In this document: piece after piece, positions 1 through 64,000 of the stretch
How positions within the stretch are numbered: position 1 is the first letter of the stretch
How the letters are laid out: each line of letters opens with the position of its first letter
NCBI RefSeq assembly: GCF_002113885.1
Contig: NW_018480056.1
Location: forward strand, 257,369 to 321,368
Origin: Mizuhopecten yessoensis
Lineage: Eukaryota
DNA: 64,000 nucleotides
Direction of reading: 5' to 3'
The notes under the pieces: model-generated
Seen by the model: only the letters and a program-made list of their open reading frames with translations
The model's database searches: none
What the model was told of the DNA's origin: nothing
Program-made: the position numbers and the translations under genes

Positions 1-170
1 CCCCCACTGCCTCCAGTATGTGTTTCCAGTTATTACTACAGTCCCCTATTCCCTTCCCTCCCCCACTGCCTCCAGTGTGTGTTTCGTTTATAGTGGCTAC
101 AGTTATTACTACAGTCCCCTATTCCCTTCCCTCCCCCAAACTGCCTCCAGTGTTTGTGTTTATAGTGGCA
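1..170. repeat. Degenerate ~60-75 bp tandem repeat (cccccactgcctccagt...tacagtcccctattcccttccctc)
   Basis: 2-3 visible copies, probably continuing upstream. Confidence 0.8.
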
Positions 171-3100
171 GTCCCGCCCAGGTTGCCTAGATCACAGCTG
201 GAGTTCGCTACAACAACACTTCTCTAGTAATTGTTTTATATGTCATACTGTCAGCTGTCATCCAGAATTATCTCCACTTAGACGAGCTCTCCTCTCTGAC
301 AGAGTGTCTGACGGGAGACCGTTCTCCACTAATAATTACACCTCTTCAAGTCCAGTGCTAATTTCACTAGAAGGATAACTGTTTATAGAATCGGATACAT
401 GTTATCATAGCAATATGATTTGTAGAGTATGACAAATTGTTTTGATTGCAGGTCAGCCACTGTTTTAACACGTACAATAAGAGACTCTCATTTCTGACAA
501 CATGCCCCCGCATATTTGTTTCATATCAAATTTTAATATCTCTTTCATGTTGGGCTGCATAGTTTTCTAGGTCAAAACTTGATACGGTTGGTGTTCCAAA
601 TCAGAAGTCACGAAATGATAGGCATGCAATTATTATTACAAGGGAGGAGTATCTGAAAGTCTGTAAAAAATTGACAGTCACTGTTTTGATATGTGTATTA
701 ACCATTATCAGCAGGGGAAATCAGAATTTGAAATTAGGCTATTAAGCTACAAAAGTGTTCAATTACATCCTGTCATCCTTTAAAATTTCAAGATACCAAA
801 ATAATCTGTCAATGTTCAATTTCTTTCATAATTATGTGTTACTTTTCAAAGATTGTATCGGACATTTCCAACCAAAGAGTAAATTAACAGGATATAAGAA
901 CAAGGACAATTATTAGCAGGAAATATGATAAAACATGTTGTTTGTTTCAATTTTATGTTAGTATGAAGTACACCTAAGGTTCATATGAAGACAAGGTTTG
1001 CTCAGATCCATTAAAGATCTTTAAAGTTCACATGGAGGGGGAGGAGAGGGGNTGTTTTCATCTAAATTTTAGTTGCTTTTTTACCCAACATTCATTTTGC
1101 TTAATTGGGGCGTTTATTAGGATAAAAAAAAACACTTTCATTGCTTCAGGACTTCCCAGGAAGTCCAGCCATGATCAACAGACATAAATCTCTGCTTTAA
1201 AGTGTACAAGTTCTATTAATCATTGATTGGGCCTGGTCATGTCTAGGAGGGAGTCTATATAATGTCACTCCTCTCCAAAAGGGAGAGGAGCGCTAATAGG
1301 GGGAGGAGCACTAATTGCAATCAATATGGTAAGTTTTGGGTGATATTTTCATGGTATTTTAGTGAAATATCACCAAAAAATGTTCTTCAACATTTGTTTC
1401 AATATCTTATATGATATAAAAGGATGAATCGCCATCCCCAGATGTTAAAAAAAATCTTGGTTCCTAAATTGAAGACGGAAAGTCTGAGGAAGACACAACA
1501 TTTTAGACAGTAGTTAATGAGAAAGTATATTGGAGATCACTTTAAACCAGTATATCACATTAATCTTGTTCTGTTCCGACACTCTACAGAGACAGGAGAA
1601 GCCTATTAGAGTCACTTGGACATGTTTTCTCTGTATCTGTATAGACCAATAGCCCCAACACTGATCTACACTGGAGAAAATCAGAAAAATGGCTTTGTTT
1701 GGGTCTGCTGATGATGATATGGGAGATATTTTATCAATCCTGATCGTGTACAGGATAGCAAACTGCGCAAATCAGGACAAATATCAGTATATGTTTTTCC
1801 TTATTTTTTTCTTCTTCCCCTGAGGCAAAGCAGAACTATCCCGGATTGTACAATATATTTGATATTTGTTTACTCCTGTTGGAATGTGGCCATGTTTTCA
1901 AAGATTCTTACGAATCTGGTTTCCTCTGATACATGCATCATAACAGAGCTAAGTCACTGACCTAAATTCTTAGTGAGACTTTGACCTCAAATATGAATTA
2001 ACTCTTATTTGGCCAATCGGAAAACATCAATTTGTTAATGTTCATTTCTGACCGTTCGTTTTCATAAAGAAATTGCCATGATTTACAATGTATGATTATT
2101 GTATTGAAAATAAATATGTGAATTAATTTCATATATTATTAAAATTGTCATGCATCCTGGATCAAGTTACATATATGTATATACATCATGAGTTTTGTCA
2201 TTAATCTTAATCTAAAGCTGTTGCAAACAGGATCTCATTATAGACATGTGTTGTTAGTTTAATCATCCCAAATGGATAAGTCAGTCCTATTTGTATATCA
2301 TAATATATCAGTCCTGTTTGTATATCATAATATATCAAATGTTTTTTTGTTGGAAAGGTAACATTAATATTTCAGTCAATAATGGGCATATGGTCATATA
2401 TGTTCCCTGCATCATTCAGACTAAATTCCTGTTCTTTTGACATTTGAGTCTATGCTACGTTCAGTTAGCATATATGGATTTGCAGTTTTAATAAAACAGT
2501 ATCAAACAGTTTTTTTTTTAATATGTCAAACAAATACTTCAGGACATCAGTTTGGGATGCTTCTGAGCATCAAATCATGATGACCTATATGAAGGTTTTT
2601 AACATCACAGTTCCAAAACAAAAACACAAAATGATATTCCGAGTACATGCACACATACATATAAAAATATGGAAATGTGTCGGGAGTGCATCACGCTTAA
2701 CGATAAAAGTAAACACAGGCCTTTGATTGTTTGACATATTGTTTGCACAAATGGATAAAAGTGTTAGATAAACATCTCGTTACTTCAGTGGAGTGTAAAT
2801 ATCACACACAAACAGTGCTAGAAGAGCAGAGGAAGTGATCTATTAGTCTGCTAACAGGGCAGTGACAGAGGCAGTTATACTGTGACAGAAACATTACAGT
2901 GATGATATGAGTTGTTATAAGCTACAGGGATACATGTAGGGTACGTGCTCTGTAACATACTCCAACACAGCTTTCTAACTCAGACATACTTAAAGGAACA
3001 AGCTACCTTATACTGGTGCTATAACCTTCTCTATCTCCTTTTCATAAAGAGTTCTTCATAAAGAAATCTGTAAAACGGTTATATAAATGATAATTTAGAA

Positions 3101-5809
3101 TTGATTTATGACATTTTAAAGGTAAAGAAGAATGAAAAGAATTCTTAATTAGTGTTCAATTACTCCAACTAAAATGATAAAAGGGGGAGAACTCTTGCTC
3201 AAACTACAATTAGCGCGTACATATCCTTACTTAGAAGTTAGAGGGAAATCTGAATAATTCAGGAACCTAAATGGAACAGAACTTGAAAATCTTTTTATTT
3301 TAAGCAAATTTATTAGTCCTACTTATCATATGAAGCTTATTTTATGTAGATCTTAATCTTATATACAATCAATTTTCTGGGAACTAAACAGTGCAGTACT
3401 ATATTTACATTGTTCCATACCTTCTACATCATTTACTAAATTACTTTAACAGTATTCATTATTGGGGTTTTTTTGCTTGAGAATTTTGGAACATTCTGCA
3501 GTTCTTATTTTCCCAAATTGCTAGACAACAAGTTATATGTGGTTGAATACAGGAGGTCAAACAAAATTAATTGATCTTAAACAAGTTTTCAGGTAATTAT
3601 AAACTTCCACATACTAAAGTCTAGTTTATGCAGGTTTTCTGATTATACAATCTGTAGTTAGACAGGTGCTACGCTGTAATTATATTTTGCAATTTGTCTT
3701 TCTTTTTAAAACAGTTGTCAATCATTTTCTCTCCAAATTGGTTCAAATACAAAATTAAACAGTTCACTCCTTCACAAATTGATGCAAAATTGAATTCTTG
3801 TAATAGATATGCAGAGCCGAAGAAAGAGGAATGGCACATACCGAAAAAAAAAGAATTTTATGGTTTAATCTGTCTCATTTGAGCAAAACATGCATTTATC
3901 TTGGCGATGTAATAACACATATTTTACCATCAAAATCGTTTGAAATTGAATGATTTCGTTGGAAGTGTTAAGAAGACTAGACTATGTAAGGACATAGAAT
4001 TAACTTGGATGCAGAAACTCAATCTTAGTCAATAACACTCTTGTTGTTCTTCATCAAATTCAAACACTAGAAAAACAGGCAGCAGTTTAATGTTGACGCG
4101 TTGTAAGGACGATTGATTGAGATGTTGAACAGCAATGTAATTTGGTTGAAAATGTGACTTTTTTGCCCCTCGGTTCTGACTCGGAACTGAGTTCTCAGCA
4201 GGCGATTTCTGAAAACAGAATCTGAATCTTGAAGGAGCTTTAATTGAATGTGTAACAACTCGGTCAGAATTGCATTGCTTGATTTTTTTATGTCAAACAG
4301 AAGAATTTCCATCGTATGGTCCTGAGGTGTACTATTGTGTAACTGGCAGAGACAGCCATTTTGTTCTAAGTAGATTGTTGCATAAAGGATTTAGAGAATT
4401 CGTCTTAGAAATGTTCAGCTAATTGACTTTATTTTCTGTTTGGAATTTCAGTAAAATCAATAGTTTCCGTAAGGATAGGAATTTCTTCAAGACAAAAACA
4501 CTATTGAAAAAAGAAGAAGAACCTTTTTATTGTCTGTAGGTCGAGGTTGTACCCGCCAATTTAGATATAGGCAGAATGTTTCAGTGTATGAGAAGTTTTG
4601 CTAGTAATGATTGACAAAAATGAAACTCAAATTCAGAGACAGCTTAAAACAGAAAATAATAATTATTTGTTATGTACCGAAAGTATTGTACCAAATTGTT
4701 AAAGTGATTTTTAAATGAGGAAAAAGATGACATGAGTTGTTAAGATGATGTATGCATTTTGCAATAACAAAACTGCTGTTTTGATAAAATTCTTTAAAAA
4801 TGTTTAAAATTCAAAAAAATATTTTGCAATATTACTGATTGATAATGGTACTAAAATTGTTGTAATTAGAATGTTAAATGTAATGTTATTAGTTAAGATG
4901 CTCTCATTAAGCTAGCTTAATCAATCTTATTTGATTATGAGAGGGTATTTATATTTCCCAGTTAAAAAATACATAGAAAATGACACATTGATCATGCATG
5001 TTTCTAACCCACATCTGATTTAAGGTCAGGCTATTAGGTTTGTCTTGGTTTCATGGTCGATGAATGCTAGATTTACATTATAGCCGCACAAGTACTCATG
5101 ATGTGGTCATTTAGGAGCAACTTATCCATAAATCCAGAATTTTGAGTCTTTTTTTTTAATATTACATTGTTTAGTGAAGGGTTTATTTGATGTGATAGTT
5201 TTGAAATAAAAAAATAATACTTATTTCTTTTCCCCCCAAATATAAATTACGTTTGTTTGTTTTGGTTGATTGAGAGATTTTGACATTCAGGAAAGATCTT
5301 AAAAGGTAAAAATTGGAAGTTATTTTAGAAGGTTTTGTTTCAAAGCCTTTATATCAGTCTTTTTCATCTATAAGAATGTTACAAGAATTTAGCAAAGCAT
5401 TCAGATTAACAAAGCTGTTTCACATTTTAAAGGAGTACCTTTCGGGGCCCTCTCCCCCAAATTTTCTCTCTTTGATGTAAATGGTCTTATGCTGGATTAG
5501 GTCACAGTGACCTATATTTACTATAGAGCAATGTCATCAAAGAAGACAAGGTCATGATGTCGAGAAAATATTTGATACATACCTTGTGGTTATTTCTTTT
5601 GTTAACTCAATTCACAAATTTTAATTGATAAATGATGATTTCTTTATAGAATTAATTTCAAGGATTCGTGAATGATAATTAATCTTATGATATTTCATTT
5701 CAAGGATTCGTGAATGATAATTAATCTTGTAACATTTCATTTCACGGAGGAATTGTGCTGGCGTGAGGAATTGTTCTGTATTTGGAGTGGGTAGAAGATT
5801 ATTTACCGT

Positions 5810-6000
5810 TTTTCTTTTTCGGTGCTGGTTTCTCATGATAGCGGCCTTTGTTGTGGGATCTGTATTCTATCACAATAGTTTGGATAAGACAACAGTTCCA
5901 GGGGCCGGACCCATTGTTGTTATCTGTGGTCCTGACTGCCACACCCTGGCCAATGGGCAACCTGCTCAATGTTTTCTTCCCCGCTACATCACACTCGCTG
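5810..6000 (-). mobile_element. Possible decayed Ty3/Gypsy integrase C-terminal fragment
   Basis: Minus-strand frames read KTLSRLPIGQGVAVR / PGTVV / IMRNQHR with frameshifts and stops, resembling the L-x-L-x-x-G-x-x-V-x-V-R...PGTVV...RRNRRH tail of Gypsy integrases; by eye only. Confidence 0.35.
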
Positions 6001-9000
6001 GTGACTGTGTGGGACCTGCTAAGTGTGAATCAGACAAAAATGAGCAAATCTTTAAAACTAAAATGGGTATTGAATTCTTTTCTGCCACTTATTGGCTCAT
6101 AGTCATTCTATGACTGCCTGCCTGTTGTATGTTTTCTTTGAGGGGATTTTTAAAATGTGATTGGTTATACAGTAACCACATCAATCTTTGGTATTGAATC
6201 TTCTGTGAGTGAATTCTAATGAAGATGCACTTACTTTATTTTTTTAAACTAGTCACTTGAAAGAATGAATAAATGAAATTGTTTTGTTTTTGTTTTTGAG
6301 TGTTTAACACTTTATTGTAATGGCCGACAGGCATGAAATTGCCTATACACTTGTACTCTGTTGAATCCACACAAATGTTCATACAAAAACACAAACCAAA
6401 AACATGCTTTTTGTACCCCCTGGTCCCCCTAGTAATAGGGCCCTGCCCTAGATCCGCTCCTAAATGAATCCACTCCCAACATGGGCTAGCTTTGCCTCTG
6501 GATGACAGTGAGGTTGAATATTTTGTAGTATGAGTCTTGCCCTGTGATTGTAGTGATAACACCTCCTTCATCAGGTCCTGTGGAGGGGAGGGGGAGATAC
6601 TCCCCCCTCCCCCTGGTACCTATCAACAGATTACATACAGCTCCATCACGCTGGTGGTGGGCTGGAGAGGTCTATGGTCACGTAATGTTAAAACAAATTT
6701 ACCAGTAAAAATCTGGTCAGGATCACTTGGAAGCTTGCTAAACACCAACATTGAACATGGGCTGTTGTCGTTATCATGGTTTTAATTACATCTATATAAA
6801 AAGGCCAGTAAGCCTTTGATATTTGAGGCGAATATATGTGGGTTAGTACTAAGATAGGAGGAGTCGTGACTCCTGGGTCAGGTGCTGATCATGATCAGGA
6901 TCATTATAGTTTGGATAGGAATGGTTGGGGCAGAGCTTATTGAAGGGGTCTTACAGGGGGTCATGGAATGGGGGTGGGGGGCTTTAAAGGTGTGGTGCAG
7001 CATTGCAGATGAGTTTAGGCTTTTACATCCTTTTTATCTTCATACCTTTCTCTTTGAACCCAAACAACTTAGGGTGAACAAGTCCATTGCTGTATCCAGA
7101 ATGCTTATTTACTAAAAAGTCAGGATGAGAAATATTTCATATATTCGAAACATTTACTAAAGTTGAGATGCACTTGGAAGGAATGCTTTGATTGTCATGA
7201 AACTTTAAGTCATCCAATTTTATGTTCATGTTTAATTTTGATCCGAATCTGAAAAACAACATGGTCGGCAGCGGGTAGAGATGACACTTTCACTTCAGTG
7301 AAATTCTTGTTATCTGTAGAAGAATATCAAGTTTCATGGAACAAGTACATGTTATGATCCAAATGTTCTTCATTAAAGATTTCTTGTTTCAAATGACTGA
7401 GATAGTTTTGTTCTCCAATTCCCAGCATTGGTGAGTAGTTGTTTTTTTGAGGATTAGAAATCAATAAAGAAATTAGTTTCAGGTAATGCCTTTGAAGTAT
7501 TGTATGTAGGAAGCTCCGGATTGCTCCGCCAGTCTGATTCTGGTGAATGTTTAGATCAATATTGTCAATATGGATCTCAAGAACAGTTGATTACCAGACA
7601 GATGTGGGTGAAATGAGATAAAAAAAACATTGTCGAAGGCAATAAAAAAAAACATATTTGCATGTCATTGTAGTTTCTGTATACATGTTGGCTCTCATTA
7701 AGAACTCACGCCAACATAAATCTACTCGTGGTATATCTAATTCGCATGAATAAATCCCTGAAGTCAGACGGTGAATCATTGTTGAATTTGTAAATTACTC
7801 AATTTACATAATGTCATTATGCACTAAAAAGCTCCCGAATTAAGCTAAAAGGATTGTCCTTGATTGTTACATCATTAGGGAAGAATGATGCTCTTTGATT
7901 TACAAACTTTTTTTTTGCCGCCTTGTAATTCCTTAAGTATTTTAAGACACGTGGGTGGTCTTCTAATTAGTAAGTGACATTTTGAGGCATTTGAACATTG
8001 TCAGTACTAATCAAGGGTATTGTCCCCCCCAGCTCATCAGCTGTGTTATTTAATTAGTCCGCTTTCTCTATACAAATACAGGACTAGCACTTTGTCCGAC
8101 CGTTTGTCCCGAAAGATTAGTTTGGACTTGTTTTTCTGTAGAAATGCATTTGTTAATATACTAGTTCTAGATCTACCAGCCGTAAAACAAAACAAAAAGC
8201 AATTAACAGCGTAAATTAGGCAAAGAAGATTATATATTGGAAAAAACATCAAATATCTGTGAAAAGATCAATTGTCATTTAGTTTATGTTTGTGAAGTAA
8301 ATCCAATAGATGGTACTTTGGATATATAGATACCTTTTGGAATTCCAAGTCACTTATGGTCTTTTCAAAAATAAAGAAATATGGCTAGTTTTATATTTCG
8401 ACAAAAAGAAGATCTCGATGAATTGTCATTTTTATTTTCATCTGATCATGATCAAAGCAAATACTTGGAAAGATTTTTTATTTTGTTGAAATTTAAGGGA
8501 CGAAATGATACATATTTATCACTTTATGTAATTTTATCACTTTATGTAATACATGTATGGGTAATTTGTTGACAAGTAAAAAAACACGGTGAAACTAACG
8601 ACTTGCACAGATAGATGTTGGAAGGGATCAGTGATTACTGACATATTTTGGGGTATCAGACAGAACATATTTACAACTTAGTGTAAACGGGCAATATGTT
8701 ATTTTTCCGTTCATTATAAAGGCATTACTTTCGCAACTTCAAACATTGAAGAGTGATACAATCGCTAGGGGGTTGCTGGGGAAGCCAAAACCCACAGGAA
8801 ATGGGGAGATAAGAAGAGAAAAGGTGGAGTTGTCCTTAAACCCATCCAGCGATTACTCAAGCTTATAAAGTTCATCCTGGTAAAGAAATATGATTATCTG
8901 CACCAGGAGACTTGCTTCCTAAAAGATATTGTATTACATATAAATTGGGATGTATGACTTCTTGAAATTTTTGGAGATTTTGAGATAGTTGGGAAACCTT

Positions 9001-9309
9001 TTCTTTCTATGCTGTGGTAGACAAATTGAATGGCACTGGACATTATACACATGTGAAAAAGGTGGGAAAAACTGACAAAGTTTACAGATAATGGCCCGGG
9101 GGGGGGGGGGATACGACATTATCATAGGATCTGAAATATACATTTCCAGAGGGATCGGTCTAGTAATGTACGTGTATAAGTAAAGTTAGATAGGGCGATA
9201 TGTGGACTAGGTGTGAAGGAGGAAGGTTTCAAGGTCTGTGAATGGAAAATGTACTGCTTCTATGATTATTTCGTCAAATGCAGATATAAGCTACCTTCCC
9301 TATATAACT

Positions 9310-9396
9310 TTAACTCATTCACCCCTAAAGAAACATTAGAAACATTTGAACTCTTCTAATTCAAAGGTTAGCATAGTTCAGGGGTGAATGAGTTAA
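9310..9396 (+). mobile_element. TTAA-flanked ~90 bp MITE, family A
   Basis: TIRs TTAA-CTCATTCACCCCT...AGGGGTGAATGAG-TTAA. Confidence 0.85.
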
Positions 9397-9540
9397 ATGG
9401 TACATCGTTTTCTCTCTGCTGGTCCTTAATATCTTTCCCACAGATGCTAGTTTTGTGGCAGCAGATTTTTTCTTGTTATGTTTCTTTTTCCTTCATTTCG
9501 GCATCTTTTGGTCAGTTTTGTTGTTTACTTAAGGAATTAA

Positions 9541-9750
9541 GGGGCGTGTTGGCAAAGTGGTTAAGGCATCTGACATTCTGCTACCACTAGCCCTCCATGG
9601 GGTTCGAGACCTATGTGGGGCAGTCCCAAGGAACTGGCCGTAGGTAGGTGTTGTTTCTCCAGGAACTCCGGCTTTCCTCCACCACCAAAACCTGGCACAT
9701 CCTTAAATGACCATAGCTGTTAATAGGACATCAAAATACTAACAAACCAA
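9541..9750 (+). mobile_element. tRNA-derived SINE with V-domain-like core
   Basis: A box TGGCAAAGTGG, B box GGTTCGAGACC, core TTTCTCCAGGAACTCCGGCTTTCCTCC, A/C-rich tail. Confidence 0.8.
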
Positions 9751-10729
9751 GTTAACTTAAGGCCATTTATTTCCATGTTCTGCTAGTGACATTTAGGATT
9801 TCTTCTTGCACACCACTGTAGTGCTGTTAGCTTCTAGATGCTGTGTAAAGCTATGTGTCTTCAACCAAGTTATTTGCTGATGATATAAATAGCACCTTAA
9901 TGACTTCAGGAAATGATGGAAATTGACATATTTACGGATTACTGTAATGTTTTTTCACACTGTTTTTCATGTACATATGATAAGTATAAGACTCTACAAA
10001 GTATCTGTTCATCTACCTATAAATACCTAACATTTGGCCACTCGTCAGATCTTACTATTTACGTAAATATGATACTTAAATTGTTAAAGATAAAAAGATT
10101 TTCAGAAAAATAAGTCATTTATATATATATCTGATATAAAAAAAAAATTAGTTTAAAAGTAGGTGGTATTTTAATTTGCTATGTTGTAAATGGTTAAATT
10201 ACCCAGTAATGTAAAAATCATCATATTCAGAGCTTTGACATTTTATAAATCAAGATTTTGCAATCCCTTGCTTTAGCTATTAAAAGGAGAAATCCAGTCA
10301 ATGAATAGCAAAGATCAAGAATAGTATGTGCGTGTGACTTATTTTGACTGGCTATTTTATCTAAACTTCAAATAGCAGAGACATCTAACCTTTTAGTCAA
10401 TACACATCAGATATTGTCTGATATTCTTACGTAAAGTTTGAATTTCAATTACTCAGAAAATCACATAAAAGAATCTGCTGAATTTCAACTGTCTCATTTC
10501 CACATGTTCGCATATAGTTACATTCTACTGAAATGTTATAAGATAAGTACGACTTTCAAGGAGAGACCAATGTCTTACCCGTTAAAATGTACACAAAATG
10601 TAAGAAATATATAGAATAGCATATTACTCTGTATGATCTGGTCACCAATCATACATTCTCAGGACAGAAGTCTAATGTGTAATAATAAATTATATACTGA
10701 TCAAATATGTATGAGAGCTGATGCAAAGT

Positions 10730-10931
10730 TCTAGAAAGGGGGACAACTCTAGTCTTAGGTAAAGTGATTCTGGGAAAGGGGGAATACTCGAGTCTTATGG
10801 TAAAGTGATTATTGGAAAGGGGGACAACTCTAGTCTTATGGTGAAGTGATTATTGGAAAGGGGGACAACTGTAGTCTTAGGTAAAGTGATTATTGGAAAG
10901 GGGGACAACTGTAGTCTTGGGTAAAGTGATC
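10730..10931. repeat. ~40 bp minisatellite x5
   Basis: ggaaagggggacaactctagtcttaggtaaagtgattatt. Confidence 0.9.
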
Positions 10932-13073
10932 ATATTTCTATATTTCCTTCATTTACATGTTTGGAAATTTGTATTTTATACAGCTCCTGATTATAGCTAC
11001 CAAGAAAAAGGTGAAGTATTTATGTCCTCAGTTAACTGGCTTGTTATTAAATATTTGAATCTTGTTTCATTTATGCCTTTGAATGATAATTTGCAAAGCT
11101 TTTGTTCATGTCAGAGTGTGGAAAAAGTATTTCTTTGATACTTCTTGCAATTGTTTGGTAAAACTTATTTTATGCCATTTGTTTGATATGTTGTTTGGTT
11201 ATTTAATTATTTATTGAATTATCAGTTGATTGATTTCATTCATTCATTGTAAAACAAGTTATATAACCATTCTTTAGTCAATCAAAAATCTTTGTCTCTT
11301 GATCTCAAAGTGTTGAGGCCATCAAATAACATTATCATACTGAATGGTTATATACCTAAGTTTGAAAAGCCGTTGTCTTTTATACCTATTTTCATGAATG
11401 TTCAAAGATGATAACTAAACACATGATATATACATGTCATTATATGACCTTTCGTTAGATATATCAATCAAAACTTTCCTATTTAGAACAAAAACAGAAT
11501 ACAAAGTATAGAGTGAAATTCAAAATTGTAATCTTGTTTTAAACTCACTTTATGAATTCACTGATAGGTGATTACTTCTGATAGGTCTTTTGTTTCTATT
11601 TATATCAAATATACTTTGGGTGTATGTCCTAAACTGGTGTTAATACGTTGTGACACTGTTAAAGCTTCTATAGGGTATAAAGGTGAGATCCCATGACAAA
11701 AAAGCTGGACAGACTTTAATTGAATCCTGGAGCAACAGTATATTCAACAAAAATTGGTTTCACCACGGAGGGGACATTCTCCTAACTTCACCATTTTATG
11801 TAACAAAAAAAGGGCAACTTCTTAAAAAGACACAAAGTGAAAGATTTTAATGTTAAAGTTCCTTTTTGTTGATGTAATCCTAAATGTGCTTTAAAATCTA
11901 AAAGATTTACACCAATGATCCCCTGCAGGGGAGAGGTTTCAGCCTTGTAAGCCTGTCAAAGGGAGCGAAAACATCACACTTTCTGATTATTATTAAGTGA
12001 AATTTAACAAAAAAGATATAATAAATTCTTCTTTAAATCAATTTATGAAGAGGATAAACCACTGGGAAATTGTCTGGCCCTAATAGATATGCTTCAATTT
12101 GAAAGGAGTATTAATATGATGGTGTGTTTTATCCCCGGGCTACCTACTCTATCGGTCGAGCCTTGTTATAGCCCGTTACTGGGTAGGAGGTGTTCATGGA
12201 GTTATATACGGAGTGCCTCCTTTCAAAGATGAAACACAATAAAAAAAATCAGGGCAATATCTGATTAATAGAAACACGTTATGATCAGCATTTTTAGATT
12301 AAGTTTCAGATGAACGAAATAAAGTCAAAAGAGAAACATAAAGTTGTCTCCCAAATTTTGGTAATATTTGTTTTCTCACCGCTGGTTGTAGATTATTAAT
12401 TAATTGCAGTCAAATGCAGTATGCATTAATATGCTTTCGTACATATAAATAGATAAACCTTTATTTTATTTAATGCAGTTTTGGATGATCAAAATAGTTT
12501 TATTTTGTTACATTTGAGCTAGAATCTATTAACGCCCCTTGGCTTTTAAATTTTGTGTTAATGAAATGTCTGTTAACGGTAGAAAACTGTATAATAAAAG
12601 TCACATCCAAAAATCGATTCTGATAGATGAGTTAGAATCCGTAATTTACAGAATTGAATGAGAATTTGCTACTTTTGTGCAATTTATCCACTTAACGTAT
12701 TCCGGAAGTTCCTCTGGGTCCAAAACTACATGCTGCTTTTATGACATAATCTCCACAGTAAATACCTTAATGTTGGCAGTGGGCGTCACTGATGCGCTGA
12801 AGTGTCTAGAAGAGATCCTGAATTGAATTTTCCACAATTTTAAGAGTTCAAACAGTTTAAAGACAATCTATACTTACTCCCTAAGGGCTAAAAACTAGAT
12901 TTACCTTGTAGGAATGGATGTTTAGCAGTTTGATTTACGCTACCGAACTGTAACATCAGCAATTTTAAAGTTTAAACCAGAGAAATCTATATATGGTCCA
13001 CTAACTGTAGTAATGGTTGGATGGCATTTCCTTGGGTTGTCAAGTTTCAAAATATCCTGAAATTACCAGACTA

Positions 13074-13169
13074 TTAACTCATTCATCCCTGAAGACACAT
13101 TTGAACTCTTAAATCCAATTCAAAGGTTGGATTAGGTCATTATGAAATTTCAGGGGGTAAGTGAGTTAA
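13074..13169 (+). mobile_element. TTAA MITE family A
   Basis: Same TIRs and internal gaagacacatttgaactctt...caaaggttgg...ttatgaaatttcaggg. Confidence 0.85.
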
Positions 13170-13818
13170 GATGGGAAATATGATTAGTAAGTTTAAGAAT
13201 TCAATCAATTTTTCAGGTGGTCAAGGTAATTTGTAACAGTTGATGATCAATGTAACATTGTCAGATTTTTAAAGTATTTGATCCCTCTGACGTCGGATTT
13301 CTGAAGTCTTTGATCCCTCTGACAAAAAATGTATGTACATATAGATAGTCTACAAATGAAAACAGTTGCGTCCCTTCTTAAAAAAAAGGTTAAATGTTGT
13401 TTTTATTGGATCACTTAAAGTGAACAAACGCAGAGATATATCTAGACCTTGACCCACATTTTTTTTAGAATGAAATAAACGTTGTGATGAGTGCTTAACC
13501 ATATGTGTTGTACCATGATACATATCACATTGGGAAGATTCAATTTATGTCTACCTCAAAAATATGAAAGCTTTCCAAGGCCTCTAAGAAGACTGAAAGT
13601 TCAACCCCCAGTGGGAGAGAATTTGGAACTCTCCTATCAATGGAAGTTAACGAAGAGATGTACTGCAACGGAAAACAACATCCCGTAGAGCCATCAGATT
13701 ATACGGGACGATCTGTATGGATCTGCCACTTGTTTCTACCTGATCATCAGATTGGAAATTTGGGCGTTTCCTGAACCTGTTGAACATATATCATCTTCAC
13801 CATGACTACCATTATGAT

Positions 13819-13943
13819 TGATTTTGAAGGCTACAAGGGACCCCTTTATAGATTTTGAAGGCTACAAGGGACCCCTTGATAGATGTTGAAGGCTACAAGG
13901 GACCCCTTTATAGATTTTGAAGGCTACAAGGGACCGCTTGATA
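13819..13943. repeat. 31 bp minisatellite x4
   Basis: gattttgaaggctacaagggacccctttata. Confidence 0.9.
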
Positions 13944-15367
13944 GTTCCTGAAGGATACATACATATATAAGGCCCATGTTAGCTTTTGATGGATACAGGA
14001 AAAACTCGTTCAAGTCCAGGTCACTTTGATGTTTGGTAGATACATATTTAAACAACAGTTATCTCTTGATGAACAAAACGCATGTTTGAATCAGATATTG
14101 GTCGCTTATCATAGCAAAATGGCTTGTAAATGTCTGTAGCCACCATGCTTACTATGTCACCGATGCAGCTGTTCGCTACCTTACATTGATAAAACATGAA
14201 GTTAAGATCGTTGTCTAAAAACCGCACCCTTGTACTATGGTATGCTGAATGCAAACAGAAAGTAAAATTTTAAATAACATAGTTGTGTAATCATTATAAG
14301 AAATGTTGCGGGGAGTGAAATTTGTTTACAATTTAAGGTATAAACATTTAATCTCTAGGAGACAAGATTGCCTCTGATACATAAACACGACACAGAGTAT
14401 CAATTGGTGGTCTGTTATGCAATGTGCTTGCTTAAGTGGGTCGGAACAGTTTGGAACAGACAGCTTATTGTTTTTTTTCAAGGAGGTTGAAAACAAATCC
14501 GTGAGTTTTTGACTTGAATTATTTTGACATGAATATAAACATCACCTAGCAGAGAATGTTTTTCCATATCTGCTAAACGTTTTCATCATTTTAGGCTAAA
14601 AAAGAGAAGCATACTTTTGTGACGGACTCAAAAAGATATGCAATCTTAGTGGAATCCTGTTGACTGTCCCACCCCAAACAAATCGTAAATCGCTTTCGAT
14701 TCTAATCTTGATGACATGTTTTCCAAATTGTGTTTTAAGTGATGGATTTGAATTAAAAGCTTGTGCGTAATCCTTCCTGATAAATGTTCATATATCAGAT
14801 TTACTAGATGACAACATGCATAAATACAGACAGTTATCTTTCTATCAACAGACTATTGCTTTTGATTCAGGAAATCCTAAAACCTTACAAAAACAAAATA
14901 TCTAATGGATTTGATTTTAGGTGCGATAAAGTAAAATACGTTCATTATCATCTGGAAACATCATGCGTAAGGTACATTATAAGAAAATAAACATACATGT
15001 ATTTGCAACATGAAAATTCATAAAATAATTGTCTTTGAAATGTATTGATATTAAGATAGATTCATTTTGAATACATACCATCCCTTCATTTGTTATACAT
15101 TTAATTCGTGTAAGAAATGCGGTGAAATACTTTCTTTTACTGATCAAGGACATATATTTTAAACACCTTTCCCAATACTGATTAAAGACACACAGTTGGA
15201 TCACGTTTCTCTGTAACCTATCCAGGTTAGATATTTGGAAGGCCTTTCTCTATACTGATCAAGGGCTATACCCATTTGGAATACCTTGGCCTCTTTTGGT
15301 CAGGACAGACATTTGGAACACCTTTCACGACACTGATCAAGGACTGTAGGTTTAAGAAAATATAAAT

Positions 15368-15593
15368 ACACTGTAAATAAAAATTCAAATAAGTTACCTA
15401 AACCCACTTTAAGTAAAAATTCAAATAAGTTACCGAAGCCCACTGTAAGTAAAAATTCAAATAAGTTTCCTAAGCCCACTTTAAGTAAAAATTCAAATAT
15501 TAAGTTTCCTAAGCCCGCTTTAAATAAAAATTCAAATAAGTTTCCTAAGCCCACTTTAAGTAAAAATTCAAATAAGTAAGCTAAGCCCACTTT
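15368..15593. repeat. 36 bp minisatellite x~6
   Basis: aaaaattcaaataagtttcctaagcccactttaagt; explains periodic ORF 15300-15596. Confidence 0.9.
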
Positions 15594-16311
15594 CAAGGTC
15601 AGTGCCTAAATGTGGTATATCTCTAAGCAACCTCTTTAAAAACAAGAAGCTTATATTAAAGGTGTTTTTCTGAAACCTGAAAAAGAAGCAGGACCTTTGG
15701 GCCTCTTGTCAGTTCAGCAGCAGGGTTAACATCTGATAACAGCTGATGACTACTGTGACCCCTCTTTGACCTCTATAAAACTTAGACAGTAGGCCTAGGT
15801 CGTATCACGGCATTATCTACAAACAGCAGGGCTGCCTATAGTACATGTATATGCATAGATAAACATTCACTTGAAATGAAATTTAAAGCATTTGGAAAAC
15901 ATTGATCGTTTATTTTACAATAAGTCAGTGTTACTAGTGATATCTTGAATTCAAACATCTGATAAACCTTGATTCCTGCAATAAAACATTCTGTTAACAT
16001 AATGATCTAGGATCCAAACATTTGATGCACCAGGATGAAACCTGTTGATATGGAAAGAGTTCAAACCTGTTTGTAGCAACAATGAGGTGATGAGTTCAAT
16101 CTTTACAGCTAGCTGCCATGACACTATCAGATATACAATCTCTTGAAAGACAGACAGACAGATGGACAGACAGACAAACTGAACTTTTTCTATCACATAT
16201 CAAATGATTTAATCTTCAGTCGGTTTCAGTCAAAGGTGAATGAATATGAGATCAGTGTGGACCAGTATAGTAACACTTGATAGCTAAAATGAAGGTGAGA
16301 GAGCTTTAGTA

Positions 16312-16402
16312 TTAACTCATTCACCTTTAAAATTTCATAATGAACTAATCCAACCTTTAAATTGGAAGAGTTCAAATGTGACTTCAGGGGTAAATGAGTT
16401 AA
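16312..16402 (-). mobile_element. TTAA MITE family A
   Basis: Reverse-oriented copy with both TIRs. Confidence 0.85.
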
Positions 16403-17556
16403 CGATGAGTTCTGGTAGGCAACTCTGAACAGTCTTAAAATTATTATACTCCATCTTGATAACTTAATAGTTTTTAACTCTGTCTTTATGTTTGTACACT
16501 TTGTTTGTATGTAAAACAAAATGAAAGAACATTAGAATCGAAATGTGAAAGTTTAGAGATATTTCTTTACCACCTTAAAAAAAATAGATTTTTTTTGTAT
16601 GATAATGATCAAGCGATAAACAGTCTTAGTTAAATTTAAAAAAAAGCATTTTACCATATGCATTATGTGGTAAATTAACCAAGGCAATAGAAATAGAAAA
16701 AAACGGTTATCTTATTATTCAGCTTATTTATTTCTTTATCATGTGTTTTGGTATGTTATGTTAAAATATAAAATTTACCATCTGGTTGATATTTCGTAAT
16801 GATAAGTCTGAAGTACTACACGTAAGGGAAGTAACTCCCGATTATTTATTGATACTCTAAATGTCAATAGATTTGATGTTAACCATTGATCAGAGAGTTC
16901 AATTGTCTGTGCGTAATTGATAATTACATCGCATGCTGTCGAAATATTAATCCGGAACAAAAGGAAATGATCCAATATTTCCAGTGTCATCGAGAACAGC
17001 CTGTAACAGGCAATCAAAATGGCCATCCTTGTATTTCGTGTTAGATCAGGTTTCTGTTCCAGATATCATGATCTCTTGGGATGGTTTGGAATTGATCTTT
17101 TCATCGTTTGAGACCAAAACAGAATTATCTTTATGGCTCCGACATGCACGTGTAATAGAACTGCGGATACTCGGATGAAAAGTGATACTGAATTAAGTGC
17201 TATTAATTTGTGATCTTTCTCTAGGGTTTTCATATGGTAAGATGGTATAAATGCTCTTTTCTTCTCACACATGAACAAATAGGAAGCGGATACAGTTCCA
17301 GAACAATCCCTGGGAAGCAGTTGATTGTGCTGAATTAGAATCTTAGCGGATCAGTCGGTATTGCTTGGAGTGGTCGCTGATAGCTCCACGCTAAAGCTCA
17401 TTTGTGCGGGCTAATCAGTTACTTGTTATAGAAATTAAGAATCGTACTGTACAATACAGACATGGTCTTTAAGGTCTGTACCCAGTGATTTCCAGTATTT
17501 TCATGACAGCTACTAGTTAACGTGGTTTATTTCTGGGGTACAGGATGAAAGTTGAT

Positions 17557-17895
17557 CAATTTTGGACTTTTCTTCAGGTGAATATGTGGTTATATGGACC
17601 CGCGAAAGTGATATTAACCAAGATGAAGTAAAGGTTAATATAACTTTATAGTCCATATTACTACATTTTCACTGAAATGAAAGTCTTAATTGTTATTTTG
17701 GATGCTAAATAATATTATAAATTATTAAATAAAATGGAATGTATGAAAAGTACACATGTACTGCATTTGGCAGAAAACATTGTGACTTTACAATTGAAAA
17801 CCGTCATACACTGGAGATTGACCTGCTGTTTCCAAAAATAGTAACAGGAGGATATATTGTTCAAGTTATTGTATCACACCTAATTTAGCATGATA
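17557..17895. mobile_element. Hairpin-ended non-autonomous DNA element (Crypton-like architecture)
   Basis: Imperfect ~135 bp palindrome 17557-17692, then short IR atgctaaat / atttagcat bounding the rest. Confidence 0.55.
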
Positions 17896-18109
17896 TTTTT
17901 AGAGGTCAAGTGTCCTGCTATTCATATACTTTCATTTCCCTGTGTTACAAAAGCAAAACATCAGATTTCATGTGGTGACCCTGGTCAGAAAGGAAATTGA
18001 GGAGGAAAAGTTGGATAACCCAACATGTGTCTTTGTTTTTTTTTTCATAATAGATCTAAGGCTAGCCAATGATCTTATGGGTGAAGTCACAGCAGTCTCC
18101 GAGTGGTAT

Positions 18110-18390
18110 ATTTATCCCATGGGTCACCATAATTATTGGGGGGTATAGAAACCAGGTCTGTTTATCCATCTGTCTGTCCATCCATCTGTTCGTCCATCCA
18201 TTTGTCTGTCCATCAATTGGTTCGTCCATCCAACTGTCTGTCCATCCATTTGTCTGTCCATCCATCTGTTTGTCCTCCATTCTTCTGTCCATCTATCGGT
18301 CCGTCCATCCATTAGTCTGTCCGTCAATCGGTTCATCCATCCAATTGTCTGTCCATCCATCTGTTCGTCCATCCATTTGGCTGTCCATGT
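18110..18390 (+). repeat. (CCAT/CTGT)n microsatellite, probably the 5' part of a HINE-type element
   Basis: ggggtata motif followed by ~220 bp tetranucleotide repeat. Confidence 0.7.
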
Positions 18391-18495
18391 GTTTGAGGGT
18401 TTCTGAACTGGTTAAGAAGAATTGATTTGTCCCTACTGGGTAACTATAGGTGCTAGGTGTAGCTACCTTGGTACATAATGTACTGGGTTGCTCTC

Positions 18496-18590
18496 AAGTC
18501 AAGTCAAGTAAAATTTATTTATAAGTCAGTACATCTAAGTTTAACATGACAGCACAAGCCTAGGCTTTTACAACCGACTATAAAACAAGA
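18496..18590 (-). mobile_element. Probable 3' end of a non-LTR retrotransposon
   Basis: Minus strand AATAAA followed by (ACTTG)3 tail. Confidence 0.45.
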
Positions 18591-20229
18591 AAATAAGAAA
18601 AACACTAACAGTTAAGAGATACATAACAAGCATGCATATATGAAACAGTTTGTTAGCACATATATAAAATATATTTATAAAATGTTAAATTTAAAAGCGG
18701 GAAATTGAAATATATGCTATAAATTATGGTATGTTTATAATATAAGATAACATAATTACTGAAGAATGTTGTGGGTTCTGAATTTGACCCACATTTCACA
18801 CTTCAGTGCACTCTTTACCATTCCAAATTGTAAGGTGTGCTACATTGTAACTTAATTATAGCTTCTGACAGCATGACTTGAGAACACAGTGTGAGATATG
18901 AATGACATCTTCTTCTTGTAAAACACAGATACCAGTGGTACTTGTCATTAACAAGCATCTCCCATTAAGGTCTTACACAAGTTTGAAAACCTTACAAATG
19001 ATAAAAGCTGGAACATTTAACCTTAAAAATGACATTTTCTGCGCCGTTTAGAAAGGCGAAAACTAATTGCTTTGCCTAGCTTGTTAACAGCTTAACGAAT
19101 GCTTCAATGCAAAATGTTCATGGGTTGTATATTCTTTGAATATGTAAAAATTCATAATTAAGTTGTATAAAATTTCATTATCTTAATTTATAATTAAGTA
19201 ATTATGTTATAAAAAAATTAAAGAATACTTTTCAAGAATATTATTTCGAACAATTTAAGGTAATGATTCAAGTTTACCAAGCTTTGTAAAACTGGACCAG
19301 CTAGGGAACTAGTTATAGCTTAATGGAAACTTCGTAATAATCGTGATGTAGTGTTTTTTCCAATAATATTGAAATTTTGAGCTGAATGTGTGTATACATA
19401 TATAAGCATTCACATCATCTATGAGAAAAATATCTGTAAATTTTCTGAAAGTTTTCATAAATCACTTCAAAGATGTTGTTTTAAGCTACCCAGCCTTTTT
19501 TATATCCTATGATTGCTAATATATTTTTAACCTATATACCTATCTGAACTTTTCAAGACTCCATATAATATGCAACAGATGATTTTTCTAACTTGGCCTT
19601 GAAATATTGAACTACTATGTATTGAATTCCTTCCTACTTCCTGTCATCTTCCGATTTTGATTTTAATTTTACGATTCAGTGACTTAACATCAATTTCAAT
19701 TTATATTTTCTGGTGAGTTGATATGGGTTGCGACGTCGCATTGACTTTTTAATCAGAAAGAAAAATATATCCAAAGTCGGTATGGAAGCCCACAGCTATG
19801 ATCTCTATCAAGACTTTACGAGAGGTAGATCAATACAAGCAACGATGATGACTTCATATCAGAGTGTTTTTTTTTTTGCAATTTCATAAGCGAGAGAAGC
19901 GACATGTCTGCATGTGGTTAGCCGGAGGTGATGATTTATCATACCTTTATTAGGTAGTGTTAATATCACGGACATCAGTGTTGCTGAGCTGTGTCTCAAA
20001 CCTCAACGTCTACACTATTCACTTACATATATGGGGAGTGGAGCATTAGCTGCACTTGTTAGGAAGATCTTTTAAAATGAAAATAACTAATTAATTCCAT
20101 GTTGATATCTGAAAAGACTGAAGAAATTAAATCACTTCATACTTTCAAAAAATATGCCAAAATCTTTTTAATTGTTTTGTAACAAAAAGTTAGGGTACTT
20201 ATTTACCCAAACTTTGTTGAGTATTTTAC

Positions 20230-20690
20230 AGTAAGATCTGTATTTTGAGATCACCCATGTGAAGTCCAAAAAGTGGTTTCTTAATGAAGGTGGTTTCATT
20301 CTACAAGTGGTCTCCTAATCAAGTTGGTCACATGAGCAGTTCTGACTATATTTAAGGCAAATATCGCTCTTTTCTTTTAAAACAATAATTTATATAATGT
20401 TTATATATATGACATTAATATTGTTTGTCAATTTTATTTTTTCAAAACTGTTACCTGTATAAAGATACCACCTACACGAAGTCCAAAAGGTGGTCTCTAA
20501 ATACAGGTTCCCTTAACAGTGAAATCACTTCAATGGTTAGCATAAAAAATGGTTTCTTAACATAGGTGCAGGTTTCTTAATGGGGGTGGTCACATTGTCA
20601 GGTTTGACTGTCCTTAAATATCAATCTTTCTCGTGAAAAAATTATAATGTATTTAAGATAATTACATTGTTTGTCGATTTTTTAAAAACC
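20230..20690. repeat. Two diverged tandem copies (~260 bp) of a Tc1/mariner-like MITE plus flank
   Basis: gaagtccaaaa-gtggt-tct, ggtcacat...tgactgt and downstream flank both repeated. Confidence 0.5.
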
Positions 20691-22071
20691 CATTAACCAA
20701 GTATGTGTTGTGGTTGATTATAATTTCCTGCCATTATGATGGGTTAATTGATATTGAATGGCACCCTCCCTCGATACTCCGACAGAACCTTCCGTTTCCA
20801 CGCCATTCAATCATACCCCACTGCTCAAAACGGTATCAGGGTATTGAAAACTTCTGTTTAGCTGAGATCAAAAGGTTTTCAAACCAGTAATCCCTGTCCA
20901 GGCACTTAATGTATAAGCTCAGGTGTTTGAAGTTTATTCCTAACCTCAAGGTATGTTCACACCTGTGAGGTGTTTGATAAAGTAGGTTGAATCCATAAAG
21001 ACTTACATGCTTTCTGATGAAGGGGATGCTGTTGATGTTACGCGGGAGTATACCGTTTTAATGGAGGCCAGAGATCATACAGGTATCCCATAATACATCA
21101 TAATACTTGTTGGATCAAAATTAAATAGGCGAAGTCACAAACAAATCTGAGAACCAGAAACAGTTCTAAAATGTTGCCACAATAAATTTAAGATTATGTA
21201 GATGCTTTCAGGGACCAGCTGATATATCATTTTTTGGAAGTTGTCATTCTTACAAGATTTTGAATTTTATAATCCTGTGTATCTTTCCATTTTCATTAAT
21301 GTTCATAAAAAAAGCTAGTTGAAGAATTAAGAAAAACATGTTTCAAAATGATTTTATCTTTCATTTAGTTTACAACATAAAAAGGATATAAATATAGGTT
21401 TGAATGCTTGGAAATTATAAAACAAGCTATCAGCTTTTTCCTGTCCGAATTTGAATATTAACTCATACACCCCATCTCAAGCTCCTGAAAGCCATTGTCA
21501 CGATTTTGTCCATGTTATTGGTAAAATTAACACATCATTCTATGCTCAACCTTTGATCAGACAAATTGGACTTACATGAAGATATCTTTCAGCATGCAAT
21601 GTCGTGACAATGTCTCCGGCTAATGGTCACTGTGACATCGACTTGCTGTATGTCGGTTTGACTATTAGTATCGACCGGAGCAAGGCGCGCATGCAAATGT
21701 CTAATCACAATGAGTGGTAGAGGATATATCCTATATTACAAGGAGACTGTGCATGTCTGCGGGATGCCATATGAACAGGCTTCATTATTAATTACCATAT
21801 TTTGCCTGCAGGCTGAAATGTAGAATAAAAAGTTAGCTTCATTGTATTGAATATTATATACATATTTACACATGGGATAGGTCTTAATGGTACTGAAATA
21901 TTGATTATACGTAAGTTTGTAATAGTGATATGTCTGTTTCCTTTGTTGTACAAAGAACATTTTGTTTTTACACAAAATTAAAAAAGAAAAGCATTCTGTA
22001 TTGTTTTTTAAGAACCTGTTTTTTATCAACCAAAATGTCTGTAGATGATTCTCCAATAACATTTAATGTGT

Positions 22072-22255
22072 TTAACCCATTCACCCCTTAAGTCAAATTT
22101 TAGCTTTACCATATATCAAAGACTGGGAAAGTCCAGTTTAACTCATTCACTCCTGAAGACATATTTGAACTCTTCCAATTCAAAGGTTAGAATGGTTCAT
22201 TATGAAATTTCAGGGGTGAATGAGTTCAATATGTGCTGTAGGATAAATGAGTTAA
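22072..22255 (+). mobile_element. TTAA MITE family B with a family A copy (22138-22228) nested inside
   Basis: Outer parts match the uninterrupted copy at 39464-39554; inner part is family A. Confidence 0.8.
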
Positions 22256-23022
22256 GGACAGTAAATTGGCTCTAAACCTTTCAACAACAAGATGGCAGCC
22301 AAAATTTATATCTCTGACAGCATTTAGTAAACATAACCATCAAGCTGGTTTTATAGCTTGGACCAAGACAACAGGTTTTTGTCCGTCAGATAAGGTAGAA
22401 TGGTGAGGAGGATTTAGAGGGTATCCCAGTGCTTTAGCCAATTATAAGAGATACAGGAGAAAGTTGGGCTGTGAGCAGAATATTGGGTTTCAATGATAAA
22501 AAGCTGTAATTGGTGGCCTCTATCATAGAGTTTATCCGCAATGCTAAGTTTCCAGGAAGTTAATAGCTCTTAACTGTCATTATTAATTCTGATAATGATG
22601 TTTCTCTTTAATATTTCCTCATTTCCTCAGACCATTGTGTTCGTAAAAGTTATTTCAGTTAATAGGTGTTGGTTTAGCTAGTCTGATTCTTGATAGAACA
22701 AAACTAAATTTGTATAATCAAAGTTTGAATTTCTTTTGCAGCTATGATCAATTTATAAGTAAAATATTGTTTATAGAGTTATTTATTGTAATTTTAATCC
22801 TATTTGGCCTTTCATTTTGCTGTCCCCAAATGTTTATTGTTACAAATGAACCTTGTACCACTCCCAAAAAGCTGTTACTTATATGCACGGTTAACTTGTT
22901 TACAGCATAACAAAGGCTTTGATAAATCATTTCTGAATAGAATAAAGAAAGCATCTTACAGATCTTTTACAAATATGATATAAAGATAGTTTAACAGAAA
23001 GAAACAACAGTAGGGTTCTGAG

Positions 23023-23153
23023 TGTAAAAATGCAATGGTGCCACTGACCAGGATATAAACCCCAGACTACCAATCATTATACTGTCACTCAAACCAACTT
23101 ATATTAGCTACCTGGTAAACTATTACTCTAGACCAGTCGCGGATCGTGCTACA
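23023..23153 (-). mobile_element. Short TG...CA element with degenerate tRNA-like boxes
   Basis: Reverse complement resembles the 25411 copy (tgtag...gactgg-taga...accaggta). Confidence 0.4.
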
Positions 23154-25249
23154 CATACTTCTAAAACAAACAATGGTTGCAAATTTGGGCTTTCTGTTGG
23201 CTATCACCTATGAGTTTTGATTTTTGTTTATACATACCTTGGGGTTGTGTCATCATGATATGACATGAAATTATGGTCAGCTTGGAGACCGTTCCGAGAT
23301 ATGAGGGGGTAAAGTGGGGAAACAAAATTACTAATTGACTCTTTTTGACAAAACTACATATTATATTTTGAAAGTTTCTTCCTAATTTTGATGTATTGTG
23401 TAACACAAAAGCTGCAAATAATAGGAATGGCCGAAAAAAGTAGCATAGGGTTGATAAGTAGGTCACTATGACCTGGTTTTATATTGGCTTAATAATGGCA
23501 ACAACTCTTGGCACACCCTTCCCTTAAGGGATATTACTCTGTGTTTGAGAAACTACAATGGTATTCTCAGGTGTTTTACCTGCAATAGGACGGGGACCCT
23601 TATGGATAAAGAAAACCTCTAGAAAGGATATTTTCCCTAAGGTGAAACAGCAATGTCTTAATTCAGACAGTCTGATCAGCACTCAGGTCAGTGTGAAGTT
23701 TGACTACAAATCCATGTCAATTTAATGCTTGAGTTTATGAGTACTTAACCTGGATACATCAACACACTATGTTGATTTGTCTGCCTCTCTTGTCATGTTG
23801 TTTCTTTGTAAGGAAAGGATTTATGGAAGTTGTGGCTCTCTCATGCTGCGAGTGTTATGGAAACTTGTAACAAAAGCAAAGATAAAACACGCTTTGATTG
23901 ACAGGTATATTTGTCTCAGCATACTTACAGCCGCAAGGAGTGAAATAAAAAGCTCGCAACATCTCCGTAAAGGACCGATTTCTTTACCTCATGTCAGTCT
24001 AGAGTTATTGTTCTTGAAGGAACGTCAGGTGTTTTATTTGGTGATCAATTTTGATTAAGATGATGGAAGTTGTTTCAATCAATTTCACAAACCATATAAA
24101 ATTTGGACTGATTTTAACTACAATGTACTGGCTATGTAAAATAGCATGGTATAATGTTGTTCTTTCATTTCCTACCACATGATTACGACCAACATATTTC
24201 CAAGGTCCATTTTCATACCACTCACTTACTGGAAGAAGGTACAGTCAATCAAACCTACCCATGTGACGACCGGACCAAAATAAGAAGAGCAAGCTAAGGT
24301 TGGGGACACTAGCTATCATACACAGTGTCCATGCAGGTCCATACATGTAAGCTAATCATGCAGCCATGATAGGCCACTTTGTCGCAGTGCCTCTGTTAGC
24401 TAGGAGTTGAATCCAGGACTACAGAATACAAGTTCAGTTTTGTCAGACCTACGAAAAAAGTTTTTCAATTTTCAGCCAGGAAGGATGCCTTACCTGTAAT
24501 TAAAAAGAAAAAGAAAAGACAGCTAGACCGTTTTATGATGTGTAATGAAGTACTGATTACTTTCAATGTTTTCCTACCTGGAGCAGTGGTAAGCTAATAT
24601 TTGATAGAGGGGGGATTTCCGTAATGGCAAGACAGGTATTAAAAGATCTGCCTTGAAATCTTCGCACACCTGCCAAATTTGAGAAGAAGTTTTACTTTTT
24701 CTGATAAAAGTTTGATGTTTATCCAACGACAATCTTATGAAGAAAAACTAGGTTGCTACAGAAGCAGCTGGTGCTTTGTGGTAGCCTGGCAACAGGCCAA
24801 TGCCCCCTGGTGGCAGATAGTCTAACTATGGCTCATGTTTTTATCGTTACAAGCTAGTTGAAAGAATTTATCTTTTTCATTTTCATCCCAATCTGGCTAT
24901 AAGGTCTGTGTATTGGGATGTTAAAAACTATCCGACAAAGTATTTGATCATCATATTGGCACTATCAGATTTTGTTTACTGAAATGACCTGATTTCGAAA
25001 CTAATTTGAAAGGTTTCCTAATCTTTCTTGCTTGCAAGACTATATAAATAGCTGGTCCATTAATAAATTTTGAGTACACATCTCCTTAACTATTTTACAA
25101 GTTGAATATAAAACTATGAATTGGAAACCTTATAACTGACCCGTGAGTTACGTAAATGAATTATCATCATAAAGAAACGCGTAATTTGCAAAAGTTTTAT
25201 AAACAAATGGTAAAAATGAAATAAATAAATCAAAAAGAGCTGTCTTCAG

Positions 25250-25388
25250 TGTAAAAATTGAAACAGTTGAGATGTGGGATTAAAACCTTGGACCTCCAAT
25301 TACAATGCAGTTACTCTTCTAACTACTGAGCTACCAGCTGGTCAGCAGTAATATATTTGCTCAGTCGAGCAGCACTGCACCGCAAACA
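25250..25388 (-). mobile_element. Short element with tRNA-like A/B boxes
   Basis: Minus strand ggtagctcagtagttag...ggttttaatccc...ttttaca. Confidence 0.5.
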
Positions 25389-25410
25389 AAATTCAGGGGA
25401 GATAACACTG

Positions 25411-25609
25411 TGTAGAGGAATTGGACTGGATAGATCACTGGGGACCAGGTACTATGTAGCTCAATTGGTAGAACGACTAGAGTTTGGAGGTTCGGGGTAC
25501 AAATTCCAGGTGTGACGGTACATTTCCTGTTACAATTGGTAGAGCGACTATCTAAAGTTTGGAGGTTCGGGGTACAAATCCCAGGTGTGACGGTACATTT
25601 CCTGTTACA
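25411..25609 (+). mobile_element. Short TG...CA element with tRNA-like region, 3' ~75 bp tandemly duplicated
   Basis: tagctcaattggtaga A box, ggtacaaatcc B-box-like, ends cctgttaca at both 25534 and 25609. Confidence 0.6.
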
Positions 25610-26834
25610 TATGCATCCAAAAGTATACTGGATTTATTTTACTGTTTTACCTAAAGTGGGATAGGGATTCTTCAAAATCTGATTGTACACATTCATTAAT
25701 GTTTTTGTGATGGTCTGACGGGCACTTGCAGACACATATATGCGTATGCAAATACGTATATATTTACAGGCAGAGAAAATGTGTGTAAGATGGTGATTTG
25801 GATTGGTTCCTGGAAGATTGTGAAGTGTGGTGTTACAGTGTTTCGTGTAATAAGGATGAACTAAGAAGAGCTAGGGCTCTTACAGGTTTATGTGACAGAC
25901 CCGTAGACATCGCAAAAAAACGAAGCAATAGGTAAAGATATTTTAATGTGTAATTCAAAGAGATACAACTGCTATTAAACAACAGGATACTAAGTTTAAA
26001 TCTATAAAAGTAACAATTTTTAACTCCATCATCAGACATTTTAGGGTATATAATATTCATAATCGAAACCCGCCGTTTTTTTGTTTTGAACTCCAATGTT
26101 GTAACTTTGCCAAGATATTGTACTTTTGTAAAAGTCAGGATTTCGAGTCTGTAATAGATTCTTTGTGATATGATCCTATTGTATCTTCTCTACCAATCAA
26201 TCTGAACCCCATGAACTTATCTTAAATTACCACTCAAGCTCAACTCAAGAACTACATCTTTATAATATTTCGGATAAGGGGAGATAACTAGCCCCATAAA
26301 AGAAAGTGGAGTTTTTACGATTTCTGAACATAATGCCGTGTGAGATTAGAATTGTGAGTTTGATATCAGACACTATCAGGCCTGTGATGGGCTAGAAGTA
26401 GGAATGCCCTCTTATCAAAGTATAACAGTCCAAAATCTTCTGTACTTTGTCGAAATCCTTATCATAACGTTTCAGCCAGGAATCTTCCTTTGCTGGGTTG
26501 TCTGGAATTGCCTCTTACCAAGACAAGGACGTATCTTAGCTGTCATCCGATTCTAGAGTGAAGATGATCATCTGGGTAATCCAAGGTTGAAGGTCAAGCT
26601 TCCTGAGTGACCCTGAATGCTTGTGGCCAAATACTGGATGTCATGATATCTGAATTCTAAATGAAGCCGTCTGCTTCTTTCGGTCAAGTTGACATTTTTG
26701 CCATCAAATATGTCTTAGATGTTTATAGTAAATGGTTCATTCCATTTCAAGGTGAAATTTAATTTGAAAAAAGAAATTACTTTAGTATCTAGTACAGAAA
26801 ATCATGATTTTACAGACATATCTTTCTTCCTTGA

Positions 26835-27115
26835 AAGACATTCTGTCATATACAACAAAACCTGACTTTATTGACACTTGACTTTAAGAACATTCTGTCA
26901 TATACAATAAAACCTAACTTTACTGACACCTGACCTTAAGGACATCCTGTAATATACAGTAAAACCTGACTTAACTGACACCTGACTTTAAGGACATGCT
27001 GTAATGTACAGTAAAACCTGATTTTACTGACACCTGACTTTACGGACATGCTGTAATATACAGTAAAACCTGACTCTACTGTCACATGACTTTAAGGACA
27101 TCCTGTAATCTACAA
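26835..27115. repeat. 52 bp minisatellite x~5.5
   Basis: aaggacatcctgtaatatacagtaaaacctgactttactgacacctgacttt. Confidence 0.9.
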
Positions 27116-27124
27116 TGAAGCTTG

Positions 27125-27382
27125 TAAAAACATTTCTTTGAAACTTATCAGTGGATCTTCACCAACTATTTACAAAACCATGTTTAGATAATGAGGATCA
27201 CAATTTACATTCAAGAAGGGGCTATCCCAAGGGGGTTTACAAGCAGTCACTTAGATCAAAACTCACACAGTACATGAGCACTGGTTAATTTGAATCATAT
27301 TTTCATGAAAGCACAGATCGATATTTTGATCATATATTTTAAGTTTCATTCAGGTGACCGTTAAGGCCCATGGGCGTCTTGC
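27125..27382 (+). mobile_element. 3' fragment of the same HINE family
   Basis: caggtgaccgttaaggcccatgggcgtcttg almost identical to 60020-60050. Confidence 0.7.
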
Positions 27383-28028
27383 TAAATCTTAAAAGCTTTA
27401 AGATTGAAAGGTCACTTGTATTTCACCCATTTATGCTGAAAGATTTGTATTATGTAATAATTGGTTACCTAGTGCAAATCCATTGATAATACCTTATCTT
27501 TTTACAACCCTTTTTGTCTACGATCCCCAGTGCATTCAGGGTCGTTAAAAAGCTTTAGTAGCTGTCAACATAATCAAGCGCTATGTAAACTTGGATTGTG
27601 TGCTGTTGTATACCACTGAGTAAGAGGAATATTTATTAGAGTTTGCACCGTGTCAACAAGAAAATCGTCGGTGATCTGCTATTTGATATCAGGCTTTCCA
27701 AACACTTCTAATCCTCTTTGATTGAATTTACAACAATCATTTTGAAAGTTTGAAAAGATATGGTTACCAAGGGATACTTAAACAGTGGTTTCTTACTTGA
27801 ATCTTGTTCAAAATTTGAGACTAATGAAGGGTATTCAACATTCTATAGTGAAAATTGGTTTTCAACATTCATAAGCTATATTTAGTTTTCCATTTAATAT
27901 TCAACATTTAGTAGTGTACAATTTGATATTTTCAAAGTAAATTTTAAAAAAATCACTGGCCCCAACAGGCTCTGTGCATAGGGCAAGTGGAATTATACAC
28001 CATTGATATCTAAATACTGCATTTAAAG

Positions 28029-28118
28029 TTAACTCATTCACCCCTGAAGGCACTTTGAACAGGTCCAATTCAAAAGTTGGAATTGTTCATTATGAAATTT
28101 GAAGGGTGAATGAGTTAT
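28029..28118 (+). mobile_element. TTAA MITE family A
   Basis: Both TIRs visible. Confidence 0.85.
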
Positions 28119-28183
28119 AATTATATAAAATATACCCTGGAAGCTGTAAACAATGTGTAGCCATTTTTAACTGAATTACAGCG

Positions 28184-28556
28184 TGAACTGTCCCCCCTAG
28201 TGAACTGTCCCCTAGTGAACTGTACCCTAGTGAACTGTCCCCTACTGCACTGTCCGCCCTAGTGAACTGTCCCCCCGAGTGAACTGTCCCCTAGCGAACT
28301 GTCCCCTAGTAGAACTGTCCCCTAGTGTAACTGTCCCCTAGTGTAACTGTCCCCTAGTGCACTGTCCCCTAGTGATCTGTCCCCTAGTGAACGGTCACCC
28401 CTAGTGAAATGCCCCCTAGTGAACTGTACCCTAGTGAACTGTCACCTAGTCAACTGTCCCCTAGTGCACTGTCCCCCCTCGTGAACTCTCCCCCACCGAA
28501 CTGTCCCCTAGTGAACTGTCCCCTAGTGAACTGTCCCCTAGTGAACTGTCCCCTAC
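28184..28556. repeat. 15 bp minisatellite x~24
   Basis: gtgaactgtccccta. Confidence 0.95.
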
Positions 28557-28622
28557 TGGTCGAGTGTACACATTCCATTGTGTTAGCTCTAATTAGGCCA
28601 GTGATTGAAAGGCGAGGTCTAA

Positions 28623-28713
28623 TTAACTTTATCACCCCTGAAATTTCATAATAGACTATTCCAACCTCTGAATTGGAAGAGTTCAAATGTGTCTTCAGGG
28701 GTGAATGAGTTAA
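28623..28713 (-). mobile_element. TTAA MITE family A
   Basis: Reverse copy with both TIRs. Confidence 0.85.
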
Positions 28714-29150
28714 GATGGTGACATCAGCAAGTACAAAGGGGACAGATAAAAGTTTCTGTGGTAAACCCCTGTGCTGGAATTAAGTTATGTCTGTCTCGTA
28801 CCTGTTCGGTTGATACATCCCCTAACGAAGTAGTTGGACATGGTCATTTCCTGGGCGCTTGTTCGGTCATTATCAGGCTGTTGACTGTAACTTCTGTTCC
28901 CCGCTAGTTATTGATGGTGACTATCTAGCTGTATAATTACAATTAATGAGTATTTATCGGTAAAATTCATAGAAATATGCTTTTGATATATGGTTATAAT
29001 TACGGATATAATTTGTGGAAATTTCTTGTCATGTGAGTTCATTATGCTGACATTGAAATCACTATATGTATGTGTATACGTGTTGACCTGGAGAACATGA
29101 TGCTGACTTCTATAATGATCGCGAGCATTCTGTGTCAATGTCCAAACCTG

Positions 29151-30946
29151 CAATAGTGGTCTATGGTAAAATACAGTTCGTACAATAGTGGTCTATGGTA
29201 AAATACTGTTCATACAATAGTGATCTATGGTAAAATACAGTTCGTACAATAGTGGTCTATAGTAAAATACAGTTCATACAATAGTGGTCTATGGTAAAAT
29301 ACAGTTCGTACAATAGTGGTCTATGGTAAAATACTGTTCGTACAATAGTGATCTATGGTAAAATACAGTTTGTACAATAGTGATCTATGGTAAAATACTG
29401 TTCATACAATAGTGGTCTATGGTAAAATACAGTTTGTACAATAGTGGTCTATGGTAAAATACTGTTCGTACAATAGTGATCTATGGTAAAATACAGTTCG
29501 TACAATAGTGGTCTATGGTAAAATACTGTTCGTACAATAGTGGTCTATGGTAAAATACAGTTTGTACAATAGTGGTCTATGGTAAAATACTGTTCGTACA
29601 ATAGTGGTCTATGGTAAAATACAGTAAGTAAACAATAGTGATCTATGGTAAAATACAGTTCGTACAATAGTGATCTATGGTAAAATACATTTTGTACAAT
29701 AGTGATCTATGGTAAAATACAGTTAGTACAATAGTGATCTATGGTAAAATACTGTTCATACAATAGTGATCTATGGTAAAATACAGTTAGTACAATATTG
29801 GTCTATGGTAAAATACAGTTCGTACAATAGTGGTATATGGTAAAATACTGTTCATACAATAGTGATCTATGGTAAAATACAGTTCATACAATAGTGGTCT
29901 ATGGTAAAATACAGTTCGTACAATAGTGATCTATGGTAAAATACAGTTTGTACAATAGTGATCTATGGTAAAATACAGTTTGTACAATAGTGATCTATGG
30001 TAAAATACAGTTTGTACAATAGTGATCTATGGTAAAATACAGTTTGTACAATAGTGATCTATGGTAAAATACAGTTTGTACAATAGTGATCTATGGTAAA
30101 ATACAGTTTGTACAATAGTGATCTATGGTAAAATACAGTTTGTACAATAGTGATCTATGGTAAAATACAGTTTGTACAATAGTGATCTATGGTAAAATAC
30201 AGTTTGTACAATAGTGATCTATGGTAAAATACAGTTTGTACAATAGTGATCTATGGTAAAATACAGTTTGTACAATAGTGATCTATGGTAAAATACAGTT
30301 TGTACAATAGTGATCTATGGTAAAATACAGTTTGTACAATAGTGATCTATGGTAAAATACAGTTTGTACAATAGTGATCTATGGTAAATTACAGTTCGTA
30401 CAATATTGGTCTATGGTAAAATACAGTTAGTACAATAGTGATCTATGGTAAAATACAGTTAGTACAATAGTGGTCTATGGTAAAATACAGTTAGTACAAT
30501 AGTGATCTATGGTAAAATACAGTTCATACAATAGTGGTCTATGGTAAAATACAGTTAGTACAATAGTGGTCTATGGTAAAATACAGTTAGTATACAATAG
30601 TGATCTATGGTAAAATACAGTTAGTATACAATAGTGATCTATGGTAAAATACTGTTTGTACAATAGTGATCTATGGTAAAATACAGTTAGTATACAATAG
30701 TGATCTATGGTAAAATACAGTTTGTACAATAGTGATCTATGGTAAAATACTGTTCATACAATAGTGATCTATGGTAAAATACAGTTAGTACAATATTGGT
30801 CTATGGTAAAATACAGTTCATACAATAGTGATCTATGGTAAAATACAGTTCGTACAATAGTGATCTATGGTAAAATACAGTTAGTACAATATTGGTCTAT
30901 GGTAAAATACAGTTAGTACAATAGTGATCTATGGTAAAATACAGTT
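29151..30946. repeat. 32 bp minisatellite x~56, runs into a gap
   Basis: caatagtgatctatggtaaaatacagtttgta. Confidence 0.97.
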
Positions 30947-31007
30947 NNNNNNNNNNNNNNNNNNNNNNNNNNNNNNNNNNNNNNNNNNNNNNNNNNNNNN
31001 NNNNNNN
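30947..31007. other. Assembly gap
   Basis: N run. Confidence 1.
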
Positions 31008-31355
31008 CTTATCCCCCTGTAATTGTACAGCCCCACCCTTATCCCCCTGTAATTGTACAGCCCCATCCTTATCCCCCTGTAATTGTACAGCCCCACCCTT
31101 ATCCCCCTGTAATTGTACAGCCCCATCCTTATCCCCCTGTAATTGTACAGCCCCACCCTTATCCCCCTGTAATTGTACAGCCCCATCCTTATCCCCCTGT
31201 AATTGTACAGCCCCACCCTTATCCCCCTGTAATTGTACAGCCCCATCCTTATCCCCCTGTAATTGTACAGCCCCACCCTTATCCCCCTGTAATTGTACAG
31301 CCCCATCCTTATCCCCCTGTAATTGTACAGCCCCACCCTTATCCCCCTGTAATTG
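31008..31355. repeat. 30 bp minisatellite with strict A/B alternation (60 bp dimer)
   Basis: cttatccccctgtaattgtacagcccca[c/t]c. Confidence 0.95.
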
Positions 31356-31729
31356 GGAATATTTTGAGGTTTGAACTGTTTGGATATTGATTAGTGATAA
31401 GTACCCTTTTATCCTCTTTTGAGCCTGACCAACTTTTTATACAGTTACAGCTTCGTGCCAGTGCCAGGATTATTTTCCTGTTTTCATAAGGAAAACAATA
31501 TTCGCGCAGTGTAGAATTCGTGGAAAAAGCTTGGACTGTCATATTCATTATTGTTTTATTTGGTTGAAACTAAGGTTCCGAAAAATGACGTTATCATATC
31601 TATATAAATATGATTAAACTATTACCATCTTACAAATAGATAAAAGTATTATTCCATTTCAAAATTAGACAAATTGAACATTCTCACAAATAGACAAGAT
31701 GAATACTGTTTCAGAAATAGACAAAAGGA

Positions 31730-31880
31730 ATAACCATCTCACCATTAACCATCTCACCAATAACCATATCACCAATAACTCTCACCAATAACCATCTCAC
31801 CAATAACTCTCACCAATAACTCTTACCAATAACCATATCACCAATAACTCTCACCAATAACCATCTCACCAATAACCATC
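31730..31880. repeat. 12-15 bp repeat (caccaataaccatct)
   Basis: ~10 copies just upstream of exon A. Confidence 0.85.
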
Positions 31881-31956
31881 ACAAATACAGGCCCTCTTTG
31901 CCTCTTGTGGTTTATGTTTTCATTTTCATGAGTAACCAATGTTTCTTTTTTTTCAG

Positions 31957-32310
31957 TGTGTTCTGGTACAAATGAAGGAATGTCCACAGCCGGGTCAGAA
32001 TCTTTTCGTTACCATAATCTCAAAAAACATTACACAAACTGTACATATATTGATGGTAATCTGGAAATCCAGGAGATCGGATCCGATCGTGACTTAAGTT
32101 TTCTGGAAACCATTGTAGAAGTGCGTGGATATGTACTTGTTTATGCTGTGTTTACACCGACATTACCACTCAAGCGACTTCGAATAATTCGAGGAAGTGA
32201 ACTTTTTACCTACAATAATGGAAGTTATAGCCTATTTGTTGTGTTAAATGGTATTGTTTCTAATACAACGACAGTTGGTATGAAGGAGCTGGGATTACGA
32301 TCTCTCCAAG
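31957..32310 (+). CDS. EGFR: EGFR exon A (L1 domain: VCSGTNEG...[11 protein letters not shown]...LRIIRG...LGLRSLQ)
   Basis: tttcag acceptor, AG|gtgagt donor, 354 nt, phase 1/1; receptor L-domain sequence. Confidence 0.95.
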
Positions 32311-35300
32311 GTGAGTAACTGAATTCCATTCTTGGTCAATATTTAAAACTTCTGCTGATCGAAGGACCCCTATCCCACTGCAAGCCAAACACTAAATATT
32401 TCCCTTTTATATACAGTGACCTCCCCTTAATTTTGTTTTGGATATACCAGGTAACTGTATCACGATTTGACGCTGGTACTTCCGTCGACCAGGTAGATAA
32501 TTCAGCTATAGCAACTGTACAACAATCTAAGGTTTATTGTTCAAATACTGATTGAAACAACACTGACCCAGTCATGCTACAGTCATATTATCGAAAAAAG
32601 AATTTAAAGGGAGGTTACTCTGTGTAGGAAAACTACACTGGAGTTCTCTAGTGTTTCTCCTGCAGTGGGATAGGAACACTTAAAAGTAAGAAAGCAAAAA
32701 CAATAAATAAATACATATCCCTACATGTTTATATAGCTTTATACTCAAATCTTATATTCTTACTCCTCAAATACTGTTTTATCACATTTGATCATGAATA
32801 AATGTTTGAATTGGAGAAGTAACAATTCAAGCATTGCAAATCTTCAAAACAATACATTTTGTGGTGAGGAATTGTAAGTACAACCAATCACAATCATGAT
32901 TATCAAAATTACAACCAATCGATAAAGATTTATAATATTTGTAAATTATGGATGTTTTCTTTTTATCATACAGAAATCAGCAATGGCCAGGTATATTTTT
33001 TCAATAACGCTTTGCTGTGTTTTCACAAGACAATACATTGGAAAGATATTAACCCAGACGTCAACCCGCACGTCAAATATGTGTACGACGCAGCATACAA
33101 ACGACAATGTAAGTACATACAGAAATTCAGTTTTAATGCTGAGTTCACCATGTGTACCATGTGTTACATATGTACCTGACCAGGAGCCTGAATCTAAGTA
33201 ACCGAGAAAATACTTTGGTTACTCCCTTTCCCATTGTCTGGTGTACTAAACTAGATTTCCTTTACCCTCTTACGTACTGTAAAAGTTTTACGATGTGGAA
33301 ATGCTGACTTTTTTTGCTTTAGTAAATTAGAATATTAATTAATTGTTTACAGTGGCAGATCTAGCGACTTATCGGGGGGGGGGGGGGGTTTCAAAATTTC
33401 ATGGGGGGGAAAATTGAGGAAAATGGAGAAAATACATGATTTTTAAAGAAACTTTTCAGGCTGGGGTGGGTTCCTGAAGCCCAAAAAAACCTCTGGATCT
33501 GCCACTGAGACTTTCTCAATCTGATTAATAGACAGATGTGACATACTACCACAGGCTGTTTTATTGGTGTGAGACACCTTAAAGATAGAGACAACTTAGA
33601 TGGTGTACAAGTATCCTTAATAATAATTGAGATTTAACGGGTCTATTAGATCAATAGGACAAAATGACCTGAAGCTGAGATTGTAACACTAAACTGAAAG
33701 AAGATCTATTTAAAGATGTCTGGTTTCAATATTGACACAGGTTCCTAACCTAAATTAGAATTCCCTAAGTACCTTAGCTAACATCCATCCAATCAGGGTT
33801 TAACACATGATGAAGCATTGTTAGTTTCATGAAAAAAAGTTTCTGGTAAAGGAAATATTTGTAAAATTAGTATGGCTGTATTAAATGGCAAATTTAAATA
33901 TTTAGCAAAGTTGACAATTTAAACTTAAAGAAAATTGGGCTATAAATATTTATTTGTACATTGATAGAAGAAGTTCACTTTTAAACAATGCAAAATTAAA
34001 TGTAAGTTTATAACAGAGAGGACACCATTTTGTCAGTCTGTCTATATCTGCATCCTTTAGCAAATTCATTCTCTTCCTTAAATTTAGTATTTTTATCTCA
34101 TACCTTAAACTTTAAATGTTCAACTCCAGGAGGTTGTGTAAGCCTGAACTCTAGACGAACGCTCTACTATTTGAGATAACTGGTTGTGTTGAGCTTCACA
34201 ACTTCCTTTTATCTGGGTTATTCTATCAAAGGTCATGGTCAAGGTCATTGAAGGTTGATTCCTTCAATTTGATTGGCTAATGATTTCCACCCCAGTACTT
34301 CTCTGTTTCTAACCTCATCTTCCTATAGTTTACAAGATCACAGTATATTATATATAAAAAACCCTGAACATTTTCAGACTATTCTGTCAAAGGTCAAGGT
34401 CATTCAAGGTCACTTAATTCCTTCAGTCCAATTGGGTAATTATATACTCTTTTTCACCAAATTTTTGAAGTTGTTGTATGTGCTAAGACACAAGTTCCTG
34501 TTTTTTGGAAATTCTACCACTGTGACCATTAAATTTTCCGCTTTGCAATGATTGTTTTGATCCTGCAGTCCACTTGTAAATTAAACGCCAAGCAATGATT
34601 GTTTTGATCCTGCAGTCCACTCGTAAATTAAACGCCTAGCATTATCTTTATCTTTATAACTTTGTGTTTTAGAAAAAAATATATATTCAAAATATCTCTC
34701 TAAGAATTTTCTAGGATCGTATTGGATCTTTTGTTTCAAAAACATCCATCAAGGTTGTGTTGATATTGTTTAATCATTCACCCCTGAAATTTCATAATTA
34801 ACTATTCCAACTTTTGAATTGGAACAGTTCAAATGTCAGGGGTGAATGACTTAAGTCTGTTCCTGTTAACTAAGACAGAGCAAGGCGATGCCTTAGACAG
34901 TGTTTCCTTGATCTAACTCAACATTATCGTATTGTACTGGTTTACCTTTAATTTCACAGACAAATTGTGAACAGTTTTTTTTTAAGTATGAAATTTCAGA
35001 AAATATCAAGATGAGATTATGAACTATGAAAGTCTTGCTTTCAATTACTAAATAATGAATCAGTCATACAAACAGAAAAGGGAGGTAGATAAGTTTGATT
35101 AAGTAGTCAATGCCTCTCATAGGTTTTCACACTTTCAATTTTCGAAGGATGCCAAATGTTGAGGATGCTAAGATAACTGTGGGATTGGATACAGTTGAAG
35201 TCAGATGATATTAGACTCCCTCTGAGAATCAAGGTCATTAATATGTGTTAAAAAGCCATCGCACAGTTGTCTCCCCTTGGGAATAAATCTTCTGGTGATT

Positions 35301-38300
35301 TGGTTGAAAATGAGATGTCTTATCAGTAAATGTAGGCTAGGTAAGAACTCGGGCAGAAAGCTGGAAAAAAGGCCACGTTCGTTTTACTATTCTGATTAGC
35401 AAAAACAAAATTTATGGTAGTGTTGTTTTACTTTCATAATTATATTATGCATCAAGTAGCTATATTCAGTTTGAAATTGTAAGCAAAACTGGGTAAAATT
35501 GAGATCTGATGACAAATTAAAAAAAAAAAAAAATAGATATCATAATACTTGCAAGCTGATAGATTGTATTGATGCCCCATATCTTTGTAGACATTTTTTT
35601 TGGCAAGTCAGTGAATTAACAGTAGTTCTTAAATTTATTTTTCAATTCCGAATCAAGTGCAGGCTTTAATGAGAAAATAAAGATTGTATCAAATTATGAG
35701 ATCACAACATGTTTATGAGATTTTCAATACCAATCTAACTATTATATTCAATCTGTTTTCATGTACTGAGCCAAAAGAATAGACATTTCAGATTTCGAGT
35801 GAACAAGTAATACTCGGTGTATATACATTTACCTAAATGTCTCTTTACCCAGTTTCACTAAGATTCCTTAACTTAGAAAACTCCTTTACTTAGAAAAGCA
35901 ATTGACCTAAGAAAATTTGGGTTCAGAGTTTTCTCAAATGCCAGTAATGCATTCTTATGGAAATACTTGAGTTAAGAAATGTCCTTTAGTTTAGGGAACA
36001 TTCACGAAATTAGGGTTGGGTGTAATAAATTTTGTGCAGAATATATTTCTGTCCCATTACAGTGATCCAATCGACAAGCACTGCTACTAAAAGAGAGATC
36101 AAGTCATTGAAGTGTAGGGGGCGCTATAAACGTACTAGTTAAAACTAACATGTAGGTATATATTGATTTTGGCGCTAATGAACTTCATCACAGGCGAGTT
36201 CTCCATTGTCAGATTTTTTTGATTTTTTTTCTGGCTATAGATTAGATGAGGATGTTAACTAATATTTTATTCACAGACATGAAGAGGGGGTTAATATATA
36301 GTGATGGCTGCAAGCTTTAAGTATGGTACTTCATATCGTACCATCTCGTAATACCTATATGGATATATATTAGTAGGCTAGATTGTAATCAATTTCAATT
36401 TTATTAGAATGTGTACTTATATGTTATTTGATAGTTCCATCAGATTGCCAGTTAATGGAATTCTCACAAAATTGGAATTTTGTATTCAATAGATAAAGGT
36501 CCTGTGATAATACAGATATTGATTGCAATATGTCAATATTTTTCTGTTCATATGTATTTTTTATTCATCGATTTTCATTTATGGCATCGTTGAGTGATCA
36601 TCGTTATCGTTGTACAAATGATTTCGGACCACATACTGGAATTTATTTGAGGTTATGAGATTTTAATTGATATATAAATATCTAACAACAATGTACTCTA
36701 TTTCATAAATGTATTTTATAATATTTCAAATATTTTGTTATTGTTTGATTTTAATCAGTTCTTAGAATGAGTGAAGCATATAAAACAGTTTGAATGTCCA
36801 TATCGGAGGCCGAGGGGGAGGGGTTCTCTATTTGTTGTCTGTGTATTGATTCTCTATTTGTTGTCTGTGAGTTGATTCTTTATTTGATGTCTGTGAGTTG
36901 ATTCTTTATTTGATGTCTGTGAGTTGATTCTTTATTTGATGTCTGTGAGTTGATTCTTTATTTGATGTCTGTGAGTTGATTCTTTATTTGATGTCTGTGA
37001 GTTGATTCTTTATTTGATGTCTGTGAGTTGATTCTTTATTTGATGTCTGTGAGTTGATTCTTTATTTGATGTCTGTGAGTTGATTCTTTATTTGATGTCT
37101 GTGAGTTGATTCTTTATTTGATGTCTGTGAGTTGATTCTTTATTTGATGTCTGTGAGTTGATTCTTTATTTGATGTCTGTGAGTTGATTCTTTATTTGAT
37201 GTCTGTGAGTTGATTCTTTATTTGATGTCTGTGAGTTGATTCTTTATTTGATGTCTGTGAGTTGATTCTTTATTTGATGTCTGTGAGTTGATTCTTTATT
37301 TGATGTCTGTGAGTTGATTCTTTATTTGATGTCTGTGAGTTGATTCTTTATTTGATGTCTGTGAGTTGATTCTTTATTTGATGTCTGTGAGTTGATTCTT
37401 TATTTGATGTCTGTGAGTTGATTCTTTATTTGATGTCTGTGAGTTGATTCTTTATTTGATGTCTGTGAGTTGATTAACACAGAAATCGTGTTATCCTGAA
37501 GGTTCTTCTATTATTATATCACTGTGTTGGTCTCCTCAGAAAGTAGACATTTTCTGTACAGTCAAGTTTGTTTCATTCCTGCCTGATAGTTGTCACTTAA
37601 ATAGGTTCAAGGTCACTTTTTCTGTTTTACTTCAAAGGTTTGTTTTTTATGTCCATCACTATTAAATACCTCTTTGTAATGACAGAAATGTCACTGAACA
37701 AATGGTAGCTGTAATTAAATATAAAAAGCGGTTTTATTTTCCTAACATTTAATGGCATAACAATCTACAAGTCCCAGCTTGAAGTGATGACCAGTGACCT
37801 TGACCTTTGTCCATTATATGTAGTCCACAGAAAATACTCATCATTTCAGATTTGATCTTCATTGTCCTAATCCTGCATGTATTCATTTTTGATTTTATTT
37901 GTGTGAGGATGAAAAATGTTGTGTATAATTGGAGTCATTATTGATGTGACCTTTAACCATCAAAGCTTAATCAATGACCTTGACCTTTTGTAATATTTCA
38001 GGTCCGGAATGCCATCCGTCCTGCTACAATAATCGAACTGGAGAACGCCACTGTTGGGGGGAGGGTAGAGACATGTGCCAACAACGTAAGTTATTTAAAG
38101 ATGGTATGACAACTGTGTTTGTAAATAGAACCAATCGCTAATTCCTACACTGTCAGGATTGTGTTTAAAAAACAATCCATTTTATTTCAGGTTTAAATTT
38201 TATTGTTATGATAATGGAACAACTTGTAGCAGATTCAAAAACTTTATTGATTCTAATAATATTCTAATAATAGCTCAGGGCTATTATTAGAACACATGCT

Positions 38301-41300
38301 AAGAAGAAAGTGTGGTGTGGGGGGGGCAGTTATTGGAACCGGATGTCACAACCTCACACCATAAAGGTAGGGGGTGGGCGATTATTGGAGAAAAAATCTG
38401 AAATTCAAAAAAATTAAGATCTTCAAAGCCTATGTGTACTGTACAAGAAACAACGGATAGGTTTTCAGACAGACTGTGTTTGGGTCTGGTGCTCTGGATG
38501 CAAGCTTCATGCACTTTTAGCAAAGTCTATACTATCAATATTGTGTGCGTGGCCCTGTCAGAGTTTGGGATGGTCGCACAAGGAATTGTACCCATACTTT
38601 TACACTGAAAGGCATTGTATTTGAAAAAAAAAAAAAAAAATAACAATCTGCATATTTCTACATGTCTATATAGCTTGTTTGATCTGTACTTTTTTACACC
38701 TTTATTAAAACAATGTCAAATATCTCCAAAACTTTAAAATAGTTGGAAAATAATCATTTTTATAGAGTATTTTGCCCCTAATATGGAGGGAATGACGATT
38801 ATTAAAACACAGTCTATTATTAGAACACAGGCTATTATTAGAACACAGTCTATTATTAGAACCAATAAGGTATTCATTTCTGAAACACTTTCACAAATTC
38901 AAAATACAAATGATGAAATAACATATTCATTACATGTGTTGTTGATCTGTTTTAAATTTTATCTGTCTGTAGTTTTTACTGAAATTTTGTTGTTCTAATT
39001 GTAAAGAGTTTAAGTCATTCTGCCCAAGGTGGTTGAAGAAGAACATGACATTTCACATGTTTACTATTCTGATATGAAATAAAAAGATCTTGTTTATGCA
39101 AATGTCATTGTAGCTATAATGGTTCAAAATTAAACTTGGCAAAATTAAAATCAAATCAGTAGGGAGAAGTGTTGCACTGAATATTAAATGTAAAAATGAA
39201 TTTAACTGAAAAAAAATCACATTTCATGTTGTTTATTTTTTATCCAGTGAACCATGCGACAGTGTGTTCACCTAGCTGTGATGGTCGGTGCTTTGGCTAC
39301 CAACAAAACCAGTGTTGTCACCCGGAATGTTCCGCGGGATGTTCGGGGCCTAGGAAAACGGACTGTATGGTAAAGATGATTTTTTACATTTTCACAAGTT
39401 AAATATCAGAAAATGTCCATTTGATGAAAACAAATATTGTGAATATGTACAAAATGCTATATCTTAACCCATTAACCCCTAAAGTCACCTTGGAACCTTA
39501 CCAAATGAAAGACTGGGCAAGTCCAGTTTAAAAATGTGTGGGTGAATGAATTAATATGTAAAGACATTTCTTTGTGTAGTGTCAAATTAGAACAGTGCTT
39601 TCTTCACTCGATCAACTTAGATACTGAAATTAATAATTATAAACCAAATAGATAAAAAGAAACATTTTTCTCAATAATCAGGACAATAATTTCTATGTTG
39701 GCGTTAATCTGTTAACTTTACCGTGAAGTGACATGTACGCGAGCTAAAATCTTGATCTCTATTATGGCCTAAGGGAGGTAACTCTCAGACCAAAGTTGAT
39801 ACAAAAAATGGAAGCAGAGTTGCATGTACTTTTCATTTTTTGCAATTTTTCCACCATTTGAAAACTATGTGTTATTGTGGTTATTTTTTCCAGTCTTTAG
39901 GAATAAAACCTTTCTGTTAAAACCACTGGTTAAAGAAAATTCTTACAGCAATTTCCATAACATGATTTGACTGGTTGCAGATGATCCAAATTCTAGTTCT
40001 GCTACAAAACGTAAATGTTTTGTTTTTAATTTACAACAATTATGAAACAATGAAGTTGTATCAACATATTACTCTTATTAGCCCTGAGATATCTGATATC
40101 TGATCATAGAAATCCCCTTTCTTTACCACACAATGAAACTGCATGGTGCTGGTAAATAGCTTACAGCCTGTCAGGACAGGATCCTGAAGTGTTTTTAACA
40201 CTTCGAGTGCTCTACAAATATCATTTAGTTATACACTATAATTCAGTCATTTTCCCAACAGCGCTTTAAAATATCATAAACACTCAACTTTATTTCCTTA
40301 AGGCTTGTAAACACTTCATGAACGAAGGAGAGTGTGTGGAGAATTGTCCCCTCGTCATGTTCTACAACATCTTCACCCTGAAGGCAGAGATCAACCCCAA
40401 GGGCAAATTTAAATACGGATCCCTCTGTGTTAAAAAGTGCCCCGGTAACTATCAACCTACGGAACAAAAAATGACCAAATAAAAAATATTGAATATTGGC
40501 ATTGCAATAAAATTGAAACATGAATCATTGAATGAATAATTTTTAAAATTAAAGATTTTGTTTTTTTAAATGTTGATGAATTATTGTATAACTACTTAAA
40601 TTGTTTGTTTTCTTTGATTTACTGCAATTTGATTTGTGTCGTTTATACAATATGACATAAAAAAATATTATCTACAAATAACTTGATAATTTTCATGGTT
40701 TTTCCGCAGACCATTTTCTACGGGACAAGTACATCTCTGCTTGTGTGAAGGTTTGTGGGGTAAACAAACATGCTGTAGACGGAGAATGCATCCCGTGTGA
40801 TGGGCCGTGTGCAAAACGTAAGGAACTGCATTCCTGTCCTTATGGAGTTAACACTTAGCCTCCTTCAGGAGGAGATAACTCTACCAAGTTTCTTTGACAT
40901 AATTATTAAAAAGGAAATGGGAGACAGTTCTAACCCAGTTGTGTTGGGATAATCATTTCACAGCTAAGTAGATAATCATTTCACAGCTAAGTAGAGATGA
41001 CTTTCTCCTTTTGTTGATAATTATTTCCTAGCTTGATGGATTAAGTCTTGCAGTTCTAGATTAATTTTCCTTTTCTAGGTCATTTAACAAGCCAAGTACA
41101 GACTTGGAGTTTACATAAAAGAAATTGCAAAATATATGTAGACAACACTCCCCCCCCCCCCCCCCCCCCCCCATTTCAATGAATTTCAATGATTGAAAAA
41201 TGAAGTACCCTGGTAATGACTCATGACTTATTAAAACTGTAAAACACAGTTTTGTATTGCATGTCTCTTTTGGTCGTAACAGCAAATCATTGTAAATCTC

Positions 41301-44300
41301 CTTTGTATATCCTTTGTCTGTATTCATCCTAAAAATTCTTAGTACCAATGATTGTATTTCTTTTCTTTTTTGTTTATTTTAGAATGTAAGGGATTAAACA
41401 AGACGGAATTCTTGACGTCTGTGAACATTAAACGCCTCAGTAATTGTACTCTGATAGAGGGCAATCTTAAAATTGTGGAGACCACTTTTAATGGGTATGT
41501 ATGGTATGACAGGATTGCCTCCCTTAGAACGAGATGTGATTAACAGTTATCTAGACTCTATACAAAAAGTATAAGCATAAAAATAATATTCTTGGCCAAA
41601 TTTCCAGGTACAGGTGCCAGATGTTTCAAAACCAAACTGTAAAATCAAATTCTTTTCAACAAGCAAGTCACATTGGGTCATGATATTTAGTCTGTCGCAT
41701 GCTAGTATGAACGGATTTGAAAATTGTTAAATCAATTTCCTGCACATAGTCACAGGGTTCATAAATGTATGTCTTTAAATGTTTAAAGTATTTAAAATGT
41801 TTTCTTAATAACTATGATCATTGGATAATGATATTGGCTAGTAGAAGTCGAGGATAAAGGGCTAATAGTGGTTTTTGCTTTAAAAGAATGAGCCAGATCC
41901 TCTTTTCAGAGGACAGATATCTTATAACTTGAAATTTTAAAATAATATTTTTTATCCCGCAGCTTGAAGGGTTATGTTTTGATTATTATGATATAACTTT
42001 TTGTCATATAAGAAATCTCAATTCACATTTTATTCTGTACGTTGCATGATTTGAGTTAAAATCTCTACCTTGTTAAACATGCGAGTAATAGAGGCGATAT
42101 AGGATTTCTTAAATAATTCTTTTGTTAACCCTGACAGAGATGAATACAGAAATATTTCTGGATTGGATCCTGAAGATCTGTATGTATTCAACACGGTAAG
42201 GGAGATCACTGGGTTTGTCATAATCCAGTCAAACCATTCCGGCTTCAAGAACTTGTCGTTCCTATCAAACCTGGAGGTCATAAGAGGCCGAGAACTGGAT
42301 GGGTACGTACAAAAGATTTTTGCTTTGATTATTTTTCATTTTTGTTTTAAAAAACATTTTATTTTGATTTTTCATTTATTTTGATTTTTCATTTTCAACT
42401 TATTCACCCCTGAAGACACATTTTAACGCCTCAAATTCAAGGTTAATACATTGATATTTACATTCTGTATTGCATTTGCCTTTATGTCGTTAGTAAACAA
42501 AATTGCAGTATATGAGACTGTATACTACAATTTACAGTGATACGGCCAGTGTAGGAATACAGCTGGTACAAGGTAAACAAACATGGCCGCCCGATACTTT
42601 CAGTATCAATAGGCCTATAGTCGGAAAACATCCTGGGTTCATAAGCATTTAGCAATATAGGTCATCGCAAAAAAAAATAAAGCAACTTGACAAATTATGA
42701 CAATATAAATTTATTATAAGACGTGTAGGTACCACAAAATTATTGTAAGCGCCATTCTAGATACAAGTTTATCAACGTCATCACACAGGGGATCGGTTTC
42801 GATATTTTAAGTTATGCATAACATCAGTGAATAACCACAACACTAAAATTCAGCATTTCTAAAACCTTGTAAAAGTCGAGGGTATCGACAAGATTTTAGA
42901 ATGTGTATATTCAGTGATGTCATCCATTACACAAGGCCACGAAACTGAGCCCCTGTGAACGTGGTCCGCTAGCGATGATAATCTGACCGATTAGACATGG
43001 AATATGTTTCAAACGAAATGTCCTTGGAATCGTTATCACCTACTGAAAAGACCATTTTAATTAAACATTTTCAAGTGTATATGCTTCTGAAAATAACGTA
43101 ATATTCCAGTCAAAGGAAACATAAGCGTTTCCGAGTAAACAATCAAGTCCGTTCAGCGCCGCATCACTTCAAAATACATGTTATCTATCAATGCGCGAAA
43201 AACAGCTTTAATTTTAAACAAGCAAAAGTTATGCAATTATTGACAATTTTTCAACATATACATACTCATAGGAAATAAATAATAAAGTTAAGTTTGTGTT
43301 CAAACCATTTTATGTGCGTGTGGTTTTCAATGACACGACAGACTATATTATTTCTTCTGGAAATGTCGGCTGTTCTGGGATTTGAACTTACTGACGTCAC
43401 TGATATGATAAGCGGGAAATTCAAACGTATTTTTGCTTCAGTTACTATACAAAACAAACTATATACATATAAATGTAAATATAAGCATTGAACTGTTACC
43501 AGATGCAGTATACAGTCGATATGAATGCAATTTGGGTGACAGTTAAATATTCATGTCGCCCGTTATCATCTGGTAACAGTTCAATGCTTAATGAAATTTC
43601 AGGGGTGAATAAGTAAAAGAACGGTGATGACTCTCTTACTTAGTTACTGAGTTACTTGATGTACTATGTTACTTTATTATATCTCACCTTTAAAATAGTG
43701 TGTCTGGTCGGATAATATTGATCTCATTACTGGGAAATAAAACTTCATGTTCTCCTTGTGTAACTGAATTTCCCTAGTCATATTTCCCTTATTGGGATAA
43801 AGGCACCACACCTGAGTTCCAAGTGGCTGGAGCAGACAACAATAATGGCCAGTCGACCTGATCATCTTTATATTATTGTTAATGTTAGTTCAATATGTAT
43901 TGCCCTTGTGGTAAGGAAACACAATTGCTTTGACCTTATGAAACATGATTAATCTCCGGGGAAACAAATAATCGTGTTTCTTTATCACAAGGGCATTAGA
44001 TGAACATAAGTTCACGACTGTGACATAGTTGTACATTGTATATATATGTGTGCATTTTTTTGGTAGGGAACCGGGCAGGCACATATACATAAAAAAAACA
44101 AGATGTTATTCATTTAACATGTGACTTACAGTTACCGTTTTTTCATTGCAGGAGGAGTAATGCCCTCAACATCATGGCCACACCTCTCGAGTCACTAGAA
44201 CTTAACTCCCTTAGATTGATATCTTTTGGCAAGGTACTGATCTGGTTCAATAAGCGTTTGTGCTATGCCAACACAGTGAACTTCACCAAGTTGTTTGTGG

Positions 44301-47300
44301 CCTCCTCTCAGACTGCCTTTATCGGAAATAATCGTGACATCAGCCAGTGTGGTAGGTATTCATACTACAGATTAATGTGATGTCAGGATTGCATCCTATC
44401 ATAATTTAATTTTAATGGATGCATTTGATCTGATCAAAAAGTCCTATCAAATATATGTTTTTTGTCAATTATCTCAAATGACCCTATTTTCATGTGTAAC
44501 ATATAATTTCTACAAAATGTCTGTCTGTCTGTCATGTAGTGAGATTAACTGATTATCTTCAATACCACTGATAGTTTACATACCGGGGTAACACATGCAT
44601 TGTCTCCCTAAACACTATATTACTCTACATGGACAGTGTAGTATGTCACTTAAGAAACTGTTTTAATTTGTAAATGGTCTATTTTCATTGAGGTTCTTAA
44701 ATGTATAAATTATCTTCCTTTACGGTCCCTTACTTGCTAAAAGCGTGAATGGTGTAATACATGGAGGTTCTTAATCACTTAAATGATCTCCCTTTACAGT
44801 CCCATATGTCACTTAAGGACTTGTTAAAATGTGTGAACAGTCTCTTTTCATTGAGGTTCCTAAATGTATAAATTATCTCCCTTTACAGTTACCAGTATTC
44901 ACAAACAAATTATGTTGTTAAACAATGTCAAAATGTACAAATTATCTCCCTGTACAGTTACCAGTATTCACAAAGAAATTATGTTGTTAAACAATGTCAA
45001 AATGTACAAATTATCTCCCTTTACAGTTACCAGTATTCACAAACAAATAATGTTGTTAAAATGTCAAAATGTATAAATTATCTCCCTTTACAGTTACCAG
45101 TATTCACAAACAAATTGTGTTTTTAAACAATGTCAAAATGTTTTAATGATCCGTTTTACAGAGATTGAGGGTCATGTATGTGACCCGGAATGTTCGATAG
45201 ACGGCTGCTGGGGCATGGGTCCCAATAAGTGTCTATCCTGTAGACATATGAAGGTGAACGACAGCTCCAACCTGTGTCTTAAAACCTGTGATGCCAGCCC
45301 TCTACTGTACCAGGATACTCCTAGCGGGTGTAAACCCTGCCACAAAGAATGTGCCAACAACTGTACTGGTCCTGTAAGTTTGTATTCAGCTCTACCTCGT
45401 TACTCATGGCACTACATACAAAAATGACTGCAGGGACATTAAAGGACATGTCCACACGTCCTGTAATTTTATTTAATCACAAAGGATTGTATAGTCTTCA
45501 AAAATGAAAAAAAAACACGTCATATTTTAGAAATATGGGAACTTTCAATGCTAATAAAGGAAAAACGTACCATGAAGTTAAAAGTGTCATTGCAATTTTA
45601 AAAATTTTGTTGGAGAAATTTTCGACAGAAATATTTCATACTGTATAAGTCATCTTGCCTTTTACAAAATTATTGTTGTTTGCAATTTGAATATTAAAAG
45701 AAAAACCCAGGGGAACTGCTTATATATATATACTTAGCTAATGTTACTTTGACAAGAAACTTAACCTGAAGCCAAAAATACTTTCTTTTATCATTACCCC
45801 GTTTTCTATATAGGGGGAAGGATGCTCATCATAACCCCGTCTTCTATATAGGTGGAAGGATGCTCATCATAACCCCGTCTTCTATATAGGTGGAAGGATG
45901 CTCATCATAACCCCGTCTTCTATATAGGTGGAAGGATGCTCATCATTACCCCGCCTTCTATATAGGGGGAAGGATGCTCATCATAACCCTGCCTTCTATA
46001 TAGGTGGAAGGAGGCTCATCATAACCCTGCCTTCTATATAGGTGGAAGGATGCTCATCATAACCCCGTCTTCTATATAGGTGGAAGGATGCTCATCATAA
46101 CCCTGTCTTCTATATAGGGGGAAGGATGCTCATCATAACACCGTCTTCTATATAGGGGGAAGGATGCTCATCATACCCCCGTCTTCTATATAGGGGGAAG
46201 GATGCTCATCATAACACCGTCTTCTATATAGGGGGAAGGATGCTCATCATTACCCTGTCTTCTATATAGGGGGAAGGATGCTCATCATAACCCTGCCTTC
46301 TATATAGGTGGAATGATGCTCATCATAACCCTGCCTTCTATATAGGTGGAAGGATGCTCATCATAACCCCGTCTTCTATATGGGTGGAAGGATGCTCATC
46401 ATTACCCCGTCTTCTATATAGGTGGAAGGATGCTCATCATTACCCCGTCTTCTATATAGGTGGAGGGATTCTTCAAGCTGTGAAAGCAGCAGAAATTGAT
46501 GTTTGATGATGCAGTACTTTTATTAATTAGTGATGTTTTCAAAATAATTAAAGGCTGGTTGAGTTTCCACCACTATAAGAATAATAATACTATAATCACA
46601 TATAATTGTCTGGAGCTGATCTGACAATAAGCCCATGCCTGGTAATAAGCCCACCCATAGCTACTGCAGTTCAGTAAAAATATGAACAGATGCTATATTA
46701 TTGTCCTGTAATAAGCTTACCTGCCTACTTCGAGTCAGAGATCATGGTCCTGATCCTCTTGTTGTTTATTTTTTGTAGAAAGCCAGTCAATGTGATTCCT
46801 GTAAACACATCATCGTCGTTGACAGCAACAATAGTATGCAGGTTTGTCACGAGACATGCCCAAAGAAATTCTACGCTGACGAGGACAAGATCTGTCGACC
46901 ATGCTACGAACACTGCAGCAACGGGTAAGTCAGCTTAAATTATTCATGTTTCTTATAACACAAACTTATATACCAGTAAATATTACTACAGTAATTTAAA
47001 TTGTTGTACACCATTATTTTTAAGAAGGGTTCTTAAATAAAACAAAAAAATCAAATTAAAAATAATATAAATGCAAAGTTTGTTTCGAACACAAACTGGA
47101 ATTGAAAATATTTTTTGTGAACTTTCAGAAACGTCGTGTAGATTACTCTTTGCTTGACAAAGAGACAGACATTTTCGAAAGCTTGCAAAAGAAGTTAATA
47201 ATTCCTGTTTGTGTTCAAAAGAAACTTGGCATTTATTATGTATAAACCAAACTTATGAATCTTATTCCAAATAAAAATAATTCCACCATAAGCACATGTA

Positions 47301-50300
47301 TATCATTACTATTTCATATTTAGTAATATTATTGTACAGATGTACTGGACCCTCGAGTGAGCTGAAGATCGGAGGTTGCAAGTCGTGTAACATTGCAGAA
47401 GAAATACGAGACGGTGGAGGGGAGATACGCCTCTTCTGTATAGCAGATGACGGATCAGATTGTCGTAAGGATTTCTACAAAACCACGGTAACGGCAAAGG
47501 ACCCTGGCCCTATGGCAGGCGGACAGGTAAAATTAACAGATTAATTATAATGCTCTATCAAATGAACTTTTTGATTAATCTCACTCCTTTTTACATAATT
47601 ACCATTTTCTTGTTAAGCTGCACATCATTGAGTAATAATTTAGGAACGTTCAATTGTCCCAGCTCTTTTCTGATTTGATCATTTTTCTGTTAAATTTGCC
47701 ACATTACTCTTTCTTATCATGCAAAGACAATTTTAGGTTGCTGGACTTTTAAGGAAGTTAATTTAATCATGTTGAAATTATCCCCATTAGTCTGTGGACA
47801 TGTCAACATAACAAACATCTTGGGTGTGACACTCTGACTTAACCCTTTCACCACTGTGTACCATAATGGACTCGTCCAGATCAATGAATGGTAGAGTTGA
47901 CTAAAGTTACATAGGGGTGAATGGGTTAAGTATGTCATTTGGGTCACATCATTTTTATTTAAGAATTTATGCATGTACATCAAATAAAATATTCTTGGAT
48001 AAATGATATAAGTTCATCAAATCTCTGATAGATGGTCATCTGTTTTCAGTTGTGTAAGCCCTGTCATCCCTTATGTGACGGATGTGTCGGTCATGGACCC
48101 GCCCAATGTAAGAGCTGTCTCCACTATAAAGAGGATGACTATTGCGTGGCGTCCTGTCACAGCTTCAACTACGGCAACAAATTGACGAAGCGATGTGAAC
48201 CATGCCATGCAGAATGTCAGAAAGGTTGTTCTGATCCCACAGCTTCTGACTGCTTCTCGTGCAAAACCTACAAAATCTACACCGACGAGGCCAATAGCAT
48301 GAGAGTGAGTCCTGATTCCATTTAATGATCCAAGTTTTTAGCGTTTTTAGCATATGTTTCATACTCAATAGCAAAACTTATTTCCAGTCAGAAAAAAAAT
48401 CATGTACAAGATTGTTGTTTTTTAACTTTTTTCTAACTTATTAAATTAGCAAAGTTTGTTTTCAATCTGAAAATTTTATGTACAATGTTTGTTTTGAAAC
48501 ATTTTGTATGGCCTAGCCATAAAATGGAGGGTATATAATGCTGCCCAAGTTTGTCTCATCCCCTCACCTCGTTATACAATGTAAATTAACGCTCTAGCAA
48601 ATTCATTCTGTGACGGATTTTCCTCAAACTATAAACAAATGTCAAAAGTTTGCAAACACATCAGATGACTTAGTGTTTTAAGATTCCAAGGTCTAGATCA
48701 AGGTCAAGGTAGTGGTATGGTAAAACACTAACCTTGGGTTTATTTCACTGCCTTTATTATATCAGGGGGGGGGGGGGGGGGGGNNNNNNNNNNNNNNNNN
48801 NNNNNNNNNNNNNNNNNNNNNNNNNNNNNNNNNNNNNNNNNNNNNNNNNNNNNNNNNNNNNNNNNNNNNNNNNNNNNNNNNNNNNNNNNNNNNNNNNNNN
48901 NNNNNNNNNNNNNNNNNNNNNNNNNNNNNNNNNNNNNNNNNNNNNNNNNNNNNNNNNNNNNNNNNNNNNNNNNNNNNNNNNNNNNNNNNNNNNNNNNNNN
49001 NNNNNNNNNNNNNNNNNNNNNNNNNNNNNNNNNNNNNNNNNNNNNNNNNNNNNNNNNNNNNNNNNNNNNNNNNNNNNNNNNNNNNNNNNNNNNNNNNNNN
49101 NNNNNNNNNNNNNNNNNNNNNNNNNNNNNNNNNNNNNNNNNNNNNNNNNNNNNNNNNNNNNNNNNNNNNNNNNNNNNNNNNNNNNNNNNNNNNNNNNNNN
49201 NNNNNNNNNNNNNNNNNNNNNNNNNNNNNNNNNNNNNNNNNNNNNNNNNNNNNNNNNNNNNNNNNNNNNNNNNNNNNNNNNNNNNNNNNNNNNNNNNNNN
49301 NNNNNNNNNNNNNNNNNNNNNNNNNNNNNNNNNNNNNNNNNNNNNNNNNNNNNNNNNNNNNNNNNNNNNNNNNNNNNNNNNNNNNNNNNNNNNNNNNNNN
49401 NNNNNNNNNNNNNNNNNNNNNNNNNNNNNNNNNNNNNNNNNNNNNNNNNNNNNNNNNNNNNNNNNNNNNNNNNNNNNNNNNNNNNNNNNNNNNNNNNNNN
49501 NNNNNNNNNNNNNNNNNNNNNNNNNNNNNNNNNNNNNNNNNNNNNNNNNNNNNNNNNNNNNNNNNNNNNNNNNNNNNNNNNNNNNNNNNNNNNNNNNNNN
49601 NNNNNNNNNNNNNNNNNNNNNNNNNNNNNNNNNNNNNNNNNNNNNNNNNNNNNNNNNNNNNNNNNNNNNNNNNNNNNNNNNNNNNNNNNNNNNNNNNNNN
49701 NNNNNNNNNNNNNNNNNNNNNNNNACTGGTTTATTTCACTGCCTTTATTATATCATGGGGTAATTTACACCTGATTTATTTCACTGCCTTTATTATATCA
49801 GGGGGTAATTTACACTGGTTTATTTCACTGCCTTTATTATATCATGGGGTAATTTACACCTGATTTATTTCACTGCCTTTATTATATCATGGGGTAATTT
49901 ACACTGGTTTATTTCACTGCCTTTATTATATCAGGGGGCAATTTACACCTGGCTTATTTCACTGCCTTTATTATATCAGGGGGTATTTACACCTGGTTTA
50001 TTTCACTGCCTTTATTATATCAGGGGGGTAATTTATGCGTGGTTTATTTCACTGACCTTGTAATGACCTTTTGTGCTTCAGTTTAACTGTACATCTGAGT
50101 GTCCAACTGACATGCCCCATCTGGTCAAGGACGAACATGACACGAAGAACGGGATGACTGTTTGTGCACGAGATGACCACCCTATGGTTATGGCTAGAAT
50201 GGCCGCAGATGCCGAGTAAGTAACCAATCTTTGTTAAACTAACTTATGGGTATTTTTTTTAACTTATATTATAAAATACAGCAGCAGCTACATGACGGTT

Positions 50301-53300
50301 GCTGTAATCATGTGATAGTTCTAATTATATAATAGTTGTCTTATTAGATGACTGATGTTTTAATTACATGATAATGTTGTAATTGCATGATAGTTGTGGT
50401 AATTACATGATAGTCGTTGTAATGCCATGATAGTTGTTGTAATTACATGATAGTTGTTTTAATTACATGATAGTTGTTGTAATGACATGATAGTTGTTGT
50501 AATGACAGGATAGTTGTTGTTATAATTACAAGATAGTTGTTGTAATGACATGATAGTTGTTGTAATGCCATGATAGTTGTTGTAATGACATGATAGTTGT
50601 TGTTGTAATGACATGATAGTTGTTGTTGTAATGACATGATAGTTGTTTTGTAATGACATGATAGTTGTAGTAATGACATGATAGTTATTGTTGTAATGAC
50701 ATGATAGTTGTTTTGTAATGACATGCTAGTTGTAGTAATGACATGATAGTTGTCGTAATGACATGATAGTTGTTGTTTTAATGACATGATAGTTGTTGTT
50801 TTAATGACATGATAGTTGTTGTTTTAATGACATGATAGTTGTTTTAATGACATAATAGTTGTTGTTGTAATGACATTATAGTTGTTGTTGTAATTACAAG
50901 ATATTGTTGTAATGACATGATAGTGGTTGTTGTAATTACAAGATATAGTTGTAATGACATGCTAGTTGTTGTAATGCCATGATAGTTGTTGTAATGACAT
51001 GATTGTTGTTGTAATGACATAACAGTTTTTGTTTTAATTAGATGATAGTTGTTGTAGTGACATGATATTTGTTGTTTTAATTACATGATAGTTTTTGTTG
51101 TTACATGATAATTGTTTTAATTACATGATAGTTGTTGTAATGACATGATAGTTGTTGTAACTGACATGATAGTTGTTGTAACTGACATGTTGGTTGTATC
51201 AAGGTGATAGTTGTTTAAATACATGACAGTTCTAATTATATGATTGTGTAAATGACAGGGAAGAAAAGAAGAAGATAGCCGTGATTGCAGGACCAGTAAT
51301 TGGAGGAATCATCCTTGTGGCTATTCTCCTTGCCCTGTTTGGTTACTATTGGCGACAGCAAGCACGCTCAAAGGAGAAAACAGCTATGCTGACTGCCAAG
51401 ATGACTGGCTATGATGATGAGGTAACATAGATGAATATTTGTGAAGCTGCTAAATGATTTCTAATGTGTAAAATAAACAAGTCATAAAAGTAATTGATAT
51501 AATATGATAATGGTATTATTGATGACTGCAGAAGACTGTGATCAAAGCTGAGAATATTTTTTTTGTTTCCGTAGCAACCTGTGACACCAACCAGTGCGAA
51601 ACCTGACATGTCTCATCTACGCCTTATTAAAGAATCAGACATGCGTAAGGGAGGGATCATTGGCTCTGGAGCATTTGGAACAGTGTACAAGGTATGTAAA
51701 ATGGCTTCTCCCTATCTCAAAAATATGAAAAGATGCCTGTCTTTCTGTTAAATTTCTTCTATATTAACAAGGTAAATGTTTAGTTAACCGAAAATGAATT
51801 TCTTTTGTAAAGTTTCTATAAGTTTACATCTTTGGACCATAATTATACGCTGATAAAAATGTTATGTTTTTTTGTTTTTGTATCTCAATATTCATGTAAA
51901 AAGACAAAATGCAGAATGAAAAATAAAGGAAATTGTTGCATTGTACCTGTCTTTCTTAGGGATTCTGGATCCCGGCCAAGGACAACGTTAAGATCCCAGT
52001 GGCCATCAAGGTCCTCCAGGAGGGAACATCGGCCAATCAGAACCAGGAACTCCTCGACGAGGCTCGTGTGATGGCCTCTGTTGACCATCCCTGCTGTATC
52101 CGGATCCTCGCTGCCTGTATGACAGCTCAGATGATGCTGATCACCCAGCTCATGCCTCTCGGTTGTTTACTTGACTACGTCCGCAAACACAAGGAAAACA
52201 TAGGCTCAAAGGTCCTTCTCAATTGGTGTACACAGATTGCAAAGGTACATAAATGTTTGAGTTGTCTCACTTTGTATATATTGTCAGTGTTCTACAAGAG
52301 TTATGCCCCTTGCTAAGAACTTTTTTCCTTTTAGCAGAATTGAGTCGAACAAATAGCAAAAGTAATTTCAGGGAGTTTAAATTGTACTTAGCACAAACTT
52401 TTGCTTTCATCCTGTAATGATATGTTTGTTTTGTCTAATTTATTAATGAAACCTGTTAACTAACAATATTGTCCCTGGCAAGAGATTGTCTGGCTGGCCA
52501 CAGTCAGGTGTGAGGCCTACAGCATTGCACAGCATTTGAATACCAGTGAACTGTTAGGTGTAGGTTCAACTCTCGGAGGGAGGGCCTCTTTTGTCAGACC
52601 ACAGAACTCCAGGGTCCACAAATAGTTGTATGTAGATGATGTTTAACTTGCAGCAACCCTTGATGTAAATACTTATGTTCGTGTTATAGATGTTTTACTT
52701 TATTTTTGTATCACATACAGCTTGTTCTTTAAAAATAAAGTATGGTCCCAACAACTTCAATATCGTCTTATTTGACGGTTTTGTTTGACTATCTACAATA
52801 TTGTGTTTCCCCTTCCAGGGAATGGCCTACTTGGAGGAGAGAGATGTAGTTCACAGGGACTTGGCCGCCAGAAATGTATTAGGTCAGTTTTCTTCTTATA
52901 CATAGAATCTTCCATGAGTTTCCATTTCATATGAGATTTATGAAACGAGTCTAAGAAATTTTCAATTTAGCTAGCCTCTGGCGAGCTAAAATGAAAAATT
53001 CTTGACGAGTTTCATAAATTTCATATGAAATGGAAACGAGTGTAAGATCCATTATATCACATAATCAAGATTTGTGGCATTTATTCAAGTAAATCAACAA
53101 TTTTCATGCAACCTTGAAATGTAAAAAGCCACCATTTTGACTCCAGTGCATAAGTCTGTGATGTCATGTACTTGTCCTAGGCTTGACGTCACAATTGAAA
53201 CTTTCAACCAATCACAGGGCTGACAGCTATAGGTCATATTACATGGATTAATACGCAAAAAGATATGACATGGGTATATTCACAGTACATTATGTGATAA

Positions 53301-56300
53301 ACAGTTATTAACAAATGATCAGGTTTATCAGGGACATAAAAAATCAAATTAACTGAACATTTTTAATTGCTGTAATTTTCATAATGGTGCAGTTCAATTT
53401 AAAACCATGATTGTGTTATGATTGATTTTAGTACAAAGTCCTGGCCAGGTTAAGATAACAGATTTTGGTTTGGCCAAACTCCTGGATTATAACGAGGACG
53501 AGTACCACGCAGCAGGAGGAAAGGTAGACAACTCTTACTTGTATAACATTTATTTTTATTGTGAGTGACAACTTAATATTTTCTGTATTTGACCAATAAC
53601 AGACTGGTTCATTTGTGTTTTTTCAGTAACAATTTTGTGAGAGTAATATAATGGTGTTCTGAAATCTGTTGAATATACATTAAATACTTTTCAAAAAGCA
53701 AGTCAATGAGACAGTGGAATTAGTTTCTATTTCCAATAAATCTTTAAAATACACCAATTTGTATAACTGTAAATATTAAATCTGCTGGATGTAAGGTGTA
53801 TTTACAAATATAGGATAATACTTAATTGTATTTCATTTGATTAAATCAAAACAATGGTATATTTGATTATTATCAAATGCATACTTTAAGTTTGAATTTA
53901 TATACTAAATTCTGTATTGCCTTCTGCTGTAGATGCCCATCAAATGGCTGGCTCTTGAGTGCATCCAGCATAGAATATTTACTCACAAGAGTGACGTCTG
54001 GAGCTACGGTAATGATGCTGATATGGATATCTTTTTACATAATTTGATGAAAATTATCTTTTAACTTTTAATTAATAAAAGGAGAAACATTTCAAATATA
54101 GGGCAGAGATACTAGTTTTCCTTTACTTTATAAAGGACAATATACTCCATTGTTCTTATTTGTTAATAATGTTACTTAGTTTATTAGGGATTGGAGAATT
54201 TCCAAAGAAAAAAACATTATCGCAACATTTAAAAAAATGAGATTAATAAAAAGTACAGTTTGGCTTTCGAAGAATTAGTTAATTTTGTTTTCTTTGAAAA
54301 TGGACCAAAAATGCTAAAATGTGTTGTCGGGTCCTGAAAAGTATTAGCAAAGTTTACTCTTTTTAATATGGTTCCTAAAGTTTTACCTCCGATGTTGTTT
54401 ATCTCACATTGAGTAACCTTGACTTGTAGGTGTTACGGTGTGGGAACTATTTACATACGGACAGCGACCGTATGAGAATGTCCGTGCACGTGATGTACCG
54501 GATCTGCTAGAGAAGGGGGAACGACTCCCACAGCCACATATCTGTACCATTGACGTCTACATGATCATGATCAAATGTAAGCTTGTTTGTCCCTTTCTGG
54601 CTTTATTGACGTATACATGAGCATGATCAAATGTAATCTTGTTTGTCCCTTTCTGGCTTGATTGACGTCTACATGAGCATGATCAAATGTAATCTTGTTT
54701 GTCCCTTTCTGGCTTTGTTGATGTCTACATGAGCATGATCAAATGTAAGCTTGTTTGTCCCTTTCTGGCTTTATTGATGTCTACATGATCATGATCAAAT
54801 GTAAGCTTGTTGGCCCTTTCTGGCTTTATTGACGTCTACATGAGCATGATCAAATGTAAGCTTGTTTGTCCCTTTCTGGCTTTATTGACGTCTACATGAT
54901 CATGATCAAATGTAAGCTTGTTGGTCCCTTTCTGGCTTTAGTAATGTCAGGAAGAAAATGTTTGTATAGCCTTGGCAGATGTTCATGTCTGAATTCTATG
55001 TACATGTGATTGAGTCATCCAAATTAGTTGTTTTCAATTCGGAGACACACAAAAGTCGTGCTTGAGTATAAGAATAGTTTCATGCAGTCACAGGCCCTAC
55101 TATTGTGGATTATACAAATTAGATTATTTTGTAATTGGTTTTAGACTTTTCATAATAAGATGCCTTCTCTTCCTACCATATAATTTGCTTGCAATATTTT
55201 ATATCTTGTAAAATTACATATTTGGAACATGATTAAAAAAAATAACTGGACGAATAATGAGTATATGAAACTTGTCCATCTTGTCTTAATACTGAAAGTT
55301 AAAGAGAAATTTACTTACATTTTTCTTTTAATATTTATTCCAATATTTGTTCTGTTTTAAGGTTGGATGTTAGATGCAGATAGTCGTCCTTCATTTATAG
55401 AGCTGGCAGAAGAGTTCGCAAAGATGGCGCGTGACCCAGGAAGATATCTTGTTATTGTTGTAAGTGTCCTTAACAGATTTTCATTCATCTGGGGTAATTA
55501 TCGAACTGATAAATATTGGGAATTATTCAGTAAAAATTGTATTTTTGTTGAAAACGCTCTGTAAAATTCATATTAGCAATGAAATATTTGTTGATAGAAT
55601 TCTCAAAAGGTTTCTGTATTTTGATTATCAACATTTCAGCTTAATTTTTGTGTTTCCATTCCTTCCGTAAATGCTGAATAATTGTGCGAAAGAATATTTT
55701 TTGGTTGTGGTAAAGTACTAAAGCAGAAATAGAAAACTTTAAATGTCAGTAAATTATAAATATTGTTATTTCGAATTATTCCCAATATCTCAGAAAATCA
55801 TTATCAGCAACAATCATCTGCTTTTAAGAACCTTTTCTTCATTATTTGGTTGATGGATTTTTCACTTGTTTTTTTTTCCATAATAACTGCTTTTATGTTT
55901 GCTTTTAAAACTTTAATTATGCTGTGCTTTTCAAAATATAATTTCCTTTTTTTTTTTTTTTTTAATTTTGACTTTAATTTTTGCTGTCTATAGAACGTGG
56001 GGCCAGACTTTGGAGCTCATGCCTAGGCAAAACTTTCCGACACTGTAGTACAACCTTGTATATTGTATACTGTAATGTAGATAGAAAAACTGCTATGCAC
56101 CTGCCAGATTTCATACCGGATTAGTTAGCAGACACGAAATGGTTTTTGAATATCTTTATTACTGAAAAATATGATGATCATTTTTGATTTATTTTTTACT
56201 AAACTGTTTTTAATTTTAAAGTTGTAATGGGAAGTTTTTTCAAAGGTTTTGTGTAGATATCAAATTTATTATGAAATATAATCAAAGACTTTATTAATTA

Positions 56301-59300
56301 AGCAAACGAAAACTATTAATTATATATTGATATTGCTAAATATAATAGATGTTGAAAACTAAGAATGATCTGAAATGATCAGAAATTGATTTTGTTTCAT
56401 CCAGCTAGACATAATAAGTTGCATTGAATTAAAAAAAAAATGAATTCAATTTTTTTTTCTGAAAAGATTTAAGGAGAAATGGAAAAGGTGACTTTCAAAT
56501 GTAAACATCGTTTCAAATTATTCTTTTGATAGGAAGTATATTAAACATTTAACAAGTTGAAAGGTACTGAATTGATTTGCTCTACTGTAAGAATTGTTCG
56601 AGTGGTTATCAAAGGAAAGATAACTCTGGCTTGGATTTCATTCCTGTGATATGATCCATGATAGGGTGACGTATTGAAGAAAATCCCTGAAGAAACTCCC
56701 TCACCCGTCACAGACCTAGCCGAATATTTTCCCGACGGTACCCAAAATGACCCTGAGACTCAGGCAGAGGTACAAGCCCGCCACCAGGGGGCGCATGTCA
56801 TGCATGACTCCGTCTCTAGTTTGAATGTATCAGTGTTTTTATATTTATCTCCCTTTATTCACCAGTTTCAGACACACACATGGTGCTCCTTGTTTGATTG
56901 GCTCATTGTAAGGTTTGGATATGTAGCTAACTCAAAGGTTGATAAGTTTGGATATGAACCTCGTATACCGTCAAGATCAGTTTCGTGTTACTATCACTAC
57001 TGCATATGATGTTACAATCCAATCAGATTCGCATGCTTCTGTGTCATGTTTCTCAAAATCAAAAAATCAATTACGCTTGCTTGTTATTATGATAAAATAT
57101 TTGGACAAAAACCTCTTATGATGCTTTCGAAATTTAATCTATATTATAAAGATTATATGCCATAATGTAATAGAAGCGTCATAATGATTTTATGGTTCAA
57201 ATTTTTGTTACTGACTTTCTATATCCTCGTTTCAAAATAAAAGTTTCAGAAAACTCAGGTTATAATGTCATATGAAAATTTGAGAATGAAGGCCAGCCAA
57301 GAAAATCTAGGATGGAAAGAATCCCTCAAGTTAAGGTTTCAAACCTGATTATGTGTCATGCTCTGTTTAGAAGTGAATTAAGTTACAAAGCCAATCAGAC
57401 TGGGGAATGAACTACATTCCTTGCATGAAATTTGTACATACTTGTATCCATAGCAACCTCCCATATATACTATTTTTATCATTTACATTAATATCTTTTA
57501 CAATATGATTTATTCATTTCTTGCGGGAACAATTTCCATATTGTCACCATAGTAACAATAAATTGTGTTGTAGACGGCAAAATGTGATGATGTCATCAGC
57601 TTTTGTGGTTGATATGTCATCAGTTTGTGTGCATCAGTTTTTTTTGCAGCTTCATTCCTCCATATTGAATGCAGATAGTGCCTGGAAAATATTGTGTCCA
57701 GTATTTTATCTGTTATCATGATAATACCACTCCTAACCTGCCTCAAATATAGAATAACAATTGTCTTGGCAATACACTTATAAGATGTGTTTACAATGTT
57801 CTTTAATTCTGTAAGTTTTAAGTAGTGTATCGATAATGAATATAGATTTTATGACTCGCACATTTTGTAATAGATATATATACATTCTAGTTGAAGTAGC
57901 TAGCTAACACATTTTGTGCATGTTTTTTAATTGAATAATTAATACTTTAAAACACAGGTAGATTTTTTTTCTTAATTAAACTTTCTTCCCAATTTTCTTT
58001 AAATTTATCAAAAAAAAAGAAGACATGAAATTTGTAGATTTTTGAGAATATTGCATGAAGTACCAAAAAATGTATATTTTTATAAAACCCTTTCAGCTAA
58101 ATAAAGTGCATGCCTTGGTAAAATTAATTGTATTTAAAGCGTTTTCGAAGATAAATGTTAGGACATGTGGCTTTATTAAATTGCTGTTTATTAAAAAATG
58201 TTCAGTGCTTTATATACAAATTTGCATGGTTTTTATCTTTAATGTACAAAAAGGGAATGAAACTTAGGAAGCAATAACAAAATAACAGGGGATCGGGATT
58301 AAAGAATTGTGAACTGTTTGTTCTTTTAAACAAATGATTCATGATTTCAGAAGAATGTTTTTTTAGTGATTCAATTGTTTTGAAATTATCCCATTTTTAG
58401 AGATTACACATTTTTATTATGAAGCTAAGGATTTTTAACATATGAACTGCATTGTGAAATCTGACAATACTGCATCTATAACACTGAATGTACCTGTAAC
58501 ATGCAGATGACTGTTCAAATGGTAGAATGTCAGGTCTCTCTGCCATGTTCTCTACTCCAACTCCTACTTCCCATATAGACACCAATGATTATGCACCTTC
58601 TACAATGATAAGACCTAACTTCCCTGGAGAACCAGTTATTTTATTTATGAGGATATCACACATATATAAATTTGTGCACACTTGTTGGGTTAGATATATT
58701 TGGTATCTCCCTCATTAATGGTCAGTACCTGTATTTTTAGGTCACCTGAGACAAAGTCTCAAGTGACCTATTGCGATCGCCTTTTGTCCGTCGTCGTCCG
58801 TCGTCCGTCGTCCGTCCGTAAACAATTTACATTTTCGACTTCTTCTCCGAAACCCCTGAACCAATTTCAATGAAATTTTGCAGGGACCTTCCATGGACAA
58901 AGGTCAACAAAAATAGTTGCCGGTTTAGTCCTAAGCCCCCAGGGGCCTGAGGGGCGGGGCCAAAAAGGGTCAAATTGACTAAAATTTCAAAAATCTTCTN
59001 NNNNNNNNNNNNNNNNNNNNNNNNNNNNNNNNNNNNNNNNNNNNNNNNNNNNNNNNNNNNNNNNNNNNNNNNNNNNNNNNNNNNNNNNNNNNNNNNNNNN
59101 NNNNNNNNNNNNNNNNNNNNNNNNNNNNNNNNNNNNNNNNNNNNNNNNNNNNNNNNNNNNNNNNNNNNNNNNNNNNNNNNNNNNNNNNNNNNNNNNNNNN
59201 NNNNNNNNNNNNNNNNNNNNNNNNNNNNNNNNNNNNNNNNNNNNNNNNNNNNNNNNNNNNNNNNNNNNNNNNNNNNNNNNNNNNNNNNNNNNNNNNNNNN

Positions 59301-62300
59301 NNNNNNNNNNNNNNNNNNNNNNNNNNNNNNNNNNNNNNNNNNNNNNNNNNNNNNNNNNNNNNNNNNNNNNNNNNNNNNNNNNNNNNNNNNNNNNNNNNNN
59401 NNNNNNNNNNNNNNNNNNNNNNNNNNNNNNNNNNNNNNNNNNNNNNNNNNNNNNNNNNNNNNNNNNNNNNNNNNNNNNNNNNNNNNNNNNNNNNNNNNNN
59501 NNNNNNNNNNNNNNNNNNNNNNNNNNNNNNNNNNNNNNNNNNNNNNNNNNNNNNNNNNNNNNNNNNNNNNNNNNNNNNNNNNNNNNNNNNNNNNNNNNNN
59601 NNNNNNNNNNNNNNNNNNNNNNNNNNNNNNNNNNNNNNNNNNNNNNNNNNNNNNNNNNNNNNNNNNNNNNNNNNNNNNNNNNNNNNNNNNNNNNNNNNNN
59701 NNNNNNNNNNNNNNNNNNNNNNNNNNNNNNNNNNNNNNNNNNNNNNNNNNNNNNNNNNNNNNNNNNNNNNNNNNNNNNNNNNNNNNNNNNNNNNNNNNNN
59801 NNNNNNNNNNNNNNNNNNNNNNNNNNNNNNNNNNNNNNNNNNNNTTTGAAAATTTTGAGCCAGCCCTACCCCCAAGGGCTGGAGGTGCTAGTTTCAAATC
59901 CTTTTTAGTCTGAAATCTGTATGCTAGATATTGAGTAAGGTGGTTTTATTGTTTTTTGTCACTTTGAATAATATTTCTGTTCATGTTAAAAACAAAATCA
60001 ACTCTCTGTATAAATATATCAGGTGACCGTTAAGGCCCATGGGCCTCTTGTTGGTATAGTAGTATCCCTTTAATGTGTGGTAAGCTGATTGATTGATTTG
60101 GAATGCATACATTATATTTGTTAACAAAATCCCTACCTTTAACTTCTCCAATAATTTGCCTAACATTCAAGGGGGAAAAAACATCTAAACAACAGCTTAT
60201 ATCTTTTCTGAACTTTTCAAATGGGTTTTCCTAAGAAACATGTCAAATTCAGTAAGTTCTATAATTGTTAAGATGATTTGGGACTTCTAGGCAGGTTACA
60301 TAGTTATGTTATTATGACTACTTTTTGTTAAAAAAAAAAGATTTTCTTTTGAATTCATGATGTCATATTTCAAAAAAAAAAGGTTCTTTGTTTAAATGGG
60401 TTTATAAGAGATATCATACTTCGTAAATATTTTATTCTTTTCACAGTAAAGAGATTTGTTATACATATCTTGTGTTACAATTAAGCTAATAATGTTTCTC
60501 TTTTTGTTTGTTTCTACTTTAAAAACTAAATACTAGTATCATGTGTACCTCCATTGATATGTATACATATTATACTGACATTCTGTCAATATTATCTCAG
60601 GGTTCACAATAAGCTAACAGGATTCTAAGATGCACTATCAAACATCTTGATATGGAATGTAACGAGCGTCAGTTAAATTGTAAAAAGTATATCTATGAAA
60701 GTTACACCTGTACCGTATTTGCCGTAATGACTATCCTCCTCCAGCAATAGGAACTATTTCATCAGGATTGTTTCTACTTCCTGTATTGACTGTACCTGTA
60801 GGTCATTCCTCTTCAATTGAGTATAGGCACCTTAATTTAATATTACCACCAGTAATATAGGCACCTTAATTTGATATTACCCCCAGTAATATCTTCTAAG
60901 GACAAAAGATATTCTATGAATTGAAATTATGCATCAGGTGCCAAGAATGAGTTACAGTAGAATAAAAAAATTCAGAACTCATAGAAATTCTTGATTCTGT
61001 AAAGGTCTATATTAAGTGCCTGTCAGACTGTCAGTTTTATAAAGGGGGATATCTACATGTATGTACGGCAAATACGGTACCTGAAACTACAGAGCTGACA
61101 CAAGTTATATTGTACATTGTAATAATATGGTCTTACATGAAGTTAATGGTTTTCCCTTTTTTATTACATTTTAGCATGACAAATTGATGCGATTGCCAAG
61201 CCACTCTTACGACAAAAACGATCTTGCTCGTAGCCTCAGTGTGGCAGGAGATTGCCCAGAAGAAGTTGTGGAAGCAGATGACTATTTACAGCCGCAGTCT
61301 CGTAATTCAGTGCCTCCGACAACACCACTCACATCAAAGGTAAGTTTGTGGTGTTAATTTCTTTGATTTACATGATCCTTGATTGCAGAAACAAATCGGG
61401 GGGTATCATTCCTCCTTAACGATTTGATTAGAAAACACACTAAAATAGGTAATCATTTTCAGAAGAGATGTCTAGGGCAAGAACACTATTATCTTTGGGC
61501 TTAGTGACCTCTACCTTATCTAACAGTTTCTATTGGTGGAAATCATGGAATAAATTGCACTCTGTCCAAGAGACTAAATGCTAAATGTTCAGCAATTTTA
61601 GGGTTAGTGCAATGACTAATTGACCCGTTGTCAGTTTCTGTGACCAGAAATAGTACTGTTTGGGACGCTTTCATCCTAACATTTCAGTGAGTCAGCATCA
61701 GATCTGCGCTATTGTTTGGATGCAAATACAGTAACATACCCCTTCAAGCACATAAACATGCATTACACACATGAAGCAATGTCCTTAAATGACCTTAGCC
61801 GTTAACATGAAACCATCTTACACATTTATATATTTTATTGCCAAGCCGGAGTTATTTTATTGCTTTTGAAACAGGAAAACAGTCCTTCTTTGTCCCTTGT
61901 TATGAACGTTATATGTAAACACTCTATGATTGACTGTTGCGATTTTTAACAACATCGAGTGCAGTGTTATCAAGCTTGTAACAGAGACTGGCTTGTTTGC
62001 TAAATTGGATGTCACTACCATTTTGAACAAGAACCTAATTACGGTGAGGCAAATATTATTAATTTATACGTTAGATTCTATTAACTGATCAGTCTTTTAC
62101 AGTATGTATCTTCTATTTCAGACACCATTACTGCACCCTCAGGATGCTGCCACAAATTTTGATACCAAGGATCGAGACCCTCACCAGCAGCCGCGACGAG
62201 AGAAAAGATACGGACATCTCGAGTCCGCAGCTGCTGCTCGTAAAAAGCGAGAGTTATCCCCAACTAGAGGAAGGGGCAATAGCATTAATTCTCGCTACAG

Positions 62301-64000
62301 TTCAGATCCCGTCCAGTTTTTAAGAGGAGGAGGTAGGACTTTAACTTTATTAAAAGATTGAATTATTTTTCTGCACACACCTTTTTGGAGATAAGGAAGT
62401 TGTCCTTTTTTAAAGACTCAACTGTAAAAGATATCATTATATTTAAATTGAGATCTGCTGATAATTATCAAATTTTGATAGATTAATAAAAAGTAAACAT
62501 CTGTTAAATTTGTAGAAGAGACAGATGCTGTGATTTTGTCTCCGAGTCGGAAAAGTCCCGTCAGGAACGGCTCCATGGGTTACCCAGACCCGACCCAACT
62601 AATAGAGTCCGGTAAAATCCAGCTCCCAGTGGACGAGGACGACTACTTACAACCAAAGTCATCAAAACCCAGAGTGTACACTGATCTGATAGAGAACCCT
62701 GGTAAATATACATCCTATATACCTGTACCGTATTCAGGTAAATAAGATCCCCATCCCTTTTAGAAACCCATAATTTTTTTATCTATTCTGTGATTCTCAT
62801 CTTTTCACCATAATTTTATTTAAGTGACTTTAATATATTTGTATTACTTCTTTTTTTTTGAGAAATGAAAAAAGTTCTACAATCTTTCTAGCTTTTCCAA
62901 TTTGCTAACCTGTCAGGGTGCATATTACTTAAAAAACCAGATATTTAACGCCAAACCAGATATTTAATGTCAAACTTAACACTCACCAAAACTCAGGAAG
63001 CATTAGCTGTTAAAATATGTTTTTAAAATTGCAATTAACTCATCCCCCCTGATAACACATGTGTACTCTTCCAATTCAATGGTTGGAATAGTTCATTATG
63101 CAATTTCATGGGTGAATGAGTTAAACACATTTGTGTAAACTCCCTTTTACATACAGTTTGTCTAAGCTGAAGCTCAAGGGGGCTGGTACAGACCAATGAT
63201 TGAAGAGCAGTGTATTAATCAAAGCTGCATTTACCTAAGTTTGCAATAAATTGATGACTTTTTAAAACTCCTAAAACCATGATCCTTTGGAATTTAAACT
63301 TTTTGATTCATATTTGTTTCTGTCAAAGTCACCCCTGTTGATATACTCCCAGGCCATCTATCAAACAGCAAAGGTGTTGGCTAATCATTCAATGCCTTCA
63401 GTGGGTAGTTGGGTGGCACACTTGCCTTTCACCAAGGCGTCCAGGGTTCGATTCCCCGATCAGACGTGATAAGGTATGGGGTCACCTGCCCGACCACGTA
63501 GGTTTTCTCCTGGTACTCCAGTTTGCTCCCACATAAAGACCCCTGCCCACTAACATCCGGGCCAACAAAAGTGATTAGTATAAGTTGAAATATGACTTGT
63601 TTCATAATTCAAATTGTCAAAAAGAAAAAGATTTTTTTTTCAATGCCTTCCCTAACTGTGATTGAATACCTTAAGTGAGGCTTAAATTGAAGTTTTAGTT
63701 AGCTTAGCGAATATTCAGAATGATTCAAATGGTATCAACATACTTTGAAGTATCCTTAAACATAATTCAAGTTTTGAATTACATGAATTATTTGATAAAT
63801 AATAGGAATTACTTCTAAAATGATTTATGTGTTGGGGCTTAGTTATTAGATAGAATTTGTCATAAAACTAATGTTTATTATGGACTGTTTTTCAGATTAC
63901 ATGAATGACAACAGTGTTTTTGAGAACGATCCACCTTCAGAACCGGAACCCGTCCTCAATTTTGAGAATCCAGAATATTTTGAAGATATCAATAGTCCAA
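31957..64000 (+). CDS. EGFR: Epidermal growth factor receptor (EGFR/ErbB family RTK), multi-exon, 5' and 3' partial (26 coding exons in window)
   Basis: Spliced exons join in frame with GT-AG ends and give L1/CR1/L2/CR2 ectodomain, TM helix, kinase motifs [36 protein letters not shown], and EGFR-type tail motifs RYSSDP and NPEY. Confidence 0.97.
32974..33108 (+). CDS. EGFR: EGFR exon B (end of L1: [26 protein letters not shown])
   Basis: cag acceptor, gtaagt donor, 135 nt, phase 1/1. Confidence 0.95.
33350..33507. mobile_element. MITE with CAGTGGCAGATC TIRs (hAT-like termini)
   Basis: cagtggcagatctag / ctggatctgccactg; no clear TSD. Confidence 0.7.
34010..34440 (+). mobile_element. Decayed HINE-like element with aaggtcaaggtca core (related pieces at ~37740-37990 minus and ~48505-48715)
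   Basis: Repeated aaaggtcaaggtcatt and tagcaaattcattct motif shared with 48595. Confidence 0.45.
34770..34854 (-). mobile_element. TTAA MITE family A
   Basis: Reverse copy with both TIRs. Confidence 0.8.
35847..36015. mobile_element. Diverged MITE with imperfect ~30 bp TIRs
   Basis: acccagtttcactaagattccttaactta vs ttagtttagggaacattcacgaaattagggt. Confidence 0.4.
36824..37475. repeat. 26 bp minisatellite x~25
   Basis: tgattctttatttgatgtctgtgagt, nearly invariant. Confidence 0.97.
38002..38085 (+). CDS. EGFR: EGFR exon C (CR1 start: [28 protein letters not shown])
   Basis: tttcag acceptor, gtaagt donor, 84 nt; furin-like Cys pattern; not in ORF track. Confidence 0.93.
38240..38872. mobile_element. 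Tc1/mariner/pogo-like non-autonomous element with subterminal 18-bp repeats
   Basis: TIR ttattgattctaataat / attattagaaccaataaggta; attattagaacaca repeats at 38280 and 38797-38861. Confidence 0.6.
39248..39369 (+). CDS. EGFR: EGFR exon D (CR1: [11 protein letters not shown]...[19 protein letters not shown])
   Basis: ccag acceptor, gtaaag donor, 122 nt, phase 1/0. Confidence 0.95.
39464..39554 (+). mobile_element. TTAA MITE family B
   Basis: TTAA-CCCATTAACCCCT...GGGTGAATGAA-TTAA; internal aaagactgggcaagtccagtttaa. Confidence 0.75.
40303..40444 (+). CDS. EGFR: EGFR exon E (CR1 dimerization arm: [47 protein letters not shown])
   Basis: taag acceptor, gtaact donor, 142 nt, phase 0/1. Confidence 0.93.
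40710..40817 (+). CDS. EGFR: EGFR exon F (end of CR1: [16 protein letters not shown]...[10 protein letters not shown])
   Basis: gcag acceptor, gtaagg donor, 108 nt, phase 1/1. Confidence 0.93.
41383..41494 (+). CDS. EGFR: EGFR exon G (L2 start: [15 protein letters not shown]...[11 protein letters not shown])
   Basis: long polypyrimidine tract plus tag, gtatgt donor, 112 nt, phase 1/2. Confidence 0.95.
42138..42302 (+). CDS. EGFR: EGFR exon H (L2: ...[14 protein letters not shown]...[13 protein letters not shown])
   Basis: acag acceptor, gtacgt donor, 165 nt, phase 2/2. Confidence 0.95.
42395..43617 (+). mobile_element. TTAA MITE family A split by a ~1.15 kb hairpin-ended insertion (~42445-43590)
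   Basis: Left MITE half 42395-42444, right half 43591-43617; insert has a perfect 24-bp inverted repeat 43482-43505 / 43567-43590. Confidence 0.75.
44152..44351 (+). CDS. EGFR: EGFR exon I (L2 end: [17 protein letters not shown]...LCYANTVNF)
   Basis: gcag acceptor, gtaggt donor, 200 nt, phase 2/1. Confidence 0.95.
44862..45140. repeat. 69 bp tandem repeat x4 abutting the exon J acceptor
   Basis: aaatgtataaattatctccctttacagttaccagtattcacaaacaaattatgttgttaaacaatgtca. Confidence 0.92.
45162..45373 (+). CDS. EGFR: EGFR exon J (CR2: [22 protein letters not shown]...CKPCHKEC)
   Basis: acag acceptor, gtaagt donor, 212 nt, phase 1/0. Confidence 0.95.
45790..46465. repeat. 38 bp minisatellite x~18
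   Basis: catcataaccccgtcttctatataggtggaaggatgct. Confidence 0.95.
46779..46924 (+). CDS. EGFR: EGFR exon K (CR2: [10 protein letters not shown]...[27 protein letters not shown])
   Basis: gtag acceptor, gtaagt donor, 146 nt, phase 0/2; true frame differs from ORF-track frame. Confidence 0.93.
47340..47526 (+). CDS. EGFR: EGFR exon L (extended Cys-rich region: [16 protein letters not shown]...)
   Basis: acag acceptor, gtaaaa donor, 187 nt, phase 2/0. Confidence 0.92.
47839..47929. mobile_element. TTAA MITE, related family C
   Basis: TTAA-CCCTTTCACCACT...AGGGGTGAATGGG-TTAA with a different interior. Confidence 0.75.
48050..48304 (+). CDS. EGFR: EGFR exon M (extra furin-like repeats: [12 protein letters not shown]...[12 protein letters not shown]...CKTYKIY)
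   Basis: ttcag acceptor, gtgagt donor, 255 nt, phase 0/0. Confidence 0.94.
48735..50055. repeat. ~45 bp minisatellite spanning the 48784-49724 gap
   Basis: ggtttatttcactgcctttattatatca(t/g)ggggtaatttacac on both sides of the gap. Confidence 0.85.
48784..49724. other. Assembly gap
   Basis: N run. Confidence 1.
50082..50215 (+). CDS. EGFR: EGFR exon N (membrane-proximal: [16 protein letters not shown]...VCARDD)
   Basis: ttcag acceptor, gtaagt donor, 134 nt, phase 0/2; not in ORF track. Confidence 0.92.
50360..51240. repeat. ~20-23 bp degenerate minisatellite filling the intron before the TM exon
   Basis: gtaatgacatgatagttgtt variants. Confidence 0.93.
51259..51421 (+). CDS. EGFR: EGFR exon O (transmembrane helix [26 protein letters not shown] plus juxtamembrane)
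   Basis: acag acceptor, gtaaca donor, 163 nt, phase 2/0; ~24 hydrophobic residues with GxxxG. Confidence 0.93.
51575..51691 (+). CDS. EGFR: EGFR exon P (JM and kinase P-loop: [11 protein letters not shown]...[11 protein letters not shown])
   Basis: gtag acceptor, gtatgt donor, 117 nt, phase 0/0. Confidence 0.96.
51960..52244 (+). CDS. EGFR: EGFR exon Q (kinase N-lobe and hinge: [29 protein letters not shown])
   Basis: ttag acceptor, gtacat donor, 285 nt, phase 0/0. Confidence 0.97.
52819..52882 (+). CDS. EGFR: EGFR exon R (catalytic loop: [21 protein letters not shown])
   Basis: ccag acceptor, gtcagt donor, 64 nt, phase 0/1. Confidence 0.96.
52902..53300. mobile_element. Hairpin-ended non-autonomous DNA element (Crypton-like architecture)
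   Basis: ~150 bp near-perfect palindrome 52902-53052, then IR tatcacataat / attatgtgata. Confidence 0.65.
53432..53523 (+). CDS. EGFR: EGFR exon S (DFG and activation loop: [25 protein letters not shown])
   Basis: ttag acceptor, gtagac donor, 92 nt, phase 1/0. Confidence 0.96.
53933..54008 (+). CDS. EGFR: EGFR exon T ([25 protein letters not shown])
   Basis: gtag acceptor, gtaatg donor, 76 nt, phase 0/1. Confidence 0.96.
54430..54576 (+). CDS. EGFR: EGFR exon U ([11 protein letters not shown]...[23 protein letters not shown])
   Basis: gtag acceptor, gtaagc donor, 147 nt, phase 1/1. Confidence 0.96.
54549..54939 (+). repeat. 56 bp tandem repeat x7 made of the exon U 3' end plus its splice donor
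   Basis: attgacgtctacatgatcatgatcaaat|gtaagcttgtttgtccctttctggcttt. Confidence 0.95.
55362..55459 (+). CDS. EGFR: EGFR exon V (kinase end: [12 protein letters not shown]...[12 protein letters not shown])
   Basis: taag acceptor, gtaagt donor, 98 nt, phase 1/0. Confidence 0.96.
55994..56026 (+). CDS. Candidate alternative terminal exon ([10 protein letters not shown]-stop) giving a tail-less EGFR
   Basis: Long T-rich tract ending ctatag at 55993, then a short GC-richer phase-0 frame ending TAG; no transcript evidence available. Confidence 0.35.
   Translation, partial: NVGPDFGAHA
56665..56826 (+). CDS. Candidate alternative first C-tail exon ([54 protein letters not shown]), paralogous to exon W
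   Basis: atag acceptor in phase 0, GC-rich coding-like island, aligns by eye to exon W; possible donors after 56769 (gtacaa) or 56826 (gtatca), or read-through to stop at 57009. Confidence 0.6.
58737..60052 (+). mobile_element. HINE/Helentron-type non-autonomous element spanning an assembly gap
   Basis: 5' aggtcacctgag...ctcaagtgacct IR, (cgtc)n microsatellite, satellite-like core, 3' caggtgacc sub-TIR plus aggcccatgggcct hairpin, T-rich flanks. Confidence 0.85.
59000..59844. other. Assembly gap
   Basis: N run. Confidence 1.
60711..61079. mobile_element. TA-flanked MITE (pogo/Tc1-like)
   Basis: Perfect 16-bp TIR taccgtatttgccgta / tacggcaaatacggta. Confidence 0.8.
61175..61339 (+). CDS. 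EGFR: EGFR exon W (C-tail start: [21 protein letters not shown]...[10 protein letters not shown])
   Basis: ttag acceptor, gtaagt donor, 165 nt, phase 0/0; EGFR-like xDxLMRLPS and ADDYLQP. Confidence 0.93.
61620..61812 (+). mobile_element. Decayed SINE fragment sharing its 3' tail with the 9541 SINE
   Basis: tccttaaatgaccttagccgttaa matches tccttaaatgaccatagctgttaa at ~9700. Confidence 0.45.
62122..62332 (+). CDS. EGFR: EGFR exon X (C-tail with RYSSDP)
   Basis: ttcag acceptor, gtagga donor, 211 nt, phase 0/1. Confidence 0.92.
62516..62701 (+). CDS. EGFR: EGFR exon Y (C-tail: [11 protein letters not shown])
   Basis: gtag acceptor, gtaaat donor, 186 nt, phase 1/1. Confidence 0.9.
63035..63124 (+). 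mobile_element. TTAA MITE family A
   Basis: Both TIRs and family interior. Confidence 0.8.
63393..63610 (+). mobile_element. tRNA-derived SINE with V-domain-like core
   Basis: B box GGTTCGATTCC, core GGTTTTCTCCTGGTACTCCAGTTTGCTCCCAC. Confidence 0.75.
63896..64000 (+). CDS. EGFR: EGFR exon Z, runs off window (DYMNDNS...FENPEYFED)
   Basis: ttcag acceptor in phase 1; NPEY and YMN motifs. Confidence 0.9.

What the first reader, a model, noticed from the sequence alone, without database searches (positions are those of the whole stretch)
56665..56826. Apparent duplicated first C-tail exon: candidate mutually exclusive splicing switch of the EGFR signalling tail
Seen: in the intron after the last kinase exon (ends phase 0, ...RYLVIV) a GC-rich island follows an AG and reads [35 protein letters not shown]. 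It aligns by eye to exon [34 protein letters not shown] (xDxLxxxP, DLA, PE). With the donor after 56826 it is 162 nt phase 0/0, against 165 nt phase 0/0 for exon W, so the two are interchangeable. Known: EGFRs continue RYLVI with GD, which this copy retains while exon W has HD; this segment carries the first tail phosphotyrosine (human Y992-type ADEYL). Inference: tandem exon duplication gave an alternative tail lacking ADDYLQP and carrying AEYFP instead, which would rewire docking or autoinhibition. Read-through to the stop at 57009, with AATAAA at 57236, would instead give a short-tail isoform.
Basis: partly seen in the sequence, partly recalled or inferred. Interest (0 to 1): 0.8.

Follow-up and report, generated by a model that had tools for sequence, protein, structure and literature searches.

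The report
Optional 35-residue exon in scallop EGFR
The suspected extra exon in this scallop's EGF-receptor gene is real, but it is an optional 35-amino-acid insert placed in front of the normal first tail exon rather than a swap-in replacement for it, which makes it an ordinary kind of alternative splicing at an interesting spot.

Summary
The GC-rich open stretch is really there, and RNA data show it is a real exon. Its boundaries are 56665-56769 (105 nt, 35 codons, phase 0/0), not the 162-nt version. One RNA run holds both joints, 55459>56665 and 56769>61175, beside the skipping joint 55459>61175, giving roughly 30% inclusion. The donor joint 56769>61175 appears in four runs from four studies.

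The exon is therefore spliced in front of exon W (61175-61339), not instead of it. It is a cassette exon, not a mutually exclusive pair. No 56826 donor was seen. Read-through toward the stop at 57007-57009 stays at intron background.

Homology to exon W is at best marginal. Unanchored shuffles give p about 0.4, N-anchored shuffles give 0.015-0.057, and there is no DNA similarity. Exon W matches the human EGFR proximal tail; the cassette matches nothing.

A second divergent genomic copy has lost the acceptor and the first 11 codons. That fits a young, dispensable exon.

Inferred effect: a spacer with an EYF tyrosine and TP/SP sites sits between the kinase core and the autoinhibitory tail module. 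The closest analogue is ERBB4 CYT-1/CYT-2.

Conservation in other molluscs and public isoform models could not be checked. The scan holds no earlier finding on this exon.

The parts
55362..55459 (+). Last kinase-domain exon of the EGFR-type gene, ending ...RYLVIV in phase 0. Its donor GTAAGT is at 55460.
   Evidence: Sequence and translation. It is the source of both joints, 55459>56665 and 55459>61175.
56663..56664 (+). Acceptor AG of the cassette exon. The pyrimidine tract is weak: 50% pyrimidines at -20..-3, against 83% for exon W.
   Evidence: The joint 55459>56665 is GT..AG.
56665..56769 (+). Alternatively included cassette exon: 105 nt, 35 codons, phase 0/0. It starts GDVLKKIP and holds TPSP and AEYFP motifs.
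   Evidence: Run X5 has a 135-nt unitig covering exactly 56665-56769 plus 30 nt of the upstream exon, at depth 168. The joint 56769>61175 is seen in X5 (122), X7 (6.9), X9 (2.9) and X20 (1 raw read with a 74-nt anchor).
56770..56775 (+). Donor GTACAA of the cassette exon, weak against the GTAAGT of the neighbouring exons.
56770..57009 (+). Continuation of the open frame past the donor to the stop at 57007-57009. This is intron, not exon, in the RNA seen.
   Evidence: Translation. Depth here is 9 or less in X5 and 1.5-5 in X7 and X9, like the other intron bins. No joint from 56826 was listed.
61175..61339 (+). Constitutive first tail exon (exon W), collinear with the human EGFR proximal tail (AP-2 helix, acidic hook, Y992-type site).
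   Evidence: The only PDB match is human EGFR, covering DERMHLPSP...DEYLIPQ, at E 0.045. The joint 55459>61175 has depth 313 in X5 and 2 raw reads in X20.

Best explanation
window:56665-56769 is a genuine, frame-preserving cassette exon of an EGFR/ErbB-type receptor gene, apparently that of the Yesso scallop. Most mRNAs join the last kinase exon (end 55459) directly to exon W (61175). A minority, about 10-35% in the runs seen, first splice into the weak acceptor at 56665 and leave through the weak donor after 56769 into exon W. The resulting isoform carries 35 extra residues exactly between the end of the kinase core (RYLVIV) and the proximal tail module that exon W encodes. In human EGFR that module is the AP-2 helix, the acidic 'electrostatic hook' and the first EYL phosphosite. 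Shown: the exon, both of its joints, the skipping joint and the preserved frame. Inferred: the insert is an acidic, proline-rich and probably disordered spacer. It would move the autoinhibitory module 35 residues away from the kinase core. It puts a look-alike start (GD.L...P) in the first positions. It adds a tyrosine with the EGFR-family signature of -1 acidic and +1 large hydrophobic (AEYF), plus proline-directed TP/SP sites. Together these could tune autoinhibition or add a docking site. The exon looks young or lineage-specific and may be dispensable.
For: The gene is of EGFR type. A kinase exon matches human EGFR at E 1e-37, and exon W aligns collinearly with the human EGFR tail. The joints are 55459>56665 (GT..AG, X5 depth 168), 56769>61175 (GT..AG; X5 122, X7 6.9, X9 2.9, X20 1 read with a 74-nt anchor) and 55459>61175 (X5 313, X20 2 reads). 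An X5 unitig covers exactly 56665-56769. X20 read orientation fits + strand RNA. The exon is 105 nt with no stop, phase 0/0. Its splice sites are weak, as is typical of alternative exons. The sequence is single-copy apart from one divergent second copy, so it is not a transposon. The -1 acidic/+1 hydrophobic motif is the EGFR-family tail phosphosite signature (PMC6077704). The start of the tail is autoinhibitory and co-evolved with the kinase, and deleting it activates EGFR (PMC8615588).
Against: Both joints of the exon are seen together in only one run (X5). In X7 and X9 the donor joint sits on contigs that run unspliced through the acceptor (56500-56767 and 56574-56769), so these may be splicing intermediates. 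No homologue of the peptide was found anywhere. The second genomic copy lacks the acceptor and 11 codons and has no in-frame AG. The shared part differs by 2 synonymous and 3 non-synonymous changes, which shows no constraint. An [DE]Y[LFIMV] motif arises in 4.6% of shuffles of the peptide. No protein-level or functional data exist.
Confidence: 0.6

Rival explanations
1. Real splicing but no function. A young, neutrally exonized piece of intron is included at low to moderate level as tolerated splicing noise, and the 35-residue insert has no selected role.
For: Acceptor and donor are weak. No homologue was found among 1.84 billion representatives or in the PDB. The second copy of the locus keeps constitutive exons under constraint (24 synonymous: 14 non-synonymous changes in 200 codons). 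It has deleted the cassette's acceptor and first 11 codons, and shows 2 synonymous: 3 non-synonymous changes in the remainder.
Against: Inclusion of about 30% in X5 is high for noise. The exon is in frame without stops, coding-like in GC, and begins with the GD.L...P pattern expected right after RYLVI in EGFRs. It also carries an EYF motif. Whether the second copy is an allele, a paralogue or a decaying copy is unknown.
Confidence: 0.3
2. The exon and exon W are tandem duplicates used in a mutually exclusive way, giving two alternative first tail segments.
For: Both exons are phase 0/0, and both are joined directly to 55459. Start-anchored collinear alignment is marginally better than shuffles (p 0.015-0.057; p 0.0005-0.002 with a cut chosen after the fact).
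Against: The donor after 56769 joins 61175 (exon W) in all four runs, so the two exons coexist in one mRNA. The lengths differ (105 against 165 nt). Unanchored alignment gives p about 0.4 and the DNA test gives p 0.73. The PDB search links only exon W to EGFR tails.
Confidence: 0.04
3. An alternative last exon. Transcripts read through the donor to the stop at 57007-57009 and end at an intronic poly(A) site, giving a short-tail receptor.
For: The frame stays open to 57006 and an AATAAA lies at 57236. Low-depth contigs cover 56740-57742 in three runs and stop near 57742-57771.
Against: Depth there (X5 9-13; X7 and X9 1.5-5) equals that of other intron bins, against 122-168 for the spliced exon. 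No pile-up of molecule ends was reported (table 6). Contigs cannot show RNA ends.
Confidence: 0.03
4. An intron-borne transcript. A separate RNA starts inside the intron near 56450-56500 and uses the 56769 donor to reach exon W, so the exon would be non-coding in those RNAs.
For: In X7 and X9, coverage begins around 56345-56574 with none in 55545-56344. The contigs holding the 56769>61175 joint run unspliced through the acceptor.
Against: X5 shows the exon cleanly spliced to 55459 at depth 168. The uncovered stretch upstream is very AT-rich (GC 0.18-0.27), where low-depth contigs tend to drop out. The tool warns that holes prove nothing.
Confidence: 0.03

Closest known systems
ERBB4 CYT-1 / CYT-2 isoforms (inclusion or skipping of exon 26, 16 residues, in the cytoplasmic tail; PMC2944867)
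   Same: An ErbB-family receptor with a short frame-preserving cassette exon in the cytoplasmic tail. It is included in only part of the mRNAs, and in ERBB4 it adds a docking motif (the PI3K-linked isoform).
   Different: Here the exon is 35 residues and sits at the very start of the tail, directly after the kinase core, not further down. There is no sequence relationship, no known binding partner, and no evidence of conservation beyond this genome.
ERBB4 JM-a / JM-b (alternative use of exons 15 and 16; PMC2944867)
   Different: JM exons are extracellular juxtamembrane and are used one or the other. Here the two exons are joined to each other in the same mRNA.
Human EGFR proximal tail module (AP-2 helix, electrostatic hook, Y992 EYL site) and the activating vIVa/vIVb tail deletions (PMC8615588, PMC6077704)
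   Same: Exon W is the collinear counterpart of this module. The cassette alters the same kinase-to-tail junction whose integrity controls autoinhibition in human EGFR, and it carries an E-Y-hydrophobic site like EGFR tail phosphosites.
   Different: The scallop variant is a natural insertion made by splicing, not a deletion. Its effect on activity is untested.

Membership tests
EGFR/ErbB receptor tyrosine kinase gene | Kinase domain closest to EGFR-family kinases | tested here: met
   The exon 51960-52250 matches human EGFR chains at E 1e-37, and all top PDB matches are EGFR.
EGFR/ErbB receptor tyrosine kinase gene | Proximal C-tail collinear with the ErbB tail start (D.RM.LPS ... acidic run ... 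D/E-Y-L-x-P) | tested here: met
   Exon W aligns with human EGFR DERMHLPSP...DADEYLIPQ. This is the only PDB match, at E 0.045.
EGFR/ErbB receptor tyrosine kinase gene | Cysteine-rich furin-like extracellular domains and a single transmembrane segment upstream | not tested
   Cysteine-rich open frames at 45077-48322 and a hydrophobic stretch at 51236-51427 were seen by eye. No family scan was run on them.
Cassette (skipped/included) exon | Spliced joints on both sides of the exon to the flanking exons | tested here: met
   55459>56665 (X5) and 56769>61175 (X5, X7, X9, X20), both GT..AG.
Cassette (skipped/included) exon | A skipping joint between the same flanking exons | tested here: met
   55459>61175, with X5 depth 313 and 2 raw reads in X20.
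Cassette (skipped/included) exon | Length a multiple of three, without a stop, so both forms are coding | tested here: met
   105 nt and 35 sense codons, and both flanking exons meet it in phase 0.
Mutually exclusive tandem-duplicated exons | The two exons are never joined to each other | tested here: not met
   The joint 56769>61175 is present in four runs of four studies.
Mutually exclusive tandem-duplicated exons | Demonstrable homology and near-equal length of the two exons | tested here: inconclusive
   Lengths are 105 against 165 nt. Shuffle tests give p 0.40-0.46 unanchored, 0.015-0.057 N-anchored, and 0.0005-0.002 with an end point chosen after the fact. The DNA test gives p 0.73.
Mutually exclusive tandem-duplicated exons | Each exon joined to the common downstream exon (56769>62122) | not testable with these tools
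   62122 lay outside the 6000 bases allowed in the single read-laying run.
Alternative 3' terminal exon / intronic polyadenylation isoform | Read-through coverage above intron background, ending at a defined 3' end | tested here: not met
   Depth at 56945-57744 equals that of other intron bins, and no pile-up of molecule ends was reported. Contigs cannot show ends, so this is a weak test.

The most novel reading that the evidence does not exclude
The cassette is an ancient, degenerate tandem copy of the first 33 residues of the autoinhibitory proximal-tail module. Scallops would regulate its inclusion to produce an EGFR whose kinase core is followed by a decoy module carrying its own EYF phosphosite. 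That would be a natural splice-controlled dial on ErbB autoinhibition, at the same junction where glioblastoma deletions activate human EGFR.
Probability: 0.12. Interest if true: 0.6.

Novelty: new member of a known kind. Interest (0 to 1): 0.3.

Why it matters
In human EGFR, the first 40-50 residues after the kinase core hold the receptor in check (PMC8615588). A natural isoform that inserts 35 residues exactly there, with an extra EGFR-type tyrosine site, would be a simple comparative handle on how tail geometry controls ErbB autoinhibition. It would also be an invertebrate parallel to the ERBB4 CYT isoforms. If the exon turns out to be scallop-specific and neutral, it is just one more example of a young alternative exon, and matters only for correct gene models.

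Tried and rejected
1. The peptide was searched against 1.84 billion protein representatives. There were four hits at 38-40 bits, in HEAT-repeat, insect-allergen and similar repeat proteins. Pairwise comparison gave E 0.08-0.13, so these are chance. A self-level match would score about 69 bits. Isoforms collapse into one representative, so this blank says little about annotated isoforms.

2. A word-index search with the 114-residue open frame found no candidate. Only proteins of 63-200 residues were eligible, so this is uninformative for full-length receptors.

3. A PDB search with the cassette found nothing at E up to 10.

4. An Rfam and tRNA scan of 55300-62500 found nothing, so the GC island is not a known RNA gene.

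5. A transposon origin is rejected. The stretch has only itself and one divergent copy in the genome.

6. The 162-nt exon with a donor after 56826 had no joint listed.

7. Literature searches for scallop or bivalve EGFR isoforms found nothing relevant.

For that reason public full-length isoform models could not be looked up.

Full report
**What is in the sequence**

The + strand of the window carries an EGFR/ErbB-type receptor gene. A kinase exon (51960-52250) matches human EGFR at E 1e-37, and every top PDB match is EGFR. The last kinase exon ends ...RYLVIV at 55459 in phase 0, followed by GTAAGT.

Exon W is 61175-61339, 165 nt, phase 0/0. Its only PDB match is the human EGFR proximal tail. 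The two align collinearly over DERMHLPSP through the acidic run to DADEYLIPQ (E 0.045). So exon W is the canonical first tail exon. It encodes the counterpart of the AP-2 helix, the electrostatic hook and the Y992-type site.

In the intron between them, an AG at 56663-64 is followed by an open frame from 56665. It begins GDVLKKIP and stays open to the stop at 57007-57009. It lies in a GC island: 0.53 at 56675-56824 against 0.18-0.30 around it.

**Is it an exon?**

Yes. I laid three runs kept as contigs and one kept as raw reads, from four studies, on window:55345-61344.

- Run X5 is an RNA library in which the canonical joint 55459>61175 has depth 313.
- X5 also holds the joint 55459>56665 (GT..AG, depth 168).
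- X5 has a 135-nt unitig covering exactly 56665-56769 plus 30 nt of the upstream exon.
- X5 holds the joint 56769>61175, listed as 56767>61173 with the cut two places to the right (GT..AG, depth 122).

The joint 56769>61175 also appears in X7 (6.9), in X9 (2.9), and in one raw read of X20 with a 74-nt anchor. X20 has two reads for the canonical joint. The orientation of the X20 read pairs fits RNA of the + strand.

The exon is therefore 56665-56769: 105 nt, 35 codons, phase 0/0. The 162-nt version with a donor after 56826 has no joint.

Rough inclusion estimates:

| Run | Inclusion | Basis |
|---|---|---|
| X5 | 28-35% | 122 or 168 against 313 |
| X7 | about 15% | 6.9 against exon W depth 47 |
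| X9 | about 11% | 2.9 against 27 |

One caveat applies. In X7 and X9 the contigs with the donor joint run unspliced through the acceptor (56500-56767 and 56574-56769). The fully spliced exon is therefore documented in one run only.

**How it is used**

The donor after 56769 joins exon W, so both exons are in the same mRNA. This is a cassette exon, not one of a mutually exclusive pair. The included form reads kinase core, then the 35-residue insert, then the normal tail, all in frame.

The splice sites are weak, as is usual for alternative exons:

| Site | Cassette exon | Neighbouring exons |
|---|---|---|
| Pyrimidines at -20..-3 of the acceptor | 50% | 83% (exon W) |
| Donor | GTACAA | GTAAGT |

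A joint 56769>62122, which would skip W, lay outside the 6000 bases allowed and remains untested.

Read-through past the donor toward the stop has depth 9-13 in X5 and 1.5-5 in X7 and X9. That equals other intron bins, so the short-tail isoform has no support. In all three contig runs the contigs stop near 57742-57771. I could not explain this, and contigs cannot show RNA ends.

**Is it a duplicate of exon W?**

This is not established.

- Local and semi-global alignment of the peptide to exon W is no better than shuffles (z 0.0-0.4, p 0.33-0.46).
- With the two exon starts anchored, as a duplication would predict, and the other end left free, p is 0.015-0.057.
- Forced end-to-end against the first 33 residues of exon W, p is 0.0005-0.002. 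That end point was chosen after seeing the alignment.
- Among the 26 open 35-codon windows that follow an AG in these introns, the cassette scores best (19 against 12 for the next).
- At the DNA level there is nothing (p 0.73).
- The PDB search finds EGFR for exon W and nothing for the cassette.

The shared pattern is essentially .D.L...P at the start, then DLA, then PE. An old partial duplication is possible but not shown.

**Origin and constraint**

The stretch is not a transposon. The genome (987.6 Mb, 82,659 contigs) holds only the stretch itself and one divergent copy, on the 498-base contig C59059.

That contig is one of several tiny contigs: C64874, C26315, C32633, C59059 and C71124. 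Together they tile a second copy of this locus that is about 94-96% identical, running from the kinase exons to the tail exons. It is probably an uncollapsed haplotype, possibly a recent duplicate.

In the second copy, the constitutive exons differ by 24 synonymous and 14 non-synonymous changes over 200 codons, which indicates constraint. The cassette region has a net 40-base deletion that removes the acceptor AG and the first 11 codons. It leaves no in-frame AG, and the remaining 24 codons differ by 2 synonymous and 3 non-synonymous changes. This points to a young or dispensable exon.

No homologue of the peptide was found:

- 1.84 billion representatives gave only chance hits in repeat proteins.
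- The word-index search with the 114-residue frame was blank.

Both blanks are weak evidence. Isoforms collapse into one representative, and the length rule of the word search excludes full-length receptors.

I therefore could not check whether public isoform models already contain the exon.

**Likely mechanism (inference)**

[quoted passage not shown] It has co-evolved with the kinase, and its deletion activates the receptor (PMC8615588).

The cassette inserts 35 acidic, proline-rich residues exactly between the kinase core and that module. It supplies a look-alike GD.L...P start. It adds a tyrosine in an A-E-Y-F-P context, and -1 acidic with +1 large hydrophobic is the signature of EGFR-family tail phosphosites (PMC6077704). 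It also adds TP and SP sites.

The most likely effect is a change in tail geometry, and with it autoinhibition, plus one extra phosphorylation or docking site. The motif evidence is soft: an acidic-Y-hydrophobic triplet arises in 4.6% of shuffles of the peptide.

**Comparison with what is known**

The closest analogue is ERBB4 CYT-1/CYT-2. There a 16-residue tail cassette (exon 26) is included or skipped and changes coupling to PI3K (PMC2944867).

I found no paper on EGFR isoforms in scallops or other bivalves. The scan's own notes hold no earlier finding on this exon. Other agents' notes call this genome the Yesso scallop, which agrees with the assembly size as I recall it. I did not verify the species independently.

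**Verdict**

This is a real, previously unremarked (as far as I could check) alternative cassette exon at an interesting position in an invertebrate EGFR. The mutually exclusive switch is refuted as the main pattern. The duplication is unproven, and function and conservation remain open. It is a new member of a known kind, of modest interest.

Noticed in passing
window 58545-60144 (both sides of the N run 59000-59844): This is a young, high-copy interspersed repeat. There were more than 1,500 first-look candidates in the genome, and the scored copies are 97-98% identical, with an internal tandem unit of about 156-160 bases ('goes back 156' joints). It is covered at enormous depth on both strands in all four RNA runs, up to about 190,000 in X5. 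The assembly gap probably sits inside it.
   Followed up: partly
G000 contigs C64874, C26315, C32633, C59059, C71124 (loci L007, L011, L010, L002, L005): Five contigs of 251-886 bases tile a second copy of this EGFR locus that is about 94-96% identical, from the kinase exons to the tail exons. It has large intron indels and 14 amino-acid differences in 200 constitutive codons. This is either a very divergent uncollapsed haplotype or a recent duplicate.
   Followed up: partly
window 57742-57771: Low-depth contigs of three independent runs all end here, and the next 400 bases have no coverage. The cause is unknown. It could be a polymorphism, an AT-rich dropout or an RNA end.
   Followed up: no
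window 61309: A>G (a synonymous TCA>TCG change in exon W) is carried by all covering contigs or reads in X5, X9 and X20 but not in X7. The same G is in the second copy, C71124. It is a common polymorphism, and the reference carries the rarer letter.
   Followed up: no
window 56444 and 60032: A 'joint' with 40 foreign letters between 21-base sides recurs in all four runs. It looks like an unrelated repeat-borne contig matching two low-complexity spots, not splicing.
   Followed up: no
I avoided it in the read searches and did not examine it.
   Followed up: no
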